From an uncultured Alphaproteobacteria bacterium (lineage in GTDB: Bacteria; Pseudomonadota; Alphaproteobacteria; Rhizobiales; Beijerinckiaceae), in assembly GCA_963841875.1 (NCBI GenBank), contig CAWJEI010000002.1, forward strand, positions 91,838 through 155,837: a stretch of DNA of 64,000 bases. The letters run 5' to 3'. A program made the position numbers and the translations under genes. The notes beneath the pieces are model-generated. The model was not told the origin of the DNA. It saw only the letters and a list, made by a program, of their open reading frames with translations, and did not search any database. Below, piece by piece: positions 1 to 64,000 of the stretch (the stretch's first letter is position 1; the number at the start of each line of letters is the position of its first letter).

Positions 1-744
1 GATGAGGCTCACCGCCTTTTCGCTTTTCACTGAGCCAAGATTTTCCCGCACGCGGGCGCGGGCGGCGCCCAGCCGCGTCTTTCCGACGAGATCGACCGAG
101 ACGAGATCGCCGTCCTGAGCCTCGCCCTGGTCCTCTTTCATCACGACAAGGTTGCGGCCCGCCTGCTTCTTCTCGATCGGCTCCAGCCTTCCGACGCCGT
201 TTTCCTCGATCCGCAACACGCCGATCATGCGATGTCGCGCGCGCGCCAGCAGCTTTATGACGCGGCCCTGATATTTCGGGTCGTTGGGACCGGCGTCATG
301 GTCCGGCTCGGTTCGCGCCAGCGCGCGGTCGCCGACGCCCGGCAAGGGCTGGCCCGGCCGCGCCCGGCGCGGCGCCTGAATCAGGATGCGCGGCGCGGCG
401 CCAAACTCGTCCTCGTTCCATTCGACCGGCGTCGCGATCAACTCGCCGTCGCTATCGCGGCCGATGATGTCGACCAGCGCCACGGCGGGCAGGGCGCCGG
501 GCTTGGCGAGGCTCTTGCCGCGCTTCTCGATGGCGCCTTGCGCCGAGAGTTCGCCGAGCAGGCGCTTCAATTCGATCTTGTCGGCGCCTTTTATTCCGAA
601 GGCGCGGGCGATTTCCCGCTTGCCGATCTTGCCGCCGCCGCCGGCCTTGCGCATCGCCTCTTTTTCGCGGGCCAGAAAGGCCAGAATATCCTCGCGCGAG
701 GGAAGCGGACGCGGTTCTTTTTCGTTATGTTCTTTTTTCGTCAA
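1..744 (-). CDS. rnr: Ribonuclease R, N-terminal part only (gene continues past window start); TTG start at 744
   Basis: Reverse-strand translation from 744 gives TKKEHNEKEPRPLPSREDILAFLAREKEAMRKAGGGGKIGKREIARAFGIKGADKIELKRLLGELSAQGAIEKRG..., typical of the RNase R N-terminal HTH/cold-shock region. The reading frame stays open to position 1. It is absent from the ORF track because it has no in-window stop. Confidence 0.55.
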   Translation of the reverse strand, partial: MTKKEHNEKEPRPLPSREDILAFLAREKEAMRKAGGGGKIGKREIARAFGIKGADKIELKRLLGELSAQGAIEKRGKSLAKPGALPAVALVDIIGRDSDGELIATPVEWNEDEFGAAPRILIQAPRRARPGQPLPGVGDRALARTEPDHDAGPNDPKYQGRVIKLLARARHRMIGVLRIEENGVGRLEPIEKKQAGRNLVVMKEDQGEAQDGDLVSVDLVGKTRLGAARARVRENLGSVKSEKAVSLI

Positions 745-905
745 TGCTCTTTGTTTCCGGCGCGGCGCCGGAGAGGCCGGGCTGCGCGGTAGGGATTATA
801 CACGCCAGCCGGGCCGGGATATATCGGTTTGTCGCGGAGCGATTGACCCGAAGCCGGGCTTGCCGCAAACAGATTTTTGAATGACCTCGCGAGCCTGAAG
901 GCGCA

Positions 906-1757
906 ATGGCCAAGATCAAAACCATCACGCTCTGCGCCGACGATTACGGCCTGTCCTATGGCGTTTCCGCCGGCATTCTGGAGGCCCTGCGCGCGGGGCG
1001 GCTCTCCGCCGTTTCCGCGCTGACCAACGGCCCGCGCTGGCCGGCGCTGGGGCGCGAACTCGTGCGCGGCGAATTCGACGCCGATGTCGGCCTGCATTTC
1101 AACCTCACGCTCGGCGGCCCGCTCGCGGCGATGCCGACGTTCGCGCCGAAGGGCGTCTTTCCCGAGATTTCCGCGGTGATCCGCGACGCCCTGCGCCGCA
1201 AACTGCCGATGGAGGAAATCCGCGCGGAAATCGACCGGCAGCTCGATCGCTTCGAGGCGGTGATGGGCCGCCCGCCGGATTTCGTCGACGGGCATCAGCA
1301 TGTGCAGGCGCTCCCCGGCATTCGCGAGGCGCTGTTGGGAGCGCTGGAGGAGCGGCGGCTGCAGGGCAAATGTTGGCTGCGCGACAGCGGCGACTGGCCG
1401 CACCGGATACTGATGCGCGGCGGGCCGGCGCGAAAGGCTCTGGTGGTGCGAGGCCTCGCCACGGGCTTCCGCCGCGCGGCGCGCAAGCGCGGCTTTACCG
1501 TCAACGACAGTTTCGCGGGCTTTTCCGATTTCAACCCGGGCCACGATTACGCGCGGCAATTCGCGGGGTTTCTGAGGGCGCGCGGACGCCGGCATCTGAT
1601 CATGTGCCACCCCGGCCATGTCGACGAGGAACTGCGGGCGCTGGACCCGGTGACGGTGACGCGCGAGCAGGAGCTGGCCTTTCTGCTCTCGCCGCGTTTT
1701 ACGGAGATGCTGGAGCGGCGGAAGTTGAAGCTGGGAAGGCTGGGCGGGGCGGCGTGA
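906..1757 (+). CDS. ChbG/YdjC-family carbohydrate deacetylase (HpnK-like)
   Basis: 283 aa with N-terminal MAKIKTITLCADDYGLS and HQHV/His-rich motifs typical of the YdjC family. High-GC codon usage. Confidence 0.75.
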   Translation: MAKIKTITLCADDYGLSYGVSAGILEALRAGRLSAVSALTNGPRWPALGRELVRGEFDADVGLHFNLTLGGPLAAMPTFAPKGVFPEISAVIRDALRRKLPMEEIRAEIDRQLDRFEAVMGRPPDFVDGHQHVQALPGIREALLGALEERRLQGKCWLRDSGDWPHRILMRGGPARKALVVRGLATGFRRAARKRGFTVNDSFAGFSDFNPGHDYARQFAGFLRARGRRHLIMCHPGHVDEELRALDPVTVTREQELAFLLSPRFTEMLERRKLKLGRLGGAA

Positions 1758-1834
1758 AATACTTCTTGTATGGTAAGCTTGGCGCATTCGCTGTTTAGAG
1801 AGCGCCGACGTGCTTCAGCCGCCTATCGGAATTC

Positions 1835-2860
1835 TTGAAATCACTATGGTCTCGCCGGCCGGATGGCCGCTGGGCCGCCACTGACATTAAGGGTCTAGAC
1901 CTAAAACCGAAACCAGGTTGCGACACCGACTATTTTATCGTCCCAGGCGACGTCGAGCTTATGACGACAACACCAAGCGCAAATATGCATGAGATGCTTG
2001 CGTCATTTGGTACGACAGATTTTCTTATGAAGCAGAGTATCGTTCCCGTCATCGCATGGAAGGAAGGTGACTTCTTTATTCGATCTATTGGAACGGCGTC
2101 TATAATCAGCTGTTCGGGCTATCTGCTAACTGCTGCTCACGTAATTATGGATCTGTACGATAGCGGGTACGGGGCCGTGAAAGAGGGGCGGCAATTACGC
2201 CTCGACGAGAAATTGAATTTTGGCGTATTTATTCCGATCAGCCCCGCCTATGGGACGCGCGGCGTGCGTTTCTTTCCCATTGAAAGGTTCTGGGTATGGG
2301 GGACCTGGAAGGAGAGCCCACTTGTCATTGACAAAGATAGGTTCGATTATTTAACCGATATTGCAATATGTAAAATTCCCGAGATGCCAGATGGTGCGGC
2401 ACACCAGCCGTTGCATATGTCACTGAATCCGTTTGTACCAGGTGAGGAAGCATATTCTTTAGGCTATGCCGAGATGGGAGATGTTCCTCTGCTATATGGT
2501 AACGGTACCGCATCGCCCAAAGAAACTCGGATGGACTTATATGCGTCTATCGGTGAGGTGATGCAAATGTTTCCGCAGAACCATTTTCAAAAGGATGTGC
2601 CTACACCGGGGCCCTGCTTTGACTTTAAAGCCAAAATACCCGGCAAAATGAGCGGCGCGCCGATATTTGGCGCTCAAGGGGCGATCATCAGAGGGGTCGT
2701 AAGTCGGAGCTTTTCAAACGAACGGCATGCGTTCGGCGCTATGTTGGGGCCTGCGATGCACTTACCACTCAGTGATCCCTTGGACAAAGACCGTACCCTG
2801 CGATCTCTGATGGAGGCGGGAAGCGAAGGCATAGCGCGAATACAGGGTGTCGGCCTCTGA
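1835..2860 (+). CDS. Trypsin-like (S1/Trypsin_2) serine protease, no signal peptide, in a low-GC islet
   Basis: Catalytic-triad-like motifs LLTAAHV (His), DIAICKI (Asp) and GKMSGAPIF (GxSGxP Ser). GC content is markedly lower than the flanks. TTG start at 1835; the true start may be an internal Met (e.g. MTTTPSANMHEM...). Confidence 0.6.
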   Translation: MKSLWSRRPDGRWAATDIKGLDLKPKPGCDTDYFIVPGDVELMTTTPSANMHEMLASFGTTDFLMKQSIVPVIAWKEGDFFIRSIGTASIISCSGYLLTAAHVIMDLYDSGYGAVKEGRQLRLDEKLNFGVFIPISPAYGTRGVRFFPIERFWVWGTWKESPLVIDKDRFDYLTDIAICKIPEMPDGAAHQPLHMSLNPFVPGEEAYSLGYAEMGDVPLLYGNGTASPKETRMDLYASIGEVMQMFPQNHFQKDVPTPGPCFDFKAKIPGKMSGAPIFGAQGAIIRGVVSRSFSNERHAFGAMLGPAMHLPLSDPLDKDRTLRSLMEAGSEGIARIQGVGL

Positions 2861-2921
2861 CGGTGCCGTCCGTTTCGGTCGTTGCTACGTCGCGGAAGCT
2901 CAATCCGGCCCCAATCCCCAC

Positions 2922-3779
2922 TCACCCCACCACCACATCCAACCCCAAATCCATCACCCGCGCCGAATGGGTGAGCGCCCCGACTGAAATCAAATCGACG
3001 CCGGTTTCGGCGATCGCCGCGATGCTCTCCAGCGTCACGCCGCCGGAGGCTTCGGCGATCATGCGGCCGCCGATCATCGCCACCGCCTCGCGCAAATCCT
3101 CAAGCGACATATTGTCGAGCAGCACGACATCCGCGCCCTCCGCCAGAACCTCGCGCAATTGCGCGAGCGTATCGACCTCTATCTCGATCTTCACCAGATG
3201 GCCCTTGAAAGCCTTTGCGGCGCGTAGCGCGTTGGCGACGCCGCCCGCGACGGCGATGTGGTTGTCCTTGATGAGGATCGCGTCGTCGAGGCCGAAGCGG
3301 TGATTGGAGCCGCCGCCGCAGCGCACGGCGTATTTCTCGAAGGCGCGCAGCAGCGGCGTGGTCTTGCGCGTGTCGCAGACCTTGGCTTTCGTGTGCGCGA
3401 TCCTCGCCGCGAAACGCTCCGTTAGCGAGGCGATCCCCGAAAGCCGTCCGAGATAGTTCAGCGCCACGCGCTCGGCGCCGAGCACGCCGCGCGCCGAGCC
3501 TTTTATGCGCGCGACGACGGCGCCCGGCGCCACATGCGCGCCATCTTCGACGCAAGGCTCGAAGGCGATCGCGGCGTCGATCTGCGCGAAGGCTTCGCGC
3601 GCCAGCGGTAGGCCGGCGATCACGCCTTCCTCGCGCGCCGCGATGACGGCCTTTGCCTGCGCGGAGGTGGGAATGGTCGCCTGCGTGGTGATGTCGCCAG
3701 CGCGGCCGAGGTCTTCTTGAAGCGCGGCGCGCACGGCGTCGGCTATCAGCAGCGGCGAAAGGGCGGGAAGGTTGTTCAT
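2922..3779 (-). CDS. nadC: Nicotinate-nucleotide pyrophosphorylase (quinolinate phosphoribosyltransferase)
   Basis: 285 aa; the full-length NadC/QPRTase pattern runs from ...[12 protein letters not shown]... to ...VMDLGLDVV.... Confidence 0.9.
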
Positions 3780-5305
3780 TGCGTCGCCTCGAGCGCGATG
3801 GCCTGCGCCTGCTCCAGCGTCATGCGCGAGCGATGCGCCAACTCAGCTTCGGCCTTTGGAAAATCCGAGCGAAAATGCGCGCCCCGGCTTTCGCGCCGGG
3901 CGTAAGCCGCGCTGGCGATCAGCAGCGCCGTCGTCAGCATGTTCTGCGTTTGCGGGTCTTTGCCTTGAGTTCGTAGCCGCGAGATTGCGCCGAGCGCGCG
4001 AGCAAGGCCTGTCTTGTCGCGGATGACGCCCACATTCATCGCCATCACGTCGCGCAACTCCTCAATGAGGGCGCCTTCGTCATTGTGCTGGAGTTGCTCG
4101 GAGGCGCTTTCGGGCGCCGCGCCGCCCTGCGGGCTCGCAGCGATATCCGCCGCCACGCGCGCGCCAAAGACGATGGCCTCCAGCAGCGAATTTGAGGCGA
4201 GGCGATTGGCGCCGTGCAGGCCGGTGCAGGCGACTTCTCCCGCCGCCCAGAGGCCGGGCAGGGTGGTTCGGCCCCGCGCGTCCGTGGCGACGCCGCCCAT
4301 ATGGTAATGCGCGGCGGGCGCGATGGGGATCACGGCGGTCACGGGATCTATCCCCGCCGCCATGCAGCTTGCGTAGACGGTCGGGAACCGGGACGCGAAG
4401 GCGGCGCCGACGGCGGCGCGCGCGTCGAGAAAGGCGCCCTTGCCCGCTTTGATGCTGCCAAACACCCCGCGCGCGACAATATCGCGGGGCGCGAGTTCGG
4501 CGGCGGGGTTTATGTCGGCGAGAAAGCGATGTCCGTCCCTGTCGACGATCAGCGCGCCTTCGCCGCGCAGCGATTCGGTGGCGAGCGGGGCGGGGTCGGC
4601 GCCGATGTCCATCGCCGTGGGGTGAAATTGCACGAATTCCGCGTCGGAGATCAGCGCGCCCGCCTGCGCCGCCATGGCGACGCCGGCGCCGCAGGCGTCG
4701 ACCGGATTGGTGGTGACGCGGTAGAGATGGCCGACGCCGCCTGTCGCCAGCACCAACGCCTTGCAGGGCAGGAAGCGCGTGCCGCCTTGGGCGTCGACGC
4801 CCAGGACTCCGACCGCGCGGCCTTCATGCGTGACAATGCGAAAAGCCGAAATTCCCTCGATGATCTCGATCGAGGGCGTGCGCAGAACCTCGCGAGTCAG
4901 CGCGTCCATGATCGCGCGGCCCGCCGCGTCGCCTTTCACCCGAACGATGCGACGATGCGAATGCGCCGCCTCGCGCGAGGGCTGCAACACGCCTTGCGCG
5001 TCTCGGTCGAAGGGCGCGCCGAAGGCGGCCAGATCGTCGATCCGCGCGCGCGCCTCCAGCGCCACGCCGAGGGCTACGTCGGCGTCGACGAGGCCGGCGC
5101 CCGCCGCGACGGTATCGGCGGCGTGAACCTCCGGCGTGTCCTCCTCGGTGACGGCCGCCGCGACGCCGCCCTGCGCCCAGGACGAGGCGCCGCCGATGCC
5201 TGCCGGCGCCAGTATCGCCACCGGCAGCGGCGCGAGTTTGAGCGCGCAGAAGACTCCGGCGAGCCCGCCGCCGATGATGAGAATGGGAGCTGTTGTTTCG
5301 CTCAT
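3776..5305 (-). CDS. nadB: L-aspartate oxidase
   Basis: 509 aa; N-terminal FAD-binding GGGLAG motif ([15 protein letters not shown]) and the fumarate reductase/succinate dehydrogenase flavoprotein fold signature. Overlaps nadC by 4 nt, indicating an operon. Confidence 0.9.
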
Positions 5306-5309
5306 GCGC

Positions 5310-5951
5310 TCAGTCGACCGCGACGGCGGCGAGACGCGACAGCGCGGCGGATTCCTTTTCGATCGCGGCTGTCACGAGCGCGCGGGTGCGCGGGGGCAGG
5401 GGCAGTTCGAGCGCGGCGGCATGTCCGCGCGGCGACATCTTGCACAGGGTTTTTCCCAGAATGTCGACGATCTTGTCGTCGTCATAGCCTTCGTATTTGG
5501 CGAGGAACTCGTCGAAATAATGCTCAAGGAAGACAATCGCCGCGATGTTCTCCAGCGCTTGCGATTCTCGGTCTTTCTTGAGCTGCTCCTTGCGGATCAG
5601 GGCGCCGACATGGTTCGCTTCATCGTCGGAATAGCCTTGGGCGCGCATGATGTCGCCGACCAGCTTCGCGTGATGAATGCGGCATTGCTTGCGCCAGTCG
5701 TTATAACCGTGGCGCCCTTGTGGATAGTCGGCGCGATGAATTTCCCAGCGCCGCAAATGCTGCGCGCGCGCAGCGATTTGGAGGAGTTCCGAAGCCCCCG
5801 GATAGACCGCCGCGAGACGCGCGCTCATGCGCCGGGAATAAAGCTGTTCGAAAGCGATTTCTTCGCCGTCGACAACCAGCTTGCGGGGATCGTCCGCGTT
5901 GGCGGCGTCGATCGCCGCCAGAACTGCGCTGAGCCTCGTCGTCGCGGCCAT
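5310..5951 (-). CDS. DUF4202-family protein embedded in the nad operon
   Basis: Real start is the internal Met at 5949-5951 (MAATTRLSAVLAAIDAANADD...). The longer ORF upstream overlaps the nadA 3' end in another frame. ~213 aa; content such as ...HRADYPQGRHGYNDWRKQCRIHHAKL... and ...EHYFDEFLAKYEGYDDDKIVDIL... matches DUF4202. Confidence 0.6.
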   Translation of the reverse strand: MAATTRLSAVLAAIDAANADDPRKLVVDGEEIAFEQLYSRRMSARLAAVYPGASELLQIAARAQHLRRWEIHRADYPQGRHGYNDWRKQCRIHHAKLVGDIMRAQGYSDDEANHVGALIRKEQLKKDRESQALENIAAIVFLEHYFDEFLAKYEGYDDDKIVDILGKTLCKMSPRGHAAALELPLPPRTRALVTAAIEKESAALSRLAAVAVD

Positions 5952-6019
5952 GACAGATCTCCAGAAAGGAGGGCGCAGCGCTGCTTGCCCGGGAAGAAAG
6001 CCGGAGCCGCTGGCTAACG

Positions 6020-7114
6020 CTATCCGACGTCGATCATGCGCTGCACGCTGGCGCGAGCGCGTTCGGCGAGAAGCGGATCTACCAGGACTTCCTCGCGCAT
6101 GTAGATCAGGCTGTCGAGGATTTTTGGCAGCGTGATGCGCTTCATATGCGGGCAGAAGTTGCAGGGACGGATGAACTCGGTGCCCGTCGTTTCGGCGGCC
6201 ACATTGTCGGCCATCGAGCATTCGGTGACAAGCAACACGCGCGCGGGCTTCTTGTTGCGGACGTAATCTATCATCGCGGCCGTGGAGCCCGCGAAATCCG
6301 AAATCTCCACGACTTCGCGCGGACATTCGGGATGCGCGATGATCTTCACGCCCGGATTGTCGGCGCGATAGCTCTGGATTTCCTCCGCCGTGAAGCGTTC
6401 ATGCACTTCGCAGGCGCCGTGCCAGGCGATGATCTTCACCTTTGTCTGGGCGGCGACATTCTGCGCAAGATATTTGTCCGGCAGCATGATGACGCGATCG
6501 GAGCCAAGGCTCTCGACGATCTTCAGCGCGTTGGACGAGGTGCAGCAGATGTCGACTTCCGCCTTCACTTCCGCGGAAGTGTTGACATAGGCGACGATCG
6601 GCACGCCAGGATATTCCTTGCGCAGCGCGCGCACGTCGGCGCCGGTGATCGACGCCGCCAGTGAACAGCCGGCTTCGGAGTCCGGGATCAGCACGGTCTT
6701 TTCCGGGCTGAGAATCTTCGAGGTTTCGGCCATGAAATGCACGCCGCCCTGCACGATGACGTCGGCGGGGGAGGCGGCGGCGAGCTTTGCGAGCTGAAGG
6801 CTGTCGCCGACATAATCGGCGACGCAGTGATAGATCTCCGGCGTTTGATAATTATGCGCGAGAATGACCGCGTTGCGTTCGCGTTTCAGCTCATTGATCG
6901 CCTTCACATAAGGTGCATGGAACGGCCACTCGACCGGCGGCATGACCTTCGCCACGCGCTCGTAGAGATGAGCGGTGGCGGCCTCCACTTCGGGAGTCCA
7001 CTCAAGATTGGGCCGTGGCAGAACAGGAAAGCGCGTCGCCATGCCCGTGCCGGCAAGCGTCGCGAAATGCGAGCGGCCGTCGAGTTTAGCTTCAACGCGA
7101 GACGATATACCCAT
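6020..7114 (-). CDS. nadA: Quinolinate synthase A
   Basis: 364 aa with typical NadA segments (ILAHNYQ, CCTSSNA, the Cys ligands [11 protein letters not shown]). Confidence 0.9.
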
Positions 7115-7169
7115 GACGCGCTCCCAGATTAACGCGATGTCGACATTCCGGATTCAATTCGCCTACATT

Positions 7170-7184
7170 TGCTCACTATGAGCA
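7170..7184. promoter_or_regulatory. Palindrome TGCTC-actat-GAGCA upstream of nadA (candidate operator)
   Basis: Inverted repeat read directly in the nadA / GGDEF-EAL intergenic region. Shares its core with the second palindrome at 7291-7311. Confidence 0.3.
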
Positions 7185-7290
7185 TAAGTAGGTTGCGGCG
7201 ATTGTGCCTCCGCCCTTAGACGCGGGGCCGGGGTAAGAGACTACCTTCGGGCAGGCTCGTTCAGCTCATTCGGCTGCGACGCCCAGTTAG

Positions 7291-7311
7291 ATATGCTCGT
7301 TAAGAGCATAT
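7291..7311. promoter_or_regulatory. Perfect 8+5+8 palindrome ATATGCTC-gttaa-GAGCATAT upstream of nadA (candidate NAD-regulon operator, NadQ-like)
   Basis: Perfect inverted repeat read in the sequence, with the same TGCTC/GAGCA core as 7170-7184. Sits 5' of the nadA-DUF4202-nadB-nadC operon. Confidence 0.35.
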
Positions 7312-7517
7312 GTCAAGCAAGAGCGTCAACGACCCCTTAACATTTATTGCAATGCTTACGCCTGCGCGGCGGAGGCGCTCGGCGCAGTTTGTTAGCATAT
7401 CGGAAACCTAAACTGAATTTAACCGGATTTTGGGTCCGCCGTTTACATTTGATCAAGCGTAACCGCAGACACTTTTGCCTGAACTCGTCCAAAAATTAAT
7501 ATAATTAGGGACCAGGC

Positions 7518-9557
7518 ATGTCTGTTTTTTACAACAGCGCACATCGCTCTACTTCGACAAAACTTTCCTCGCTTCGCTCCTTTTTCATGTGGCAGGCGAG
7601 CAAATGCCTGCAGCTGTTGGACGGCGATTTGCTCGCGTTTGAGGAGAGAACGCCCTCAAGCGTGGTTGTCGGGCGAATCCGGACGGAACAGCTCACGTCA
7701 GTGGCGAGCAACACCATCCTCATGATGCTGGCGTCGGCGTTGAACGCTCTTGTCTGGATGAGCGTCACCTTCCCCACGCCGAAGGCGGGGCTCGGCCTGG
7801 CCTGGGGCGCCATCGTCCTTTGTCTTTGTGGGTTTGTCGCCTTCAAGCGCCTAAATGACGACCGAAGCAATTTCTCGGCGCCTTCAAAGCGCGGACTTCA
7901 TTTGGCGACGTGCTACGCTTTCGCTTTCGGCGTGATTTGGGGCTTGCTCCCGATAATGTTTTTCGGGGATGCGGCGCCGGGGGAACGACTCATCATCGTC
8001 TGCCTCTCCAGCGGGATGATGTTTGGCGGGGCCACGGCGCTCTGGACCATTCCCACCGCGCTGCTGGCTTTCTTGGCGCCGATCTTCTGCGGATCGCTTT
8101 ACACGATCGACGCGACGGAAGGTCCGGCCTTTGGCGCTCTGGCCGCGCTGCTGGTCGTTTATACGCTCTTCCTGTTTGGGGCGAGCCTCGTCCGTTCCGT
8201 CGCCATGGCGCGCCGCTGCGTGGCCATGGTCGACGCGGAAAACAGCGTATTGAAGGATGAACTCACCAAGCTGCCCAACCGCGCGATATTCCGTAACGAG
8301 CTGACCAGAGCCCTGGCGCGTCAGGATCGCAACGGCGGCGGCTTTGCGGTGATGTGCTTCGATCTGGACGGGTTCAAGAAGGTCAATGACACGATGGGCC
8401 ACGCCGCCGGCGACCAGGTTCTTATCGAAGCGGCGCGCCGCTTGAGCCAATCGACCCGCAGCGTCGACACGTTGGCGCGTTTCGGCGGAGACGAATTCGC
8501 GTTGATCGCCACGGATATCTTTTCGCCTTCTCAGGCGAAGGTCGTCGCGGACAGGATCGTGCGCGCGTTCAAGGAACCTTTCGTCGTCGACGGCGCCGCG
8601 CATAAGGTCACGATCAGCGTCGGCGTCGCACTGGCGCCCACCGACGGCGTTGACGGCTCCGCGCTGTTGCGCAACGCCGACAGCGCGCTGTATGCGACCA
8701 AGAACTCAGGTCGCAGCGGCTTTACCCTTTTTCGAGAGCAGTTCAGGTTCGTCGCCGAACGGACGACGCTGGAAGCCGAATTGGACCGCGCGTTGGCGCA
8801 GCGCGAACTCGATATTGTTTACCAGCCGTTCGTTCATGTGGAGAGCCTGCGCACAACCGGCTTCGAGGCCCTGGTGCGGTGGCGGCATCCCTCGCGCGGC
8901 GTTCTTGAAGCCTCAGACATTATTCCTCTGCTTGAACGCGCCGGACTCATCGACGCCGTTGGCGCTCACATATTGAAAGAGGCTGTCGCCGCAGCGGCAA
9001 GCTGGCCCGAGCGCCTCCGGCTGGCGGTTCCGGTTTCACATCTACAGCTTCTCAAGCCCGGATTTGCGCAAACCGTGAAAGCGATTTTGGAGGATGCGGA
9101 CTTCAATCCCCGCCGGCTGGAGCTTGAGTTAAGCCAAAGCGCCTTGATTGTTGAATTGCCCGAGGCGATCGAGCAATTGCGCATGTTGCGGGACATGGGG
9201 GTGAAGACGGCGTTGAAGGATCTTGACGCAGGCTACGGCTCGCTGGTCGGTCTCGTGGAACTGCCGCTCAATCGCCTCAAGATCGACAAGCGCTTTGTCC
9301 GCGATCTCGTCAACAAGTCGATGTGCGCGTCTATTGTGAGGATTTCCTCCGAGCTTGCGCGCGCCTTGAACCTGGAAGTCACCGCGGAAGGCGTCGAGAA
9401 CAGCGCGCAGCTCGCGGCGATCCGGGGGCTCGGTTGCATGGAAGCGCAAGGGCCGGCCTTTGGCGCGCCGCGAGGATCGGCGGACCTCGAAGCGTTGTAT
9501 GAGTTCTCGCGCCTTGCCACGAAGTCGCGCAGGCGCCGACTGGAACGGGTCGCCTGA
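7518..9557 (+). CDS. Membrane-anchored GGDEF-EAL protein (diguanylate cyclase/phosphodiesterase)
   Basis: 679 aa with multiple N-terminal TM helices, a GGDEF motif (RFGGDEF) and an EAL domain (EALVRWRHP..., ...DLDAGYGSL...). The start codon is uncertain; several in-frame Met lie downstream. Confidence 0.85.
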   Translation: MSVFYNSAHRSTSTKLSSLRSFFMWQASKCLQLLDGDLLAFEERTPSSVVVGRIRTEQLTSVASNTILMMLASALNALVWMSVTFPTPKAGLGLAWGAIVLCLCGFVAFKRLNDDRSNFSAPSKRGLHLATCYAFAFGVIWGLLPIMFFGDAAPGERLIIVCLSSGMMFGGATALWTIPTALLAFLAPIFCGSLYTIDATEGPAFGALAALLVVYTLFLFGASLVRSVAMARRCVAMVDAENSVLKDELTKLPNRAIFRNELTRALARQDRNGGGFAVMCFDLDGFKKVNDTMGHAAGDQVLIEAARRLSQSTRSVDTLARFGGDEFALIATDIFSPSQAKVVADRIVRAFKEPFVVDGAAHKVTISVGVALAPTDGVDGSALLRNADSALYATKNSGRSGFTLFREQFRFVAERTTLEAELDRALAQRELDIVYQPFVHVESLRTTGFEALVRWRHPSRGVLEASDIIPLLERAGLIDAVGAHILKEAVAAAASWPERLRLAVPVSHLQLLKPGFAQTVKAILEDADFNPRRLELELSQSALIVELPEAIEQLRMLRDMGVKTALKDLDAGYGSLVGLVELPLNRLKIDKRFVRDLVNKSMCASIVRISSELARALNLEVTAEGVENSAQLAAIRGLGCMEAQGPAFGAPRGSADLEALYEFSRLATKSRRRRLERVA

Positions 9558-9629
9558 GCGGCGATCCAGCTCCGGCGGACTTTCAAATCGGCGATTTTGT
9601 CCCCGCGTTGAAAGTGCTATCAACGCGGC

Positions 9630-10580
9630 ATGTCGCTGGAAACGTCACAAATACGATATCCGCACCGCCATCTGCTTGGGATCGAGGGCTTGTCCCGGCC
9701 CGAGATACTGGCTCTGCTGGAAATGGCGGAGAACGCCATCGAAGTTTCGCGCCAGGTCGAAAAGAAAAGCTCGAAGCTGCGGGGGCGCACCCAGATCAAT
9801 CTGTTTTACGAATCCTCGACGCGCACCCAGGCCTCGTTCGAAATCGCCGGCAAGAGGCTTGGCGCCGACGTCATGAACATGTCGGTCGCTCAATCTTCGG
9901 AAAAAAAAGGCGAGACGCTTATCGACACGGCCATGACGCTGAACGCAATGCGCCCGGATATCATTGTCGTCCGTCACGCCCAGGCCGGCGCCGCGCACCT
10001 TCTTGCGCGCAAGGTCGACTGTTCCGTCGTGAACGCGGGTGACGGCGCCCATGAACACCCCACGCAGGCGCTGCTTGATGCGCTCACGATCCGCAGGAAC
10101 AAGGGGCGCATCGAGGGGCTTAACGTTGCGATATGCGGCGACGTGCTCCATTCGCGCGTGGCCCGGTCCAACATACTTCTCCTTGGCGCGCTGGGCGCGC
10201 GGCTCCGGGCGGTGGGGCCTTCGACTCTGGTTCCGCGCACGCTTGAGAGGCTGGGCGTCGAGGTTTTCAACGACATGGCGCGCGGGCTCGACGGCGTGGA
10301 TATCGTGATGATGCTGCGCCTGCAGCGAGAGCGCATGAGTGGCGCGCTTGTTCCCAGTTCACGCGAATATTTCCATTTTTTCGGGCTCGACGAGGAAAAG
10401 CTTGCGCGGGCGGCTCCAGGCGCGCTCGTGATGCATCCCGGGCCGATGAACCGGGGCGTGGAGATTGACTCGACCGTCGCCGACGGGCCGCAGTCGCTCA
10501 TCCGCGAGCAGGTCGAGATGGGGGTGGCCGTACGCATGGCCGTGCTCGAGGCTCTCGCGCATCATCTTCCAAATGTGTAA
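9630..10580 (+). CDS. pyrB: Aspartate carbamoyltransferase catalytic subunit
   Basis: 316 aa with STRTQ (carbamoyl-phosphate binding), HPTQ and the HPGP/LP motifs of ATCase/OTCase. Confidence 0.9.
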
Positions 10581-10624
10581 TCATGGGGGCAGGATTTCAG
10601 CTCTCTGACTTCAAGGGGTGACCA

Positions 10625-10981
10625 ATGATGAAGCTCATTCGACTGGGCGGTCTCTTGTCCCAGTCCATTTTCCTGCAATTCGTCCATCTGGTTGGCCTGG
10701 GCGCCTTCTTGATCGCGGCGGCGCTTGGATATTTCCGGGTTCCGTCATGGACCGTCCCGATACTCGCGGTGGCGTTCGGCGTGGGCGCGGACAGATTAGT
10801 GGATGTCACCGACGTCACCGGACTGCTTGAAAAGGCGTCGAAGGCCAATGAGCGCGGGGGGTTTCTGATCCTCGTCTATGCGGTGATCACCATAGTGGGC
10901 TATATCGTGGGCGCTTATGGTCGCCATCATCTTGAAAATTCAAGGATTGCGGCGGCGCCGCAAGTCTCCGCAAAAAAATAG
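10625..10981 (+). CDS. Hypothetical small membrane protein
   Basis: 118-aa ORF with 3 predicted TM helices and high GC3. No recognisable family. Confidence 0.35.
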   Translation: MMKLIRLGGLLSQSIFLQFVHLVGLGAFLIAAALGYFRVPSWTVPILAVAFGVGADRLVDVTDVTGLLEKASKANERGGFLILVYAVITIVGYIVGAYGRHHLENSRIAAAPQVSAKK

Positions 10982-11075
10982 TCGTTTGGCCTGCGCCTTT
11001 CGGGCGGCGGCGTCCCGAAACGGGGCCCGCGAGATGGCCGATGCGGCGGGCGATTGCACCCGCCGCTCGATCACG

Positions 11076-12056
11076 TCACAGTCCTTCGAACAGCGCGGTT
11101 GAGAGATAGCGTTCGGCGAAAGACGGGATGATAAGGACTATGTTCTTTCCCTCGGCTTCGGGCCGCGCGGCGATTTCAAGCGCCGCCGCGACCGCCGCGC
11201 CGGAGGATATGCCAACCGGAATGCCCTCGATGCGCGCCAGATGCCGCGCGGTTTCAAAGGCGGTCTGATTGCCGATCGTGATGATTTCGTCGATCACGCT
11301 GCGATCAAGCACGGGCGGCACAAATCCCGCCCCGATGCCCTGGATCTTGTGCGGTCCCGGCGGGCGCCCGGACAAGACCGCTGAATCCTCCGGCTCGACG
11401 GCGACGATGCGCAATCCGGGACGGCGTGGCTTCAGAGCCTGCCCAACGCCCGTGATGGTGCCGCCGGTGCCGACGCCCGAGACGAAATAGTCGACTTCGC
11501 CATTGGTGTCGTTCCAGATTTCCTCGGCAGTGGTGGTTCGATGAATTTCCGGATTGGCCGGATTCTCGAATTGCTGCGGGATGACCGCGCCGGGGTTTTC
11601 GGCCGCGAGCTCATTGGCCTTGGCGACCGCGCCCTTCATGCCTTGGGCGGCAGGGGTCAGCACAAGCTCGGCGCCGAGCAGGGCAAGCATTTTTCGCCGT
11701 TCGATCGACATTGACTCCGGCATGACGAGGATGAGCCGGTAGCCCCGCGCTGCGGCGACGAAGGCCAGCGCGATGCCGGTGTTGCCGGAGGTCGGTTCGA
11801 TCAGGACATTCTTGCCCGGCGCGATCTTGCCGCTCTTCTCCAAGGACTCGATCAGATTGACGCCGATGCGGTCCTTGACGCTGGAAATCGGGTTAAAGAA
11901 CTCGAGCTTCGCAAGCAAATTGGCCTTTACGCCCTTTTCCTTCGCCAGTCGGTCGAGACGCACGATGGGCGTATCGCCGATCGTTTGGGTGATTGAGTCA
12001 TAGATGCGTCCGCGACCGGGTTTGGCGGGGGGCGTGTAATTGGGGCTTTGCGACAC
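11076..12056 (-). CDS. cysK: Cysteine synthase A (O-acetylserine sulfhydrylase)
   Basis: 326 aa with the PLP-enzyme motifs SVKDR and GNTG and the CysK C-terminal pattern. Confidence 0.9.
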
Positions 12057-12139
12057 CTTGGCTGCTCCGTGTTTGACGGCGTCGTCGCTGCCGCGCCGCG
12101 CGTCGTTGGACCGAATGAAACTTCATCGTCTCGCCGCCG

Positions 12140-12646
12140 TCAAATCGCGGCGGCCTCCGCGATGCGGGATTTGCGGGCGGCCTGCTCGACCTGATCCGGA
12201 AAGGGCAGGGCGGTGGTCGCCTTGATGCGCTCCATGGCGAATCTCGACACCACATTGCGCAACGGCGTAATTGAGATCAGCCGCTTGTAGAACTCATCAT
12301 AGGCCGCCATGTTGGCGACGACCACGCGCAGCATGTAATCTATGTCCCCCGCCATCCGGTGGAACTCGACGACCTCGGGCATTTTCGCGACCTGCTGTGT
12401 AAATCTGTCTAGCCACGCCTCGGAATGTTCACCGGCGGCGATCGAAACATAGACGCAAAGACCGAGGCCAAGTTTTTCGGGAGAGAGCAGCGCCACCCGG
12501 CGGGTGATAACGCCAGCGGCCTCAAGCTTCTGGATGCGTTTCCAGCAGGGCGTTTGTGAAAGTCCGACGCGGGCTGCGATCTCGGCGATCGGGAGCGAGG
12601 CGTTCTCCTGAAGGATGGAAAGTATTTTCTGATCCAGCGCGTCCAT
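12140..12646 (-). CDS. Lrp/AsnC-family transcriptional regulator
   Basis: 168 aa with an N-terminal HTH (MDALDQKILSILQENASLPIAEIAARVGLSQTPCWKRIQKLE) and a C-terminal RAM domain. Confidence 0.85.
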   Translation of the reverse strand: MDALDQKILSILQENASLPIAEIAARVGLSQTPCWKRIQKLEAAGVITRRVALLSPEKLGLGLCVYVSIAAGEHSEAWLDRFTQQVAKMPEVVEFHRMAGDIDYMLRVVVANMAAYDEFYKRLISITPLRNVVSRFAMERIKATTALPFPDQVEQAARKSRIAEAAAI

Positions 12647-12922
12647 GTTTTCAGCTCAATGCGTTGTCGGCCCTTCCGTTGGGAGCCGGAGTGCAGGGCC
12701 CCAGCGGCGCTTAAGGCCTTGGAGGGAGAATTATTTTATTTAGTCTATAAAAAAAGTATTCTATGTCAAGTGGCTGATCCCCAGAAAAATCGGGCAGGGA
12801 GGAATTCTATCTGGTCGGATATCTAAAGAGGCTATGGAATATAATTCTGCTTTGGTATGAGAAACGGCGGTCTCGGACGTCCCGTTTGGCGGGACCGGAG
12901 ACCACGGAAAGGTTTTGGGGTC

Positions 12923-13387
12923 ATGCTGACCAAGAAAGCCAAATATGGGCTGAAGGCGTTGGTCTTTCTCGCCGGGATCGCGCCCGGCCAGACGGCCCTG
13001 GTCGCCGACATAGCGCAAGCAAATCAAATCCCCAAGAAGTTCCTCGACGCCATTCTGGGCGAATTGCGCAACGCCGGTTTCGTCCATTCCAAGAAAGGCA
13101 AGGGCGGCGGCTACACGCTTGCGCGGGCTCCCTCGGAAATCGGCGTCGGCAATGTGATTCGTGCGCTTGACGGCCCGCTGGCGCCTATTCAGTGCGCGAG
13201 CAGGACCGTTTACCGACGCTGCGACGACTGTCTGGACGAAGTACACTGCGCCGTTCGCCTCGTGATGCTGGAGGCGCGGGAGGCCATCGCTAGCGTGCTG
13301 GACAAGACCACTCTCGCGCAAATGCGCGCAATGGGAGAGCGCGGCGAGTCTCTGGAAAATGTGGAAAAGTCGCTTCATCCTGCCTGA
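12923..13387 (+). CDS. Rrf2-family transcriptional regulator (Cys-cluster, likely Fe-S/iron-responsive)
   Basis: Start taken at the internal ATG at 12923 (MLTKKAKYGLKALVFLA..., the Rrf2 N-terminal HTH). Cys cluster CASRTVYRRCDDCLDEVHC. Divergent from the Lrp gene across an AT-rich intergenic region. Confidence 0.8.
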   Translation: MLTKKAKYGLKALVFLAGIAPGQTALVADIAQANQIPKKFLDAILGELRNAGFVHSKKGKGGGYTLARAPSEIGVGNVIRALDGPLAPIQCASRTVYRRCDDCLDEVHCAVRLVMLEAREAIASVLDKTTLAQMRAMGERGESLENVEKSLHPA

Positions 13388-13528
13388 ATGAGCGGTTCCC
13401 GCTTTCCAACTGGCGGCGGGGCATGGACATGATGCGATGCGGAATTTATAAAGCCCGCACAGCCGCCGGACGCCCTCAGCGCGGTTTTACCAATCTCCAG
13501 AGGCCGGCGCGACGCCGGGAAAACGCAA

Positions 13529-14266
13529 ATGGTTCAAGCAGCCGCGGCGCCGCTCCCTTCGACGGCCGAGCCCGTCGCCAATGATCTGGGCAAGGCCACC
13601 GCCGCCTTGCGCAGGACGATGGTGGAGCGCCAGTTGCGCCCCTTCGACGTAACTGACCTGCCGGTGCTGAACCGCTTCCTGAACGTGCCGCGCGAAGCGT
13701 TTCTTCCGCCCTCGCTTGCGGCGGTGGCCTATTCCGACCTCGCGGTGGTCGGCAAAGGCTCCTCGGGCGCTTGTTCGCGCGCCCTGCCGGCGCCTCTGGT
13801 TCTTGCGCGCTTTCTGCAGAGCGCCGAGATCCGCCCCCACCACAAGGTGCTGGATATCGCCGGCGGGGCCGGCTATCCAGCGGCTTTGCTGTCGGGGCTT
13901 GCCGCGGAGGTGGTCGCACTTGAAAGCGATCCGGAGCTTGCCGAGCAGGCGCGGGCGAATCTGGCGAAGGTCGGCGCGACACAAGTGCGCGTCCTGTGCG
14001 GGCCGCTTGAGAAAGGCGCGCCGGAGTCAGGGCCCTTCGACGTGATCTTGATCCATGGAGCGGTCGAGGACGGACTGGACGCCCTACAGGATCAGCTCAC
14101 GGCAAACGGGCATATTCTGGCCTATAGAAAATTCAGTGGCGACAGCGGGATGAAAGTGGTTCGTCTTGAGCGGTCCGAAGGCAAACCCGCCGGAGAACGC
14201 CCACTGTTTGACGCGACCGCGCCCTTGCTTGCTCCCTTCGCGAAGGCGCCCGCCTTCGAGCTCTGA
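13529..14266 (+). CDS. pcm: Protein-L-isoaspartate O-methyltransferase family protein
   Basis: 245 aa with the SAM-methyltransferase motif VLDIAGGAGYPAALL and the Pcm-like N-terminus (...MVERQLRPFDV..). Confidence 0.7.
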   Translation: MVQAAAAPLPSTAEPVANDLGKATAALRRTMVERQLRPFDVTDLPVLNRFLNVPREAFLPPSLAAVAYSDLAVVGKGSSGACSRALPAPLVLARFLQSAEIRPHHKVLDIAGGAGYPAALLSGLAAEVVALESDPELAEQARANLAKVGATQVRVLCGPLEKGAPESGPFDVILIHGAVEDGLDALQDQLTANGHILAYRKFSGDSGMKVVRLERSEGKPAGERPLFDATAPLLAPFAKAPAFEL

Positions 14267-14533
14267 TGCTCTTGGCGCCGAATCCTGCGACCCATTGGCG
14301 CGACGTGAACTCAAAACAGCCTGTGACGTTGGCGCGGCCATGTTGTCGCCCGACTTTTGCAGATAGGTGGAGCCTTGCGTTTTCAGTTCCGTCGCCAGCT
14401 CGGCTTCGCTCCTGCAGGAAATCCGCCTGTATTTGGCCGCGCCCTTCTGTCATGCCTTGGCAGGATCGGAGGTCCGTCGATCGAGAGCCGCCGCGAAGCC
14501 GACGGCGCGGGGCGGGATATTGAGGTCAAGCGG

Positions 14534-16013
14534 ATGTATGGTCCGGCTAAAAGCAAGCGATCGCATCGGCTTTCGGCCGGACACAGGCTCTGCGCGCCCG
14601 CTGCGAAGGTTCTCGTCTCTGGTTTTCTGGCGGCGGTTTTGCCCCTCGCCGTCTTTGCAAGCTGCGCGCGCGCCGAAACAATGAATTCCGCGCTGGCGCG
14701 CGCCTATGGCGGCAATCCCGATCTGAACCAAAGCCGGGCCTCCGTCCGCGCGCGCGACGAAGAATCCCCCAAGGCCAGCGCGGGCATGCGTCCCAAGGCG
14801 AGCATTACCGCCAGCGCTGGGCCGGAGTCCGCCGCAATCAGAATTCCTGCTGGCCGCAACTCCCTTACGGGCCAGCGCGCTTATTATTCGGACCAATATC
14901 TCGGCAAGCCGCGCGGCGCGACGCTAAACCTGTCGCAGACCCTGTTCGATGGCGGAAAAACCGTCAACTCCGTTCGTCAGGCGGAATCGTCAGTGCTCTC
15001 CGCGCGCGCCTCCATGCGCCAGACGGAGCAATCCATCCTTCAAACGGCCGCCACCTCCTACATGAACGTGCTGCGCGACACGGCGATACTGGCGCTGCGC
15101 AAGAGCAATGTCTCGGTGCTCGACCAGCAGTTGCGCCTCACCCGCGATCGTTTCGATGTTGGTGAAGTGACTCGGACAGACGTCGCTCAGGCCGAGGCCT
15201 CGCTGGCCCAGGCGCGATCCGACGTCTACGCAGCCGAGGGCGTGCTGAAAATCAGCGTCGCCAGCTACCGGCAGGTCGTCGGGGTCGACCCAAAGCGTCT
15301 GGACCCAGGACAAAGCGTAGAGAAATTGCTGCCAAAATCGCTGAATGAAGCGATTTCCGGGGCGCTTCTGCAAAACCCGGCGATCATTGGCGCCGAACAT
15401 CAGGTCGATGTCGCGGCCCTTGCGGTCAAGGTCGCGGAGAGCGCCCTGTCTCCAACCGTGTCCGTCACCGCCCAGGTGGGACAGCAATATCGACTCGTTC
15501 CTGGGCGAGCCCGGATCGCGGCAGTTCTCGGCCCAGGCGACGGGCTCCCTGAATATTCCACTTTATCAGGGAGGCTCCGAATATGCTTCCATCCGGCAGG
15601 CCAAGGAGCAACTGGGCCAGGCGCGTCTTTCCGCCGATCTGCAGCGCGACAATGTTCGCGTCAGCGTCGTTTCCAGCTTCGCCCAGCTGGAGACCGCGAA
15701 AGCGTCGATCATCTCCAATCAGGCGACCGTGAAAGCCGCCGAAATCGCCTTGCTGGGCGTTCGCGAGGAGGCGAAAGTCGGTCAGCGCACAACTCTCGAC
15801 GTGCTGAACGCGCAACAGGCGCTGCTCAATGCGCGCGTCAATCTGGTGATTGCGCAACGAGACAGAATTGTCGCCTCCTACGCGGCGCTGGCGGCGATCG
15901 GTAGGCTTACCGCGAGCGATTTGCGACTGGACGTCGTCGAATACGACCCTTCTGTCCATTTCGATCAGGTCAAGGACCAGTGGATCGGGATCGGCACGCC
16001 CGATGGGCGCTAG
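14534..16013 (+). CDS. tolC: TolC-family outer-membrane efflux protein, interrupted by an apparent +1 frameshift near 15485-15505
   Basis: The N-terminal two-thirds lies in the frame of ORF 14357-15904: signal peptide, then ETMNSALARAYGGNPDLNQ..., the typical TolC start. The C-terminal third (…DSFLGEPGSRQF…NIPLYQGG…LNAQQALLNARVNLVIAQRD...) lies in the +1 frame of ORF 15345-16013. Together they form one ~490-aa TolC. Confidence 0.75.
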
Positions 16014-16179
16014 CGGCCCCGGAACAGCGCCGAATATGCGCACGCGACGTGACATGTCCGCGTGAAAGGTGTGGAATTCGAAATACGGCGGTTGATTCGC
16101 GCCGCCAGCAAGGCCACACCGTAACTATGCGAGATTTTGTCCGGGCCTCGCCGGATGGTCGAACCTGAAAAGAACCCCC

Positions 16180-16857
16180 ATGACCGCTTTGAATGCACAG
16201 ACCCCGGCGTCTTCACTCGATGACGAGCGCCGCGCGCATGAGCCTTCGATGGAGGAGATACTTGCGTCCATCCGGCGGATCATCGCCGATGACGACGCAA
16301 CTGTGTCCACACGGCGTGAAAGGGTTGATCGTCATGGAACCGCGTCGGCCTACCAGGACGAGGCGCAACCAGCGTTGGCTGTCGCTCCGCCATCCGCCGT
16401 TGAAGCCGCCCACGTGAACGAGATCGAAGCCGACGACTATGCCGCCGCTGCCGAATTTCACGACAGCGACGACACCTATGAGGAATCCGCGGCTGTTTCC
16501 GTCGAGGAACACGTTCCAGGCCCTGAGAGCGAGGCGCGGGAAGAGATTGTCGCTTCGCACGACTATTACGAACAGGCGGACGAAGAGACGGGCTATTACC
16601 AAAACGCTCGGGAGTCCTTCGAGCCGGCCGAAAGCGCCGCGCCCCTGGTTTCGCCCGATGCGGCCGCCTCGATCACCGCGCAGTTTCAGGCTCTGGCGGC
16701 CAGCATGGTCATAAATGACTCCGGCCTGCTCCATGACTACGCGCGTGAAATGCTGCGCCCGATGCTCAAGGCCTGGCTCGACGACAATCTTCCGGTGCTG
16801 GTGGAACGTCTGGTGCGCGCGGAGATCGAGCGCGTCGCGCGCGGGGGCCGGCGCTGA
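16180..16857 (+). CDS. popZ: Pole-organizing protein PopZ-like (DUF2497)
   Basis: N-terminus ...MEEILASIRRIIADD, a long acidic/Pro-rich linker, and C-terminus ...YAREMLRPMLKAWLDDNLPVLVERLVRAEIERV (DUF2497 signature). Confidence 0.6.
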   Translation: MTALNAQTPASSLDDERRAHEPSMEEILASIRRIIADDDATVSTRRERVDRHGTASAYQDEAQPALAVAPPSAVEAAHVNEIEADDYAAAAEFHDSDDTYEESAAVSVEEHVPGPESEAREEIVASHDYYEQADEETGYYQNARESFEPAESAAPLVSPDAAASITAQFQALAASMVINDSGLLHDYAREMLRPMLKAWLDDNLPVLVERLVRAEIERVARGGRR

Positions 16858-16921
16858 ATTATTGGCCCTGGCGCCAGCGCCGTTAACGCGGCTTATACCC
16901 TGTCGTCGTTAAGCTACGGCA

Positions 16922-17263
16922 ATGTACCGCTTACGCGCAATGATCCGTCCGCTTCTGGTTCCGCTCGGCCTTTACAGCCTTGCAGGCCTGATAGCCGGCT
17001 ATTTCGTCTGGCATGGGCTCCATGGGCAGCGCGGCCTGAAGACGGGCGAGGAATATGAGCAGCGCCTGGCTCAATTGCGGTTGGACCGCGATTTGCTGAA
17101 GCTGGAGCGCATGCAATGGGACAAGCGCATCGCGCTTTTTCGCGGCGAGACTGTCGACGCTGACATTCTCGACGAGGAATCGCGGGCCCTGCTGGGCCGG
17201 GTTCACAAGAACGAAGTCGTGATTTTCATTCCAAACGGCGACGGCGCCACGGCGACGCGATAA
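16922..17263 (+). CDS. Septum-formation initiator (FtsB/DivIC-like) protein
   Basis: 113 aa with a single N-terminal TM helix and a coiled-coil (EEYEQRLAQLRLDRDLLKLERMQWDKR). Confidence 0.55.
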   Translation: MYRLRAMIRPLLVPLGLYSLAGLIAGYFVWHGLHGQRGLKTGEEYEQRLAQLRLDRDLLKLERMQWDKRIALFRGETVDADILDEESRALLGRVHKNEVVIFIPNGDGATATR

Positions 17264-17295
17264 CCGGCGCCGCCCTCAGGCCATATGGCGTCTCT

Positions 17296-18216
17296 TCACC
17301 GGATTTTCACGAAGCGGCCATGGAAACCGGTCGGTCCCAGCGGCTTCACCAATCCCCGCGCGATCAAATCCTCGATATGCGAGAACACGGTCAGGGCCGC
17401 CGCCCCGTGCAGGCGTTGGTCAACGCCCTCATAGATGCGCGCCACCATTTGCGTAATGGTCTCGTCGCCTTCCTCAAGCCGCTGCAATATCGCCGCCTCG
17501 CGCTGACGCCGGTGATGGACCAGGGCGCGCAGATAGCGCTGCGGATCGCGCACAGGACCGCCATGCGCGGGCCAGTGCAGAACATCGTCCCTCGCGCGCA
17601 GCTTTTCGATCGATTCCATATAGTCGCGCATCGAGCCATCGGGTGGCGCGATTACGGTTGTCGCCCAGGCCATCACGTGATCGCCGGTGAACAGCGTGCG
17701 CTCCTCATGCAGCGCGAAGCAAAGATGATTGGCGCTGTGGCCCGGCGTCGCCACGGCCTCGATGGTCGCGGCGCCGATTTTCAGTGTTTCGCCGTCGTGC
17801 AGCGCGCGGTCCGGCTCATAGAGGCGATCATGCGAGGCGTCGAGGCCCGGGCCGGTGACCGCGAGATCGGCGGGCGGGGCATAGGGCGCGCAGCCGACGA
17901 CCGGCGCGCCGGTTTTCTCACGCAGAACGGCTGCCGCGGGGGAATGATCGCGATGGGTGTGGGTGACGAGGATAGCGGCGAGTTTCTCGCTCTCCGTCGC
18001 CTTGAGCAGGGCGTCGATATGGCTGGCGATCGCGGGGCCGGGGTCGATGATCGCGACCTCGCCCTCGCCGACGATATATGAGCAGGTGCCGGTAAAGGTG
18101 AAGCCGCCCGCATTGGGCGCGATCAGCCGGCGCGTCAGGGGCGACACGCGCGCGAGGACGCCCGCCGGGGTCGCGAAGGATGTGTCGAAGGTTGAAAGGT
18201 CGCGCCCGTCGGACAT
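17296..18216 (-). CDS. MBL-fold metallo-hydrolase
   Basis: 306 aa with a metallo-beta-lactamase HxHxDH motif (VTHTHRDHS) and downstream His/Asp ligands (TPGHS..., FTGDHV). Confidence 0.8.
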   Translation of the reverse strand: MSDGRDLSTFDTSFATPAGVLARVSPLTRRLIAPNAGGFTFTGTCSYIVGEGEVAIIDPGPAIASHIDALLKATESEKLAAILVTHTHRDHSPAAAVLREKTGAPVVGCAPYAPPADLAVTGPGLDASHDRLYEPDRALHDGETLKIGAATIEAVATPGHSANHLCFALHEERTLFTGDHVMAWATTVIAPPDGSMRDYMESIEKLRARDDVLHWPAHGGPVRDPQRYLRALVHHRRQREAAILQRLEEGDETITQMVARIYEGVDQRLHGAAALTVFSHIEDLIARGLVKPLGPTGFHGRFVKIR

Positions 18217-18380
18217 TGAACTTCCCTGAACGTCGGCGCCCGCCCGACCTTTGTCCGTAAGGGAAGATGTATAGCGCCTTAAGTTGGGAATGTCCGTCCT
18301 GACAAACTGGTTGTTCGGAATCTCGTCTCTCTCGCCGCCACCCCGTCCGGTTGAACGCGGGCGGCGGCGAACAGTGCGGG

Positions 18381-18899
18381 TCAGGCCTTTGTTGCAGGAG
18401 CGGGTGCGGCCTCGTTCACGGCGGAGAGCGCGGCGCGCAGCGCGTCTTCCTTGGTGTGATCAAAGGAGGTCCGCATCACCTTGCCGCCGACGCCCTTGAG
18501 ATCCTCGAGCACCTTGTCCGCGGTGAATTTGCGGATCAGCAGGAAGAGGGCGGCGTTGCCGGGCTCCAGACTGCCGGCGACTTCCTTCATGAACTTGTCG
18601 TTGACGCCGACGTCGGTCAGCCAGCCGCTCGCCGCGCCCGAGGCCGCGCCAAGCGCCGCGCCAGCCAGCGGCATCAGGAAGATCAGGCCGATCAGCGATC
18701 CCCACAACGCGCCGGAGGCGGCGCCGACTGCGGTCGTGTTGAGCAGCTGATTGAGCCTCACGCTGCCGTCGGCCTGCCTGACGGCGATCGCCGCGTCGCC
18801 GAGTTCAATGAGATATTCCTTTTGCAGGTTGAGAACCTTCTGGCGTACCTCCTCGGCCTTGGCTTCGCTCGGAAATGCAATAACGACAAGATCGCTCAT
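18381..18899 (-). CDS. DUF1269-like membrane protein
   Basis: 172 aa. Soluble N-terminal domain (MSDLVVIAFPSEAKAEEVRQKVLNLQKEY...) followed by Gly/Ala-rich TM segments. Confidence 0.45.
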   Translation of the reverse strand: MSDLVVIAFPSEAKAEEVRQKVLNLQKEYLIELGDAAIAVRQADGSVRLNQLLNTTAVGAASGALWGSLIGLIFLMPLAGAALGAASGAASGWLTDVGVNDKFMKEVAGSLEPGNAALFLLIRKFTADKVLEDLKGVGGKVMRTSFDHTKEDALRAALSAVNEAAPAPATKA

Positions 18900-19049
18900 T
18901 TGTTTCTCCCATGAGTCATTGAAAACGCTTCGGCGCTCGCCGTTGGTCGGCGCGGCCTAGCCTAGTTATTGTAGCGCCTATTAGAAAAAACAATGACAGA
19001 CTTGAACTTAGCGAGCAATTCACGGGGCGGCGCGATCCCGGGGCGCTGT

Positions 19050-22000
19050 TCAATGAAAATTGCGCGCCTTTGGCGTCGCCGCGCGGGCTCTTTCGATCCT
19101 GCGCAGATCGGCGGAAATATCCTCGACCTTGCGGGCGATGAGATGAATGACGCCGGATTCCCGCTGCACGTCGCCGGTGACGGCGATGAGCCGCGCGCCG
19201 AGCACTTCGGCCCGCTGCTTCTCGAACAGTTTCGGCCAGACGATGACATTGGCGGCGCCGGTCTCGTCCTCGATGGTCATGAAGATCACGCCCTTGGCCG
19301 TGCCGGGGCGCTGGCGCATCAGCACCAGCCCCGCGACGGTCACGCGCGGCGTCAGCGGCGCATTGGAGCGCGACAGCGCCGCGCAGGACAAAATCCCTCT
19401 CTCCGCCAGCGCCATGCGCAAAAAACCCACCGGGTGGCCCTTCAGCGACAGCGACAAGGCGCGATAGTCCTCGGCGACCTCCTCGCCGGGCGGCATCGGC
19501 GGCAGTTTCGCGTCCGGCTCGATCGGCGCGAAAGCGAGGGCGCGCAGCAAGGGCAGATCGTCCTTGTCGCCGGCGCGGTTGAGGCCGGCGACAGCCCATA
19601 GCGCCTCGCGGCGCGTTAGGCCGAGGCTGGCAAAGGCGTCGGCGTGGGCCAGCCTCTCCAGCGCGGCGGGGGCAAGGCTGGTGCGCAGCCAGAGGTCGCG
19701 TACGGAATCATAGCCCGCGCCGCGACGCTCAACCAGAATGCGCATGTCGGCCTCGGCGGCGCCCTTGATCTGGCGAAAACCCAGCCGCAGCGCGCGCCGC
19801 CCCAGAATATCCTCCGTCATCAATTCATGACGCGGGTGCGTCGGCCCCAGGGCTTGCGCGGGCTCCAGCGTGCAGTCCCAGTCGGAGGCGTTGATGTCGA
19901 CCTCGCGCGCCTCGATCCCATGTTCGCGCGCGTCGCGCAAAATCTGCGCGGGCGCGTAAAAGCCCATGGGCTGGGAGTTCAGCAAGGCGCAGGCGAAGAC
20001 GTCCGGGTAGCGGCATTTCAGCCAGGCGGAGGCATAGACCAGCAGCGCGAAGGAAGCCGCGTGGCTCTCGGGAAAGCCATAGGAGCCAAAGCCCTCGATC
20101 TGCTTGAAGCAGCGCTCGGCGAATTCGGGCGCATAGCCGCGCGCGGCCATGCCGGAGATCATCTTGTCGCGAAATCCGCTCACCAGCCCCGCGCGCTTGA
20201 AGGTCGCCATGGCGCGGCGCAGTTGATCGGCCTCACCGGGGGAAAAACCCGCCGCGACGATGGCGATCTTCATCGCCTGTTCCTGAAACAGCGGCACGCC
20301 GAGAGTTCTTGCCGAGCACCTGCTCCAGTTCGGGCGAGGGATAGTCGACCTTCTCCTTGTTCATGCGTCGACGCAGATAGGGATGCACCATGTCGCCCTG
20401 AATGGGGCCCGGCCGCACGATCGCCACCTCGATCACGAGATCGTAGAAACATTGCGGCTTGAGGCGCGGCAGCATCGACATTTGCGCGCGGCTTTCGATC
20501 TGGAACACGCCCACCGTGTCGGCGCGCGAAATCATCGCATAGACGCTCGGATCTTCCGCCGGAATGGTCGAAAGGCGATGGCGGACGCCGTAATGCGCCG
20601 CCAGCAGGTCAAGGCCCTTGCGCAGGCAGGTGAGCATGCCGAGCGCCAGCACGTCGATCTTCAAAATGCCGAGCGCGTCGAGATCGTCCTTGTCCCAAAT
20701 GATGGTGGTGCGGCCCTCCATCGCGGCGGGGGCGAGGGGGACGACCTCGTCGAGGCGCGCGCGCGTAATGACGAAGCCGCCCGAATGCTGGGTGAGATGG
20801 CGTGGAAAGCCGGCGAGTTCCTGCGCCAGCGCCAGCGCCATGGAAAAGCGCGGTTCGGAAAGATCATAGCCCAGCCGCGTCAGGTCGGCGCGGCGTTCCT
20901 CCGCGTTCGAGCGTCCTCCGGCCATGGCCGAATGTCGCGCCAAAAAATCGTTGGAGAGGCCGAAGACCTTGCCGATCTCGCGCATCGCCGAGCGCGAGCG
21001 ATAGGTGACGACGGCGGCGGCGAGGCCGGAATGGTCGCGACCGAAACGCTGGTAGATATATTGGATGACCTCCTCGCGCCGCTCATGCTCGAAGTCCACG
21101 TCGATGTCGGGCGGTTCGTTCCGCGCCGCCGAGACGAAGCGCTCGAACAAAAGATCGTGCTTTGTCGGGTCGACCTCTGTCACGCCAAGACAAAAGCACA
21201 CCGCGCTATTGGCCGCCGAGCCGCGCCCCTGCGCGAGAATCCCGTGCGAATGCGCAAAGCGCACGATGTCGTGCACGGTGAGGAAATAAGCGGCGTAGTT
21301 CAGCTGCCCGATGAGCTCCAGTTCGTGCTCCAGCAGCTCCCGCACATGTTTGGGAACCCCTTGCGGATAGCGTTTTTTTGCGCCTTCGAAAGCAAAGGCC
21401 TCCAGCGCCGCCTGTTCGCTGTCAAAACCCTCGCGCAATTCGCTGGGATAGTCATAGGCGAGATCGGAAAGACGAAAGGCGAGGCGTTCCAGAAAGCGCG
21501 CGCTTTCGTCGACAGCCTCCGGCGCCTCGGCGAAGAGCCGGGCCATCTCTTCCGCGCTTTTGAGATGACGCTCGGCGTTGGCGGCGAGCAGGAAGCCGGC
21601 CTCCTCCAGCGTCACGCCTTCTCTTATGCAAGCGAGAGCGTCGGCGAGCGGGCGCCGCTCCGGAATGTGATAATGCGCGTCGTTCACGGCGATGAGCGGC
21701 AGGCCGAGCTTTTGCGCCTGTGCGATGCGCCGCCGCAGCTTCGCGCGCATGTCGGCGTCATAGAGCGCCGCAGCGGCGAGCCACAGCCTGTCCTTGAAGG
21801 CGGCATAGACCGCAGCCGGCGGCGCCGCATCGCCCAGCGCGATGAGCTGCTGGCCCTCGCCGAATTCAATGAGATCCTCGGCGACCAGCGCGCAGTCGCC
21901 CTTTTGCGCGCGCATATTGCCGCGCGTGAGCATGAGGCACAGGCGGCCATAGGCGGCGCGGTCCTTAGGATAGCAAAGCATGTCCGGAGTCTTGTCCGAA

Positions 22001-22236
22001 AAGACCAGCCGCGCGCCGACGGCGAGCTGGAATTGCTCGGGCGCGACGCCATGCGCGCGCAGATAGGAATAGGCCCGCACAACGCCCGCCACGGAATTGC
22101 GATCGGCGATCCCTAGGCCGCAATGACCGAGCTCCAGCGCCCGCGCCGCCATCTCCTCCGGATGCGAGGCGCCGCGCAGGAAGGAGAAATTGGTCGTCGC
22201 CGCGAGTTCGGCGTAGCGGGGCAGGGGGACAATCAC
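19050..22236 (-). CDS. dnaE2: Error-prone DNA polymerase DnaE2 (ImuC), interrupted by an apparent +1 frameshift near 20300-20315
   Basis: ORF 20233-22236 carries the PHP/DnaE2 N-terminus [24 protein letters not shown].... ORF 19050-20297 continues ...[30 protein letters not shown]... to the OB-fold C-terminus. The junction read on the minus strand, ggcaagAactctcggcgtgccgctgtttcaggaacag, shows one extra base between ...VLGK and [10 protein letters not shown]. Confidence 0.85.
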
Positions 22237-22261
22237 GGGGAGACTCTGGCCGCAGGTAAGT

Positions 22262-22276
22262 GTTCATGTATTGTTC
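22262..22276. promoter_or_regulatory. Alphaproteobacterial LexA (SOS) box GTTC-N7-GTTC upstream of dnaE2
   Basis: Sequence gttcATGTATTgttc lies 26 bp upstream of the dnaE2 start codon and matches the alphaproteobacterial LexA direct-repeat operator. Confidence 0.5.
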
Positions 22277-22799
22277 TTTTCTTTTGGCGCGGGAGTCAAG
22301 CGGCGACGCGCCGGTGTAATTAAGCCGCGAGGCATGGCCCGCCCGGTTCCGATTTGAACGCAGGCGGCTTCTTCTTGGGCGCGTGGGCGAACTCTCGCCG
22401 GTTTGTCCGGGACAAAATTGAATAGCGCCTCTCCCGGCATGTTTATATTCAAATGTATTCATTCAAATGGTAATATTTCGTTCAAATTATATAGACCTGA
22501 AAGCGCTTCATAAGCGTTAATCAACTATAATTCCGCACAAACAAAAATACTCACGAGCATTCACCAGTTAGTTTGCCTCGCATTGACGCCATGTTAAATT
22601 TGATGCTGTAGAAGATGCGGCAGGTCAGACGATCGAGGTTCAAGCAACCGCGTTCGTAGGCATGACGCCGAAAGACCGCGCCAGTGTAAATACGGCATTC
22701 ACCTCGACGACCTGTGCACATTGACAACGCTCGGCGCCTTGCGGCGGGGCGCGGCTGCGCGGGATAGTTTAAAAGCCAAAAGATAAAAGGTGTCTACCG

Positions 22800-25269
22800 A
22801 TGAGTTCGACAAGAAAATCGGCGGCAGGATATATTCTGATCATCGTTGTCGCGCTGACGCTGGGATTCGTGGTTCAAAATAACGCGGAGCGGGAATACGC
22901 GCTCGCCCAGCAGCATTTCATCGACCAGGCTCAGGCCGAGACCCGCGTTGTCGCCCGACAGGCCGAGAGCTCGTTGAAGTCGATTTATGAAAACCTGCGC
23001 ACCCTGAGCTACCTGCCCAGCATCCGCAACATTGATCGTCATGGCCGGAACCTCAGCGCAGAAGCCCGCGAGACCATTCGCCAAATATACAACAATCTGG
23101 CCGCCGACATCACGGTCTCGGAGATCTACATCGTTCCCGCGACACTCGATCCGGACAGGATCGACCCCTCCACGGGAAAAAACGAAGAACCGATCTTGAT
23201 GTTCGACAATCTGATCCTGAAATCACCGCGCATCGCGGCTGGCGGCGGATGAGGGCCCGTTCCACATCCAGACCGAGGCGAGCGAAAACGAGCCGGAAGA
23301 GGAAGAAGGCTTCGAATATCGCCAGATGCGCGATCAGTTCAGCTGGCTGAAGCAGCATTTTCCCGATCAGGGCAAGTTCGGCGACCTGCAGGTTCCGATC
23401 ATCAGCGGACCCGAGATCGTCACCTGCGACAATTCCAAATTCAGGGTCAGCCGCCTGGACGCCGATCGCAAGGGCGTTCTTTTTTCGGTGCCGTTTTACG
23501 GCGAGGATGGCGTTCTGAAGGGCAGCGTCACCGCCGTCGTGTTGAACAGCGTTCTCAAGAGCTTCCTGCCCCCGCGCAACATCTCGCTGATCAACCCGGC
23601 CTATAATTACGCCACGCCCTTCAGCGACCACGGTCAGGAAAAGGTCTCGTCATCCTGGGTTCAACGGGCGACCGCCGATCCGTCGCTCCTGTATTCCGAG
23701 GTGATTCCGCTCAATCTCAATGACCCCATGGGCCCCTGGCTGCTGTGGTCGGGCTATCCCAATTCGGCCTTCAGATATGGAGTTGAAGCCCATTCCATCG
23801 GCCTGTCGAAGCTCTCCGCCTTTTTCATCATCGTCTTGTTGACCCTTGCGGGCGTCATCGGGTGGACCCTCGCCCTGCGCACCTTCGCGCTGACGGCGGC
23901 CAAGGCGGCGAGCCGACGCCTTGAGCAGCGCGTCGCCGAGCGCACGGCCGAGATCAGCTATCTCGCGGCGCACGACGCCTTGACCGGTCTCGCCAATCGC
24001 AGCCGCTTCGGCGAGAGCCTCGCGAAGGCGCTCAGCCGCACAAAACGCGGGGAGAAGCTGGCCGTCCATCTCATCGATCTCGACCGCTTCAAATCGGTCA
24101 ACGACACGCTGGGACATCCTGTCGGCGACAAATTGCTGACGATGGTCGCCGACCGCGTGCGCGCGCAATTGCGGGATACCGATGTGGTCGCGCGCATGGG
24201 CGGCGACGAATTCATGCTGCTCCAGACCCAGCTTGACGATCCAAAGGACGCTGTGGCCCTCGCGACGCGAATTATCAGGGTTCTGGCGGAGCCCTTCGAG
24301 ATCGACGATCATCACGTGTCCGTCGGCGCCAGCATAGGCATCGCCATCGCGCCGCAGGACGGCGATGCGCCAGACGAATTGATCCGCAACGCGGACCTTG
24401 GCCTCTACCGCGCCAAGAAGGATGGACGCGGGACATACTGCTTCTTCGAGCAGGACATGAACGAGAAGATGCAGGCGCGCGGGTCGATGGAGCGCGCGCT
24501 TCGGAAAGCGCTCGCGAACAAGGAGTTCGAACTCCATTATCAGCCGATCTACGATCTCTCGACGAACAGGATGAACGGCGTCGAGGCTCTTCTGCGCTGG
24601 CGCCATCCCGACGAGGGGCTTATCCCGCCCGATCGATTCATCCCCCTCGCCGAGGAGACCAGCCTCATCATACCGATCGGCGAATGGGTGATCCGGGAGG
24701 CCTGCGCGACGGTCGCGCGCGCTCCGGAAATTCCCAGAGTGGCGGTCAATCTGTCGGCGGCCCAGTTTCGCAGTCAGGCGCTTGTCGACGTGGTGATAAG
24801 CGCATTGCGGGAGTCAGGCCTTGAGCCGCGCCGCCTCGAACTGGAGATCACCGAGAGCCTCCTGATGGACGGCTCGGAATCGACGGTCACGATGCTTCAC
24901 CAGCTGCACGATCTGGGCGTGCGCATCGCCATGGACGATTTCGGCACCGGCTATTCCTCGCTCAGCTATCTGCAGAGCTTTCCCTTCGACAAGATCAAGA
25001 TCGACCGCTCCTTCGTCAAAGGCATTGGCGGCAACGCCGGATCGCTCAGCATCGTCCGGGCGGTGGCGGCGCTCGCAAGCGGCCTCGGCATAGCGACGAC
25101 GGCCGAAGGCGTCGAAACCCAGTCGCAGCTCGACGCGGTGAGGCTTGAGGGCTGTTCCGAAATGCAGGGATTCCTGATGAGCAAGCCCTTGACCTTCGAG
25201 CAGCTCAAAGAGTTTCTGCAATCGAAGCAGACGCTGCTCGGCGCGGCGGAGCGGCGGGACGCGGCCTGA
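22800..25269 (+). CDS. Sensor GGDEF-EAL protein (TM1, periplasmic domain, TM2, GGDEF, EAL), interrupted by an apparent +1 frameshift near 23215-23250
   Basis: ORF 22800-23252 encodes TM1 plus the start of a periplasmic domain. ORF 23326-25269 is open upstream to 23221 and encodes the rest: the periplasmic domain, TM2 (LSAFFIIVLLTLAGVIGWTLAL), GGDEF (ARMGGDEF) and EAL (EALLRWRHP). The second ORF alone would have no signal peptide or TM1 for its periplasmic domain. Confidence 0.7.
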
Positions 25270-25286
25270 TACGCGGGCGTCCGCTG

Positions 25287-26177
25287 TCACTCCGGCGCGG
25301 GCGGTTCTTCCTTGGGCGCTCGGCGTCGCTCGGCCTGCGCGGCTTCCTCGCGCGCCTGTGCTTCCTCCAGCTTCTTGCGCCGGCGGGCGTTGGGCTCGCG
25401 GCGCGGGCCTTCGACGAGGCGCACCACAACGCCCCAGAGCGTGCGCACATCCTGTTCCGTCAGGCTCATGCGATGGAACATGTTGCGCAGGTTGCGCGCC
25501 ATGACGGGCTTCTTGGTCTTGGGCCTGAAGAAGTCGCGCGCGTCGAGCTGCTCTTCCAGAAACTCGAAGAAAGCCGCCGTCATTTCGCGCGTCGCGGGCG
25601 GCGAGCGTTCGCTCGTGTCGAAGGGCAGGGCGTCGCCATGCGCGGCGCGGAGCCATTCATAGCCCGTCAGCAGCACCGCCTGCGCGAGATTGAGCGAGGC
25701 ATAGGCGGGATTGACCGGGAAGGTGAGGATGGCGTCGGCCAGCGCCACGTCGTCATTGTCGAGCCCCGTGCGCTCCGGTCCGAACATGACGCCATGTCTT
25801 TCGCCGGTGGCGATCCGCCCCGCCATGACCGGCATCGCCTGCGAGGGGATATGCACCGGCTTCATCTGCCCGCGCCCGCGCGCCGTGGCGGCGTAGCAGA
25901 AGGTCAGATCGGCGATGGCGGCGGGCACGTCCGGATAGACCTTGGCGCTCTCCAGCAGATGCACGGCCCCGGCGGCGGCGGCGTAGGCGCCCTTGCGATA
26001 GGCCCCGGTGCGCGGCCAGCCCTCGCGCGGGGCGACGAGACGCAGATCGGAGAGGCCGAAATTGGCCATCGCCCGCGCGCACATGCCGATGTTAACCGCG
26101 AGCTGCGGCCGCACCAGAATGATGGCGGGTCCGCCTTCGAGCTTTGGCTTGGTGTGGTCGGTGCCGGCGCCGGTCAT
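25287..26177 (-). CDS. SpoU/TrmH-family RNA 2'-O-methyltransferase (TrmJ-like) with basic C-terminal tail
   Basis: 296 aa with the SPOUT-class motifs (IILVRPQLAVNIG..., VMFGPERTGL...) and a Lys/Arg/Glu-rich C-terminus. Confidence 0.8.
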   Translation of the reverse strand: MTGAGTDHTKPKLEGGPAIILVRPQLAVNIGMCARAMANFGLSDLRLVAPREGWPRTGAYRKGAYAAAAGAVHLLESAKVYPDVPAAIADLTFCYAATARGRGQMKPVHIPSQAMPVMAGRIATGERHGVMFGPERTGLDNDDVALADAILTFPVNPAYASLNLAQAVLLTGYEWLRAAHGDALPFDTSERSPPATREMTAAFFEFLEEQLDARDFFRPKTKKPVMARNLRNMFHRMSLTEQDVRTLWGVVVRLVEGPRREPNARRRKKLEEAQAREEAAQAERRRAPKEEPPAPE

Positions 26178-26497
26178 TGGAGCGGGTCGCCGTCTGGAGA
26201 GAAGGCGGCGTCCGTGTCTTTGCGGGAATGCAAAATATTGACAATCAGCAGCCGGTCTTCCTCGTAACGCATGAACAACAAATAGCCTCTGAAAGGGAAG
26301 CTTCTCAGCCCCGGCAAAAGATTGTCGCGAGGCCGGCCGACGGTCGAGGGCAGGGCCGCGATTTTTTCGATCTGGGTGACAATAGTTTCGACAAACACTC
26401 TCTCGCGCGCATTTTCGGCGAATTGCTCGGCGAGATATTCGAAAATATCGTCGAGATCACGCAGAGCGGCGTCCGACAGAATTAGATTACGCTTCAA
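26174..26497 (-). CDS. parE: Type II toxin ParE/RelE family
   Basis: 107-aa ParE-like protein (…RDLDDIFEYLAEQ…GYLLFMRYEEDRLLIVNILHSRKD). Overlaps the upstream antitoxin gene by 4 nt. Confidence 0.8.
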   Translation of the reverse strand: MKRNLILSDAALRDLDDIFEYLAEQFAENARERVFVETIVTQIEKIAALPSTVGRPRDNLLPGLRSFPFRGYLLFMRYEEDRLLIVNILHSRKDTDAAFSPDGDPLQ

Positions 26498-26739
26498 CGG
26501 CCTCGGGCCTCGAGTTCCCGATGCTTCCGTTCGATGCGGGCGCGGGCGTCGGCGATCGTGTTTTCGCCCCCTTCCGCCAGCGACGCCTCGATTGTCTCGC
26601 GCAAGCTCTGGAGTTTCGCCTCGCGCTCCTCGACAAGACGCAGACCCTCGCGCATCACCTCGGTCGCCGAAGCGTAGCGGCCTGATTTCACCAGCGCGTC
26701 GATAAACTCTTCCCAGCGTTTGCCCACGGATACGTTCAT
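26494..26739 (-). CDS. parD: Type II antitoxin ParD (RHH/CopG fold)
   Basis: 81 aa, N-terminus ...VSVGKRWEEFIDALVKSGRYASATEVMREGLRLVEEREAKLQSLR..., a typical ParD antitoxin. Lies immediately upstream of the toxin gene with translational coupling. Confidence 0.75.
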   Translation of the reverse strand: MNVSVGKRWEEFIDALVKSGRYASATEVMREGLRLVEEREAKLQSLRETIEASLAEGGENTIADARARIERKHRELEARGR

Positions 26740-26786
26740 GGCTCTACTCCCGTGGCTCCACTATAACACGATATGCGCATAGCGTG

Positions 26787-27209
26787 TCATTGCCGCGCCG
26801 CCCGCTCCAGATTGAGCGCCAGCAGCCTCGCCAGCGCGTCCTCGGTCGAAATATCCTCCGGCCAGCCATAGGCGGAAGCGACGGCGCGGTCGAGTTCGGC
26901 ATGGATGTTTTCCAGCCAGCTGGGGCGCTCATTGTAAAGATTGGTCAGCGTGCGGGTCTTCAGCCTAGCGGCGCCCCTCATCCGGCCCCGCTGGCGCGGG
27001 TCCACCTTCTCCCGCGAGGGGAGAAGGGGCCGCGAAGCACACGATGCACACCCGCACCGCCGCGCCGTCGAGTATCCAGGGCTCGTCGCTCCAAGCCTCG
27101 AAGATCGCGCTGCTCTGGGCGATGGGCTCCAGCACGCGGCGGTTGGCGCCGCCGCCCGTTCGGTCAGCGCATGCGTCTTCCATTTGCGGACGAAATCTTG
27201 CGGGGTCAC
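26787..27209 (-). pseudogene. Decayed relic of a MmeI/PglX-like class I SAM-dependent N6-adenine DNA methyltransferase (type IIG RM / BREX-type)
   Basis: The 140-aa ORF retains only the family N-terminus (MTPQDFVRKWKTHALTERAAA..., cf. ...FI.KW....L.ERSAAQSHF) and the extreme C-terminus (...TRTLTNLYNERPSWLENIHAELDRAVASAYGWPEDISTEDALARLLALNLERA). An overlapping minus-frame ORF (26965-27270) holds a third fragment, ...VLEPIAQSSAIFEAWSDEPWILDGAAVRVCIVCFA. The fragments are contiguous in the DNA, but in the family they are separated by hundreds of residues, so large internal deletions plus a frameshift have occurred. Family assignment rests on recalled motif similarity. Confidence 0.5.
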
Positions 27210-27294
27210 TGGACAGGGAATCGGGCCAAAGGCGGAATCGAAGCCCCGAACCTACTCCCTCTCCCCCCAAACAGGGAGAGGGACTGCTCCCGAA

Positions 27295-28584
27295 TTACGT
27301 GCGTTTCGTCATCGGCACATATTCGCGCTGCGGCTCGCCTGTGTAGAGCTGGCGCGGGCGGCCGATCTTGGAGCCGGGATCCTCGATCATCTCCTTCCAC
27401 TGGGCGATCCAGCCCACGGTGCGCGCGAGGGCGAAGAGCACGGTGAACATCGTGGTCGGGAAGTTCATCGCCTTGAGCGTGATGCCCGAATAGAAGTCAA
27501 TGTTGGGATAGAGTTTCTTCTCGATGAAATATTCGTCGTGCAGCGCGATGCGCTCCAGCTCCAGCGCGACGTCGAGCAGCGCGTCCTTGACGCCAAGCTC
27601 GTTCAGCACCTCGCGCGTGGTCACCTGCATGATCTTCGCGCGGGGGTCGTAGTTCTTGTACACGCGATGGCCAAAGCCCATCAGGCGGAACGGATCGTCC
27701 TTGTCCTTCGCCTTGGCGATGAATTGCGGAATCCGGTCGACCGTCCCGATCTGCTCCAGCATCTTCAGCACGGCTTCATTGGCGCCGCCATGCGCCGGCC
27801 CCCAGAGCGAAGCGATGCCCGCCGCGATGCAGGCGAAGGGATTGGCGCCCGACGAGCCCGAAAGGCGGACGGTGGAGGTGGAGGCGTTTTGCTCGTGGTC
27901 GGCGTGGAGGATGAAGATGCGGTCCAGCGCGCGCGAAAGCACCGGATTGACCTTGTAGTCCTCGCAAGGCACGGCGAAGCACATGCGCAGGAAGTTCGAC
28001 GTGTAGTCGAGGTCGTTCTTGGGATAAACGAAAGGCTGGCCGATCGAATATTTATAGGCCATCGCCGCGAGCGTCGGAATCTTGGCGATCATGCGCGTCG
28101 AGGCGACCATGCGCTCGACCGGATCGTTGATATTGGTCGAGTCGTGATAGAAGGCCGAAAGCGCGCCGACCGACGCCACCATCACCGCCATCGGATGCGC
28201 GTCGCGGCGGAACCCCTGGAAGAACCGGGCCATCTGCTCATGCACCATGGTGTGGCGCGTGATGCGATAGTCGAACTCAGCCTTCTGATTGCCGGTCGGC
28301 AGTTCGCCGTAAAGCAGCAGATAGCAGGTCTCCAGAAAGTCGCCGTGCTCGGCGAGCTGCTGGATCGGATAGCCGCGATAGAGCAGCACGCCGGCGTCGC
28401 CGTCGATATAGGTGATCTTGGATTCGCAGCTCGCGGTAGAGGTAAAGCCCGGATCATAGGTGAACATGCCTGTCGCGCCATAGAGCGAGCGAATGTCCAT
28501 CACGTCAGGGCCGATCGTGCCCTTTTTGATGGGGAGATCGACCGTTTTGCCGTCGACAGTCATGGAACCCTTGGACGCCGTCAT
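27295..28584 (-). CDS. gltA: Citrate synthase
   Basis: Classic type II citrate synthase (…[14 protein letters not shown]…, …NIDFYSG…). Start taken at [13 protein letters not shown] (ATG 28582-28584), which has an upstream SD aaggtgga. The ORF-track N-terminal extension was rejected. Confidence 0.9.
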
Positions 28585-28797
28585 CGCTCCACCTTCCTTA
28601 CGTCGCGTCTGGAGACCTTTCGTCCGCGCATTGATGCGTTGCATTAGCGCATGCTTCAATTGGCGTGAAACGAAGAAGGCTTTTCTCTAATTTGGCCCCC
28701 ATAGGCGAGTTGTGCATCGCACAACGCTATAACAACGCCGCGCCTTGTCAAGCGACGCTGAAGCTATGCAGGAGCCGCATCCATCAATCGGAGGGCG

Positions 28798-29169
28798 TCA
28801 GGCTGGCGACGCCTCGACCAGCCCCAGGTCCAGCCTCTCCTTTTTGGTCAGTTTCGACGCGACCAGGCTGTGGGATTTGCGGATATAGAGCTCCAGCTCC
28901 TGATTGGTCAGTCCCGTTTGCGCGTGATGCTGAATCCATTTCATGCCGCGCGACGCGAGATACGGGGCCGGCCGCAATCCGGGCTGTTCTTTCAATATTT
29001 CATATGACAGGGGACTAACCTTGAAGGTGAAAGCCGGCGTGTCGCCGTCCCAGCCGCCAATCGCGAAAACTTTGGGGCCGATCTTCCAGACATGCGATCC
29101 GCCCCATTGGTTGACGTAGCTCGCGGCGGGCAAAGCGGAGCAAAAGGCGTTGAACTCGTCATGAGTCAT
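28798..29169 (-). CDS. MmcQ/YjbR-family DNA-binding protein
   Basis: Start at the internal Met (MTHDEFNAFCSALPAASYVNQWGGSHVWKIGPKVFAIGGWDG...), the characteristic MmcQ/YjbR N-terminus. The longer ORF prefix is Arg-rich junk. Confidence 0.6.
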   Translation of the reverse strand: MTHDEFNAFCSALPAASYVNQWGGSHVWKIGPKVFAIGGWDGDTPAFTFKVSPLSYEILKEQPGLRPAPYLASRGMKWIQHHAQTGLTNQELELYIRKSHSLVASKLTKKERLDLGLVEASPA

Positions 29170-29182
29170 CGGCCGCGCCCTC

Positions 29183-30607
29183 TCATTTTGGGCCCTGATC
29201 CTTGAGCCGTGCGAGACTTTCCTCGCGGCCAAGAATCTCCAGCACCTCGAAAATCCCCGGGGAAGTCGCGCGGCCCGTGAGCGCGGCGCGCAGCGGTTGC
29301 GCGAGGTCGCCGAGCTTGACGGAAAGCGCCTCCGCGGTCTCACGCACGGTGGCTTCGGTCGCGGCGGCGGTCCAGTCGGGCAGGGCGGAAAGACGCGGCG
29401 TCAGCGCCGCGAGCCGCTCCCGACCGCCTTGCGCCAGAAGCTGCGCGGCCTTCGCCTCCATGGGCAGCGGCCGCGCGGCGAAAAGGAACTTCGCGCCATC
29501 GAGCAGTTCGTTCAGCGTTTTCGCCCGCGCCTTGAGGCCCGACATGGCCGCCAGCAATTGCGCTTTCTTTTGGTCGTCGAGCCCCGCCGCGATTTCCGGC
29601 CCGTCCTTGAGATAGGGCAGCGTGGCGACAAGCGCGTCGGTCAGCTCCGCGTCGTCCATCGCGCGCATGAAATGGCCGTTCATGTTTTCGAGCTTGACGA
29701 AATCGAAACGCGCCGGCGAGCGATGCACCTGCGCGAGGTCGAAGGCCTCGATCAATTCCTCGCCGGTGAAAAACTCCTTGTCGCCCTGGCTCCAGCCGAG
29801 GCGGGCGAGATAATTGCGCAGGGCGGCGGGCAGATAGCCCAACTCGCGATAGGCGTCGACGCCAAGCGCGCCGTGACGCTTGGACAGCTTGGCGCCGTCC
29901 GGTCCATGGATCAGCGGAATATGGGCGAAGGCCGGCGCCTCCCAGCCCATCGCCTCGTAGATGTGCTTTTGCCGGGCGGCGTTGGTGAGATGGTCGTCGC
30001 CACGAATGATCTGCGTGATTCCCATGTCGTGATCGTCGACGACGACCGCGAGCATGTAGGTCGGCACCCCATCGGAGCGCAGCAGCACGAAATCGTCAAT
30101 GTCCTTGTTGGGGAACACGACGCGGCCCTGTACGGCGTCGTCGATGACGGTTTCGCCGTCGCGCGGCGCCTTGAGGCGGATGACCGGCCTGGCGCCCTCT
30201 GGCGCCTCGCTGGGGTCACGGTCGCGCCAGCGTCCGTCGTAACGCGGCGGGCGCCCTTCGGCTTTCGCCTTCTCGCGCATCTCGTCAAGCTCTTGCGCGG
30301 AGGCGTAGCAGCGATAGGCTGCGCCCTTGGCCAGCATCTCTTCCGCGACCTCGCGATGCCGCGCAGCGCGCGAATACTGGTAGACGACGTCGCCGTCCCA
30401 ATCGAGCCCGAGCCAGCGCAGACCGTCGAGAATGGCCTCCATCGCCGCGTCGGTCGAGCGTTCGCGGTCGGTGTCCTCGATCCGCAGTAGCATCCTGCCG
30501 CCGTGCTTTCTGGCGTAAAGCCAGTTGAACAGCGCGGTGCGCGCGCCGCCGATATGCAGAAAGCCCGTGGGCGAGGGCGCGAAACGTGTGACGACCTGTT
30601 GCGACAT
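29183..30607 (-). CDS. gltX: Glutamate--tRNA ligase
   Basis: 474 aa with a class I aaRS HIGH motif ([15 protein letters not shown]) and a KMSKS-like motif (KLSKRHGA). Confidence 0.9.
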
Positions 30608-30979
30608 TTATGAAACCAGCCGGGAGGGGAACGAAAACCGCCGGACGAGCAGGGCCTGCGGCGCGCCTTAGTATCATGGGCCTAGGCGCATTTCATCCCG
30701 TCCTGCGTGGTTGCGACGTTAAGCATTCGGCTGACGTTCTGAGGCCAACTCCATGTATCAATTTGTCGCTAACCATAGACGCGCGAAATTTATTTGAAGC
30801 AGGATCATATATTTGCATACAAAAACCCAGTAAATGGGCGGCGTGTTTTTCTTGTAGCTACTTGTGGACTGCAAGGCTCGCGCTTATTTTCCGCAGCGCA
30901 AGATGCCCGGCGCGCCTTCCGTGCGCCGCACTCTCTTGTGAACCGGCGGATTCGCGCCGGGAAGTCACTAAAAGGCGCG

Positions 30980-32995
30980 ATGTTCCGCATATGCGTGAGC
31001 ACTCAAATGTTGGAGTATTTTCATTCGCTGTCGCCCGCGTGGCACTGGACCATTATCCTCGCCGCGATTACTGTTGCGATAGCAGGCTTTGTCTATGTCA
31101 GCGGCATGGTCCGCTATATCCCCAACGACCGTCTTGGCGTCCTCGAAAAGCTCTGGAGCTTTAGCGGCTCTGTGACCGAAGGCTTCATCGCGCTGAACGG
31201 CGAGGCCGGCTTTCAGCCGGAGGCGCTGCGCGGCGGCTTTCACTTCTTCCCGCCGTTCCAGTATCGCGTGCACAAGGTGCCGCTGGTGTCGATCCCGCAG
31301 GGCCAGATCGGCTATGTCTATGCGCGCGACGGCGTGCCGCTCGCGCCCGAGCAGACGCTCGCGCAGAATGACGACGCGAGCGACTTCGAGAATGTGCGCG
31401 ACTTTCTCGCCAAGGGCGGCCAGAAAGGCCCGCAGCGCAAGATTTTGCGCGAGGGCGTCTACGCCATAAACCTCGCCCAGTTCGTCGTGCTGACTGTCGC
31501 GCGCAATTATTCGGTGGAGCTGGCCGCGAGCGACGACGATGTGCTTAAGACCGCCAATCTGATCGCTTCGCGCAAGGGTTTCGAGCCTATCGTGATCAAG
31601 GACGAGCAGGACGTCATCGGCGTCGTGACCGTGCATGACGGCCCTGCGCTGCCCGAGGGCGAGATCATCGCGCCGACGGTGGGCGCCAATGCGGGCGCGC
31701 AGAACTTCCACAACAACTTCCAGAACCCTTCCGCCTTCCTGCGCGCGGGCGGCTTCAGAGGCCGTCAGCATCAGGTTCTGGTTGACGGCACCTATTACAT
31801 CAACCGCCTGTTCGCCACCGTGGAGCTTGTCGCCAAGACAGTGATCGAGGTGGGCACGGTCGGCGTCGTTGTCTCCTATACCGGTCCCTATGGCGCCGAT
31901 ATTTCGGGCGCCACATATCGTCACGGCGAACTGGTCGAACCCGGCCAGCGCGGCGTGTGGAGCAAGCCGCTTCTGCCCGGCAAATACGCCTTCAACACTT
32001 TCGCCGGCAAGATCGTCAACGTGCCGACCACCAACTTCGTGCTGAAATGGACCTCGGATGCAACCGGTCCGCACAGGCTCGATGAGAACCTTTCCGAGAT
32101 TGGCCTCATCACCAAGGACGCCTTCGAGCCGGTGCTGCCGCTCTCGGTGGTGGTTCATATCGATTACATGAAGGCGCCGCTGGTCGTGCAGCGCTTTGGC
32201 GACGTGAAGCGTCTCGTCGAGCAGACGCTCGATCCGATGGTATCGGCCTATTTCAAGAACATCGGCCAGACCAAAACGCTGATCGAGTTGCTGCAGGAGC
32301 GCAGCGACATTCAAAGTCAATCGAGCGAGGAGATGAAGGTCAAATTCGCCGCCTACAGTCTCGATTTGCAGGAAGTGCTGATCGGCACGCCGCGCGCGGA
32401 GAAGCAGGAAGGCCAGTCCGGCATAGAGCAGATCTTGCTGCAACTGCGCCAGAGGCAGATAGCCGTGGAAAAGGTGGAAACCTACAAGCTGCAGGAGGTC
32501 GCGGCGGTGCAGGAGCGCACGCTGCGCGAGAAGGAAGCAATGGCGCAGCAGCAGGCCAATATCACGGCTTCGTCGCTGGCGATCACGCTGCGTGAAAACG
32601 AAGGCAAGGCCAAGCTGGCTCAGACGCATCAGGAAGCCGAGGCCACCCAGGTCGCGGCCAAGGCAAGCGCGGAGCGCGTGCGTCTCGAAGGCCAGGGCGA
32701 CGCGGACCGCATCCGCGCGATCGGTCTCGCCGACGCCGAGAAAATCCGCGCGGTAGGCCTTGCGCAGGCGGAGGCCACGGAGAAGCAGGTCGAGGCCTAT
32801 GGCGGCCCAGAGTATCAGCTCAATTCGCAGGTGTTGACGCGTTTCGCCGAGGCCGTGGAGAACGGCAAGCTGCCGCTCGTGCCGCAGATCATGGTTGGCG
32901 GCGACGGCAAGGGCGGCGGCAACCTCTTAGAAATGCTGCTGGCCATGCTTGTCGCCGAGAAGACCGGCGACAGGAAGCTTCCACCGGCGGCGTAA
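30980..32995 (+). CDS. Flotillin-like SPFH/band-7 protein (YqiK family)
   Basis: N-terminal TM helix (WTIILAAITVAIAGFVYV), an SPFH domain and a long Ala/Glu/Gln-rich coiled-coil tail. Start chosen at the ATG at 30980, which has an SD aaagg upstream; the alternative start is 31007. The ORF-track start at 30794 is probably an over-extension. Confidence 0.7.
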   Translation: MFRICVSTQMLEYFHSLSPAWHWTIILAAITVAIAGFVYVSGMVRYIPNDRLGVLEKLWSFSGSVTEGFIALNGEAGFQPEALRGGFHFFPPFQYRVHKVPLVSIPQGQIGYVYARDGVPLAPEQTLAQNDDASDFENVRDFLAKGGQKGPQRKILREGVYAINLAQFVVLTVARNYSVELAASDDDVLKTANLIASRKGFEPIVIKDEQDVIGVVTVHDGPALPEGEIIAPTVGANAGAQNFHNNFQNPSAFLRAGGFRGRQHQVLVDGTYYINRLFATVELVAKTVIEVGTVGVVVSYTGPYGADISGATYRHGELVEPGQRGVWSKPLLPGKYAFNTFAGKIVNVPTTNFVLKWTSDATGPHRLDENLSEIGLITKDAFEPVLPLSVVVHIDYMKAPLVVQRFGDVKRLVEQTLDPMVSAYFKNIGQTKTLIELLQERSDIQSQSSEEMKVKFAAYSLDLQEVLIGTPRAEKQEGQSGIEQILLQLRQRQIAVEKVETYKLQEVAAVQERTLREKEAMAQQQANITASSLAITLRENEGKAKLAQTHQEAEATQVAAKASAERVRLEGQGDADRIRAIGLADAEKIRAVGLAQAEATEKQVEAYGGPEYQLNSQVLTRFAEAVENGKLPLVPQIMVGGDGKGGGNLLEMLLAMLVAEKTGDRKLPPAA

Positions 32996-33090
32996 AGTCT
33001 CGCAACGTAATTTGATCCTCGTATGACAGGCACGGGAGAGCAGCTTCAAGCGCTCCCCCGTTCCCTTTTCAAAGCAACAAAGCGGTTCAA

Positions 33091-34302
33091 TCAAGCGGCG
33101 GGGTGAAACACGGCCATGGCGCGTTCCGCCCATTGGATGCGTTTGCTAAGGGCCGGAACTCCGGGCTTTTCATAGGAGTTCATGAAAGCCTCCACGGCCG
33201 TGGCCAGGGACGTCGTCATTTTCAGTTTGTCGATCACAGTGCGGAACTCGCCATGCAGATCCTTGACCAGGAATCCGTAATTTGCGGCGTCTGACGTAGG
33301 ATCCAGCGCGTTTTCGTGGCAGTAGTCCTCAAATTGCACACGGCGCGAACCTGTCCATTGAGCCCATCCAAAGCCGCCCCGACTTCCCGCCACGGTCGGA
33401 TGCCCCTCCTGCATCGCAGTGAAGCCGAAGGATTCCTCGCCAAGATTGCCGAGTATTCCACCCGCTTGGAAGTCCGTCAGTTGAAATTCCGCAATCAGAT
33501 CCGCCATGATTTTTGGCGCCTTGCTTTGGAAAAACTGGACGGGATTCTTCGGGGGATGCGTCGGCTCGGTCGGCGGTTTCCCCGGCTTTCCCGGTTTGCC
33601 TGGCTTTCCGTCTCCACCATCACCGTCCGCCGGCGGCGTGACTTTCCCTTTCACGATCGTTTGCGCGAAGGCTTCAATTATATCTACGCCGACATAGCCA
33701 ACGCTGGCGAGATAGACGAGCAGGTCGCCGGATATTGTTTTCGCCTCGAAGACTTTCGGCGTCAGCGCGCCGATGACGCCCGCAACGAAGCCGATCATCA
33801 GGCCGATGAAAATTCTGGCTGCACTGAATGCATCGGCCTCACTGGGGGCCGTGTCGTAGACATCCGACAGCTTTTTAAGGCCAACGATGGTGCGGACGCC
33901 TTGTCCGACCATCCCCATGGCGCCGCCAATGAGCAGTATCGCGATTACCTCGTAGATGGGTCTGCTGGCGCCAGACACGACAATTCCGGTCACGGGCAGG
34001 GAGGATATCTGTTCCTTTTCGGGCGTCGTGGGAGCGGCCGCATGAGGCGGCTTTGTCGTCTCTTCAAGCGTAGCTGGCGGCGCCTTGAGCGCCTGAGCCT
34101 CCCGGCCCTTGCACGCCTCCTCGGACTTTTCCGCGGCCGCCTTTTGCTCCTCGGCGGTTTTTAGCCTTCCCTCGCACTCATTGAGCGCCGCCGTCGACGC
34201 CCGCGCGGCGGGCGTTCTGGTTTGCGCCATGAGCGGTGGGGCAGCGGCGACGAACGCCGCGCAAAGAGCCGCGCAGATCAGCAATGCCTTTGTTGTTTTC
34301 AT
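33091..34302 (-). CDS. Exported membrane-anchored protein with Pro/Gly-rich linker and C-terminal putative lysozyme-like (muramidase) domain
   Basis: Signal peptide (MKTTKALLICAALCAAFVAAAPPLMAQ), a coiled-coil region and two TM helices. A linker PPADGDGGDGKPGKPGKPGKPPTEP precedes a C-terminal ~150-aa domain containing ...ILGNLGEESFGFTAMQE... (a lytic-transglycosylase/lysozyme-like E-S motif). The domain call is tentative. Confidence 0.4.
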   Translation of the reverse strand: MKTTKALLICAALCAAFVAAAPPLMAQTRTPAARASTAALNECEGRLKTAEEQKAAAEKSEEACKGREAQALKAPPATLEETTKPPHAAAPTTPEKEQISSLPVTGIVVSGASRPIYEVIAILLIGGAMGMVGQGVRTIVGLKKLSDVYDTAPSEADAFSAARIFIGLMIGFVAGVIGALTPKVFEAKTISGDLLVYLASVGYVGVDIIEAFAQTIVKGKVTPPADGDGGDGKPGKPGKPGKPPTEPTHPPKNPVQFFQSKAPKIMADLIAEFQLTDFQAGGILGNLGEESFGFTAMQEGHPTVAGSRGGFGWAQWTGSRRVQFEDYCHENALDPTSDAANYGFLVKDLHGEFRTVIDKLKMTTSLATAVEAFMNSYEKPGVPALSKRIQWAERAMAVFHPAA

Positions 34303-34529
34303 GTTCGTACCTGATGAAAAGTCATCCGCGAAAAGTCTTGAGTCTGAAACGTCTCGTTATCTATCTGGTTCCATGGGCGCTCCAATTTTGGCGGCTGTTC
34401 CGCCCCGGATATTAGCCTCGGCCCTTTCGTTGACAATTTAACGCGCGCGTTTAGCCTTCGCCTGGCTGTAGCCTCCTGCGACGAAGGAAGGCAGGCCTTT
34501 TTGTCATGCAATGGATTTTGGAGAATGAA

Positions 34530-36660
34530 ATGCCTGGAATGGAAGCTTTGCGCGCATCGCATATCCCTGCGTTGGGGCTGGCCGCCGCGCTTCTTGCTTC
34601 TCCAGCGATTGCGTCGCCGATCAAGGAACCCCCTGTGTTTGCGAGTTCTTCCGGACTCCTCGATGTCATGATCGTCGCCGAGGCGAAGCCGGTGACGTCG
34701 TTCGCTGTCGGCGGCGCGCATCCTACGGGGTGGTTCTATACGATCTGTCCGCGACCCGCTGAAGGCGCGTCCTGTCCAAACAATGAAAAAACCGCCCGAG
34801 CCTATGGCGGGACGCGGCTGGCCCTGCAGCCGGGAGACAGGCTGAAAATCCGCTTGGTCAACAAGCTGCCGGCGATAGCCCCGGGCGCGATCGCCTATAT
34901 CAAGGAAAATCCGCTTCTCGCGCTCAACCCCACCAATCTGCACATGCACGGACTTGTCGTGGCGGCGGGCGCGAACGCCGCGCCTCCTTCCGCCATTCCG
35001 ACCTATGGGGATTTCATCTTCACATCGGTGTTCAACCCCGCCAACGGAGACCCGGCCAAGGTCGACCCGGGAGCCTTGGGGATGATCAAAACCCATGGCA
35101 ACGTCGTCCCGGGCGGGGTGGTCGATTATGACATCAGGATTCCGGCCGATCATCCCGCCGGCGCCTACTGGTTTCACCCGCATGTCCACGGCCTCGCGCT
35201 GAACCAGCTCTCCGCCGGTCTGTCAGGGATCATCAGCATTGGCAAGGTGGCGGCGTACGCCTGCGCGAATGAAGCCTGCACGCAGCCAATAAAAGAAGTC
35301 CTCGCTGCGCCACCTCATCATCAAGGACATGCAGGTGCTGGGCGATCACAGCGGCAAGTTCGAGGAAGATCCCGACTTTTGCGCAAATGGGCCCGCGAAC
35401 GCCCCGGCGGGAAATGGCGTCTGCCCCGGCGACCCCAAGGCCTACCCGGGGGGCCAATGGTTCTTCACGCTGAACGGACAGAAATATCCGTCGATCCGGC
35501 TCGGCTCGCCGGACGGCGAGCTATGGCGCCTCACCAACGCCTCGGGGAGCGCGTCCTATAATCTTCAGCTCACCAATGATCAAACCGGCGCGCCGATCGC
35601 CGTGCAGATCATTTCGATCGACGGCGTGGCGGTGGAGTTTCCAGGCGGCGCGAATGCGGGACAGATCGTCGAATTCGCCCGCAATCGCATCAAGCTTGCG
35701 AAATGCGGATCGTCCCTTCCTTCGGACGCCGGCGTCTCGCAGGCGGCCGATCTGAAGGAGACCTACGCGCACGCTCCGGTTTGCGCGACGGAGATCATAT
35801 TGATGCCTGCCTCCAGGGTGGAAATCCACGTCGCTTACAGGGACGCGAAAAACGCCCTTGCGAGGCCGCCGCGACACGCAACAGCGACATTGCAATCGAC
35901 CGGTTTCAACACCGGACCGGGTGGAGACAATTGGCCGGCCGTGAAACTGGCGAACGTTTCATTCGCGCATGGCGGCCCGCTCGCGCTCGCCGAGGCCATC
36001 CATGTCAAGTCAGCGGCGAATTTCGGCCCGGGCGGAATTTTCTCGGCTCCGGTTCCCGGCGCTGCATCGGCTCCCCTGCCTCCCGGCTGCAAGCCGATCG
36101 CGACGGGGCATCATCGTCGCATCTATTTCGGCAACCCCAATATCGCGGGCGTCGCGACGCCGGGCGAGGATGCGGACGGCAATGCGGTGTTTGGCCTTGG
36201 CTATGAGGAGATCGACGAAAAAGGCGTTGCGGTTCCCGGATCATTGCAGGATCTCGCGCAATTCGATCCATCGCAACTGATCTGCCTGCCGCTGGCGCCG
36301 GGACAAAAGCCCGCGCTGGAAACATGGGAACTCTACAACCTCACGACCGAGCTGCATAATTTTCATATCCACCAGACCAAGTTCCGCAAGCTGGATTCTA
36401 AATCGACACAATCGGGCGTCGTGGAGGACACGGTTCCCTTGCCCTTCGCCGTTCCGGGCGCCGGTTCTCAGCCCCAGCTCAATGCGGAGGCGACCTCCTG
36501 CACCATCGCCGACTTCAAGGCGTCCCGCTGCGCCGTAACGCCGGTAGTGGTGGAGATACCTTTCGCCAAGCTCGGGAAATTCGTCTTTCACTGCCACATC
36601 CTCGAACATGAGGACGGCGGCATGATGAGAACGATCCAGGTGGTTCCCTCGTCTATCTGA
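34530..36660 (+). CDS. Multicopper oxidase, interrupted by an apparent +1 frameshift near 35290-35305
   Basis: ORF 34506-35561 has a signal peptide plus cupredoxin domain 1 (HMHGL, WFHPHVHG copper-ligand motifs). ORF 35329-36660 supplies the remaining domains, including the C-terminal HCHILEHEDGGMM copper site. The frames switch at ...TQPIKE|..LRHLIIKDMQVLGDHSG. Start chosen at ATG 34530 because of the upstream SD ggaga. Confidence 0.75.
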
Positions 36661-38928
36661 GTGGACAGCGTGCAGGACATCGCCAAATCCGCTTCGGACG
36701 CGCTCGGCGGAGCGGGGCAGGGACGCGCGCCTTTCTGGGGAGCGCTTGCGCTGCGGCTGGGGGCGACGCTTCGAGCCGCCTATGCAAGAGAGACCGCGCT
36801 GCGCCGCCCCTTCCTCTGGACGCCTGTCGCGGCGGGCGCGGGGGCGCTCCTTTACTTCGCGGCGGAGCACGAGCCCTCGTTTCCCTTCGCGCTGGCGCTG
36901 TTCTGCGCCTTCGCTTTTGGCGCATGGCGCGCGCGGGCGCATCCGCGTTTCTTCATTCCGCTATTGCTGCTCGCCTGCGTCTCCGGCGGCTTTTTCTCCG
37001 CCGTGTGGCGCGCGGCGCGCGTCGACGCGCCCATTCTGCCGCGCATCGGAATCGGCCAGCTCACCGGCTTTGTCGAGGAGCTGGATTTGCGCCGCGCGGG
37101 CGCGCGCTTCGTGCTGCGCGTCGCCAGCGCTGAAGGCCTGCCCGGCGAAGTGAGCCCCGCGCGGGTGCGCCTCACCCTGCGCGGCGATCCAAACTTCAAG
37201 GCGGGCGACTTCATCGCGCTGAAGGCGCGGCTGCTGCCGCCCGCGCATGCGTCGCTGCCCGGCGGATATGACTTCGCGCGCGACGCGTATTTTCTGGGGA
37301 TCGGCGCCGTCGGCAGCGTGCTGGGGCGTATCGAGACGATGCCGCCCCCGGACCCCGCGCCCTTTTCGCTGCGCTTTTACGCGGCGGTGGACCGCGCCCG
37401 CAATGCGCTGGCCTCGCGCGTCTATAACGCGCTGGATGGCGACACGGGCGCCATCGCGGCGGCGATGGTGACGGGCAAGCGCGACTTCCTTTCCGAAAGC
37501 GCGAAGGAGTTGATCCGCCGCGCCGGCATTTTTCACATCGTCACCATTTCCGGCATACAGATGTCGCTGGTCGCCGGCATTTTCTTCGTCGGCCTGCGCC
37601 GGCTCTTCGCGCTCTCGCAGACGCTGGCGCTGAATTATCCGATCAAGAAATGGGCGGCGGCGCTGGCGATCCTCGGCGCCGTGATCTACGACCTCGGCGT
37701 CGGCTCGCGCGTCGGCACGGAGCGCGCGCTGGTGATGACGCTGGTGATGCTCGTCGCGGTGCTGTTCGACCGGCCCGCTTTCTCGATGCGCAATCTCGCC
37801 TGGGCGGTGTTCTTCGTCGTCGCCTTCGAGCCGGAGGCCCTGCTCGGCGCGAGCTTTCAGCTATCCTTCGCCGCCGTCGCCGCTCTGATCGCGGTCTATG
37901 AATCGCGCAATGAAATCCGCTACGCGCGGCTCGAGCGCGCAACCGACGTATGGGCCGGCGGCGCTCTTCCCCCGCCGGAAGGCCTGTTCTCGCGGCTGCG
38001 GCGCGGCGCGTTGCTGGGGCCGGGCGCCGCGCTGTTCGCGACATTCTGCGCGACCTCGGCCACGGCCTCCTTCATGGCCAATGATTTTCACGAGATCAGC
38101 CCCTATGTGCTGATCGGCAATCCGCTCACCCTCGCCATCATCGAGTTTTTCGCCGTGCCCGCCGCGCTGCTCGGGGCCGCGCTCTATCCGCTGGGGCTCG
38201 ACGGTCTCGTTTGGAGCTACCTCGGGCTCGGCATCAATCTCGTCACCGCCATCGCGAGGCTGATCGCAAGCGCGCCCGGCGCCAGCATCGCCGTAAAGAG
38301 CTTCGCGCCATGGTCCATTTTCTTTCTCGCCCTTGCGCTGGCCTCGCTGGTGTTGTGGCGAAGCTGGATCTTGCGCGCGCTCGCCATTCCGCTGGCGATG
38401 ATCGGCCTGCTTGGCGCCTCCAGCGGCGAGGGTTTCGATCTTGTCGTTGCGCCCGGCGGCGACTCGGCGGCGCTGCGGCAGGCGGACGGGACGCTCGCCG
38501 TGCTCGGGAGCAGGCCCAGCGCCTTCGCGGCGGAGCAATGGCTGCGCGCCGACGCCGACCTGCGCGCGCCCGGCGACGCCAAGGGCGGCGTCTCCTGCGA
38601 CGATTATGGTTGCATCGCGCGCGCGCGGGACGGGCGCTTCGTCGCGCTGGTCGAGAAGCGGGCCGCGCTGATCGAGGATTGCGCCAGAGCCGCCGTGGTG
38701 GTGACGCCCTTGTTCGCGCCGCAGGGCTGCGCGGCGCCGATCGTCATTGACCGCAGAAAGCTGGAGGAGACGGGCGCGCCCGCGCTGCGCTTCAAGCCGG
38801 GCGGCGCCGAATGGACCACCGCCCGCGCGCGCGGCGAGGACAGGCCGTGGTCGCGGGCGCCGCGAGAGCGCAGGACGGTGGCGGTTGATGCGGGGAAGCA
38901 GGAGGATTTTGGCGACGGAGAGGAGTAG
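36661..38928 (+). CDS. comEC: ComEC/Rec2-family competence (DNA internalisation) membrane protein
   Basis: 755-aa polytopic membrane protein with DUF4131-like N-terminal and competence-domain architecture (...IFHIVTISGIQMSLVAG...). GTG start abuts the multicopper oxidase stop codon. Lies next to lexA, the common alphaproteobacterial synteny. Confidence 0.7.
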   Translation: MDSVQDIAKSASDALGGAGQGRAPFWGALALRLGATLRAAYARETALRRPFLWTPVAAGAGALLYFAAEHEPSFPFALALFCAFAFGAWRARAHPRFFIPLLLLACVSGGFFSAVWRAARVDAPILPRIGIGQLTGFVEELDLRRAGARFVLRVASAEGLPGEVSPARVRLTLRGDPNFKAGDFIALKARLLPPAHASLPGGYDFARDAYFLGIGAVGSVLGRIETMPPPDPAPFSLRFYAAVDRARNALASRVYNALDGDTGAIAAAMVTGKRDFLSESAKELIRRAGIFHIVTISGIQMSLVAGIFFVGLRRLFALSQTLALNYPIKKWAAALAILGAVIYDLGVGSRVGTERALVMTLVMLVAVLFDRPAFSMRNLAWAVFFVVAFEPEALLGASFQLSFAAVAALIAVYESRNEIRYARLERATDVWAGGALPPPEGLFSRLRRGALLGPGAALFATFCATSATASFMANDFHEISPYVLIGNPLTLAIIEFFAVPAALLGAALYPLGLDGLVWSYLGLGINLVTAIARLIASAPGASIAVKSFAPWSIFFLALALASLVLWRSWILRALAIPLAMIGLLGASSGEGFDLVVAPGGDSAALRQADGTLAVLGSRPSAFAAEQWLRADADLRAPGDAKGGVSCDDYGCIARARDGRFVALVEKRAALIEDCARAAVVVTPLFAPQGCAAPIVIDRRKLEETGAPALRFKPGGAEWTTARARGEDRPWSRAPRERRTVAVDAGKQEDFGDGEE

Positions 38929-39133
38929 GGGCTGCGTTGATGCAGAGAGGCGCGCCCTGAAATTTCCCGCAACGCGGATGCCGCCCGATCCCTCCCCTTT
39001 ACGGGGAGGGTGGCGCGCGCCAGCGCGACGGGTGGGGTGAGCCGCGACCGTGGCGGGAGGTCTCGCTTGTATGCGCTGGTTGAAGCGAGCCCTCATCCGA
39101 CCCTTGCATCAGCAAGGTCGGATGAGGGCCGCC

Positions 39134-39844
39134 TCAATACTTCCGCAGCAGGCTCACCAGTCTGCCCTGAATCCGCACGCGGTCGGGGCCGAAGATGCGG
39201 GTTTCATAGGCGGGATTCGCCGCCTCCAGCGCGATCGACGCGCCGCGCTTGCGCAGGCGCTTCAGCGTCGCTTCCTCGTCGTCGATCAGCGCGACGACGA
39301 TATCGCCGCTGTCGGCCTGTTCCTGTTTCTTGATCACGACCGTGTCGCCGTCGAGAATGCCGGCCTCGATCATCGAATCGCCGCGCACTTCCAGCGCGAA
39401 ATGCTCGCCATTGGAGAGCATGTCCGGCGGCAGGCTGATGGTGTGGCTGCGCGACTGGATCGCGGAGATCGGCGTGCCGGCGGCGATGCGGCCCATGACC
39501 GGAATGGCGACCTGCTGGCCTTCCATTTCCTCCTCGCGCTCATGCAGCGGGCGCACGCGGCCGAGCGTGCCCTCGATGACGGAGGGCGAGAATTTGCGGG
39601 AGCGGTTGGGGGCGCCCGAGGGCGTCGAGGATTCGGGCAGGCGCAGCACTTCCAGCGCGCGGGCGCGATTTGGAAGGCGGCGGATGAAGCCGCGCTCCTC
39701 CAGCGCGAGGATGAGCCGGTGGATGCCGGACTTGGAGCGCAGGTCCAGCGCGTCCTTCATCTCGTCGAAGGAGGGCGGAACGCCGGTCTCCTTGAGGCGC
39801 TCATTGATGAAACGCAGGAGATCGCTCTGTTTTCTCGTCAACAT
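39134..39844 (-). CDS. lexA: LexA repressor
   Basis: 236 aa with an N-terminal wHTH ([29 protein letters not shown]) and a C-terminal S24 peptidase domain with Ser/Lys dyad motifs (GDSM, ...KRLRK...). Confidence 0.9.
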
Positions 39845-39943
39845 TCCAAAAGCCCCCGGAGAGCGACGGGCGGTTTTTCCGCCAAATCATGTGGCCGAAC
39901 TATGGCCGCCGCTCATAAACAAATCATGAACGTCAGCATAGAC

Positions 39944-39958
39944 GTTCTTGCTGCGTTC
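39944..39958. promoter_or_regulatory. LexA box GTTC-N7-GTTC upstream of lexA (autoregulation)
   Basis: Sequence gttcTTGCTGCgttc lies in the lexA 5' region and exactly matches the alphaproteobacterial SOS operator direct repeat. Confidence 0.6.
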
Positions 39959-40032
39959 CGTCAACGGGGGCGATATTATACTTGACATACCCAACCCCAA
40001 GATATAGGATTTGAGCCATAGGAGATTTTGCT

Positions 40033-40993
40033 ATGGCTGCCCCAATTCTCACCGCCAAACACCTGCAAAACGAAGAGGCCGCTTTCGCCTTCGTTGAAGC
40101 CGCTCTTTGGCCACATGGGCCGGTTTGCCCGCATTGCGGCGGTCTCAAGCGCATTTCCAAAATGCAGGGTAAAAGCACTCGCGTTGGCCTCTACAAGTGC
40201 TACGCCTGCCGCAAACCCTTCACCGTTCGCATGGGGACCATCTTCGAGTCCTCGCATATCCAGCTGCATCTTTGGTTGCAGGCGATCCATCTGCTTTGCT
40301 CTTCCAAGAAGGGCATTTCGAGCAATCAGCTTCACCGCACTCTCGGAATCACTCTCAAGAGCGCGTGGTTTTTATCTCACCGCATTCGCGAAGCGATGCG
40401 TGATGGTTCCCTTGCGCCTATGGGCGGAAATGGCGGGGTCGTGGAAGTTGACGAAACCTATATCGGCAAGGCGAGCTTTGCAGAAGGCAAGGAGCCAGTT
40501 AGCGGCCCATACCACAAGCGCACCATTCTCGGGCTGGTTGAACGCGGCGGACGGGTTCGCACCTTCCACGCCGAAGGCGCTCGCGCTCAGGAAATCGCGC
40601 CTATCGTCCGCGAGAACCTCGCGCGCGAAGCCAAGATAATGACCGATGAGTTCGAAGATTTACACCAAGCTTGGCGCCGAGTTCTCCGCGCACTTCACCG
40701 TCAACCACAGCGCCGAGGAATGGGCTCGATACACTAACGTCCGCATGTTCCCCAAGGGCGAGGAATTTGTCATTCACACCAACACCATTGAAGGTTATTT
40801 CAGCATTTTCAAGCGCGGCATGAAGGGTATCTATCAGCATTGCTCAGAGAAGCATTTGCACAGGTATTTGGCGGAATTTGATTTCCGCTACAGCAACCGC
40901 ATTAAACTCGGCTGTGATGACAGCGATCGCGCTCACCGCGCACTTCTAGGCGTCAAAGGCAAGAGGCTTACTTATCAAACGACTCGTCACTAA
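40033..40993 (+). mobile_element. IS1595-family (ISXO2-like) transposase gene, interrupted by an apparent +1 frameshift near 40645-40660
   Basis: ORF 40033-40737 holds the N-terminal zinc-ribbon (CPHCGG…CYACRKPF) and the first half of the DDE domain. ORF 40646-40993 holds the C-terminal part (...HTNTIEGYFSIFKRGMKGIYQHCSEKHLHRYLAEFDFRYSNR...). The two frames overlap by 92 nt, and removing one T near gagTtcg would restore ...IMTDESKIYTKLG.... Terminal inverted repeats were not confidently delimited. Confidence 0.75.
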
Positions 40994-41435
40994 GAAGTGC
41001 ATTAATCACAAAAAGAAGGATTGAATATAATGACCGATTTAGTCCTTAAAGGGCCGCAGCCATTCGATTTAATGCCCCAGCGAGACGCAACAGCAGTTGC
41101 CGAAGGTGAAAACGTAAGCATGACTCTGCCTGTATTCGCTTTCGGCTTTCCTGAGAACGCCGCGCAAATTCGGCTCTTACTAACGCCGGATCAAGCACTA
41201 CAAATTGTGGATCAACTTCATGGCGCTTTGGCAATAGCGCGTGCGCATGGGCGCCGCCCGTCTTAGCTTCAACCATAAAACCCCCGAGATAGCTTCATGC
41301 CCCGCAAATCACCGCCTAAACGCAACGAAAAGCCTCAGTTTGAACGCTTCATTGAGGCGGTAAAGCAAATTGGCGCGAACAACACAGACGACGGGCTATT
41401 AGAAACAATCCGTAAAATCGCCGGATCAAAGGCGG

Positions 41436-42266
41436 CTACCAAACCCCTCCACGACAGTGATGAGCCTGCCAAAGATTCTCATAAGTCCAAATAATTACAG
41501 AAGGTGGCGCGCCATTATCGACTAGGCAATCCAGCGTTTTCCTGGCTGGCGGCCTTATCGACCCATATTTTGACAACGCCCAATTATCCATGTGAGCGCT
41601 ACGCTCTATTTGGCCAATTGGCTTATCAGGGATCGCAAACCAGTCATCCAGCCGGAGATGCTGTTTCTGCATCTCATGCGCCAAAAAATCAGCGGCCTGT
41701 AGAGGTTTGACCTCGCGCCAAGTAATTGATTCCGGCAGGGGGATTGGAATTATTCTCTTGGCAATATGTGGGTAATAAGCGTCATTCTTAGCGTAGTCGA
41801 ATGCTTTATCTAGCTTTGAGTAAACACGGTCTAAGTGGTCAAACACGATTTCAACGGGTATATCCTCAAATTCTTTTGCCAACACAGCCATGCAGCCATA
41901 CGCGGCCAGAGGATAGGGCTCTAATTTTGTTCCTGCCTCTGAATTGAAGCGCTCCAGATCATCCATTCTGACAATTGAGCAAAACGGCCTTAAATAACAA
42001 TCATTAATCACGGAGGTTAGGTCTTTAAAAAAAGCTCGGCGCTCGCCTTCGTGCTCCTGAGGAGGATACCATTTTGCATAAACGCCCTTGGGCTTTGCCA
42101 TTTCTTTCATATGGAAATATGGCACATCGTGCCGGTCAAGCATCTCCTGCCAAGCCCTCTCAAAATCCTCCCATTGGTAATCGTGGCCCATATACCCAGC
42201 AAGCACCCAAACCCGATCGTTTGGTTTGCTGTCGTCAGCGTATGCCTTGTTTATTGCAACAGCCAT
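41436..42266 (-). CDS. DUF3800-like protein (low-GC cargo next to IS1595)
   Basis: Start chosen at the internal Met MAVAINKAYADDSKPNDRVWVLAGYM (cf. the DUF3800 N-terminal h-h-Y-h-D-E-S-G motif). A C-terminal ...PLQAADFLAHEM... resembles the DUF3800 Q-AD motif. Low GC; family call from memory, tentative. Confidence 0.4.
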   Translation of the reverse strand: MAVAINKAYADDSKPNDRVWVLAGYMGHDYQWEDFERAWQEMLDRHDVPYFHMKEMAKPKGVYAKWYPPQEHEGERRAFFKDLTSVINDCYLRPFCSIVRMDDLERFNSEAGTKLEPYPLAAYGCMAVLAKEFEDIPVEIVFDHLDRVYSKLDKAFDYAKNDAYYPHIAKRIIPIPLPESITWREVKPLQAADFLAHEMQKQHLRLDDWFAIPDKPIGQIERSAHMDNWALSKYGSIRPPARKTLDCLVDNGAPPSVIIWTYENLWQAHHCRGGVW

Positions 42267-42466
42267 GACACTCGGTCTCGGCGGCGCGTTGAAGATAGAA
42301 AATTGAACAAGTCGGATATTTATTGGAGCGCCGATTCGCTCTTTGCCGCTCATTGCTCATACCATATGCTGAGGTGGGTATGCAAAGTATAATATCACCT
42401 CAACGGGGTGATTATGATCGCCGAAGTAGGGCCGGATAATTGCGGTAGTACCACGGGGCTGATACC

Positions 42467-43114
42467 GTGAATATGGAAAACGATTTAATCTTCCAAAACC
42501 TTTCCCCCCAAAGGCCGCTGATGCGTTTTCGACTTATTTATCAAGGACCTCTCTCTGGTTCCGGGAACAGCTCCAAAAAGGCTGACGAGGTGAGGGATAT
42601 TCGAGATCAGCTTCACTCTCAGCTCGAATATTTATGGCAGTCACATAACTCTCTGAAAAAAGTGCGTAAAACGGCAATCGTCAGAAAAGATGGACAAGGC
42701 TTTTATGCAATAAAAGATAGCCCCTTTTCTGTAGAAAGGGACATAGAAAAATATCCTGCCAGGGAAGACGAAATAGATTTGTCAGGGTGTATTTACGAGA
42801 ACGGACACTGTTATATTCCGTTGGTCCGGGAATCACTCAGCCTGAATTGTCATTTGGATATACTTTTCTTGCGGCACGAAGACCCGGGTTCGCTTGTTCT
42901 CCAAGGCGGAGACTTGGATAATCGAATTAAAACCTTGTTCGATGCGTTGAGAAAACCAGATAACGATATAGCGCTAAAATACCCGCAAAAATATAACCCT
43001 CTATATTGTTTGCTTGAGAGCGATACTCTTATTTCCGGCTTCCAAGTTGATACTGATCGGCTATTGACTCCGCCTACTAACGGTCGGAAAAATGAAGTGA
43101 CATCTTGTAATTGA
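42467..43114 (+). CDS. Hypothetical 215-aa protein, divergent partner of the DUF3800-like gene (low-GC)
   Basis: Clean 215-aa ORF (MNMENDLIFQNLSPQRPLMRFRLIYQGPLSGSGNSSKKADEVRDIRDQLHSQLEYLWQSH...) with low GC and AT-rich codons. No family recognised. Confidence 0.5.
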   Translation: MNMENDLIFQNLSPQRPLMRFRLIYQGPLSGSGNSSKKADEVRDIRDQLHSQLEYLWQSHNSLKKVRKTAIVRKDGQGFYAIKDSPFSVERDIEKYPAREDEIDLSGCIYENGHCYIPLVRESLSLNCHLDILFLRHEDPGSLVLQGGDLDNRIKTLFDALRKPDNDIALKYPQKYNPLYCLLESDTLISGFQVDTDRLLTPPTNGRKNEVTSCN

Positions 43115-43384
43115 AGTATCCGTAAGAGTCCTCAGGCTTGGTTCATGGAACATGAGCCTTATTGGGATGTAACGTGTCTTTCCGGCTATTGTCCTAAGTG
43201 GGTTGTCAAGGTCGCTTGTGTTTTCCACGCCGAGCTCACTAGCGATTTCATCGAACGGTTCAGATTGGCGTTTATCAGTGAATTTAGACTTCGGCTTAGG
43301 TTTGGCCTTCGCTTTTGGCTTGCAGGGGTCGGTTTTTGCGATAGAGCCTCACCATCGCTTGCTTCGAGCAATTACCTTCCGCCC

Positions 43385-44449
43385 TCAATTATTCGAATAA
43401 GCGAAATTGATCGAATAGGTCAGCCCCCTTGGCGGCGGGGGGAAGGGGGCGGCCTTGCGCAGGCCGTCCATCGCCGCCGCGTCCAGCTCCGGCAGGCCGG
43501 AGGGCTGGCGCACCGCGACGCGGGTCAGATTGCCCTTCAGATCGACGTTGAAGACGAGAACACCCTCGCGGTGGACATGATCGCGCGACGCGCTCTCGGG
43601 CATCTTGATCCCCGGAATGATCAGGCCCCAGAGAATCGAGAGATAGGTCGTGTTCGCCGTTCCGCCCGTGACCGGCGCCGCCTTGGCCGCGCCGCTGAAG
43701 AGATAGGCCGGCGCGGGGTCGGGATCGGTCAGTTCATCGGCGACGGATTTCGCGCCCTGCCGAACCTCGCCCTTTGTGTCCGAGCGCGTCTCCTTCTCCT
43801 CCGGCCTGTCGCGCTTGATCTCGGCGCGCTCAAGCACCTCGGCGTCGGGCTTGTCCTCGACCTGCTTGAGCGCGGGCGGCTCCTTTGAAACGTCGGGCGC
43901 GGCCTGTTGCGCGGGGCTGGGCTGTTTCTCGGGCGAGGGCTTTTGCGCGGTCTGCTTCGTCGCCGGCCCCTTGCGCGCGGCCTTGGTCTCCTTGTCCGGC
44001 GCCGTGCGCTCGACCTTTTCCTTGTTCTGCGCGCGCGGCGCGTCGGTGGCCGGCTCCTCGTAGGGCTGCTGCTGTTGCTGCTGGGGCTCCGGCTTTTTCG
44101 GCTCGGGCGGCTTTTCCTGGGGCTTTTGCTCTTCCGGCTTCTTTTCTTCGGGCTTCTTTTCCTCGGGTTTCTTCTGCTCGGGCGGCGGCTCCTGCTTTTG
44201 CTGCTCCTCGGGCTTGGGCTGGGGCGGCGGCGGAGGGGGCTGCTGCGGCTGTTCGGTGATGACCTCGACCGGCGTTTCCTGAAGCTGATTGTCGTGGGGC
44301 ACGAAAATGGCGTCGAGGATGATGAGGAGCGTGAAAATCCCCACATGCAGCGCAAGGCAGATGCCGAGAATCGCGAGAAAACGGCTGCGCTGGGGCGGCG
44401 GCGGTTCGCGCTTTTCGATGCGCTCTATGGTCTGGGCTTCGAGGCTCAA
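43385..44449 (-). CDS. tonB: Energy transducer TonB
   Basis: N-terminal TM anchor, a long Pro/Glu/Lys-rich spacer (KKPEEKKPEEKKPEEQKP repeats) and a C-terminal TonB domain (...YLSILWGLIIPGIKMP…VLVFNVDLKGNLTRVAVRQPSGLPELDAAAMDGLRKAAPFPPPP). Confidence 0.75.
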   Translation of the reverse strand: MSLEAQTIERIEKREPPPPQRSRFLAILGICLALHVGIFTLLIILDAIFVPHDNQLQETPVEVITEQPQQPPPPPPQPKPEEQQKQEPPPEQKKPEEKKPEEKKPEEQKPQEKPPEPKKPEPQQQQQQPYEEPATDAPRAQNKEKVERTAPDKETKAARKGPATKQTAQKPSPEKQPSPAQQAAPDVSKEPPALKQVEDKPDAEVLERAEIKRDRPEEKETRSDTKGEVRQGAKSVADELTDPDPAPAYLFSGAAKAAPVTGGTANTTYLSILWGLIIPGIKMPESASRDHVHREGVLVFNVDLKGNLTRVAVRQPSGLPELDAAAMDGLRKAAPFPPPPRGLTYSINFAYSNN

Positions 44450-44631
44450 GCGTCAGATCGCGGTCGGTTGGTCGCCGGGACGTCGTTCAACGGTCTTTGT
44501 CACGCGCATTGATCCTGACGGGGGCAAGCGGTTTCGATCTGGCGCGAAGAGTGCCACAGCGCGCCCGCGCTCGCCAGACGCGCCGCCAAGGCATTTAGCG
44601 TAAAAATTGGGCCAATATGCGGAGCTTGTGA

Positions 44632-45615
44632 TCATACCGCCGCGCGAAGCCTGTCTGGCATGCCGAGATGTCCGGGAATGAAGGCGTCGAAGGCGGCCCA
44701 GAATTGCGCGCGCAGATCGTCGCGCTCCATCATCGCCTCATGCCGCGCACCGGAGATATTCACCAGCGTCGCGATGTCGAGCCTTTGCGCGAAACGCTCG
44801 ATCGCTGGCGTCGAGACGATTTCGTCGCGCCCCGAAGAAATCAGCAAGGTCGGCGTGCGCCAGCGGCGGGGATAGTCGAGGTCCTCGAAACGCGCCATCT
44901 GGCGGAAGGCGGCGTTGGTCCAGCCGATGGTCGGGTCGCCTATGGCGAGGCGCGGCTCCTGCGCCAGCACGGCGGCATTGCGGGAAAAGCGCGCGGGATC
45001 GCTGGTCAGCTTGTTGCCCTCGAAGGGCATCTCGTTGAGTGAAGCCCCGGTACCGCCGGGGATGAACATGCCGCCAAGCCCGAGCATGTCGAGCACATCG
45101 GCGAGCATTCGCGCGCCCTGCGGAAAGGCGAGGCCGTAAACGTCGATCATCGGCGCGGTGACGACGAGCCGCGCGAATTGCTCCGAGCCGTCATGGGCGT
45201 TTTCCAGCAGGATCGCGCCGCCCATCGAATGAGCCAGCGCGAACCAGGGTTTTGGACAGCCAAACAGCGTCATCTGACGCAAAAAGGCGTCAAGGTCGCG
45301 CTGATATTGCGCGAAGTCGTCGATATGGCCCTTGCGGCTGTTGGCGAGCTCGCGCTCCGAGCCGCCCTGGCCGCGCCAGTCCAGGGTCACGACCTCGAAG
45401 CCCCGCGCCAGCAGATCCCCGATGGTCTCGAAATATTTCTCGACATATTCGGCCCGCCCCTGGAACAGCGCGACTGTCCCGCGGGGCGCATTCGCCGGAG
45501 AAAACCGCGCCATGCGCAGCGATACGCCGTCAACAGTTGCGAGGGCGTGAAGCCGCGCGCCGGGGGGAACGGGATTTTGCGGCGTCGAAACCAGGTCCAG
45601 CATATTTTGAATCAT
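44632..45615 (-). CDS. Alpha/beta-fold hydrolase (lysophospholipase-like)
   Basis: 327 aa with a nucleophile elbow GHSMGG (AHSMGGAIL) and a downstream Asp/His typical of alpha/beta hydrolases. Confidence 0.8.
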   Translation of the reverse strand: MIQNMLDLVSTPQNPVPPGARLHALATVDGVSLRMARFSPANAPRGTVALFQGRAEYVEKYFETIGDLLARGFEVVTLDWRGQGGSERELANSRKGHIDDFAQYQRDLDAFLRQMTLFGCPKPWFALAHSMGGAILLENAHDGSEQFARLVVTAPMIDVYGLAFPQGARMLADVLDMLGLGGMFIPGGTGASLNEMPFEGNKLTSDPARFSRNAAVLAQEPRLAIGDPTIGWTNAAFRQMARFEDLDYPRRWRTPTLLISSGRDEIVSTPAIERFAQRLDIATLVNISGARHEAMMERDDLRAQFWAAFDAFIPGHLGMPDRLRAAV

Positions 45616-45720
45616 CCGGTGGGTGGCGTCGCGGCCATGGCCTTCTCATAGGCTTTTGGCGCCAATTTTCACAGCCCGCATAATCGCCGCGCAATCCGCG
45701 CGCAAAACCCCTTGAAGGAA

Positions 45721-45748
45721 AAAAATCGCTCCCCACATCGTTGCTAGC
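45721..45748 (+). promoter_or_regulatory. Sigma32 (RpoH)-type heat-shock promoter: CTTGAA-N14-CCCCACAT
   Basis: cttgaa (45721-45726), a 14-nt spacer and ccccacat (45741-45748) match the CTTGAA-N13-14-CCCCATNT consensus. Lies ~100 nt upstream of the hsp20 start codon. Confidence 0.5.
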
Positions 45749-45851
45749 GCGGGCCGTAATGGACGCGCTGGCAGGCGGGGGCCGCGAGAAGTTCGAGCGG
45801 TCGCGCCGCGCCGATCCTGAAAACCATGTCGCTTCAAATGGAGGATATGCA

Positions 45852-46337
45852 ATGCGTGCTTTCGATCTTTCGCCCCTGTTCCGTCAGACGGTCGGGTTCG
45901 ACAGGCTTATCGACACTCTGGCCCAGAGCGGGGGCTTTGAGCCCGCGCCGAATTACCCGCCCTACAATATCGAGCGCACGGGCGAAAACGCCTATCAGAT
46001 CACGCTCGCCGTCGCGGGTTTTTCGCAAGATGACCTCGCCATCGAGACGCGCGAGAACACGCTGACGGTGCGCGGGTCGCAGAAGCCGACGCTTGCCGCT
46101 GGCGGCAATCGCGAGTTTCTGCATCAGGGCATCGCCGCGCGCGCCTTCGAGCGCAGGTTCCAGCTCGCCGATCACGTCATCGTGACGGGCGCGAGCCTTG
46201 AGAACGGCCTGCTGCACGTCGATCTCGTGCGCGAGATTCCCGAAGCCAAGAAGCCGCGCCGCATCGACATCGGAACGCCCGCCGGGGCCGTTTCGCAGCC
46301 TGTCGAAGCCAAGGCCGTCGAGGCGCAAGCCGCGTAA
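45852..46337 (+). CDS. Hsp20-family small heat-shock protein (IbpA-like)
   Basis: Start at ATG 45852, which has the SD ggagga 6 nt upstream. Alpha-crystallin domain (...YNIERTGENAYQITLAVAGFSQDDLAIETRENTLTVRG...). The ORF-track N-terminal extension was rejected. Confidence 0.85.
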   Translation: MRAFDLSPLFRQTVGFDRLIDTLAQSGGFEPAPNYPPYNIERTGENAYQITLAVAGFSQDDLAIETRENTLTVRGSQKPTLAAGGNREFLHQGIAARAFERRFQLADHVIVTGASLENGLLHVDLVREIPEAKKPRRIDIGTPAGAVSQPVEAKAVEAQAA

Positions 46338-46362
46338 ATCCGTCCGCGTTGAAAGCGTAATC

Positions 46363-46393
46363 GGAGGCGCTCCCCGCGAGCGCCTCCTTTTTT
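46363..46393. terminator. Rho-independent terminator between convergent hsp20 and the Pro-rich protein gene (bidirectional)
   Basis: A ggaggcgct / agcgcctcc stem with a 7-nt loop, followed by tttttt. Confidence 0.5.
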
Positions 46394-46395
46394 GT

Positions 46396-47277
46396 CTAGC
46401 CGCCCGCTGGCGGGGCGCCGACCTGCGTCGACTTCAGGATCGGTGAGACCGGCGGCTGCGGCGCGAATATTTGCGGCGCCGGGGCTGGGGGAGCCGCCTG
46501 CGCGGCGGGCTGTTGTGAAGCCGGGGCCGCTGCTGGCTGCGTCGGGGTTGCGCCGGGCGGCGTCGGGGCTGCTGTCGGAATAACTCCGGGCGGTGGAACG
46601 ATCGCGCGATGCGAGGAGCCATGCGCGGCCAGGGCGGCCTTCGGCGTCACGGCCGGCGCAGCGGACTTTGGCGGCGGCAAAGGCTTGTCAGGCTGGGCGA
46701 GCTTATCAGGCTGGGCAAGTTTGGGCGGCGCCGCCGGTTCGACAGGCCGAGCGGCTACCGGAACCGGAAGCGGCGCAGCGACCTTATGCGCCGGCTCATG
46801 CGGATGCGGGAGGGGCGCCGCCGGCAAAGCGGCCTCGGGATAGGCCGTGCGCGGCCGCGCGCGGGGCAGGGGTTCGGCGAGCGGCCGATCCTCTTCGATC
46901 GCCCGCGCGGCGACAGGCGTCTGAAGCGGCCGCGCGCGGATTATGTCGCCGTCATAGGCGTCGATAACGAAACGCAGCCTGCGCCCGGAGGCGTCCACAC
47001 CTATAGCCACGACTTCCTCGCTCTGCAGCTCTATGCTTCCGACAAGCCGGTAGCCCTCGTCCCGCAGGATCTCGACGATCGCGGCGCGCGAGGCGTAAGG
47101 CGCGCCGCCGCGAGGCTCGGCATAGGGTTCGCGCTCGTATGGATAGGGCGCGTAGTAGGGCTGGTAATAAGGCTGCGCCAAGGCTTTCCCCGCCGGTGCG
47201 GCGACCGCGGCAGCGCTCAGCAGCGCGAAGGCCGCCCAGGTTGAACGGCGCTTGATCGCGCCGAGATAGAAGCTCAT
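46396..47277 (-). CDS. Exported PepSY-like domain protein with long Pro/Ala-rich C-terminal region
   Basis: Signal peptide, then a PepSY-like segment (AIVEILRDEGYRLVGSIELQSEEVVAIGVDASGRRLRFVIDAYDGDIIRARPL) and a low-complexity Pro/Ala tail. The tail includes a tandem 18-nt repeat (KLAQPD x2, 46684-46719). Confidence 0.5.
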   Translation of the reverse strand: MSFYLGAIKRRSTWAAFALLSAAAVAAPAGKALAQPYYQPYYAPYPYEREPYAEPRGGAPYASRAAIVEILRDEGYRLVGSIELQSEEVVAIGVDASGRRLRFVIDAYDGDIIRARPLQTPVAARAIEEDRPLAEPLPRARPRTAYPEAALPAAPLPHPHEPAHKVAAPLPVPVAARPVEPAAPPKLAQPDKLAQPDKPLPPPKSAAPAVTPKAALAAHGSSHRAIVPPPGVIPTAAPTPPGATPTQPAAAPASQQPAAQAAPPAPAPQIFAPQPPVSPILKSTQVGAPPAGG

Positions 47278-47708
47278 ATGCCTCCTCCTTGTTCCTTAAC
47301 TCCGCCGCCGTTTCACATGCTCCACCGTCAATGCGGCGACGTTAGGACAAAACTTGAGCCTTGGCGGGGCGCTTGGCGCGTGGTCATTCGTGCTTGCGGC
47401 TTGCTTGTGCAGCGCCTGTAAATCTGGCAAGAATGTCCCTTCATGAATGGTCAGCCATGCTGACCATTCGGCATGATGAAATTACATAAGGCACTGTAAT
47501 ATAAGTCTATGCTACGTTCGCCCAGCTTGGCGAGCGGGTGAGATGGAAGGCGCGCCGCCAGCGCGGGAGCCTTGGAACGGCTCTTGCGGAGCTTTCGACG
47601 CGCCATGTGACAAGGGCGACTGCAGGTCTGCCACGGAGGCCGCGGGAGGCGGGCGTCACCCTGCAATGGGCGCCACGCGAGACACGACTAGGGGCGAAGG
47701 AAAGAAAT

Positions 47709-50700
47709 ATGGCGCTCAACGAAGAACAGGAACATGCCGGCCCTCGCATGGGAGACGCTGATATGACCACGATCGACGGGCGCGACCCGCTCTTGCCGAA
47801 GGCTCAGGGCCTTTACGATCCCGCGAAGGAGCATGACTCCTGCGGCGTCGGCTTCGTCGCCAATCTGCACAACGCCCAGAGCCACGACATCGTGAAGATG
47901 GGTCTGCAGATTCTTCTGAATCTCGACCATCGCGGCGCGGTCGGCGCCGATCCCAAGCTTGGCGACGGCTGCGGCATTCTGGTTCAGATTCCGCACAAAT
48001 TTTTCGTCGAGGAAACGGCGAAGCTCGGCATCGCGCTGCCCGATTTCGGGCAATATGCGATCGGCCAGTTCTTCCTGCCGCGCGACGCCGACGTGCGCGC
48101 CAAGGCGCGCGCCTTTATCGAGGCGTCCGTGACGGCGGAAGGGCTCACCTTGCTTGGCTGGCGCGACCTGCCTATCGATTCAAGCGACCTTGGCGACGCG
48201 GTTCGCGCGGTCGAGCCGCATCACGCCCAGCTTTTCGTGGGACGTGGTCCTGAGGTGACGGATGACGCGGATTTCGAGCGCCGCCTCTATCTCGCGCGCA
48301 AGACGTCTTCCAACGAGATTTACGCGCTTGGACCGCAGGGCCGCGAGCATTATTCGGTCTCCTTCTCGTCGCGCACCATCGTCTACAAGGGCATGGTCCT
48401 GGTGAGCCAGCTTGGCGAATATTTCATCGATCTCAAGGACGAGCGGTTCATCTCGGCGCTGGCGCTTGTGCATCAGCGTTTCGCCACCAACACCTTCCCG
48501 TCATGGCGTCTCGCGCACCCCTACCGCTTCGTCGCGCACAACGGCGAGATCAACACGCTGCGCGGGAATCTGAACTGGATGGCGGCGCGTCAGGCGTCCG
48601 TCGCCTCGCCTCTGTTCGGCAAGGACATCAGCAAGCTCTGGCCGATCTCCTATGAGGGCCAGTCGGACACCGCCTGTTTCGACAATGCGCTGGAATTTCT
48701 GGTGCGCGGGGGCTATTCGCTCGCTCATGCCGTGATGATGCTCATTCCCGAGGCCTGGTCGGGCAATCCGCTCATGGACGAGCATCGCAAGGCCTTTTAC
48801 GAATATCATGCGGCGCTGATGGAGCCTTGGGACGGTCCGGCGGCTATGGCCTTCACCGATGGCCGCCAGATCGGCGCGACGCTGGATCGCAACGGACTGC
48901 GCCCCGCGCGCTATCTCGTCACCGAGGACGGACTTGTGGTGATGGCCTCCGAAATGGGCGTTCTGCCCATTCCGCAGGAAAAGATCGTCACGAAATGGCG
49001 TTTGCAACCGGGCAAGATGCTGCTGGTCGATCTTGAAAAGGGCCGTATCGTCTCCGACGACGAGATCAAATCCTCGCTGACTTCTTCGCATCCCTATCGC
49101 GAATGGCTGGCGCGCACGCAAATCGTGCTTGAGGATTTGAAGCCCGTGGAGCCGCGCGCGACGCGCACGGACGTCTCCCTGCTCGATCGCCAGCAGGCCT
49201 TCGGCTATACGCAGGAAGAACTCGACCTGCTCGTCTTCCCCATGGCCGTCACCGGCCAGGAAGCCGTCGGCTCGATGGGAACGGACACCCCGATCTCGCC
49301 GCTCTCCAGCAAGGAGAAGCTGCTCTACACCTATTTCAAGCAGAACTTCGCGCAGGTGACCAATCCGCCGATCGACCCGATCCGCGAAGAACTGGTTATG
49401 AGCCTGGTGTCCTTCATTGGCCCGCGTCCGAATATTCTCGACCACGATGGTTCGGCCAAGAAGAAGCGGCTGGAAGTGCGCCAGCCGATCCTCACCAGCG
49501 CCGACCTGGAGAAAATCCGCAGCATCGGCCATATCGAGGACAGTTTCGACACCAAGACGCTGGATTTCACCTATCCCGCCGAAAAGGGCGCGGAGGGACT
49601 GGCCAAGTCGCTGCAGCGGCTTTGCGAGCGCGCCGAAGAGGCGGTGAGCGGGCGCTACAACATCATAATCCTTTCCGACCGCATGGTGGGACCGGATCGC
49701 GTGCCCATCCCAGCACTGCTCGCCACCGCCGCCGTGCATCATCACCTGATCCGCAAGGGGCTGCGCACTTCCGTCGGCCTCGTCGTCGAAACCGGCGAAG
49801 CGCGCGAAGTGCATCACTTCGCCTGTCTCGCGGGCTATGGCGCCGAAGCGATCAATCCCTATCTCGTCTTCGAGACGCTCGCGGGCTCGGTCGAGCATTT
49901 CCCGGACGACGTGAATGCGGATACGGCGATCAAGCGTTATATCAAGGCGGTCGACAAGGGGCTGCTGAAAGTCATGTCCAAAATGGGCATTTCGACCTAT
50001 CAGTCCTATTGCGGCGGCCAGATGTTTGACGCCGTCGGCCTGTCTCAGGCCTTTGTGGACCAGTATTTCGCTGGCACCACCACGCGTGTCGAGGGCGTCG
50101 GCCTCGACGAGATCGCGCGCGAGACCGTGCGCCGGCATCGGCTGGCCTTTGGCGACGCGCCGGTCTATCGCGACGCGCTCGACGTCGGCGGCGACTACGC
50201 CTACCGCATTCGAGGCGAGGCCCATAGCTGGACGCCGCAAACGATTTCGCTGCTGCAACACGCCGTGCGCGGCAACGCCCGCGAACAGTATCGCGCCTTC
50301 GCGAAAATCCTGAACGAGCAGGATGAAAACCTGCTCAACCTGCGCGGCCTGTTCCGCATCAAGAACGCTGATGAAGACGGGCGCAAGCCCGTGCCGCTGG
50401 AGGAAGTCGAAGCGGCCAAGGACATCGTCAAGCGCTTCGCCACCGGCGCCATGTCCTATGGTTCGATATCGCGCGAGGCGCACACGACGCTCGCCATTGC
50501 GATGAACCGCATCGGCGGCAAGTCCAATACCGGCGAGGGCGGCGAGGAACCGGACCGCTTCAAGCCCGAGCCCAATGGCGACAGCAGGCGGTCGGCGATC
50601 AAGCAGGTGGCCTCGGGCCGCTTTGGCGTGACGACGGAATATCTCGTCAACGCTGACATGATCCAGATCAAGATGGCGCAGGGCGCCAAGCCTGGCGAAG

Positions 50701-52424
50701 GCGGCCAATTACCGGGCGACAAGGTCGACGCGGTGATCGCCAAGGTGCGCCATTCGACCCCGGGCGTCGGGCTGATCTCGCCGCCTCCGCATCACGACAT
50801 TTACTCAATCGAGGATCTCGCGCAGCTGATCTTCGATTTGAAGAACGTCAATCCGAAAGCCGACGTGTCGGTGAAGCTCGTTTCGGAAGTCGGCGTCGGC
50901 ACGGTCGCCACCGGCGTCTCGAAGGGCAGGGCGGATCACGTGACGATCTCGGGCTTCGAGGGCGGCACGGGCGCTTCGCCCCTGACCTCGATCAAGCACG
51001 CGGGCAGCCCTTGGGAGATCGGCCTCGCGGAGACGCATCAGACGCTCGTGCTCAACAATCTGCGCTCGCGCATCGCCGTGCAGGTCGACGGCGGCCTGCG
51101 CACCGGCCGCGACGTCGTTGTGGGAGCACTGCTCGGCGCCGATGAGTTCGGCTTCGCTACGGCTCCCTTGATCGCCGCTGGCTGCATCATGATGCGCAAG
51201 TGCCATCTCAACACCTGTCCGGTCGGCGTCGCGACGCAGGATCCGGTCCTGCGCACGCGCTTCGTTGGCCTGCCGGAGCACGTTATCAACTATTTCTTCT
51301 TCGTCGCCGAGGAAGTTCGCGAGTTGATGGCCGCGCTCGGCTATCGCAGCTTCGATGAAATGATCGGGCAGACACAGATGCTCGACAAGCAACGCGCCCT
51401 GAATCACTGGAAGGCGCAAGGGCTCGACTTCGCCAAGCTGTTCCACAAGCCGGCGGGTGAGGGTGGAGCCATCCGACACAGCCAGCGCCAGGATCACGGC
51501 CTCGACAAGGTTCTCGACAACAGCCTCATCGCCAAGGCGCGGGCGGCCATCGATCGCGGCGCCAAGGTGACCATCGACACGCCGATCCGCAATGTCGATC
51601 GCACGACCGGCGCCATGCTTTCCGGCGAGATCGCGCGCGTCTACGGACATGTGGGCCTGCCGGAGGACACGATCGACATAAGGGCGTCGGGCACGGCGGG
51701 CCAGAGCTTCGGCTCGTTTCTGGCGCGTGGCGTGACGCTGCGGCTGGAGGGAGAGGCGAACAACTATGTCGGCAAGGGCCTCTCGGGCGGCAAGATCATC
51801 ATCTATCCTTCGCGCGAGGCGAAGAAGATAACGCCGCATCAGTCGATGATCATCGGCAACACCGTGCTTTACGGCGCAATCGCCGGCGAGTGCTACTTCC
51901 GCGGCGTCGCGGGCGAACGCTTCGCCGTGCGCAACTCGGGAGCAATCGCGGTGGTCGAAGGCGTGGGCGACCATGGCTGCGAGTATATGACGGGCGGCGT
52001 GATCGTCGTGCTGGGCCAGACCGGGCGCAACTTCGCCGCCGGCATGTCGGGCGGCATCGCCTATGTGCTGGACGAGGACGACAGCTTCTCGTCGCGCTGC
52101 AACCTTGCGATGGTCGATCTGGAGCCCCTGTCCGAGGAAGAAACCGCGATGACGGAAACCTTCCATCAGTCCGGGGATCTTGAAACCCATGGCCGCGTCG
52201 ACGTCATGGGCGACATGACCCGTTTCGACGTGGAGCGCCTGCGTCAACTGATCAGCAATCACGCGCGATATACCGAGTCCTCAAGAGCGCGCGAGATCCT
52301 GGAGAACTGGGAAGCCTACAAGCCGAAGTTCCGCAAGGTCATGCCCGTGGAATACCGGCGCGCGCTGACCGAGCTTCTGGCCAAGGGCAAGCCCCCGCAA
52401 AAGCTGAAGGCGGCGGGCGAATAG
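47709..52424 (+). CDS. gltB: Glutamate synthase (NADPH) large subunit
   Basis: ~1570 aa with an N-terminal Ntn amidotransferase Cys (CGVGFVANL), FMN/Fe-S central domains and a C-terminal GXGXG-containing domain. Start chosen at the ATG at 47709, which has an SD aagga; the alternative start is 47763. Confidence 0.9.
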
Positions 52425-52579
52425 CACGACATTCGCGCCGCGGCTCCTGTTGCGGCGCATCCATAAATCTGCGCGCAGAATGGCGAACGCCGCCGGTTTT
52501 GCGCCGCGCGGAATTTGTTTATAAGCCCGGATCGTCGTTAGCGCGTCGAACATGGGCGAACCGGTGAGCAGCGAGCGCC

Positions 52580-53998
52580 ATGGGCAAGGTTACGGGTTTT
52601 ATTGAGATCGACCGGCAGGACCGCAAATACAAGCCTGCGGCTGATCGCATCCGGCACTACAACGAGTTCGTGATTCCTCTGTCCGAGGAAGCGACGCGCA
52701 ATCAGGCGGCGCGCTGCATGAATTGCGGCATCCCGTTCTGTCACAACGGCTGTCCGGTCAACAACCAGATCCCCGACTGGAACAACCTCGTCTATGAGGG
52801 CGACTGGAAGCGCGCGCTCGCCAATCTTCACTCGACCAACAACTTCCCTGAATTCACCGGCCGCATTTGTCCAGCGCCCTGCGAGGCCTCCTGCACGCTT
52901 AATCTCAACGACCAGCCGGTGACGATCAAGTCGATTGAATGCGCGATCATTGACCGCGGATTTAAGGAGGGCTGGGTCGTTCCGGAGCCACCGCGCCGCA
53001 AGACCGACAAGCTGATAGCCATCGTGGGCTCCGGCCCCGCCGGGATGGCGGCGGCGCAGCAACTCGGCCGCGCCGGCCACCGTGTGCATCTTTACGAGAA
53101 GAACGCAAAGGCCGGCGGCCTTTTGCGATATGGCATTCCCGACTTCAAGATGGAGAAGCGTCATATCGACCGTCGCGTCGAGCAGATGGAGGCCGAAGGC
53201 GTCGTCTTCCACTACAATGTGAATGTCGGGGTCGATTTGAGCGTCGAGGAGCTGACTTCGGCCTACGATGCGGTGTTGCTTGCGGGCGGCGCCGAGGCGC
53301 CGCGCGACCTTCCCATTCCCGGCCGCGAGCTCAATGGCGTGCATTTCGCCATGGATTTTCTGCCGCAGCAGAACCGGCGCGTTTCCGGGGAACCGATAAC
53401 CACCAATGCGCCGATCTTCGCGTCAGGGAAGAATGTCGTGGTGATCGGCGGCGGCGACACCGGTTCCGACTGCATCGGCACCTCGCGTCGACATGGCGCG
53501 CTGTCGATCACGCAGCTGGAAATCATGTCGAAGCCGCCGGAGAAAGAGGACAAGCTCCGCACCTGGCCGGATTGGCCGTTGAAGCTGCGCACTTCGTCTT
53601 CTCACGAGGAAGGCGCGACGCGGGATTTCGCAGTGAGGACCCTGGAGTTCACTGGGGTCGACGGCGCCGTGAAGGAGCTTCGCTGCGTGCGCGTCGACGA
53701 CAAGATGCAGGACATGCCGGGCTCCGAATTTTCGCTCAAGGCCGATCTGGTCCTGCTGGCGATGGGTTTTGTGTCGCCGGTGCGGGAAGGGCTGCTGGAA
53801 AAGCTTGACGTCAAACTGGATCAGCGCGGCAATGTGGCGGCGGACACGCGCACTTATAAATCTTCGCGGGACAAGGTATTCGCCTGTGGCGACATGCGGC
53901 GCGGTCAGTCGCTGGTCGTCTGGGCGATCCGTGAAGGTCGTCAATGCGCGAACGCGGTTGACGAATTTCTAATGGGCGAAACAAATCTGCCAAGGTGA
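52580..53998 (+). CDS. gltD: Glutamate synthase small subunit
   Basis: 472 aa with N-terminal 4Fe-4S Cys clusters ([14 protein letters not shown]) and an FAD/NAD(P)-binding GXGXXG ([12 protein letters not shown]). Confidence 0.9.
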
Positions 53999-54033
53999 GG
54001 AAACATGCCGACTAATGGCGCTGAAAACTGGTA

Positions 54034-54243
54034 ATGTGAGCATATTGTCGGCGGTCCGTGGTCGTTCGCAATTCTGATAATTCCGCTTGTCGGCGCCTAT
54101 TACTATGGGCGCGGGAAGCATAAGCTCGGTTGGATACTCATCGGTCTGTGGCTGCCGCTCCAGATTGGCGTGTCCTATGTCAACAATCTGGTCGTTGACT
54201 GCCCGCAGCTTGACGCGCCGATCTCCACGGAGATGCAGCAATA
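54034..54243 (+). CDS. Possible small membrane protein gene downstream of gltD (start unresolved)
   Basis: Open frame encoding ...HIVGGPWSFAILIIPLVGAYYYGRGKHKLGWILIGLWLPLQIGVSYVNNLVVDCPQLDAPISTEMQQ* (two TM helices), ending just before a strong terminator. No in-frame canonical start, so it possibly carries another 1-nt indel near 54034-54040. Confidence 0.25.
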
Positions 54244-54248
54244 AAATT

Positions 54249-54278
54249 GGCCCCGGAGAAATCCGGGGCCTTTTCGCT
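54249..54278. terminator. Rho-independent terminator (ggccccgg-agaaat-ccggggcc + ttttcgcttt)
   Basis: Perfect 8-bp GC stem with a 6-nt loop and a T-rich tail. Lies between the gltD/small-ORF unit and the convergent L,D-transpeptidase gene. Confidence 0.6.
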
Positions 54279-54310
54279 TTCCCTGTGCGGGAACTGCGCC
54301 CCGCGCAAGG

Positions 54311-54925
54311 TCAGAGCACCACCACCGTAGCTCCGACCCTCACGCGGGTGAAAAGATCGGTCACATCCTCGTTCAGCATCCTGATGCAGCCCGAGGACAC
54401 GGCCTGTCCAATGCTCCAGGGTTCATTGGAGCCGTGAATGCGAAATCCCGTGTCGCCCTTGCCGGAATAAAGATACATCGCGCGCGCGCCGAGCGGATTG
54501 TCCGCGCCGCCTGCCATATAGCGCGGAAGGTCAGGGCGGCGCTTCAACATCGCCGCCGGGGGCGTCCAGGACGGCCAGGCTTCCTTGCGCCCGATGTGCG
54601 TGCGTCCATGCCACGCGAAGCCTTCGCGCCCTACGCCCACGCCATAGCGCCAGGCCGTGCCGCCCGGCATCGACAGATAGAGATATCGCTCTTTGGTATC
54701 CACGGTGATCGTGCCGGGGCGCTCATGCGTCGGGTCTTCGACGAGCACCCGCGTTGTTTCCGGATATTCTCGTGCGAGGCTTGTGTCCTGCGCGGACGCA
54801 TTGGGCTCGGCGGCAGGAGCCTGATCGTCGAAGAAAGCGAGGAAGGAACGCTCGTCGGCGCGGACCGGAGTCGAAACCGCGAAGGCGCCGACCAGGGCAA
54901 AAGCCAAAGCACTGAACAAACGCAT
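54311..54925 (-). CDS. L,D-transpeptidase (YkuD domain)
   Basis: Signal peptide followed by a catalytic YkuD motif ...HGSNEPWSIGQAVSSGCIRMLNEDVTDLF. Confidence 0.8.
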   Translation of the reverse strand: MRLFSALAFALVGAFAVSTPVRADERSFLAFFDDQAPAAEPNASAQDTSLAREYPETTRVLVEDPTHERPGTITVDTKERYLYLSMPGGTAWRYGVGVGREGFAWHGRTHIGRKEAWPSWTPPAAMLKRRPDLPRYMAGGADNPLGARAMYLYSGKGDTGFRIHGSNEPWSIGQAVSSGCIRMLNEDVTDLFTRVRVGATVVVL

Positions 54926-55031
54926 ACGCGACCCCTCCGAAATTGTCGCCGCTCCGGCGATTATTTCAAGGGGAATGCGCAGACCCTGCAGTTCGTTCCA
55001 CTTGCGCTCGCGCTATCGCCTTATTTTTGAC

Positions 55032-56408
55032 TTATTCTTTCGCCGGCGCGGGATTCGGCTGCGCGATCGCGGGCCGCGAGAAATCATCCGCACGGCCCGG
55101 TCGGGGAGGCTGGTCGCCTCCTTCCACGAAAACATGCTGCGCCAGGGCGCGCTCAGCCGATGCCGCGGCCTGCGGTCCGCCATGCGCTTTGTCTCGCCGC
55201 GCCAACTCGTCGGAAGCAGGCGCCGGCGCTCCGGCAAGCGGTTGAACCGGCCCGATGGCGGGACGGTCCTGCGGAAGGCTCGGCGCGGCGGGTGGAGGCT
55301 CGCCGGCGGGAGAATGAAATACGATCGGGGCGGCAGGTTGGGCTGGCGCCAATGGTGGCGCGGCGGCGTCGCCCGAAGGCGTCGTGACGGCAGTCGCCGG
55401 CGGCGCTCCTGTGGCGGGCGCCGGCTGTTGGCGGGCGTCATATATGCGCTTGATCTCCCCCTCGACGAAATGCGCGACCTTGCGCGCGCCGGCGCCGGTG
55501 AAATGCACGCCGTCGTCGCTGCGCAACTTGACGGTCTGACCGTTCACATCCGGGCCGAAGGCGCTGTATTTGCCCTGATCGTCCGCGAATTTGTCCCAGA
55601 GGTCGATAAACGGGATGCCAGCCGCCGCCGCCCTGGCTCGATAAATCCCGTTTATTTCGGCCATGTCGGCGGAGAAGCGCTCGTTCTTCATCACCGGCAA
55701 GCCGACCCATATGAGCGGGATCTTCTTCTCCTTAAATATTTGGATGATCGCGTCGATGCGTCCCGCATAGGCCTCCCGCCAGCGTGGAGACAAAGGCTCC
55801 AGCGTCTGGCCGCCCTCGTTGAGCGCCTGACGGTCGTTGCTGCCGATCATCATGACAGCGACGTCGAGCTTTTGCTGCCCGGTGGCGATCTCGCCCGCAG
55901 CCTTGCTCCAGTCGTAATAGTCCTTTCGCACCAGACCGGAGCTTTCCTTGCCCTTGTGCAGGATTCCGATCTGCGGCGTATCCTCGAACGCTTCGTCCAG
56001 CCCGTCGGCGAGTATCTGGCCGAGCGTGTCTCCAGTCACGGCGACGAAGAAATCCGCAGGCGTTGGCGGCTGCTCCGGCGCAGCCGTTTCCTCCGGCGCG
56101 TTCCCTCGGCGCGGTGTCCTGACGGGGCGCGCGACGCGCGGGGCATGAGACTCGCTATACGGCGCGACGCGGCGTTCGGGGACATGTTGGCGTGGCCGGC
56201 GGTATTCAGGGGAGCGCTGAATGATGTGGCGCGAACTGCCGCCGCCAAAAATCCCGCCGAAGAAATCCGAAATTATGTCCTGCGCCCGCGCGGCGTCAGG
56301 CGTCGTGCAAACGATCGCCGCAAGCAGCATCGCTGCGGCCCGCAGACAGCGGAGACGGGGCATTGCGGAGATTATGCTCATTGATGAATTATAGCCTACC
56401 GGAGCCAT
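55032..56408 (-). CDS. Secreted SGNH/GDSL-family hydrolase with Pro/Ala-rich C-terminal region
   Basis: Signal peptide (likely true start MSIISAMPRL... at 56381). The SGNH-fold core has block-I Ser (VTGDTLG) and ...DGVHFT... (catalytic Asp/His). The C-terminus is Pro/Ala-rich. Confidence 0.65.
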   Translation of the reverse strand: MAPVGYNSSMSIISAMPRLRCLRAAAMLLAAIVCTTPDAARAQDIISDFFGGIFGGGSSRHIIQRSPEYRRPRQHVPERRVAPYSESHAPRVARPVRTPRRGNAPEETAAPEQPPTPADFFVAVTGDTLGQILADGLDEAFEDTPQIGILHKGKESSGLVRKDYYDWSKAAGEIATGQQKLDVAVMMIGSNDRQALNEGGQTLEPLSPRWREAYAGRIDAIIQIFKEKKIPLIWVGLPVMKNERFSADMAEINGIYRARAAAAGIPFIDLWDKFADDQGKYSAFGPDVNGQTVKLRSDDGVHFTGAGARKVAHFVEGEIKRIYDARQQPAPATGAPPATAVTTPSGDAAAPPLAPAQPAAPIVFHSPAGEPPPAAPSLPQDRPAIGPVQPLAGAPAPASDELARRDKAHGGPQAAASAERALAQHVFVEGGDQPPRPGRADDFSRPAIAQPNPAPAKE

Positions 56409-56480
56409 TTCGTAAAAACACGCTCTTGACGCCGGCGCACGCCATGGCGTCTTTCTGCGGTCCGGGGCCGCAGCAGGAGG

Positions 56481-56944
56481 TGAGCATGAGTTGAGGCGCA
56501 GTTTTCAAGGTCGCTGTTGCGCTCGCCGGCCTGTTTGGCGCTGTCGCCGCCGCCAGGGAGCCTGGCCTGGAGGACACGCCGCCGGCTGAGGCGCGCACCA
56601 TTCCCTATCTCGGCCTCGTTCCGGCCTGCGATGACGAGTTCGTGCTCTGGAAGCTCCAGCGCGAATTTGAAGGCCGGGAGAGCGGCTATTGGGGCAGCGG
56701 CCTGGCCATCGTGAATTTCACCGAGGCGCGGGAGCTTGGCTATCGCAGCAAAGGCGCGAGCTATATCCCGCGCCGCTATTGCCGGGCGACGGCGACGCTC
56801 AATGACGGCCGCGAACGCGCGGTAAATTACGAGATTGCGGAAGCGCTCGGCTTCATCGGCATCGACTTTGGCCTCACCTGGTGCGTAACCGGCCTTGACC
56901 GCAATCACGCCTTTTCGCCCGACTGCAAGGCGGCCGGCCCTTGA
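56481..56944 (+). CDS. Hypothetical small secreted protein (N-terminus needs a +1 frame correction near 56489-56500)
   Basis: Frame of ORF 56642-56944 is open back to 56484: ...AVFKVAVALAGLFGAVAAAREPGLEDTPP… (a signal-peptide-like segment). A TTG at 56481 with a 1-nt skip in 'gtttt' yields MRRSF|KVAVALAGLFGAVAAA. Composition (W, Y, C, N) looks genuine. The overlapping minus-strand ORF 56396-56908 is Arg/Ala-rich and was rejected. Confidence 0.4.
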
Positions 56945-56965
56945 AGCTGATCTGGAGCTGATTTC

Positions 56966-57724
56966 ATGACGATGCGTTTTTTACGCGGCGTTGCGCTGCT
57001 CGCGGCGCTCTTTTCCGCGACGCCTGTCCTTGCGCTGGACAATGGCTGCCTGCTCGACCATTGCGAGGACAAGGCGCCTCCCACGGCCGCAGCTCCTCCT
57101 TCAGACGCTGCGCCGACACAGCGCATGACGCGGCCGCGCTTTGGGCCTTCGGCTTCCGCCAGCGGGGAGTTTGATTTCTATGTGCTGGCGCTGTCCTGGT
57201 CGCCGGGCTTTTGCGAGTTGAGCGGCGGCGGCAGGTCGCAATGCGAACCGGGAGCAAGACTCGGCTTCGTCGTTCATGGGCTATGGCCGCAATATGAGCA
57301 CGGTTTCCCGAGCAATTGCGGCGGCTCGCCGACGGTTTCTCGCATGGCTCTGGACCGTGCGAAGGGCGTCTATCCCGACGATGGGCTAGCGCGCTACGAA
57401 TGGCGCAAGCATGGAACCTGCACCGGGCTCAGCCCCGGCGATTATTTTGATTCCGTCGCCAGAGCGAAAAGCCTTGTGACGATCCCGCAGAATTTCCAGA
57501 ATTTCTCCGCCGACCAGACATTCGCCACGCAGGACGTCGAGCGCGCCTTCATCGAGGCCAATCCGCGCTTGCGGCCCGGCATGATGAGCGTCGGCTGCCA
57601 GCGCGGGCTGCTGCAGGAGGTTCGGATTTGCGTCACAAAGGATTTGCGCGATTTCCGCGCTTGCCCGGAGGTGGCGCGCGGCGGCTGCCACTCCCGCGAA
57701 ATCCGCGCGACCGCGCCTTATTGA
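56966..57724 (+). CDS. Ribonuclease T2 family (periplasmic)
   Basis: Signal peptide plus RNase T2 CAS motifs (FVVHGLWPQ, ...EWRKHGTC...). Confidence 0.85.
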   Translation: MTMRFLRGVALLAALFSATPVLALDNGCLLDHCEDKAPPTAAAPPSDAAPTQRMTRPRFGPSASASGEFDFYVLALSWSPGFCELSGGGRSQCEPGARLGFVVHGLWPQYEHGFPSNCGGSPTVSRMALDRAKGVYPDDGLARYEWRKHGTCTGLSPGDYFDSVARAKSLVTIPQNFQNFSADQTFATQDVERAFIEANPRLRPGMMSVGCQRGLLQEVRICVTKDLRDFRACPEVARGGCHSREIRATAPY

Positions 57725-57734
57725 CCTTCGCGTC

Positions 57735-58578
57735 GTGAATTACCGCCACGCCTTTCACGCCGGCAATTTCGCGGACGTGTTCAAGCATGCGCTGCTGGCG
57801 CGGCTGCTCATCTATCTTGCGCGCAAGGAGACTCCCTTTCGCGTGATCGACACGCATGCGGGCGAGGGCGCTTACGACCTCGCCAGCGACGAGGCGGAGC
57901 GCACCGGAGAATGGCGCGGCGGCGTCGGGCGGCTTGGCGGCTTGGCGGGAATGGACCCACGGCAAGCCGAGCTGCTGAAGCCCTATCTCGATTGCGTGGG
58001 GCCCTTCGTTGACGGGCGCCCCGCGCTCTATCCCGGCTCGCCGCTGTTGACGCAAAGGCTCATGCGCGCCAACGACCGCGCGATCTTATGCGAGTTGCGG
58101 GAGGACGCCTTTGACGCGCTGAGGCGGCGATTTGCCCACGACAAGCGCATCAAGACACTCCATCTCGACGGCTATACCGGCGCCGGCGCCTTCGTGCCGC
58201 CCGTCGAGCGGCGCGGACTTGTCCTGATTGATCCGCCGTTCGAGCGCACTGACGAGTTTCGCGCGATGTTCGACGCTTTTCTCGCCGCCTATCGCAAATG
58301 GCCGACCGGGATCTACGCGCTGTGGCATCCGGTCAAGGACGCCGCGCAGGCGAGGAGCTTTTTCGAAGCCTTTCGCCGCGAAGGGCTGCGGCGGGTATTG
58401 CGTCTTGAGCTATCCGTCGGCGGGAGCCGGCGAGCGCCTGAATCGCACCGGCCTCGTCGTGGTCAATCCGCCCTTCGTCTTCGAGGAAGAGGCGCGCGCG
58501 CTGCTGCCATTCCTGACCGAGCGCATGGCGCAGGGTCAGGGCGCGGGCTTTGTGGTGGAGGAACTGGCGGGGGAGTGA
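57735..58578 (+). CDS. rlmJ: 23S rRNA (adenine2030-N6)-methyltransferase RlmJ, with an apparent +1 frameshift near 58415-58430
   Basis: N-terminus MNYRHAFHAGNFADVFKH (RlmJ signature) and DPPF motif (LVLIDPPFE). The C-terminal ~50 aa (...LNRTGLVVVNPPFVFEEEARALLPFL...) is in the +1 frame of ORF 58228-58578. Confidence 0.8.
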
Positions 58579-58690
58579 GAATGGGATGCTTGCAGTTGCG
58601 ATATTTGGATTGAAGTGTCAATGTAGCAGTTGATGGTATTGCGACCTTGAATGTTAAGTTTCCCTCTCAAGTAAATGGCGAGAGTAGAAG

Positions 58691-59859
58691 ATGGTTGACG
58701 GCACTGATTGGTTTGACGACTACGCTGAAGATAGCGATGAAATTGATATTGATGAATATGAGATCACGGCCACACCAAATGATTTTAATGTCCTGACATT
58801 GTTTAGTTTCGTGGAGTTCTGGAGCTGTAAGAATCCCAGGATTCCAGAGGAACTTTGTTTGGGACCACGTGCGAGCTTCAAAGCTCATAGAATCGTTAAT
58901 TCTTGGTATTCCAGTGCCTCAGCTCTTTCTCTATGAGCAGGCGAGAAATAAGTTTTTGGTAATTGATGGCCAGCAGAGACTAATGTCCATATACTATTTT
59001 ATCAAAAAGAGATTCCCGAAGCGAGAGCGCCGTGTAGAGTTGAGGGCGCTTTTTGACAAGGAAGGAACAATTCCCGATAAAATACTGTTTGATGATACGT
59101 ATTTTGATGACTTCAAATTGAAACTGACGGAAAATTTACCGAATAGGAAAAATAAATTTTATGGATTGAATTATGCAACTCTTGGAGAGTACAAAACACA
59201 GCTTGATCTGCGTCCTATTCGTAACGTTGTGGTAAAACAGAACAGTCCATCTGACGACGATTCATCAATGTACGAGGTCTTTAATAGGCTTAATACGGGC
59301 GGTGTTAATTTACGACCCCAAGAAATTCGGTACTAGCATGTACCATTCTAGTTTCTATGATATGCTGTATAGAGTGAATTTAAATAAAAGATGGCGGGAG
59401 CTAACAAATTCTAGTGATCCTGATATCCATATGAAAGATATTGAGGTTTTGCTTCGCGGTCTCGCGATGCTGATAACCGGGGATAGTTATTCTCCTTCTT
59501 TGGTTCGATTTCTAAACCAGTTTTCGAAAAAGTGCGAAAATCACAATGCGGAAAAAAACAGGTACTTGGAAGGATTGTTTAACTCCTTTTTTAACGCCTG
59601 CTCAAATCTTCCACGTGATGTTTTTATAAATGCGAAAAATAATCGTTTTAATATTGCTCTATTTGAGGCCGTTTTCACTGCCTCGTGTTCTGTAGCATTT
59701 AAGGAATTGCGACCTGTTAAAGGGAAGGTCTCTCTGCAGAAAGTAAAATCTCTTGAGGTAGATAAGAGTTTTGTCGCCGCAGCGACTCAAGGCACAACTC
59801 GAACCATAAACGTAACACAACGCCTAGAGAGGGCAAAAAAGTTGGTTAACCCATTGTAG
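58691..59859 (+). CDS. DUF262 (ParB/Srx-like nuclease, GmrSD-N-like) protein without DUF1524/HNH domain, with two apparent +1 frameshifts (~58805-58835, ~59328-59336); low-GC islet
   Basis: Three successive frames give ...ITATPNDFNVLTLFSFVE..., then ...SGAVRIPGFQRNFVWDHVRASKLIESLILGIPVPQLFLYEQARNKFLVIDGQQRLMSIYYF... (IPxFQR and DGQQR are the DUF262 signatures), then ...QEIR|TSMYHSSFYDMLYRVNLNKRW... and a helical C-terminal region. No His-Me/DUF1524 domain. Confidence 0.65.
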
Positions 59860-59869
59860 GAGAAGTCGC

Positions 59870-60427
59870 GTGGTGGGGACTGTCGTTGACAATCTATATG
59901 CGGATTTTAGCGCGATTGTTCAGATACTCGACGCAAGCTCCGAGGTTTCATTAAGAAGTTCTGTTGAAGCTAATTTTCGCAAAGCTCTATTATTGTGTGC
60001 GGCAAGCTTCTTCGAGCACAAACTCTCAACAAGTATTTTAGATTTTTGTCACGAATCCTCAAAAGGTAATACATTAATTCCTTCGCTTATTCGCATCAAG
60101 GCTGTTAATAGGCAATATCATACCTGGTTTAGCTGGGAGTCTAGTAATGTTAACCAATTCATTGGCTTGTTTGGAGATGACTTTAAGAAATTCATGAGTG
60201 GATACATCAAGGACAACAATCTTGAAGTCCCAATTAAGGATTTTATGGAGATTGGCAGTAGCAGAAATCGCTTGGTTCATCAAGATTTTGGAAGTTTTAC
60301 ACTCGAAAAAACGTCATCTGAAATATATAACACATATGAATCTGCTCTATTATTTGTTGATAGTGTTCCTGTAGCTCTCAGAGCATGCTCTGCGCAGTGT
60401 TTGCAATACGAAGATTTACCTAATTGA
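59870..60427 (+). CDS. HEPN-like protein (R-x4-H motif), partner of the DUF262 gene; low-GC
   Basis: 185-aa mostly helical protein with ...GSSRNRLVHQDFG... (Rx4H, HEPN-type RNase motif). Own GTG start at 59870 preceded by a strong SD (gtAGGAGAagtcgcGTG). In-frame stops upstream prove it is a separate gene. HEPN assignment is by motif only. Confidence 0.45.
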   Translation: MVGTVVDNLYADFSAIVQILDASSEVSLRSSVEANFRKALLLCAASFFEHKLSTSILDFCHESSKGNTLIPSLIRIKAVNRQYHTWFSWESSNVNQFIGLFGDDFKKFMSGYIKDNNLEVPIKDFMEIGSSRNRLVHQDFGSFTLEKTSSEIYNTYESALLFVDSVPVALRACSAQCLQYEDLPN

Positions 60428-60532
60428 GCCTAGCCCTCCCACCATGCTCCGTTGCGGCAATCTCTACACCAAGGCTTTGGCTCGTCTTCTGGTGACCCTG
60501 ATGCATGCAAGGCGTTTATCACGCCAAAGTGG

Positions 60533-60739
60533 TCACAGCCCGTGCCGGGGCTGGAACACCCAATAGATAAGCCCGACCAGAGCGCAGGCTCCTCCAAGCC
60601 AGAAAACCACATTGCCCGTGTATTCGTCCCTCATGTTGACGCCATAAAGGCTGATCACGAGCCCGATGATCGTCGCGTAAAGAGGCTTCTGATTGCGTTC
60701 GGGCTGCTGCGGCTTTTTCGCGCCCATTTCCATTGGCAT
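60533..60739 (-). CDS. Hypothetical small single-TM protein
   Basis: 68-aa ORF (MPMEMGAKKPQQPERNQKPLYATIIGLVISLYGVNMRDEYTGNVVFWLGGACALVGLIYWVFQ...) at the right edge of the low-GC islet. Weak evidence. Confidence 0.3.
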   Translation of the reverse strand: MPMEMGAKKPQQPERNQKPLYATIIGLVISLYGVNMRDEYTGNVVFWLGGACALVGLIYWVFQPRHGL

Positions 60740-60916
60740 GGCTTGCTCACTCTCGTTTCAGCTGATCGGCTGTCAGCGACGGCCCTGCCGCAAAGTTAGC
60801 GCATCGGCGGCGCAGCGCCAGTGGGGCGCCCCGATTGGCAAGTTTTCCTGCGGGCGGCCGCGCCTTTCGCTATAAGCGCCATTCGGATTTCCCCGGCTCT
60901 TAAGGACGCCCCGCCC

Positions 60917-61513
60917 ATGCTCGTTCTACGCTATTCTCCCGCATCCCCCTACGCGCGCAAAGTGCGCATCGCCGCCGACTTATTGGGGCTGACGGATCGC
61001 ATCGAGATCGCGGGAGCCGATCTTTCCAACCCCGCCGACAGCATTCGCGCGCAAAATCCGCTCGGCAAAATCCCCGCGCTTGTGCTGGAGGACGGCTCGT
61101 CGCTCTACGACAGCCGCGTCATCGCTGAATATCTGGATCATCTCGCTGGCGGGGGAAGGCTCCTTTCCGCCGATCCCGCGAAGCGTTTCGCGGCGCTGCG
61201 CCTGCAGGCGCTGGGCGACGGGATAAACGACGCCGCACTGTTGATCCGCTATGAGGCTACCTCGCGGCCCGAGGCCAAGCGTTTTTCTGATTGGACGGAG
61301 CTGCAACAGGGCAAGATCGAGCGTTCCCTCGCCGCGCTTGAAGCCGCACCCCCATCAGGTCCAATTGACATAGGCCATATCGCGGTCGCGACGGCGCTTG
61401 GCTATCTGGATTTGCGCTTCGACGGCGCTTGGCGCGCGACCCATCCGAAACTCGTCGCCTGGCTCGACGCCTTTTCCAGCGCCACGCCGTCTTTCGAGGC
61501 GACGAAGGCCTGA
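60917..61513 (+). CDS. Glutathione S-transferase family protein
   Basis: Start at the internal ATG 60917 (MLVLRYSPASPYARKVRIAADLLGL…). N-terminal thioredoxin-like GST domain (...NPLGKIPALVLEDG...) plus a C-terminal helical domain. Confidence 0.75.
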   Translation: MLVLRYSPASPYARKVRIAADLLGLTDRIEIAGADLSNPADSIRAQNPLGKIPALVLEDGSSLYDSRVIAEYLDHLAGGGRLLSADPAKRFAALRLQALGDGINDAALLIRYEATSRPEAKRFSDWTELQQGKIERSLAALEAAPPSGPIDIGHIAVATALGYLDLRFDGAWRATHPKLVAWLDAFSSATPSFEATKA

Positions 61514-61570
61514 ACAAAACGCGGCGCGCGGCTTTTGCGCCGCGCGCCGTGGAGAATTGCGTCCACTCGC

Positions 61571-62101
61571 TCAGGTAGTGGGCGCTTTCCAGACTGTAGC
61601 GTCGCCCGTCGCCTTGGGCGCGGCGCTCGCCTGCGGCGCGGTGCCATCAGCGGCTTGCGGGATGCGAAGCACCTGGCCAGGGAAGATCTTGTCCGGGTCC
61701 TTCAGCAACGGCTTGTTGGCGTCGAAAATTTCCTGATATTTCGCCCCATGCCCGTGGCCGTAGGCGGCTTCCGCGATTTTCCAGAGGCTGTCGCCCGACT
61801 TCACAGTGTAAAAGCCCGAGCCCGTCTGGGGCGTCGCGACGGCGATATTGTTGACGACCTTCGTCACGCCTTGGGTATTGCCGACCGCGAGGGCGATCTT
61901 CTCCGAGTCCGCCGTCGTATCCGCCGAGCCGGTCAGCGTCACGGTTGAGCCGTCCACGGCGACGTCGATCTTCGATGCGTCAAATCCCGCCTTTGTGATC
62001 TCGGCCTTCAGCGCGTCGGCGGGAGCTGCGGTCGTTTCGGTCGCGCCTGCCGGCGCGGGCGCGGCGGGGCTTTTTTTCGTCAAAAAATCCAGTATGCCCA
62101 T
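61571..62101 (-). CDS. BON + LysM domain protein
   Basis: N-terminal BON-like segment (...KIDVAVDGSTVTLTGSADTTADSEKIALAVGNTQGVTKVVNNI) and a C-terminal LysM (YTVKSGDSLWKIAEAAYGHGHGAKYQEIFDANKPLLKDPDKIFPGQVLRIP). Confidence 0.7.
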   Translation of the reverse strand: MGILDFLTKKSPAAPAPAGATETTAAPADALKAEITKAGFDASKIDVAVDGSTVTLTGSADTTADSEKIALAVGNTQGVTKVVNNIAVATPQTGSGFYTVKSGDSLWKIAEAAYGHGHGAKYQEIFDANKPLLKDPDKIFPGQVLRIPQAADGTAPQASAAPKATGDATVWKAPTT

Positions 62102-62261
62102 TTGGTTCTCCTCACTATTTCATCGCAATCACGGCCGCTCGGCTGGACCGCTTGAAATATAATAGAGCGCCTTATCGTGACGCGCATGTGCAAAAAGACC
62201 CGGATCGCCATCGCGCCGGGCCTTTTGCACCGAGGGAACCTGAAACCGGGCCAGACTACTG

Positions 62262-62945
62262 CTAGAAATGATAGTTCACGCCAACCTTGACCTGGGAATT
62301 GTTGAGGCTGGTCTGGATCACATTTCGCGAGAAGTCGAAGTAGCGGTCCGAGCCCACCGAGGTGAACATATATTCGGCCTTCGCCGACAGATTATTGGTC
62401 AGCATGAATTCCAGGCCCGCGCCAAGCGCCCATCCTGTCTGCCAGGTGGATTGCTGCCCCGCGAAACCGGTCCAGATGTTGCCAACCGAAACGGTGTTGT
62501 TGCTGCCCGCGAAGCCTCCGGTGATATAGACCAGCGCACGATCGAAGGTGTAACCGACGCGCCCGCGGATCGTAAATATGTCGTCGATGCTGGTGTTGGT
62601 CGTAAAGCCGTAGTAGGGCAATTGCGAATTCTTGTTGCCGCTGAAGTCGAAGTCTCCTTCAAGACCGATCAACAGATTGGGCGCCACCATATAGTTGTAG
62701 CCGCCGGTGAAGCCGATGAGGCCGCCGGTCGAACTGCCGAGAAGCTGGCTTCCGCCATCGGTGAAAGAGGCAAAGCCGATGCCGCCGTTGATGCCGAGGT
62801 AAAAGCCCTGCCAATTGGCGATCGGGGTCGGGGAGTAATAATCCTGAGGCGGAGGCGAACGACGCGGCAGGTCGGCGGCCAATGCGGGCGCCGCCGAAAG
62901 AACGAAGGGCGCGAGCAGCGTCGCGAGAAGGGCCTGTCTCATCAT
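62262..62945 (-). CDS. Outer-membrane beta-barrel protein (Omp25/OmpA-like small porin family)
   Basis: Signal peptide and alternating amphipathic beta-strands, with C-terminal ...SQVKVGVNYHF (a terminal aromatic residue typical of OMPs). Confidence 0.7.
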   Translation of the reverse strand: MMRQALLATLLAPFVLSAAPALAADLPRRSPPPQDYYSPTPIANWQGFYLGINGGIGFASFTDGGSQLLGSSTGGLIGFTGGYNYMVAPNLLIGLEGDFDFSGNKNSQLPYYGFTTNTSIDDIFTIRGRVGYTFDRALVYITGGFAGSNNTVSVGNIWTGFAGQQSTWQTGWALGAGLEFMLTNNLSAKAEYMFTSVGSDRYFDFSRNVIQTSLNNSQVKVGVNYHF

Positions 62946-63299
62946 ATTAAACTCCGCTTACGCGCCTTCGCGATCTAACGAGGGCTTTGGACTCACGCCA
63001 GCCGGGGGTTGCTCCGCCAGCTTTGATGAATCGAATTAAAATCATTTAGCTTAACAAGACCTTTCCTTTGGCAGGACATCGAGAGCCTCAAAAGAAGCGA
63101 TTTGACAACCTTAATGTATATTTTGTGGCGTGATTTTGTTAGTTGAAGCATTTCCTGTCACTTTACTTGCCAAAATCGTTTATGCGCCTGAATTAAGTGC
63201 TTCTATAGCGGTTGATCTTGGATAATAAAGGGTCAATAAATGGCTCTGCCGAAGATTCGTGAAGTCCGGCAAGATCGCGGGCCGTGGGAGAAACTGGGC

Positions 63300-64000
63300 A
63301 TGAGCGAAGCGACAGGGCCTGTTCTGGTGACGGGCGCCGCGCGGCGGATCGGCCTCGCCATCGCGCATGGCTTCGCCAGAGCCGGGCGTCCCGTGGTCAT
63401 CCACGCTTCGCGCCGCTCGCTGCCGGAGGCGGAGCTTGCCGTTCAGGCGTTGAACAGCCTCGGCGCGCAAGCGGCGGCCATCGCCGGAGACCTTGCCGAC
63501 GCGCATGAAACGCAGGGGCTGATCGAGCGCGCGCAAGAAGCCTTCGGGCCGATCACGCTGCTGGTCAACAGCGCCTCGGTGTTCGAACTGGACAATGCGC
63601 AGGACTTTTCGCTCGACGTCTATGAACGCCAGATGGCGATCAATTTGCGCGCGCCGCTGATGCTGTCGCAGAGCTTCGCCGCGCGCCTGCCTGCTGGCGC
63701 GGAGGGCGCCGTCATCAACATTCTTGACCAGCGCGTCTGGCGCCTCACGCCGCGTTACTTCACCTATACGATCGCGAAATCCGCGCTATGGACCGCGACG
63801 CGAACCATGGCGCAGGCCTATGCGCCGAATATCCGCGTCAACGCCGTGGGGCCGGGGCCGGTACCTGCCAAACGCCTTTTACGGCGAAAAAGGCTTTGAG
63901 GCGGAAGTCGCCGGCGTGCCGCTGGAGCGGCCGACGGAAATGTCGAGCGTCGTCGACGCGGTGATTTATCTGAGCAATGCGCGCAATGTCACCGGGCAGA
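63300..64000 (+). CDS. SDR-family oxidoreductase (pteridine-reductase-like), with an apparent +1 frameshift near 63860-63870; runs off the window end
   Basis: Start at ATG 63300 (MSEATGPVLVTGAARRIGLAIA = TGxxxGxG Rossmann motif) and a YxxxK-type active-site region (YTIAKSAL). After ...NAVGPGP the conserved SDR C-terminus (...LPNAFYGEKGFEAEVAGVPLERPTEMSSVVDAVIYLSNARNVTGQ) continues in the +1 frame to the window edge. Confidence 0.75.

Follow-up and report, generated by a model that had tools for sequence, protein, structure and literature searches.

Restriction enzymes of the MmeI family cleave about 20 nt from an asymmetric site, and the host is protected by m6A methylation of a single strand. 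In ParDE toxin-antitoxin modules ParD is a DNA-binding antitoxin and autorepressor that neutralises ParE, a gyrase poison. Rickettsia palindromic elements are short repeats that sit in frame within ORFs. The MmeI family comprises type IIL/IIG restriction-modification enzymes, the PD-ExK residues of MmeI being D70, E80 and K82, and native genes of the family have been found disrupted before (all three points from Morgan et al. 2009, PMC2731913). A structure of MmeI is available (5HR4; Callahan et al. 2016, PMC4833311), and REPINs were described by Bertels and Rainey (2011, PMC3116915).

Our analysis concerns a locus between gltA and spoU/trmH of a Methylocystis-like bacterium, within a 64-kb window (the whole stretch of DNA that was analysed), where an intact ParD/ParE pair stands next to the relic of an MmeI-type gene. 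We are highly confident that positions 26787-27209 represent a dead remnant, about 11% in length, of a chromosomal MmeI-family (type IIG/IIL) gene that was dismantled by deletions beside an intact and selected parDE pair. Intact orthologues of this gene share with the MmeI family a PD-ExK nuclease, a helical spacer, a gamma-class N6-adenine methyltransferase, a target-recognition domain (TRD) and a C-terminal domain, and as in that family the gene stands alone, without a second methyltransferase. The window copy differs in that it lacks any catalytic motif and keeps only ~125 of ~1000 codons in two frames. Genes in its relatives differ in carrying in-frame REP-derived inserts and, in L001 and L017, also a DUF559 domain; neither feature is mentioned for MmeI-family genes in the consulted passages of PMC2731913. 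Overall this is ordinary gene decay and the relic is an ordinary pseudogene, which in itself matters little, as restriction-modification pseudogenes and chromosomal ParDE are both commonplace.

The parD/parE pair and its neighbours

The genes and putative signals around the relic are as follows.

25287..26177, minus strand: SpoU/TrmH-family RNA methyltransferase gene (Pfam SpoU_methylase, E=1e-20)
26174..26497, minus strand: parE toxin gene, 107 aa, TTG start, apparently intact (Pfam ParE_toxin)
26494..26739, minus strand: parD antitoxin gene, 81 aa (Pfam ParD_antitoxin, TIGR02606)
26747..26790, minus strand: putative parDE promoter/operator (read by eye)
26751..26747, minus strand: putative parDE RBS, GGGAG (by eye)
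26765..26760, minus strand: putative parDE -10, TATAGT (by eye)
26766-26787: near-perfect palindrome, 22 nt, inside the 19-nt spacer of the putative parDE promoter (inverted-repeat search)
26790..26785, minus strand: putative parDE -35, ATGACA, overlapping the TGA stop of the relic
27257..27282, minus strand: GC-rich hairpin with an 11-bp stem, directly 3' of the gltA stop (inverted-repeat search)
27295..28659, minus strand: gltA, citrate synthase (Pfam Citrate_synt, E=3e-138)

Both toxin-antitoxin genes encode full-length domains, with the antitoxin first. ParE matches Pfam ParE_toxin (PF05016; E=1.3e-14, profile positions 1-88 of 89) and the PDB ParE toxins 7YCS (7e-7), 8C24 (1e-5) and 3KXE (4e-4), while ParD matches Pfam ParD_antitoxin (PF03693; E=3.4e-17), TIGR02606 (E=7e-20) and Caulobacter ParD1 (PDB 3KXE_C, E=2.3e-11). 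As read from the sequence, parD and parE overlap by 4 nt (TTGA, 26494-26497). The pair is intact, as had been predicted together with the overlap, and under purifying selection (dN/dS 0.03-0.10 for parD, and 0.19-0.21 for parE against L007 and L010); the independent assembly L083 carries parE with 100% identity. We assign the pair to the type II toxin-antitoxin modules, as one like Caulobacter ParDE1, and the purifying selection and the palindrome in the putative promoter speak indirectly for the activities expected of ParD and ParE. Chromosomal ParD1/ParE1 of Caulobacter crescentus (3KXE) likewise has the antitoxin first, a 4-nt overlap and small proteins. A difference lies downstream, where the stop codon of the window's parE overlaps the start of the housekeeping gene spoU/trmH by 4 nt (ATGA, 26174-26177, also read from the sequence). 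By this arrangement parDE appears to be transcriptionally and translationally coupled to spoU/trmH and to head an operon with it.

The parDE promoter probably overlaps the last codons of the MmeI-like relic. This overlap together with toxin addiction plausibly accounts for deletions that stop short of parD. A sigma-70 promoter scan of positions 26000-27500 gave no site; it allowed spacers of 16-18 nt only, and the putative parDE spacer has 19 nt. A terminator scan of the same region gave two terminator-like matches, both inside parE and at chance level, and an Rfam scan (E<=1) gave two nonsense eukaryotic matches only, and hence no known RNA there. The hairpin behind gltA folds with -29 kcal/mol (z=-2.5) and resembles a terminator or a REP, its sequence being related to a REP-like core.

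The original prediction took parDE for an orphan left behind by a defence locus. This could hold if parDE and the restriction gene had arrived as one mobile defence islet, and two settings do show both of them in front of spoU: behind gltA in the clade of the window, and behind idh in the more distant genome L054. REP-like elements also cluster in the gltA-spoU segment. However, Methylosinus (L021, L022, L029, L046) and L073 have parDE directly upstream of spoU with the same ATGA coupling but no MmeI-like gene, L017 has the MmeI-like gene but no parDE, and L004 and L005 show parDE in decay. Identity across parDE loci, 71-87% for parD and only 42-49% for parE, also argues for a module with its own history. 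We therefore regard joint arrival as unlikely, although it deserves to be kept in mind, and since parDE occurs without the restriction gene and is coupled to spoU, we see in it a module that stands on its own, not a remainder of the restriction locus.

Remains of an MmeI-family gene

Three pieces of the lost gene can be recognised within and across one chimeric ORF.

26787..27209, minus strand: chimeric ORF, 140 aa, running from the N-terminal piece through middle DNA read out of frame and the REP element into the C-terminal piece
27147..27209, minus strand: N-terminal relic, codons 1-21 (MTPQDFVRKWKTHALTERAAA), blastn 95% to L001 6847-6909
27028..27155, minus strand: middle relic, end of the methyltransferase domain (GGGANRRVLEPIAQSSAIFEAWSDEPWILDGAAVRVCIVCFA), ~residues 555-599, blastn to L001 8656-8783
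26787..26966, minus strand: C-terminal relic, codons ~893-950 and stop, MmeI_C domain (blastn, tblastn)

A tblastn search with P0145, a full-length family member of 1013 aa, placed three colinear fragments in the window: residues 1-21 at 27209..27147 (frame -3, E=0.001), residues 539-610 at 27186..26998 (frame -2, E=4e-15) and residues 895-950 at 26966..26799 (frame -3, E=3e-16). The predicted chimera of the first ~21 and last ~57 residues is thus recovered in a single frame, and the third fragment between them, predicted for another frame, indeed differs in frame from the other two pieces. DNA identity to the syntenic near-full-length gene of L001 is 95%, 79% (with a 33-nt gap) and 88-95% for the three fragments (best E=5e-57), which is far beyond chance; the C-terminal piece matches L001 10440-10609 at 94.7% in blastn, and the start codon is GTG in the window and ATG in L001. 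In an exhaustive phmmer search the 45-aa middle fragment gave 476 matches, located at ~positions 540-630 of proteins of 945-1015 aa. Domain searches of the window ORFs themselves (the 140-aa ORF and a 101-aa ORF in an alternative frame, both against Pfam and NCBIfam) returned only a sub-threshold MmeI_C in the 140-aa ORF (E=0.0015, 19 bits, cut-off 27), so that the family assignment rests on homologues and synteny.

Much of what makes an MmeI-type enzyme is gone. The N-terminal domain is reduced to residues 1-21 and the PD-ExK nuclease motif is deleted, SAM-binding motif I and catalytic motif IV both fall within the first deletion, and the helicase-like spacer and the target-recognition domain are missing as well. 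With its nuclease, SAM-binding, NPPF and target-recognition parts lost, the relic is incapable of both DNA cleavage and DNA methylation, and by its sequence the window copy should be regarded as a relic and not as a functional member of the family. The corresponding m6A methylation motif should be absent from this strain.

It has to be considered whether the 140-aa ORF, or its 72-aa C-terminal part, could be a functional mini-protein built from the MmeI termini. Many independent short ORFs from metagenomes join N- and C-termini of the family (P0029, P0043, P0044, P0074, P0077, P0102), the last ~100 nt of the relic are nearly identical to L001, and every pairwise comparison, relic versus relic too, gives the C-terminal piece a dN/dS of 0.11-0.20. 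On the other hand, the junctions differ in every lineage, P0002 and P0003 contain plainly frameshifted stretches, a TAA stop interrupts the L004 copy in frame, and the middle ~60 codons of the window ORF are out-of-frame or REP-derived. Moreover, a search with an N+C query restricted to called ORFs favours fusions that are in frame, a GC content of 62% yields many long spurious ORFs, and the tract nearly identical to L001 extends over parD and looks like a recombination patch at 26530-26900. We read the low dN/dS of the C-terminal piece as a sign of recent, independent decay, though continuing constraint is possible; by a by-eye alignment count its lineage-specific changes amount to ~4 synonymous versus 2 non-synonymous codons, too few to argue for or against constraint. 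A functional mini-protein is thus very improbable. The ORF of 140 aa is most likely not a gene. In what is most likely this genome, the gene caller called 72 aa only (P0004, 100% identical to the C-terminal part of the ORF), and no contig records encoding P0004 or the window's 71-aa C-terminal ORF were found. Annotators would do well to mark the ORF, at 140 aa or at 72 aa, as a piece of a pseudogene. A conserved small-protein family of N+C mini-ORFs was likewise considered and rejected, since their junctions vary and frameshifted stretches occur in some of them.

The identity of the lost gene is best seen in the intact orthologue of L054 (4087-7353, 1088 aa), which contains all five Pfam domains MmeI_N, MmeI_hel, MmeI_Mtase, MmeI_TRD and MmeI_C, three of them above the gathering cut-off and TRD plus C at 22.7 bits, just under 27. 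It matches the PADLOC model REase_MTase_IIG with E=0 (1040 bits) and the MmeI structure 5HR4 with E=4e-38. The orthologues carry the PD-ExK nuclease motif as D-X9-E-Y-K, and the motifs DPACGSGNFL and NPPF are present in L054, L001 and L017. Homology to MmeI over the whole polypeptide is thus evident for the ancestral gene from the colinear fragments and this five-domain syntenic orthologue. The original prediction had left the choice between MmeI and the BREX methyltransferase PglX; the MmeI side of it (type IIG/IIL) stood and the PglX side did not. An origin from PglX, with the locus as remnant of a multi-gene BREX system, is effectively refuted by sequence comparison: PglX and MmeI do have a gamma-class N6-adenine methyltransferase core in common, distantly related, and two PADLOC PglX models match the intact orthologue weakly (E=1.6e-4 and 1.7e-5, ~17-21 bits), but these scores are negligible against 1040 bits for type IIG, PglX lacks the N-terminal nuclease domain (D-X9-E-X-K) that is present here along with the other MmeI-specific domains, and in place of brxA/B/C, pglZ, brxL or any other brx/pgl gene the MmeI-like gene is flanked by gltA and parD in L001 and by isocitrate dehydrogenase and parD in L054. 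With this, the former BREX-like defence locus that had been proposed falls away.

Deletion junctions and a REP-like element

Two further features mark where the gene was cut.

27146..27155, minus strand: deletion junction 1, 10-nt microhomology GCGGCGGCGC, common to the N-terminal piece (ERAAA codons) and the middle piece (GGGA codons)
26965..27027, strand not assigned: REP-like palindromic element, ~62 nt, lying where the second deletion brings the middle piece next to the C-terminal one

The window aligns with L001 in four colinear blocks that leave L001 6910-8655 and 9412-10439 uncovered, and in total ~3.3 kb of DNA are missing at the relic. At junction 1 two blastn alignments overlap by exactly the 10 nt of GCGGCGGCGC, whose copies in L001 (6900-6909 and 8656-8665) lie 1756 nt apart, and deletion between them gives a +1 frameshift. 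The second junction, middle-REP-C-terminal, recurs with only 2 SNPs in the independent NCBI assembly L083 (GCA_049285895.1) and is therefore not an assembly artefact. These colinear blocks, the microhomology and the repeated junction agree with the predicted loss by internal deletions. That the deletions are artefacts of MAG assembly or sequencing, with the gene still whole in the real genome, is scarcely credible: the closest relatives are long-read MAGs with probable indel errors (frameshifts in L001, L002 and L017), but ~3.3 kb is no matter of single bases, L083 carries the same junction, and the clean microhomology at junction 1 is typical for real deletions.

The preferred course of events, decay of a genuine chromosomal gene, is the following. 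An MmeI-family gene for a single polypeptide with restriction and methyltransferase activities once filled the space between gltA and parD, and two or three deletions took away the rest of it. The first removed ~1.6-1.75 kb, from codon 21 to ~codon 555, by recombination across GCGGCGGCGC, shifting the frame. The second removed ~1 kb, from the REP-like element inserted after codon 599 to ~codon 893, and a possible third event is REP-by-REP recombination that removed a DUF559 cassette.

The REP-like element was absent from the original description of the relic. It is present as a single copy within the window, shares 95% identity with L001 9348-9411, has relatives at L001 8816-8876 and 9228-9289, and folds with -49 kcal/mol (z=-2.6). 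Such elements are rare, with 35 cores over 1.1 Mb of related loci, and the gltA-spoU locus is where they concentrate. Like REP/REPIN sequences they are short, GC-rich and hairpin-forming and often occur in inverted pairs; no RAYT transposase was seen for them. As with Rickettsia palindromic elements, the element in relatives also sits in frame inside an ORF. One might speculate that REP-like elements and a REP-flanked DUF559 (Vsr-like nuclease) cassette inserted in frame while the gene was still under purifying selection, and that the REPs then seeded the deletions, a scenario that we consider quite unlikely. If true, it would be a phenomenon like that of the Rickettsia elements in Methylocystaceae, and DUF559 plus REP would be a mobile cassette not recognised before, one able to enter coding sequence. 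A weaker version of this reading has the retained C-terminal piece still expressed and functional.

Decay of the locus in related genomes

Alignment of related genomes, suggested earlier as a way to find the intact gene, placed a near-full-length MmeI-like gene exactly between gltA and parD or spoU in the metagenome genomes L001/L002/L003 and L017, and an intact 1088-aa ORF adjoining parDE-spoU in the Methylocystis genome L054. Gene order in L001/L002/L003 is gltX-yjbR-gltA-[MmeI-like, 1056+202 aa]-parD-parE-spoU. The frameshifts in the near-full genes of L001, L002 and L017 could be long-read sequencing errors, so that these genes may be dead or still alive. Other relatives keep different parts: residues 1-197 and 710-934 in L010, residues 1-178 and 900-937 in L005, and the C-terminus only in L004; in L008 and L009 the site is empty. 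Synteny, colinearity and the L054 orthologue together uphold the core of the original prediction, a relic of a large single-polypeptide restriction-methyltransferase gene beside parDE.

In more distant genomes the site is filled by a two-component system, a PHB depolymerase, a DEAD-box helicase or chromate transporters. Clustering of spoU-upstream regions by tblastx with single linkage was uninformative because of chaining, and idh-to-spoU distances were used instead. A diverse defence hot spot was considered for the site and dropped, the fillers in distant genomes being ordinary genes. The site is variable, as predicted, but the wording of a defence-island turnover hot spot is overstated, since turnover there is limited to one restriction gene, parDE and REP elements.

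The value of the locus lies in a clean natural decay series within a methanotroph clade, leading from an intact gene to a near-full gene, to different internal deletions, to toxin-antitoxin loss and to an empty site. It shows how deletions associated with microhomology and with REPs take apart a single-polypeptide restriction gene, and how the toxin-antitoxin pair persists or disappears independently of its neighbour gene.

Relic of a restriction gene between gltA and parD

The relic lies in a series of minus-strand genes on the window:

30607..29183 (-), gltX, first in the series
between gltX and gltA (-), YjbR-like gene
28659..27295 (-), gltA
85-nt spacer from gltA to the 140-aa ORF, with a strong hairpin (27257-27282)
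27209..26787 (-), 140-aa ORF
47-nt spacer from the 140-aa ORF to parD
26739..26494 (-), parD
26497..26174 (-), parE
26177..25287 (-), spoU, SpoU/TrmH-family methyltransferase gene

Three-frame translation revealed an N-terminal piece (MTPQDFVRKWKTHALTERAAA) in one reading frame, a middle piece (GGGANRRVLEPIAQSSAIFEAWSDEPWILDGAAVRVCIVCFA) in a second, then a REP-like palindromic element (translating as PSPLAGEGGPAPAGPDEG) and a C-terminal piece (RLKTRTLTNLYNERPSWL...LALNLERAARQ*) back in the first frame. The 140-aa ORF alone gave only a sub-threshold Pfam match to MmeI_C. When the 45-aa middle fragment served as query in an exhaustive search, 476 matches came back, including the full-length protein P0145 (1013 aa), whose residues 1-21, 539-610 and 895-950 correspond colinearly to the three pieces. 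This bears out the original prediction that the ORF joins the two ends of a large methyltransferase and that a third piece lies in another frame. No further copy of the restriction gene family was found when the 64 kb were searched with P0145, and none of its catalytic motifs survives in the window.

Loss by internal deletions, also predicted, is supported by the alignment with metagenome contig L001, which carries a near-full gene partly skipped by the window.

Alignment blocks between the window and L001
Window 30631..27146, L001 3423..6909, 87% identity, gltX to codon 21
Window 27155..26969, L001 8656..8876, 79% identity, middle piece and REP
Window 27027..26965, L001 9348..9411, 95% identity, REP
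Window 26956..25287, L001 10440..12109, 93% identity, C-terminal piece to spoU

Exactly 10 nt, GCGGCGGCGC, are common to the first and second blocks; L001 contains this sequence at 6900-6909 and 8656-8665. This junction is a classic microhomology deletion, spanning 1756 nt in L001 coordinates and shifting the frame by one. Directly after the REP comes the second junction, where about 1 kb is gone, to codon about 893. An assembly artefact is ruled out as the origin of the relic, since an independent NCBI assembly (L083, Methylocystis sp., GCA_049285895.1) has the same junction of middle piece, REP and C-terminal piece, differing by two SNPs; its parDE is identical to that of the window and the downstream EAL gene is also the same.

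Intact relatives and independent decay

P0008, a 202-aa C-terminal fragment from the first homology search, is encoded on contigs L001 and L002, where the order is gltX-yjbR-gltA-[MmeI_hel/MmeI_Mtase/DUF559, 1056 aa][TRD/C, 202 aa]-parD-parE-spoU. A scan with the SpoU protein over one genome per species, with results then mapped locally, identified the Methylocystis groundwater MAG L054, in which an uninterrupted 1088-aa ORF (4087-7353) is followed by parD-parE-spoU. This ORF contains all five MmeI Pfam domains, matches the PADLOC type IIG model with E=0 (1040 bits) versus E=1.6e-4 for PglX, and hits the MmeI structure 5HR4 at 4e-38. It encodes the motifs D-X9-E-Y-K, DPACGSGNFL and NPPF, the first being the counterpart of MmeI D70/E80/K82 as given in PMC2731913. 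Its neighbours are isocitrate dehydrogenase (idh) and parD, with no brx or pgl genes beside it. Domains, scores, motifs and neighbours together identify the ancestor of the relic as a stand-alone MmeI-type restriction-and-modification enzyme. Of the MmeI/PglX-like family originally proposed, the MmeI type IIG part thus stands; a BREX component is rejected on the PglX score and on the absence at L054 of any brx/pgl neighbours. The longer gene expected in relatives between gltA and parD is present in L001, L002 and L003.

Compared across the nearest relatives, whose SpoU is 88-97% identical, the gltA-spoU interval forms the following series:

L001/L002/L003: near-full gene and parDE; additional frameshift in L002
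L017: near-full gene; REP pair in place of parDE
L010: residues 1-197 and 710-934 kept, and parDE
L005: residues 1-178 and 900-937 kept, truncated parD, REP pair
L004: C-terminal piece only, TAT-to-TAA stop, truncated parD
L007: C-terminal 220 residues and parDE; the contig begins inside the gene and an upstream part may exist
L008 and L009: empty; gltA to spoU about 110 nt

Because every breakpoint differs, each of these decays arose independently. For the C-terminal piece, pairwise dN/dS stays at 0.11-0.20 also where both lineages carry a relic, which argues that its divergence was mostly gathered under selection; most of it would predate the gene loss, and the losses are probably recent.

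For this family the metagenome database contains many more N+C fusions, independent of one another and with differing junctions, some with frameshifted stretches, and the best 120 matches to a spliced query are all <=204 aa. Environmental Alphaproteobacteria seem to carry internal-deletion relics of the family very often. Fusion ORFs of 83-190 aa with different breakpoints were seen in P0001, P0029, P0043, P0044, P0074, P0077, P0079 and P0102. The idh-spoU gap of a different lineage is 136 nt long and contains a 42-residue N-terminal relic of the same restriction gene (L056:2250-2375), so that the site upstream of spoU bears a second, independent footprint.

REP elements and the DUF559 domain

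Among the by-products, the REP and DUF559 insertions that lie in frame in the genes of the relatives are the most interesting. In L001 (8784-9398) and L017 (~6012-6562) residue 599 of the restriction gene is followed in frame by an insert made up of a REP, then a complete Vsr-like DUF559 domain (E=1e-38), and finally two more REPs, the first of them inverted. Two more sites, after about residues 481 and 752, have REP-derived in-frame inserts, and the 1088-aa ORF of L054 stays open through all three (loci compared: L054:4087-7353; L001:6846-10609; L017:4213-7774). These REPs in type IIG ORFs are similar to the in-frame palindromic elements of Rickettsia.

The one REP in the window's relic coincides exactly in position with the insert after residue 599; at its left end it resembles the first L001 copy, at its right end the third. 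Either the DUF559 cassette was excised by REP-by-REP recombination, or it was never present in this lineage. Most DUF559 homologues are alphaproteobacterial stand-alone proteins, 130-200 aa long, with matches running into the REP-derived flanks, and some are fused to unrelated proteins (MobA-like proteins, a type ISP specificity domain), which suggests that DUF559 and REP may form a mobile cassette.

Cores of the REP are rare, numbering 35 across 1.1 Mb of related loci, and are concentrated at the restriction locus. Only two related hairpins occur in the 64 kb, namely the core at 27005-27027 and the post-gltA hairpin at 27257-27282, which resembles it in sequence (CCCTCTCCCC-N6-GGGGAGAGGG; -29 kcal/mol on folding). 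The latter falls inside a block alignable to L001; no homology to it was found in the gltA-spoU spacer of the empty-site loci L008 and L009. No known RNA family was detected in 26000-27500.

parDE and the site upstream of spoU

In profile searches ParD (PF03693, E=3e-17; TIGR02606, E=7e-20) and ParE (PF05016, E=1e-14, whole profile covered) appear complete, and their genes overlap by TTGA, in agreement with the predicted intact pair with a 4-nt overlap. The nearest solved structures are Caulobacter ParD1 (3KXE_C, 2e-11) and the ParE toxins 7YCS, 8C24 and 3KXE. Both genes are under purifying selection (dN/dS 0.03-0.10 for parD, 0.19-0.21 for parE).

The view of parDE as simply an orphan left by a defence locus did not hold. 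The pair is found directly upstream of spoU without an MmeI-like gene in Methylosinus (L021, L022, L029, L046) and in L073, and directly upstream of spoU also in distant Methylocystis. In some 30 further Methylocystis genomes spoU directly adjoins idh, with no gene in the gap. ParD proteins 71-87% identical to that of the window stand next to ParE proteins only 42-49% identical (L006, L022, L046, L054, L073). On both grounds parDE has a history of its own and is not a mere defence-island leftover; parE has either been exchanged or diverged much faster than parD. A 370-nt tract (window 26900..26530, L001 10500-10870) that takes in the relic end, the spacer and most of parD has 3 mismatches, versus 7-13% divergence on both sides. 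This near-identity, together with a window-L001 dS of 0.017 for parD versus 0.41 for spoU and 0.49 for gltA, suggests that the tract is a recent recombination patch.

By eye, the relic-parD spacer contains a -35-like ATGACA that overlaps the stop codon of the relic, a 22-nt palindrome (26766-26787), a -10-like TATAGT and a GGGAG ribosome-binding site; a stricter scan found no promoter there. From these elements we infer a putative autoregulated parDE promoter that would serve spoU as well. Having to spare promoter and antitoxin would limit the reach of deletions on the parD side. The parE stop and spoU start overlap as ATGA (26174-26177), read in the window and matched by the ORF coordinates of L001 and L054, and this overlap suggests that a housekeeping RNA methyltransferase gene is translationally coupled to a toxin gene.

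The gltA-spoU site is clearly variable, but the proposed defence-island turnover hot spot goes too far. A diverse defence hot spot is rejected, as only one restriction gene, parDE and REPs recur and the idh-spoU gap of more distant genomes contains ordinary genes. The original observation is confirmed and its interpretation supported with three corrections (family, independence of parDE, hot spot). The locus itself is an ordinary pseudogene beside an ordinary toxin-antitoxin pair, with little new.

Synteny ends right after spoU (window 23326-25269 (+) versus L001 12201-15386), where a convergent GGDEF-EAL signalling gene follows in the window and L083, and dnaE in L001 and L002; the spoU locus therefore lies at a rearrangement boundary.

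Follow-up and report, generated by a model that had tools for sequence, protein, structure and literature searches.

What is the low-G+C DNA that separates lexA from tonB in this alphaproteobacterial contig, and why does it lie next to a LexA operator? In the window (the whole stretch of 64,000 nucleotides that was analysed), the G+C content is 0.66 in lexA and tonB but only 0.55 in a transposase gene, 0.48 in a DUF3800-like gene and 0.43 in a 215-aa ORF, which bears out the low G+C noticed in the first-pass annotation. That annotation had seen here an IS1595-family element with low-G+C cargo inserted beside the lexA promoter, and had proposed that a DUF3800-like gene and the divergent 215-aa ORF formed one mobile cassette. 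The insertion was confirmed, and the DUF3800-like gene is indeed part of the mobile cargo. Comparison with related loci showed, however, that the stretch is best read as two successive insertions of cargo-carrying IS1595-family elements with ISNwi1-like ends, hereafter IS A and element B. Each of the two has its own predicted nuclease gene, and their landing spot was the same, a few bases off the LexA operator of lexA. Judging from the sequences, we consider it likely that this two-insertion anatomy, an exchangeable cargo and a target preference for LexA boxes together make up the best explanation of the locus.

IS A, a complete element beside the lexA operator

The operator, IS A and its target duplication are arranged as follows.

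39944-39958, no strand: LexA operator of lexA, GTTCTTGCTGCGTTC, the landing site; perfect match to GTTC-N7-GTTC
39961-39968, no strand: left copy of the 8-bp target site duplication TCAACGGG; same 8-mer at 42400-42407
39969-42399, plus strand: IS A, complete IS1595-family (ISNwi1-like) element with cargo, 2431 bp; known from terminal repeats, target duplication and empty site
42400-42407, no strand: right copy of TCAACGGG; the duplication is perfect

GTTC-N7-GTTC is the Caulobacter-type SOS box (PMC9578287), and the LexA box annotated earlier at 39944-39958 is a perfect match to this alphaproteobacterial motif. It is spanned by a promoter-like sequence for lexA on the minus strand, TTGACG-18-TATGCT (39964-39935).

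The first-pass annotation had suggested looking for inverted repeats, an 8-bp target duplication and an empty site in relatives, and all three were found. The inverted repeats (39969-39993 and 42375-42399) are 25 nt long and 88% complementary, with the tips GGCGATATTATAC and GGTGATATTATAC, and TCAACGGG flanks IS A on both sides. Terminal inverted repeats with an 8-bp duplication are what characterises the IS1595 family, and 8-bp duplications also flank 35 related elements. The empty site is provided by a metagenome contig, L165, which equals the window minus 39969-42407 and otherwise differs at 5 of 3637 columns. It contains TCAACGGG once only, and it has the 215-aa gene directly beside lexA and no DUF3800-like gene. 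In an independent assembly of the window locus (L001), the site is filled. IS A went in after element B, between its end and the operator, in an ordinary DDE transposition event that left an 8-bp duplication.

Members of the ISNwi1 subgroup have the end consensus ggnnatTAT and measure about 1750 to 4750 bp owing to passenger genes (ISfinder). The ends of IS A, GGCGATATTAT, and its 2431-bp length are compatible with these values, which makes IS A a probable member.

Genes carried by IS A

IS A contains four genes.

40033-40993, plus strand: IS1595 transposase gene, inactivated by a +1 frameshift; Pfam domains split across two frames
41021-41266, plus strand: orf81, conserved IS gene; probable start ATG 41030; 86-88% identical copies in L166-L172 adjoin a related transposase
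41297-41494, plus strand: orf65, small Lys-rich protein, standard component of the IS group; 15 relatives in databases
41436-42263, minus strand: DUF3800-like protein gene, 276 aa, RNase H-like fold; 102 relatives, AlphaFold, Foldseek

The gene after the LexA box had rightly been called an IS1595-type transposase, as attested by matches to Zn_ribbon_IS1595 and DDE_Tnp_IS1595 (PF12760, 2.6e-14; PF12762, 8.6e-10 and 2.9e-16), but it does not form a single frame. A 1-nt insertion (an extra T) near 40647-40650 splits it into ORFs 40033-40737 and 40646-40993; tblastn against an intact transposase placed the frame change between 40650 and 40661, and comparison with the transposase of L166 gave MTDESKIYTKLGAEF as the expected sequence. 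The transposase of an intact relative (L002) matches NCBIfam transpos_IS1595 at 9.4e-52. A promoter-like TTGACA-17-TAGGAT lies within the left repeat of IS A (39982-40010). Lacking an intact transposase gene, IS A is not autonomous as assembled. Both elements in the window look inactive. The two frameshifts, in this transposase and in the RusA-like gene described below, could be assembly errors.

Both small ORFs reported earlier are conserved genes, the L166 copies being 86% (81-aa ORF) and 71% (65-aa ORF) identical. No Pfam or NCBIfam match was obtained for orf81. The 15 relatives of orf65 start with MPRKSPPK.DEKPQFERFIEAA, and the gene sits between transposase and cargo whether the cargo is RusA-like or DUF3800-like. 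Comparable small ORFs occupy this position in plasmid elements, with a weak tblastn match in two of six (L178 and L180, E ~1e-3); in L177 and L179 the likeness was seen by eye only. We found no description in the literature of a small Lys-rich ORF as a standard IS component.

For the DUF3800-like gene, 42263 is the most likely start (276 aa), rather than 42353. Its product gave an AlphaFold model with a pLDDT of 93.6, the best Foldseek matches of which were RNase HII and HIII (E 5e-5 to 4e-3; RNase HII 1eke, 5e-5). The family has the hallmarks of DUF3800, namely an N-terminal acidic motif (D11, D12 and S13 nearly invariant), a C-terminal Q-x-x-D (Q190 and D193 invariant) and an RNase H-like fold. 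The earlier DUF3800 assignment holds in these respects; against Pfam DUF3800 (PF12686), however, the window protein scored 19.5-19.9 bits, under the 21-bit gathering cut-off. A PF12686 match at E below 0.01 was obtained for 5 of 35 family members, and the IS-borne relatives of L174 and L176, which are more distant, exceed the cut-off (21.6 and 23.9 bits). The gene lay within inverted repeats at five of the six loci tested, and an IS1595 transposase adjoins it at no fewer than 27 of 80 loci, which are mostly short contigs.

Element B, an older remnant with a RusA-like gene

Downstream of IS A lie the following features.

42406-43384, plus strand: element B, older IS remnant of IS A's group, ~0.98 kb, transposase deleted; recognised from end likeness and layout
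42467-43171, plus strand: RusA-like protein gene (the 215-aa ORF), cargo of element B; extra G at 43097-43099, premature stop at 43112-43114
43061-43342, minus strand: small Lys-rich IS ORF, decayed copy; start codon ATC; homologous part 43178-43300
43349-43384, minus strand: possible last 11 codons of element B's lost transposase (GRKVIARSKRW*), recognised by eye; abuts the tonB stop codon

Element B has a G+C content of 0.455, as against 0.66 in its flanks. Its end, GGTGATTATGATCGCCGAAGTAGGG, is similar to the cargo-side end of the L002 element, GTGATATTATACTTGCCGTAGTATGG, and its order of end, RusA-like gene and small ORF is that of intact 1.9-kb elements in L002, L008, L010, L011 and L056. 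This layout and the one degenerate end are the basis on which we infer an IS remnant, of which the far end and the target duplication are missing. Element B inserted first, bringing in the RusA-like nuclease gene, and later lost its transposase and far end; the cargo gene is frameshifted here.

The stretch 43145-43385 had been annotated as a decayed coding fragment. Decayed it is, but as a minus-strand remnant of the small Lys-rich IS ORF (IAKTDPCKPKAKAKPKPKSKFTDKRQSEPFDEIASELGVENTSDLDNPLRTIAG in translation): in a six-frame search of the whole window, the small-ORF family profile matched at 43178-43300 (HMM E 1.3e-5). As for 43349-43384, GRKVIARSKRW* is similar to the transposase C-termini GKRLTYQTTRH* (IS A) and GKRLTYQTARY* (L166), a faint likeness by which this stretch may possibly be the end of the element B transposase.

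The 215-aa ORF had been described as having no recognisable family. It is a real gene, shortened in the window strain (the intact frame runs to 43171), and its family counts 1421 relatives; clustering at 50% identity gave 2654 clusters. Like that of the DUF3800-like protein, its structure model is confident (pLDDT 84.4), and the protein has a recognisable fold, that of RusA. The family has this fold together with a putative catalytic constellation Asp-x-Asp ... Lys ... Asp. The proposed likeness to RusA rests on the fold and one motif: a Foldseek search with the 215-aa protein returned nothing, hhalign against RusA aligned only the 18-residue motif (probability 5-10%), and Pfam RusA (PF05866) gave no match for the window protein and weak ones (E 0.03-0.075) for 3 of 35 and 4 of 72 relatives. 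Such a large RusA-fold cargo family, for which there is no Pfam model, is apparently undescribed.

The RusA-like gene was within the inverted repeats of 1.9-kb elements at all five loci tested, and a convergent IS1595 transposase follows it at 37 of the 71 genome loci with enough flank. The arrangement is convergent in Alphaproteobacteria; in Acidobacteria (L039, L061, L063), the gene is co-directional with the IS1595 transposase, inside the repeats. Distant relatives were found on plasmids without an IS, adjoining restriction and HNH endonuclease genes.

An exchangeable cargo position

The cargo position, opposite the transposase and reading inward from the far end, was shown to be exchangeable: otherwise close relatives have there a RusA-like gene, DUF3800-like genes or an unrelated 306-aa gene. 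Between IS A and the L166 element, identity amounts to 81-91% at the ends, in the transposase flanks, in orf81 and at the start of orf65, but to only ~50-60% over the cargo, which in L166 is the 306-aa gene. In the plasmid elements L179 and L180, a PIN/VapC gene and a 266-288-aa partner lie downstream of the transposase on its strand, and some 1.9-kb members such as L177 consist of a transposase and a small ORF without an annotated cargo gene. A constant IS backbone in which the cargo gene, mostly a predicted nuclease, is exchanged is apparently undescribed; our literature search found no description of RusA-like or DUF3800-like cargo, or of cargo exchange in a conserved IS backbone.

What might such genes do? 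Tentatively, and with a little less than even confidence, we suggest that each is a single-gene nuclease, of the kind found among toxins or in abortive infection, which would favour retention of the element and be unneeded for transposition. The main alternative, which we consider unlikely though worth keeping in mind, is that they are transposition accessories that process branched DNA (cointegrates, strand-transfer intermediates) and replace each other non-homologously in the same position. Two different nuclease folds at one position, conserved putative catalytic residues and the tight linkage of the RusA-like family with IS1595 transposases, which recurs in different phyla and in two arrangements, would all fit. 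Accessories of this kind, however, are hard to reconcile with members such as L177, or with the ISNwi1-type elements of 1.1-1.2 kb that have no cargo (ISfinder). The position, moreover, also holds unrelated genes such as that of the 306-aa protein, plasmid relatives have PIN/VapC with its partner, and the distant RusA-like relatives near restriction and HNH endonuclease genes do without an IS altogether. As to folds, the RusA-like one is that of a Holliday-junction resolvase, and the RNase H-like DUF3800 fold belongs to the class of RuvC. The DUF3800-like model nevertheless came closest to RNase HII and HIII, not RuvC.

Insertion next to LexA boxes

In twelve independent insertions of the IS group, a perfect alphaproteobacterial LexA box lies 10-15 nt from the tip of the element. 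Eleven of them came from a scan of 89 IS termini and have the perfect box outside the tip at 10, 12 or 15 nt, where chance would give 0.0002 per terminus and 0.018 over all 89; boxes with one mismatch occurred at none of the 89. The twelfth case is on the Mesorhizobium plasmid pB1-1-8, from a cultured isolate. Target duplications and box spacers all differ among the box-adjacent insertions, which indicates that the insertion events were independent. The box had one and the same orientation in all 11 scanned cases, with the IS itself in either orientation, and the distance from tip to box, usually 12 or 15 nt and 10 nt for IS A, follows the type of inverted repeat. Independent insertions at constant distance and orientation and above chance (11 of 89 against 0.018 expected) are what site targeting predicts. 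These counts show, as far as sequence can, a preference of the IS group for insertion at a fixed distance from a GTTC-N7-GTTC box, always on the same side. The preference is partial (~12 of roughly 50 elements); five other elements adjoin a different palindrome, and the remainder have no obvious motif nearby. The position of IS A next to lexA would follow from this preference, but in the window IS A may just as well have been drawn to the end of element B.

We think it somewhat more likely than not that either the operator itself or the LexA on it is recognised by the transposase or by the small basic protein, and that SOS promoters are used as a landing pad where insertion, immediately upstream of the -35, does no harm. 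The fuller claim strikes us as about evenly balanced: that an IS1595 subgroup homes to LexA operators through its transposase or Lys-rich protein, inserting on one side at 4 or 7 bp plus the 8-bp duplication; that these would be the first IS known to use SOS boxes as landing pads; and that the same elements shuttle exchangeable single-gene nucleases, including a RusA-like family of more than 2600 clusters.

Could the boxes be there by chance, or because random insertions survived at harmless spots upstream of promoters? Such spots are plausible safe sites, only about a quarter of the elements lie beside a box, and the -35 of lexA is intact after the insertion of IS A. Yet survival alone would not single out LexA operators among intergenic DNA, nor would it quantise the distances according to inverted-repeat type or leave every box perfect and in one orientation, and the chance expectation is far too low. 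We therefore regard an origin without targeting as improbable. Part of the orientation bias could come from harmful insertions having been selected against.

No LexA-operator preference of this IS group was found described in the literature, and IS elements repeatedly placed at a fixed distance from LexA operators are apparently a new observation. If targeting is true, a transcription-factor operator joins the short list of protein-marked landing sites (attTn7, dif, res sites), the presence of such elements beside SOS genes is explained, and a natural system becomes available for how a simple DDE transposase is steered.

The proposed DUF3800 and 215-aa pair

The first-pass proposal, by which one IS1595 element mobilises 2.4 kb of cargo and the DUF3800-like gene acts there with its divergent 215-aa neighbour as a two-gene defence or accessory cassette, now appears very improbable. 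The genes are divergent, 200 bp apart and both in low-G+C DNA, and DUF3800 domains are known in retron type VII and Cas12a2-linked systems. But the right inverted repeat of IS A and its target duplication lie between them, and the empty site has the 215-aa gene alone. Nor do the families co-occur in 160 other loci: among 80 genome loci of the 215-aa family, the sole DUF3800-like match was in L001, the other assembly of this very locus, and the 80 metagenome loci of the DUF3800-like family contained no 215-aa family gene. We rejected a divergent unit within one IS, since IS A ends at 42399, between both genes; likewise rejected was the 215-aa gene as cargo of IS A, the gene having come with element B, the earlier arrival from this IS group. 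The defence reading received no direct support either, as PADLOC-DB 2.0 gave no match, at E up to 1, for orf81, orf65, the DUF3800-like and RusA-like proteins and three other cargo proteins; taken singly, the cargo genes may still have a defence role. A false lead is thereby removed: the locus holds two decayed mobile elements and no two-gene cassette.

That the low-G+C ORFs are spurious and the region merely decayed foreign DNA, a caveat raised at the outset and to which the two frameshifted genes lend some colour, is scarcely credible, every ORF belonging to a conserved family with many relatives (102 for the DUF3800-like and 1421 for the 215-aa protein) and the structure models being confident.

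Comparison with known systems

With the ISNwi1 group of the IS1595 family, the elements described here share a DDE transposase with an N-terminal IS1595 zinc ribbon, the 8-bp target duplication and ends of the form GG..AT(A/G)TTA(T/C)AC; they reach ~1.9-3.4 kb through extra genes downstream of the transposase. Their assignment to this subgroup is a probable one, made from the end consensus. Longer members with passenger genes were reportedly included in the ISNwi1 group by Siguier, Gagnevin and Chandler in 2009 (Res Microbiol).

Compared with the RusA Holliday-junction resolvase of the E. coli DLP12 prophage (PDB 1Q8R; PF05866), the RusA-like proteins (214-233 aa) have roughly double the length; ~50 residues are inserted, and many members are also extended at the N-terminus. 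They have no significant match to the Pfam model and are carried by insertion sequences, not phages, a PHROGs search having given no match to the RusA-like family.

Proteins with DUF3800 domains are also encoded at retron type VII and Cas12a2-linked loci (Mestre et al. 2020, PMC7736814; Altae-Tran et al. 2023, PMC10910872). Their RNase H2-like fold is shared by the window protein, and 1EKE, the best template in our analysis, was also that of Mestre et al. The N-terminal acidic motif and the C-terminal Q-x-x-D are shared as well. In contrast to the PF12686 proteins of those loci, the window family is a divergent, mostly sub-cut-off subfamily, and the window protein stands alone, without a reverse transcriptase, Cas or TPR partner. 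It is IS cargo, and no Rfam DUF3800-associated RNA motif was found near its gene.

An IS with a TnsB-like transposase resembles the present group in lying a short, fixed number of bases away from where a host DNA-binding protein binds, and for the TnsB-like IS a contact between transposase and bound protein has been proposed. Those elements, however, belong to an unrelated transposase family, make 3-5 bp duplications and insert in a single orientation, whereas the group described here uses an SOS operator, in either orientation, at 4 or 7 nt plus the 8-bp duplication. A link between a transposable element and the operator of the SOS repressor is also known from mobile elements such as those with ISCR transposase genes, where LexA boxes belong to the element's own promoters and regulate it (PMC13393415). 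There the box is inside the element; here it is the host target, kept in the empty site of L165 and outside the target duplication.

The lexA-tonB interval contains a recent insertion sequence

In the window, lexA and a tonB-like gene enclosed 3.4 kb of DNA of lower GC content. Against a G+C fraction of 0.66 in both flanking genes, the transposase gene had 0.55, the DUF3800-like gene 0.48, and the 215-aa ORF 0.43. The features of the interval are the following.

39134-39844, minus strand: lexA, left flank of the low-GC DNA
39944-39958: SOS box, GTTCTTGCTGCGTTC
39961-39968 and 42400-42407: the two copies of the 8-mer TCAACGGG
39969-42399: IS A, an IS1595-family element
40033-40737 and 40646-40993: IS1595 transposase of IS A, in two frames
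41436-42263, minus strand: DUF3800-like gene
42406-43384: element B, putative remnant of an older IS
42467-43171: RusA-like gene (the 215-aa ORF)
43385-44449, minus strand: tonB-like gene, right flank of the low-GC DNA

The SOS box was a perfect match to the alphaproteobacterial type, GTTC-N7-GTTC being the consensus in Caulobacter (PMC9578287). Two more perfect LexA-type boxes occurred in the window, at 16161-16175 and 22262-22276 (GAACCTGAAAAGAAC and GTTCATGTATTGTTC).

Among the inverted repeats in this region, the longest paired 39969-39993 with 42375-42399 (25 nt, 88% complementary). The corresponding tips read GGCGATATTATAC and GGTGATATTATAC, and the 8-mer abutted both of them. Since the inverted repeats and the flanking 8-mers fix both tips, the length of IS A is 2431 bp. 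IS A contains the transposase gene, two small ORFs (orf81 and the Lys-rich orf65), and, on the opposite strand, the DUF3800-like gene. The 215-aa ORF starts 68 bp past the right end, that is, outside IS A. Comparison of the two-frame transposase gene with intact relatives revealed an extra T near 40647-40650. A lexA promoter-like -35 element, TTGACG, overlaps the duplicated 8-mer, and IS A therefore lies just upstream of an intact promoter.

Exact-sequence look-up of the window LexA protein recovered an empty site on a 3.6-kb metagenome contig, L165. There, the LexA box was followed by CG, a single TCAACGGG, and then the sequence of the window from 42408 onward. Aligned with the window minus 39969-42407, L165 differed in 5 of 3637 columns: three synonymous lexA changes, a SNP at 43130, and an extra G in the window at 43097-43099. 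The filled site was seen again in L001, an independent, error-rich assembly. Together, the empty and filled sites indicate that IS A is a recent simple insertion, polymorphic in nature.

Within the IS group, the transposase-side end always carried TTGACA, the -35 of the transposase promoter (TTGACA-17-TAGGAT at 39982-40010 in IS A), and cargo-side ends varied at these positions. A perfect, outward-facing TATAAT was also present 6 nt from the tip in ATATTATAC-type ends. No further copy of the group was found elsewhere in the window. The sole trace was an end-motif match with two mismatches at 60111-60123 (GGCAATATCATAC), which is within chance expectation and has no transposase or cargo homologue nearby.

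The 215-aa ORF is cargo of a second, older element

The RusA-like gene was found as IS cargo in many other loci. In L002, a locus beside lexA, a RusA-like gene (75% identical), a small Lys-rich ORF, and an intact IS1595 transposase gene followed each other in this order. Inverted repeats of the same type bounded exactly these three genes in all five loci tested, giving elements of 1.92-1.96 kb. A convergent IS1595 transposase lay within 3.5 kb of the RusA-like gene in 37 of the 71 genome loci having at least 2.5 kb of DNA downstream of that gene. In Acidobacteria, the RusA-like gene was downstream of the transposase and on the same strand, also inside repeats. Several other loci had kept an end-like sequence ~100 nt upstream of the RusA-like gene.

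In the window, the sequence that follows the right target duplication of IS A, GGTGATTATGATCGCCGAAGTAGGG, is a degenerate version of this kind of IS end. A profile of the small ORF matched the minus strand at 43178-43300 (E 1.3e-5), the start codon having decayed to ATC. Eleven codons resembling the transposase C-terminus adjoin the tonB stop codon, which is a weaker indication. Because of these three traces, we read 42406-43384 as element B, the remnant of an older IS that has lost its transposase and its far end.

A very divergent RusA-like member (36% identical) was located directly past the lexA operator in Methylosinus sporium DSM 17706 (L040, 5898-6645). Neither an IS end nor a transposase could be recognised at this low-GC gene, and high-GC host DNA came immediately after it. 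There, a different lineage of the element seems to have used this landing site.

The family of the 215-aa ORF is large: a word-indexed search gave 1421 relatives, and an exhaustive one gave 2654 clusters at 50% identity. Members are typically 214-233 aa long and have the C-terminus ..NEVHLVIEVxVRVLxIGxWNxSLxG. The extra G of the window sequence cuts the protein short, and the lost C-terminus can be read in the next frame to 43171; the gene is intact in L165. Many members also possess a conserved N-terminal extension (..L.xQNLSCPR...) before the usual MRFRL start (alignment A1, columns 30-49; 42467-42520 in the window). Owing to this conservation, the true start is probably the upstream GTG or ATG, at 42467 or 42473, so that the first-pass annotation was probably right in placing it upstream.

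The AlphaFold model of the RusA-like protein had a pLDDT of 84.4, and a Foldseek search with it against the PDB gave nothing significant. The motif GGDLDNRIKTLFDAL aligned with RRDLDNLQKAAFDAL of RusA. Across 72 divergent members, D131 and D133 were invariant, and K137 and D168 were at least 90% conserved. RusA was the Pfam family matched by most members, yet only weakly. When more divergent members from a search of 1.84 billion proteins were used as a bridge, RusA was still the commonest match and still a weak one. We name the protein RusA-like on its predicted fold, and not as a member of Pfam RusA.

Distant relatives (33-35% identical) were also borne by two plasmids without an IS. In one (L163, Nitrosococcus halophilus pNHAL01, 5001-5573), the neighbouring genes are annotated as a restriction endonuclease, a nucleotide-binding protein, and an HNH endonuclease; in the other (L164, Nostoc sp. 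CENA543 plasmid, 4001-4567), the neighbour encodes an ATP-binding protein. Such surroundings look like a defense island.

The DUF3800-like and RusA-like genes do not form a cassette

The DUF3800-like protein had 102 relatives. The best structural matches of its model (pLDDT 93.6) were RNase HII and HIII, a resemblance likewise given in the DUF3800 literature. The Pfam DUF3800 score of the window protein was just under the cut-off, and more distant IS-borne relatives scored above it. In five of six loci tested, relatives lay within the inverted repeats of 2.1-2.5-kb elements. At least 27 of 80 loci, mostly short contigs, had an IS1595 transposase beside the DUF3800-like relative, often with the small ORF in between. 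An Rfam scan of 39700-43600 at a permissive E-value, for the published DUF3800-associated RNA motifs, returned no match.

Outside the window locus, the RusA-like and DUF3800-like families were never seen together in any of the 160 other loci compared. Two insertions at one spot have therefore brought the supposed pair together by accident. The first-pass annotation had described low-GC, IS-associated DNA between lexA and tonB, which was largely correct, but its interpretation of the DUF3800-like gene and the divergent 215-aa gene as a two-gene accessory or defense cassette was wrong. PADLOC models gave no match on the five proteins of the region or on three other cargo proteins, and neither the small ORFs nor the cargo proteins had a match in NCBIfam or PHROGs.

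Cargo is exchanged within a conserved backbone

An element at 2198-4640 of the metagenome locus L166 (also L167-L172; at least 24 metagenome contigs have the same locus) matched IS A with 81-91% identity at both ends, in the transposase flanks, in orf81 (86%), and at the start of orf65. Over the cargo, identity was only ~50-60%, and L166 carried instead an unrelated 306-aa gene without detectable family. Its product had no Pfam, PADLOC, or PDB match, and PDB sequence searches with profiles of the RusA-like and DUF3800-like families and of this cargo protein gave nothing meaningful. The idea that it might be a HEPN protein, from an R-x4-H motif, was a guess supported by no tool.

Between IS A and L166, identity fell to 55-65% in the middle of the transposase gene (window 40419-40869), as against 81-91% in both flanks. 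This suggests a mosaic (recombinant) transposase gene.

Plasmids of cultured Alphaproteobacteria carried relatives of 1.9-3.4 kb with the same kind of ends: Methylobacterium oryzae pMOC1 (L179, 693-4105), a Roseomonas marmotae plasmid (L180, about 2886-5487), L181, L182, and L177 (2938-4806). The last, of 1.87 kb, has the transposase and small ORF only. Cargo in these relatives included a PIN/VapC toxin gene and a partner of 266-288 aa, for example together with the small Lys-rich ORF, or several small genes.

LexA boxes lie next to some IS tips

In the window and in L002, L040, and L062, no more than 2 kb separated lexA from the RusA-like gene, a frequency far above chance. Across the 1.23 Mb of DNA compared, we scanned every IS terminus of the group type, 89 in all. 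A perfect GTTC-N7-GTTC box was present in the outside flank of 11 of the 89, and one-mismatch boxes in none. At random positions, the rate of perfect boxes within that range was 0.0002, which gives 0.018 expected for 89 termini.

The distance from box end to tip was 15 nt in six cases, with GTTACACTT-type ends (one of the six, L023, reads TTTATACTT), 12 nt in four cases, with ATTATACTT-type ends, and 10 nt for IS A. Spacing follows the type of inverted repeat, and the box had one direction towards the tip in all 11 cases, being at the transposase end in six and at the cargo end in five. Tips next to a perfect box occurred in the following loci.

Window, 39944-39968
L002, L010, L023, L050, L106, L145, L153, L166, L174, L176, L178

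Target duplications and box spacers were all different among the 11 cases, so that the insertions were independent events. A twelfth case was found on the Mesorhizobium plasmid pB1-1-8. At L051, boxes stood on both sides of the target, in atypical orientation and at atypical distances; the gene by this insertion may be SplB-like, judged by eye from its N-terminal sequence. None of the genes beside the remaining box-adjacent insertions could be resolved in their high-GC flanks. From these sequence comparisons, we conclude that the IS group appears to prefer LexA operators as landing sites. The lexA operator of the window lineage has been hit twice.

Five other elements of the group lay 3 nt plus the duplication from a palindrome, CATAAT-N4-ATTATG (e.g., CGCATAATGTATATTATG), which is not a LexA box (L017 about 7891, L047 about 8075, L072 about 5891, L020 about 3216, and L081 about 3308). 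Group elements were also often abutting or nested, the end of a second copy being within ~10-20 nt of a tip (L009, right flank about 9550-9590; L106, 7408-8989; L020; L024; L062), which is the arrangement of IS A and element B. Attraction to existing IS ends may thus be a second targeting mode.

Discussion

The IS1595-type family is already known for passenger genes, and the object in the window is ordinary: two decayed insertion sequences of this family. Both elements look dead in the window strain, given the 1-nt insertions in the IS A transposase and RusA-like genes and the lack of a transposase in element B.

The sequence comparisons show two IS insertions with their limits and an empty site, the carriage of both predicted nuclease genes as cargo, the exchange of cargo, and a statistical association with LexA boxes. 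As to mechanism, we consider it rather probable that the operator, read either as DNA or through its bound repressor, would direct target choice. The constancy of the small basic ORF would point to a core IS function, perhaps regulation or targeting. The cargo genes could encode retention-promoting or defense-type nucleases, dispensable for transposition, a reading we put forward tentatively. That these nucleases would instead process branched transposition or repair intermediates seems less likely.

In the literature, we found no report of an IS targeting LexA boxes, and nothing relevant on ISNwi1, IS1595 passenger genes, or RusA in insertion sequences. Closest to such targeting comes the IS1202 family, with insertions 5 bp from the XerC site of dif. 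The comparative results are new variants of known themes, namely, an apparent preference for LexA operators, a cargo family of predicted RusA fold, and an exchangeable cargo position.

Follow-up and report, generated by a model that had tools for sequence, protein, structure and literature searches.

The window, as I call the whole stretch of 64,000 nucleotides of alphaproteobacterial DNA analysed here, has a GC content (in 300-nt segments) of 0.62-0.68 up to position 58649, of 0.36-0.44 for 58650-60449 and of 0.56-0.65 from 60450, a drop that confirms the low-GC islet picked out in a preliminary description made from the sequence alone. The islet contains two genes, here called A and B, and its neighbours encode an RNase T2, RlmJ (RsmJ), a small TM protein, a GST, a BON-LysM protein and an OMP (Table 1).

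Table 1. Features of the islet and its two flanks, in window coordinates.
Feature	Positions	Strand	Details
rlmJ (RsmJ family), left flank	57735..58578	+	TGA stop 58576-58578; split by one extra base in GGCGGGAGCCGG, ~58420-58427
Low-GC islet, ~1.85 kb	58579..60430		GC 0.36-0.44 vs ~0.64 in flanks; between rlmJ stop and small-TM gene/gst
Gene A, DUF262 (ParB-like GmrSD_N), PD-T4-2_A / NsnA-like	58691..59859	+	388 aa once two 1-nt insertions are removed
ParB-like DUF262 NTPase domain of gene A, residues 36-217	58796..59343	+	IPGFQRNFVW 58833-58862; DGQQRL 58965-58982
Frameshift site 1	58817..58818	+	extra T: TT vs T in L001, L002, L005, L007 (alignment)
Frameshift site 2	59326..59334	+	ATTCGGTACTAGC vs family ATT CGN ACN AGC; at family-invariant Arg213 codon
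Helical C-terminal domain of gene A, residues 218-388	59344..59856	+	equivalent to ParBDB DNA-binding domain of NsnA
Shine-Dalgarno-like AGGAGA	59858..59863	+	overlaps gene A stop; 6 nt before gene B GTG; read from sequence
Gene B, RiboL-PSP-type HEPN, predicted RNase effector	59870..60427	+	185 aa; GTG start
Conserved 68-aa small membrane protein gene, right flank	60533..60739	-	tblastn: directly after rlmJ in L010, L012
gst	~60914-61513	+	next after small membrane protein gene

The islet is a true insertion, as had been suspected, and its deviant composition and absence from relatives mark it as probably acquired horizontally: around 40 Methylocystaceae and Bosea relatives have the syntenic RNaseT2-rlmJ-(small TM)-gst junction without it; the stops of rlmJ and of the small-TM gene are 1954 bp apart in the window vs 25-40 bp in two relatives (L010 and L012), and neither DUF262 nor HEPN was found at the junction among the syntenic relatives scanned. 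Seven sister assemblies of one population carry the islet at the identical junction, sister assemblies at this locus being 99.2-99.8% identical to the window, and the right-flank gene order is common to the window, L173 and L175-L177. The module has a lower GC content than its flanks in 28 of 28 loci, and a search of the islet for signs of mobility gave no integrase, tRNA, Rfam family or credible flanking direct or inverted repeats. The rlmJ-gst junction is a hotspot for small cargo; there the module has become fixed in a single species-level population of Methylocystaceae, and the neighbouring species lack it.

As it stands, gene A is spread over three reading frames (ORFs 58691-58936, 58869-59336 and 59302-59859), and deletion of one T at 58817/58818 and of one base at 59329-59331 restores the full-length protein; both lesions, for which the earlier reading had already called for +1 corrections, are +1 insertions when aligned to four homologous genes (L001, L002, L005 and L007). 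The corrected protein is 70-74% identical to >100 intact proteins of 385-390 aa (all homologues among the 120 matches listed have 383-430 aa) and its similarity to the family, 69.8%, compares with 70.2% for the members among themselves. Pfam assigns residues 36-217 to GmrSD_N (PF03235; 4e-31) and, at E<=1, gave no DUF1524, no second family and no family in residues 218-388, in agreement with the original view of a DUF262 protein lacking DUF1524. Against PADLOC, gene A matches NsnA at 2e-60 (residues 17-386) and PD-T4-2_A at 2e-37 (127 bits, the profile covered to 360/363), and both profiles align end to end with the protein, including the C-terminal domain, which corresponds to ParBDB as defined in PMC12065111 and was modelled by AF2 as helical with a pLDDT of 80-95. 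NCBIfam returned a sub-threshold DGQHR match for gene A and none for gene B, profiles of the two families found no match among PDB sequences, and the best structural match of the DUF262 protein, BrxU, is a weak one because the model itself is poor (pLDDT 67).

Gene B begins 10 nt past the gene A stop and, as first described, is an independent gene with its own ribosome-binding sequence and GTG start. It is a member of the RiboL-PSP-HEPN family (Anantharaman et al., 2013; PMC3710099) above the Pfam gathering score (PF18735; 2.9e-15, 57.1 bits vs a cut-off of 28.4), a family first defined on HEPN domains fused to an L-PSP endoribonuclease, whereas gene B encodes a stand-alone HEPN, and which was entered in Table 1 of that 2013 paper as being in "operon with ParB". 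The Rx4H motif that had marked this ORF as HEPN-like (RNRLVH, 60263-60280) includes R132, N133 and H137, all invariant across 33-36 homologues, and lies (R132-N-R-L-V-H137) in helix 119-137 of a model with the all-alpha HEPN fold, while a second invariant motif, RQYHTWF, is found at 60110-60130. Against PADLOC, gene B matched no family at E<=1, PD-T4-2_B included. A chance-ORF reading is ruled out by 187 word-indexed homologues and 733 representatives of 50%-identity clusters at E<=1e-3.

The DUF262 and HEPN genes form a conserved operon. Of the 80 metagenomic loci, nearly all that have room downstream show an HEPN gene immediately after the DUF262 gene, the A-then-B, same-strand layout was seen in >60 loci, and the gap between the two is 4-25 nt in Pararhodospirillum (L001), Nostoc (L002), Methylocaldum (L005) and Bradyrhizobium (L007). 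The pair also occurs on plasmids of E. coli and one of Exiguobacterium, as well as in a prophage of Akkermansia and a Klebsiella P2-like phage, such that this kind of module is widespread far past the enterobacteria, with members in relatives of methanotrophs, in cyanobacteria and candidate phyla, and on plasmids and prophages. Within the subfamily, the A protein keeps ~70% identity across phyla, from Parcubacteria to Bradyrhizobium, and B goes down to ~50%. The two partners are not always found intact together: HEPN is intact with a broken DUF262 in L003, L105 and L106, and DUF262 is intact beside an IS-disrupted HEPN in L095 and lacks any HEPN partner in L158; the last two cases led me to drop the idea of an asymmetric decay in which DUF262 only is lost.

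The preliminary description had called the pair uncharacterised and without an experimental representative, and this is where it was mistaken, since PD-T4-2 of E. coli ECOR65 was described as "DUF262, HEPN" (Vassallo et al., 2022; PMC9519451), with HHpred placing PD-T4-2A in PF03235 (99.7%) and PD-T4-2B in PF18735 (97.8%). Deletion of PD-T4-2 in ECOR65 restores T4 plaquing, and the system protects K-12 MG1655 from T4, in both cases a validated defence, which came from the native promoter with no toxicity reported (PMC9519451). PD-T4-2 and the window share a DUF262 (PF03235) protein of ~350-390 aa without DUF1524 followed, adjacent and on the same strand, by a PF18735 HEPN protein of ~170-190 aa, and both are small mobile cargo; the likeness to the ECOR65 pair (RCO39066.1 and its unannotated partner) is one of families and layout. 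The second protein is HEPN, is unfused to DUF262 among the 120+150 homologues listed, and lies in an islet missing from relatives, so that nothing the first description named as a refutation turned up and its view of a defence module of two genes stands. I consider it likely that the islet arrived by horizontal transfer and that its two genes make up an anti-phage module of the PD-T4-2 type.

There are also differences from PD-T4-2. The window's host is a GC-rich methanotroph-family alphaproteobacterium and not E. coli, its subfamily combines an unusually conserved A with a diverging B, and a check against PADLOC, which the first description had suggested, succeeded for one gene and failed for the other: gene A does match PD-T4-2_A, although at a score far below the level of a close homologue, whereas gene B is missed by PD-T4-2_B. 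The latter model is narrow, as an E. coli plasmid partner gets no better than 4.4e-4 and another four PF18735 partners have no score, and a current defence-annotation model thus misses the window's clade. When the HEPN subfamily profile was compared by hhalign with two E. coli plasmid HEPN partners the result was not significant and only the RNxxxH stretch aligned, so that the presumed homology of the B components rests on a common Pfam family and not on direct similarity. The window pair is an ordinary, divergent PD-T4-2-like module, of a DUF262+HEPN kind of defence that is already known.

Since no PD-T4-2 mechanism has been published, I infer the sensing step, the A-B complex and the RNA target from the domains, of which DUF262 together with ParBDB acts as the sensor in SspE, GmrSD and NsnA (PMC12065111, PMC10952713). 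Gene A would be a ParB-superfamily DUF262 NTPase (FQR and DGQQR motifs) with a helical ParBDB-like DNA-binding domain and no nuclease domain of its own, and gene B a small RiboL-PSP-family HEPN with an intact RNxxxH catalytic motif that is probably translationally close-coupled to A. The two proteins may form a complex in which A surveys DNA and recognises that of invading phages, possibly hypermodified; nucleotide binding or hydrolysis at the DGQQR site would then change the conformation of A, and the changed A would license RNA cleavage by B, probably as a dimer whose subunits make up a composite Rx4H site. With its RNA cut, the phage could no longer express its genes, be it through direct immunity or through abortive infection. 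Such a DNA-sensing, RNA-cleaving abortive-infection mechanism is plausible, and the highly conserved sensor with its variable HEPN makes this a convenient system for studying RNase activation by a ParB-type NTPase.

Other known systems share the sensor half of the module. The NsnA protein of Menshen (Millman, 2022; PMC12065111) is likewise a two-domain ParB-DUF262 + ParBDB sensor, and the fact that it is the best PADLOC match of gene A, above PD-T4-2_A, would favour gene A being a Menshen sensor; but a Menshen system also requires the ABC ATPase NsnB and the inPIN-nuclease effector NsnC, and the window has one HEPN gene directly after gene A and no ATPase transducer, with no NsnB-type ABC ATPase/DUF3696 or NsnC gene beside gene A, where the flanks contain only RNase T2, RsmJ, GST, BON/LysM and OMP domains. 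Moreover, the NsnA model beats PD-T4-2_A for every HEPN-partner DUF262 protein tested, those of E. coli included, which makes it a broad DUF262+ParBDB model, and a Menshen assignment deserves next to no credence. The GmrSD, BrxU and SspE proteins also combine a DUF262 NTPase carrying DGQQR with a helical DNA-binding middle domain, in their case a sensor of modified DNA, but they are single polypeptides ending in a DUF1524 His-Me DNase, whereas the window encodes its effector apart, as an HEPN (RNase-type) protein. That the pair is a GmrSD-type type IV restriction enzyme split in two, in which gene B replaces DUF1524 as the DNase cutting modified DNA, could be argued from the GmrSD_N half of A, from the (weak) BrxU match and from the selection of PD-T4-2 on T4, a phage with hypermodified DNA. 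Such an enzyme is nevertheless very improbable, with the DUF1524/His-Me domain not found in gene A by Pfam. I know of no DNase precedent to cite for the Rx4H HEPN family. That family, to which gene B belongs, is known as one of metal-independent RNases (PMC3710099). The close pairing might instead be that of a toxin-antitoxin-like addiction module, where one partner (the HEPN RNase or DUF262) is a constitutive toxin and the other neutralises it, an idea to which I give little chance given that each partner occurs with the other broken or missing, from which it follows that neither is lethal alone, and that the homologous architecture in E. coli defended without reported toxicity.

A more serious question is whether the module is dead. 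It could be of the same PD-T4-2 type and decaying, with gene A a fresh pseudogene bearing two real +1 frameshifts and gene B left as a solo HEPN, and a good deal is compatible with this: the frameshifts stand in the sequence as given, site 2 lies outside any homopolymer, the adjoining rlmJ and the distant dnaE2 are split as well, and the protein collection holds no exact copy of the corrected protein or of its three fragments and no intact copy at >=90% identity. There are also precedents, as the complete genome of Methylocaldum GT1BB has a gene A with 85-bp and 218-bp deletions relative to L005 beside an intact gene B, and L105 and L106, from two JGI samples and with 99.9% identity to each other, both have a +1 frameshift at the FxE|SGAV codon junction, where window site 1 also falls. 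Programmed +1 frameshifting at site 1 was considered and rejected, there being no slippery or rare-codon context common to the window and L105.

Speaking against a pseudogene, the extra bases at 58427 (rlmJ) and 58817 (site 1) are missing in sister assemblies L173 and L178, whose private indels differ from those of the window and the latter of which has an unbroken rlmJ of 280 aa. Each "contig_"-named assembly has its own set of private indels, the likely short-read contigs have none over the parts covered, and all the window-private indels are +1 insertions, pointing to a technical bias; further signs of decay are missing as well, the corrected protein retaining 141/141 family-invariant residues. 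On the side of real private mutations, three of the four frameshifts found in the 64 kb cluster within 0.9 kb at the left edge of the islet, the split dnaE2 being distant from it (the GC3 frame-plot used for the whole window was too noisy alone, and Pfam confirmed dnaE2 only, of seven suspected ORF pairs). A scan of metagenomes for an independent copy of the same strain says nothing on the frameshifts, as the closest gene A match had only 79% identity, but it yielded the 80 family loci. The absence of two of the three extra bases from sister assemblies that carry other private indels suggests that the gene A and rlmJ frameshifts are probably consensus or assembly errors and hence that the organism itself probably has an unbroken module, which supports the original surmise about gene A and makes quality control the practical lesson of this window; true decay I regard as unlikely, though worth keeping in mind.

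Site 2 in gene A differs among all sister assemblies: L173 has ATTGGTACTAGC (in frame, R->G), L175 has ATTCTTGGGACCAGC (in frame, R->LG) and L178 has a garbled stretch; those spanning codon 213 are all without the invariant Arg, a further point on the side of real mutations. The three codon-213 alleles in one population (frameshift, R->G and R->LG), the unrelated lineage with a +1 frameshift at the window's site-1 codon junction and the Methylocaldum genome that lost parts of gene A with its HEPN intact together raise the improbable idea that the clade, with its conserved DUF262 protein and fast-evolving HEPN, is a distinct PD-T4-2 subtype whose sensor gene, being costly when active, is inactivated again and again at particular sites. 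Real lesions would indicate either functional hot spots or an on/off switch in an NTPase that senses DNA and controls an RNase.

The module between rlmJ and gst, a DUF262 gene (A) followed directly by a HEPN gene (B), is a divergent member of the PD-T4-2 type of system, carried on a small islet of acquired DNA. The preliminary description of it was accurate, because GC content, reading frames, motifs, insertions and the start of gene B are all as stated: GC measured in 300-nt windows falls from 0.62-0.68, the level until rlmJ ends, to 0.36-0.44 across 58650-60449 and recovers to 0.56-0.65 beyond, and the overlapping reading frames of A, which had been said to need two +1 corrections, join into one 388-aa protein containing IPGFQRNFVW and DGQQRL once a single base is dropped at each of two places, a T at 58817/58818 and a base at 59329-59331. 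Alignment to four homologous genes identifies both lesions as single-base insertions in the window, and gene B is a separate, intact frame with its own GTG start 10 nt past the stop of A, preceded by AGGAGA.

Coordinates of the islet features in the window
Feature	Position	Strand	Remark
rlmJ stop	58576-58578		TGA
Gene A, ORF 1	58691-58936	+	overlaps ORF 2
Gene A, ORF 2	58869-59336	+	overlaps ORFs 1 and 3
Gene A, ORF 3	59302-59859	+	overlaps ORF 2
Gene B	59870-60427	+	intact ORF, downstream of the three A ORFs

The domain-level interpretation of the two products, a DUF262 protein lacking DUF1524 and a HEPN-like partner, was also correct by Pfam, PADLOC and motif alignment. Protein A has GmrSD_N (PF03235, 4e-31, residues 36-217) as its sole Pfam match, with DUF1524 absent in that search, and PADLOC assigns it to NsnA, with a full-length match (2e-60), and to PD-T4-2_A (2e-37); its C-terminal 170 residues are helical in the structure model and correspond to the ParBDB DNA-binding domain, which by the definition of the Menshen study comes after ParB-DUF262 in NsnA, SspE, GmrSD and DndB (PMC12065111). 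Protein B matches HEPN_RiboL-PSP (PF18735) at 2.9e-15 and 57 bits (cut-off 28.4) and is confidently modelled by AlphaFold as all-helical (pLDDT 93.2); among 33-36 aligned homologues R132, N133 and H137 (RNxxxH) are invariant, as are a second motif, RQYHTWF (R81, Y83, H84, T85), and residues E49 and K38. Profile searches by sequence returned no PDB matches to either family.

That DUF262-HEPN pairs figure in comparative-genomics surveys of HEPN families is confirmed by a 2013 listing of 'Ribo L-PSP-HEPN ... operon with ParB' (PMC3710099). The further claim, that such a module is uncharacterised and has no experimental representative, does not stand: PD-T4-2, recovered from E. coli ECOR65 by functional selection by Vassallo et al. 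and described as 'DUF262, HEPN', has the same architecture and is active against T4, the cloned operon protecting MG1655 and its deletion from ECOR65 restoring T4 plaquing (PMC9519451). Since PD-T4-2A is PF03235 (99.7%) and PD-T4-2B is PF18735 (97.8%) in the HHpred table of that study (PMC9519451), the architecture that defines PD-T4-2 is present in the window module; protein A matches the PD-T4-2_A model, whereas protein B is invisible to the PADLOC PD-T4-2_B model. That model gives an E. coli plasmid partner only 4.4e-4 and does not detect four further PF18735 partners, and a profile of the window's HEPN subfamily gave no significant match to the E. coli plasmid HEPNs. Gene A was also considered as the NsnA of Menshen and rejected, since every A protein tested, those of E. 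coli included, scores higher with the NsnA model than with PD-T4-2_A, which marks the former as a broad DUF262+ParBDB model; no NsnB or NsnC gene lies nearby. According to a 2023 review and the 2025 Menshen paper, PD-T4-2 is a DUF262 system without DUF1524 and mechanistically still uncharacterised, and a literature search found no later mechanistic paper on it; the value of the present module is that it documents how widely the family is spread and where its annotation falls short, and it is a possible model for the unsolved PD-T4-2-type mechanism.

A and B form a conserved operon. Nearly all homologues of B (187 word-indexed matches; 733 cluster representatives at E<=1e-3) are stand-alone proteins of ~175-190 aa, and a GmrSD_N gene of ~390 aa lies 4-13 nt upstream in Pararhodospirillum oryzae, Nostoc, Methylocaldum and Bradyrhizobium. 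Conservation of A is striking (>100 homologues, 385-390 aa, 68-74% identity) and extends over Bradyrhizobium, Mesorhizobium, Xanthobacter, Sphingomonas, Bryobacteraceae and one Parcubacteria genome. Among 80 loci fetched with A, the HEPN gene follows 10-25 nt past A in every metagenomic locus with enough downstream sequence, the exceptions being L095, where an IS element (5356-6690, 444-aa DDE transposase) occupies the 5' end of the HEPN gene and the upstream DUF262 gene is intact, L158, where a solo DUF262 gene is directly followed by a GST gene, and L161, where A is truncated. The PF03235 + PF18735 pair is the main cargo of the 3948-bp E. coli plasmid pLR-27_3 (L168), and is present on two other plasmids, one an E. 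coli IncF plasmid and the other from Exiguobacterium. In the prophage Akkermansia phage Chambord (L171:1327-4137) it adjoins the repressor and comes after a DNA methyltransferase gene, and in the P2-like Klebsiella phage ST16-OXA48phi5.4 (L172:2357-4260) it lies between tail-fibre and tail genes; the GC of the pair is below that of the flanks in 28 of 28 loci, by a mean of 13 points.

Two side observations concern the same genes. One 403-aa representative of the B homologues (P0330), with an N-terminal HEPN domain (residues 10-173) and ~230 further residues, may be a fusion, and a short DUF262 C-terminal fragment (profile positions 360-386) immediately upstream of a complete pair at L163:208-288 and L164:222-302 looks like the relic of an earlier copy or a trace of cassette exchange.

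The islet is an insertion, as had been proposed, and comparison of the rlmJ-gst junction bears this out. A scan with the GST protein, taking one genome per species, returned 80 loci, the closest from Methylocystis and uncultured Methylocystaceae (70-81% identity); ~40 hold the order RNase T2 - rlmJ - (68-aa membrane protein) - gst, none of them with A or B, and the distance from the rlmJ stop to the membrane-protein stop is 1954 bp in the window versus 25-40 bp in relatives L010 and L012. Neither an integrase nor a tRNA or Rfam element accompanies the islet, and it has no credible flanking repeats. At the same rlmJ-gst intergenic site other relatives carry a PIN/VapC-like and Phd-like pair (L008:5018-5832), an Mrr-like restriction ORF with GC3 0.50 (L027:2277-3173), ORFs of no assigned family (L013:4346-5753 and L035:5318-5890) or, in several cases, an OYE flavin oxidoreductase; with such varied content it resembles a recombination hotspot that takes up small cargo of defence or toxin-antitoxin type. 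Upstream of gst, a T-run at 60888 reads TTT in the window and in a Methylocystis MAG contig (L177) and TT in L173, L175, L176 and L178, which is likely a real intergenic polymorphism.

What is seen here is the domains, the intact motifs and the tight, widely conserved coupling of the two genes; the anti-T4 phenotype of the architecture comes from the literature (PMC9519451). Going by SspE, GmrSD, BrxU and the role proposed for NsnA, A would be a DNA sensor and NTP-driven switch, and B a predicted RNase effector under its control. A classical toxin-antitoxin pair is unlikely because each gene is also found alone or beside a broken partner. The DUF262 gene in the complete genome of Methylocaldum sp. 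GT1BB (L003:4750-6000) has internal deletions of 85 bp and 218 bp relative to a sister contig (L005:1-1555), which has an intact 390-aa DUF262 gene, and the adjacent HEPN proteins of the two are identical.

The frameshifts could mark a real, very recent inactivation of gene A; the simplest reading of the aligned sequences is that those in A and rlmJ are probably assembly-specific consensus errors, which cluster in the AT-rich islet. Via the 90%-identity cluster of protein B, seven other assemblies of the locus were reached (99.2-100% identical, same junctions) and compared column by column. In rlmJ the window has one extra base (58427), reading GGGAGCCGG at 58418-58427 versus GGGAGCGG in the sister assemblies, and other species have one base fewer; this base and the extra T of the first site in A (58817) are missing from both covering assemblies, L173 and L178. 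At the second site the window (59326-59340) reads ATTCGGTACTAGC, a +1 frameshift at the invariant Arg213 codon of the DUF262 protein, L173:3449-3470 reads ATTGGTACTAGC, in frame with R->G, contig L175:426-450 reads ATTCTTGGGACCAGC, in frame with R->LG via a TTG insertion, and L178:4043-4070 is garbled; hence four assemblies of one population give four codon-213 sequences, and the invariant Arg is encoded by none of the three readable alleles, or only by that of the window with its extra T taken out. This variation could reflect a hard-to-call, possibly modified, long-read motif or a real mutational hot spot.

Private indels occur in the sister assemblies as well: L173 has one in RNase T2, one in rlmJ (one base deleted from a C-run at 58019) and, in gene A, an insertion of 2 bp, and L178 has ~20, with A in four pieces, B truncated and rlmJ intact at 280 aa; the presumed short-read contigs have no frameshift in the parts covered. 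Corrected A retains 141 of 141 family-invariant residues and is 69.8% similar to its relatives, which are 70.2% similar among themselves. Each of the four frameshifts detected in the window is a +1 insertion and, as the preliminary description had indicated, other genes are affected too, namely rlmJ and dnaE2 (error-prone DNA polymerase III alpha; 20233-20360, - strand), where the insertion divides the Pfam domain DNA_pol3_finger (profile 1-110 in ORF 20236-22263, 98-165 in ORF 19053-20360). dnaE2 is the only further split gene confirmed elsewhere in the window, and long ORFs, 47505-52424 for example, are unbroken. A +1 frameshift in the DUF262 gene, with the HEPN gene intact, also occurs in two JGI metagenome contigs that come from different samples (L105:780-800 and L106:881-901; 99.9% identical mutually, 71% aa identity to the window gene). 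It falls at the same F-x-E|S-G-A-V codon junction as the first site in the window, within ~4 nt, a coincidence whose chance we roughly estimate at a few percent.
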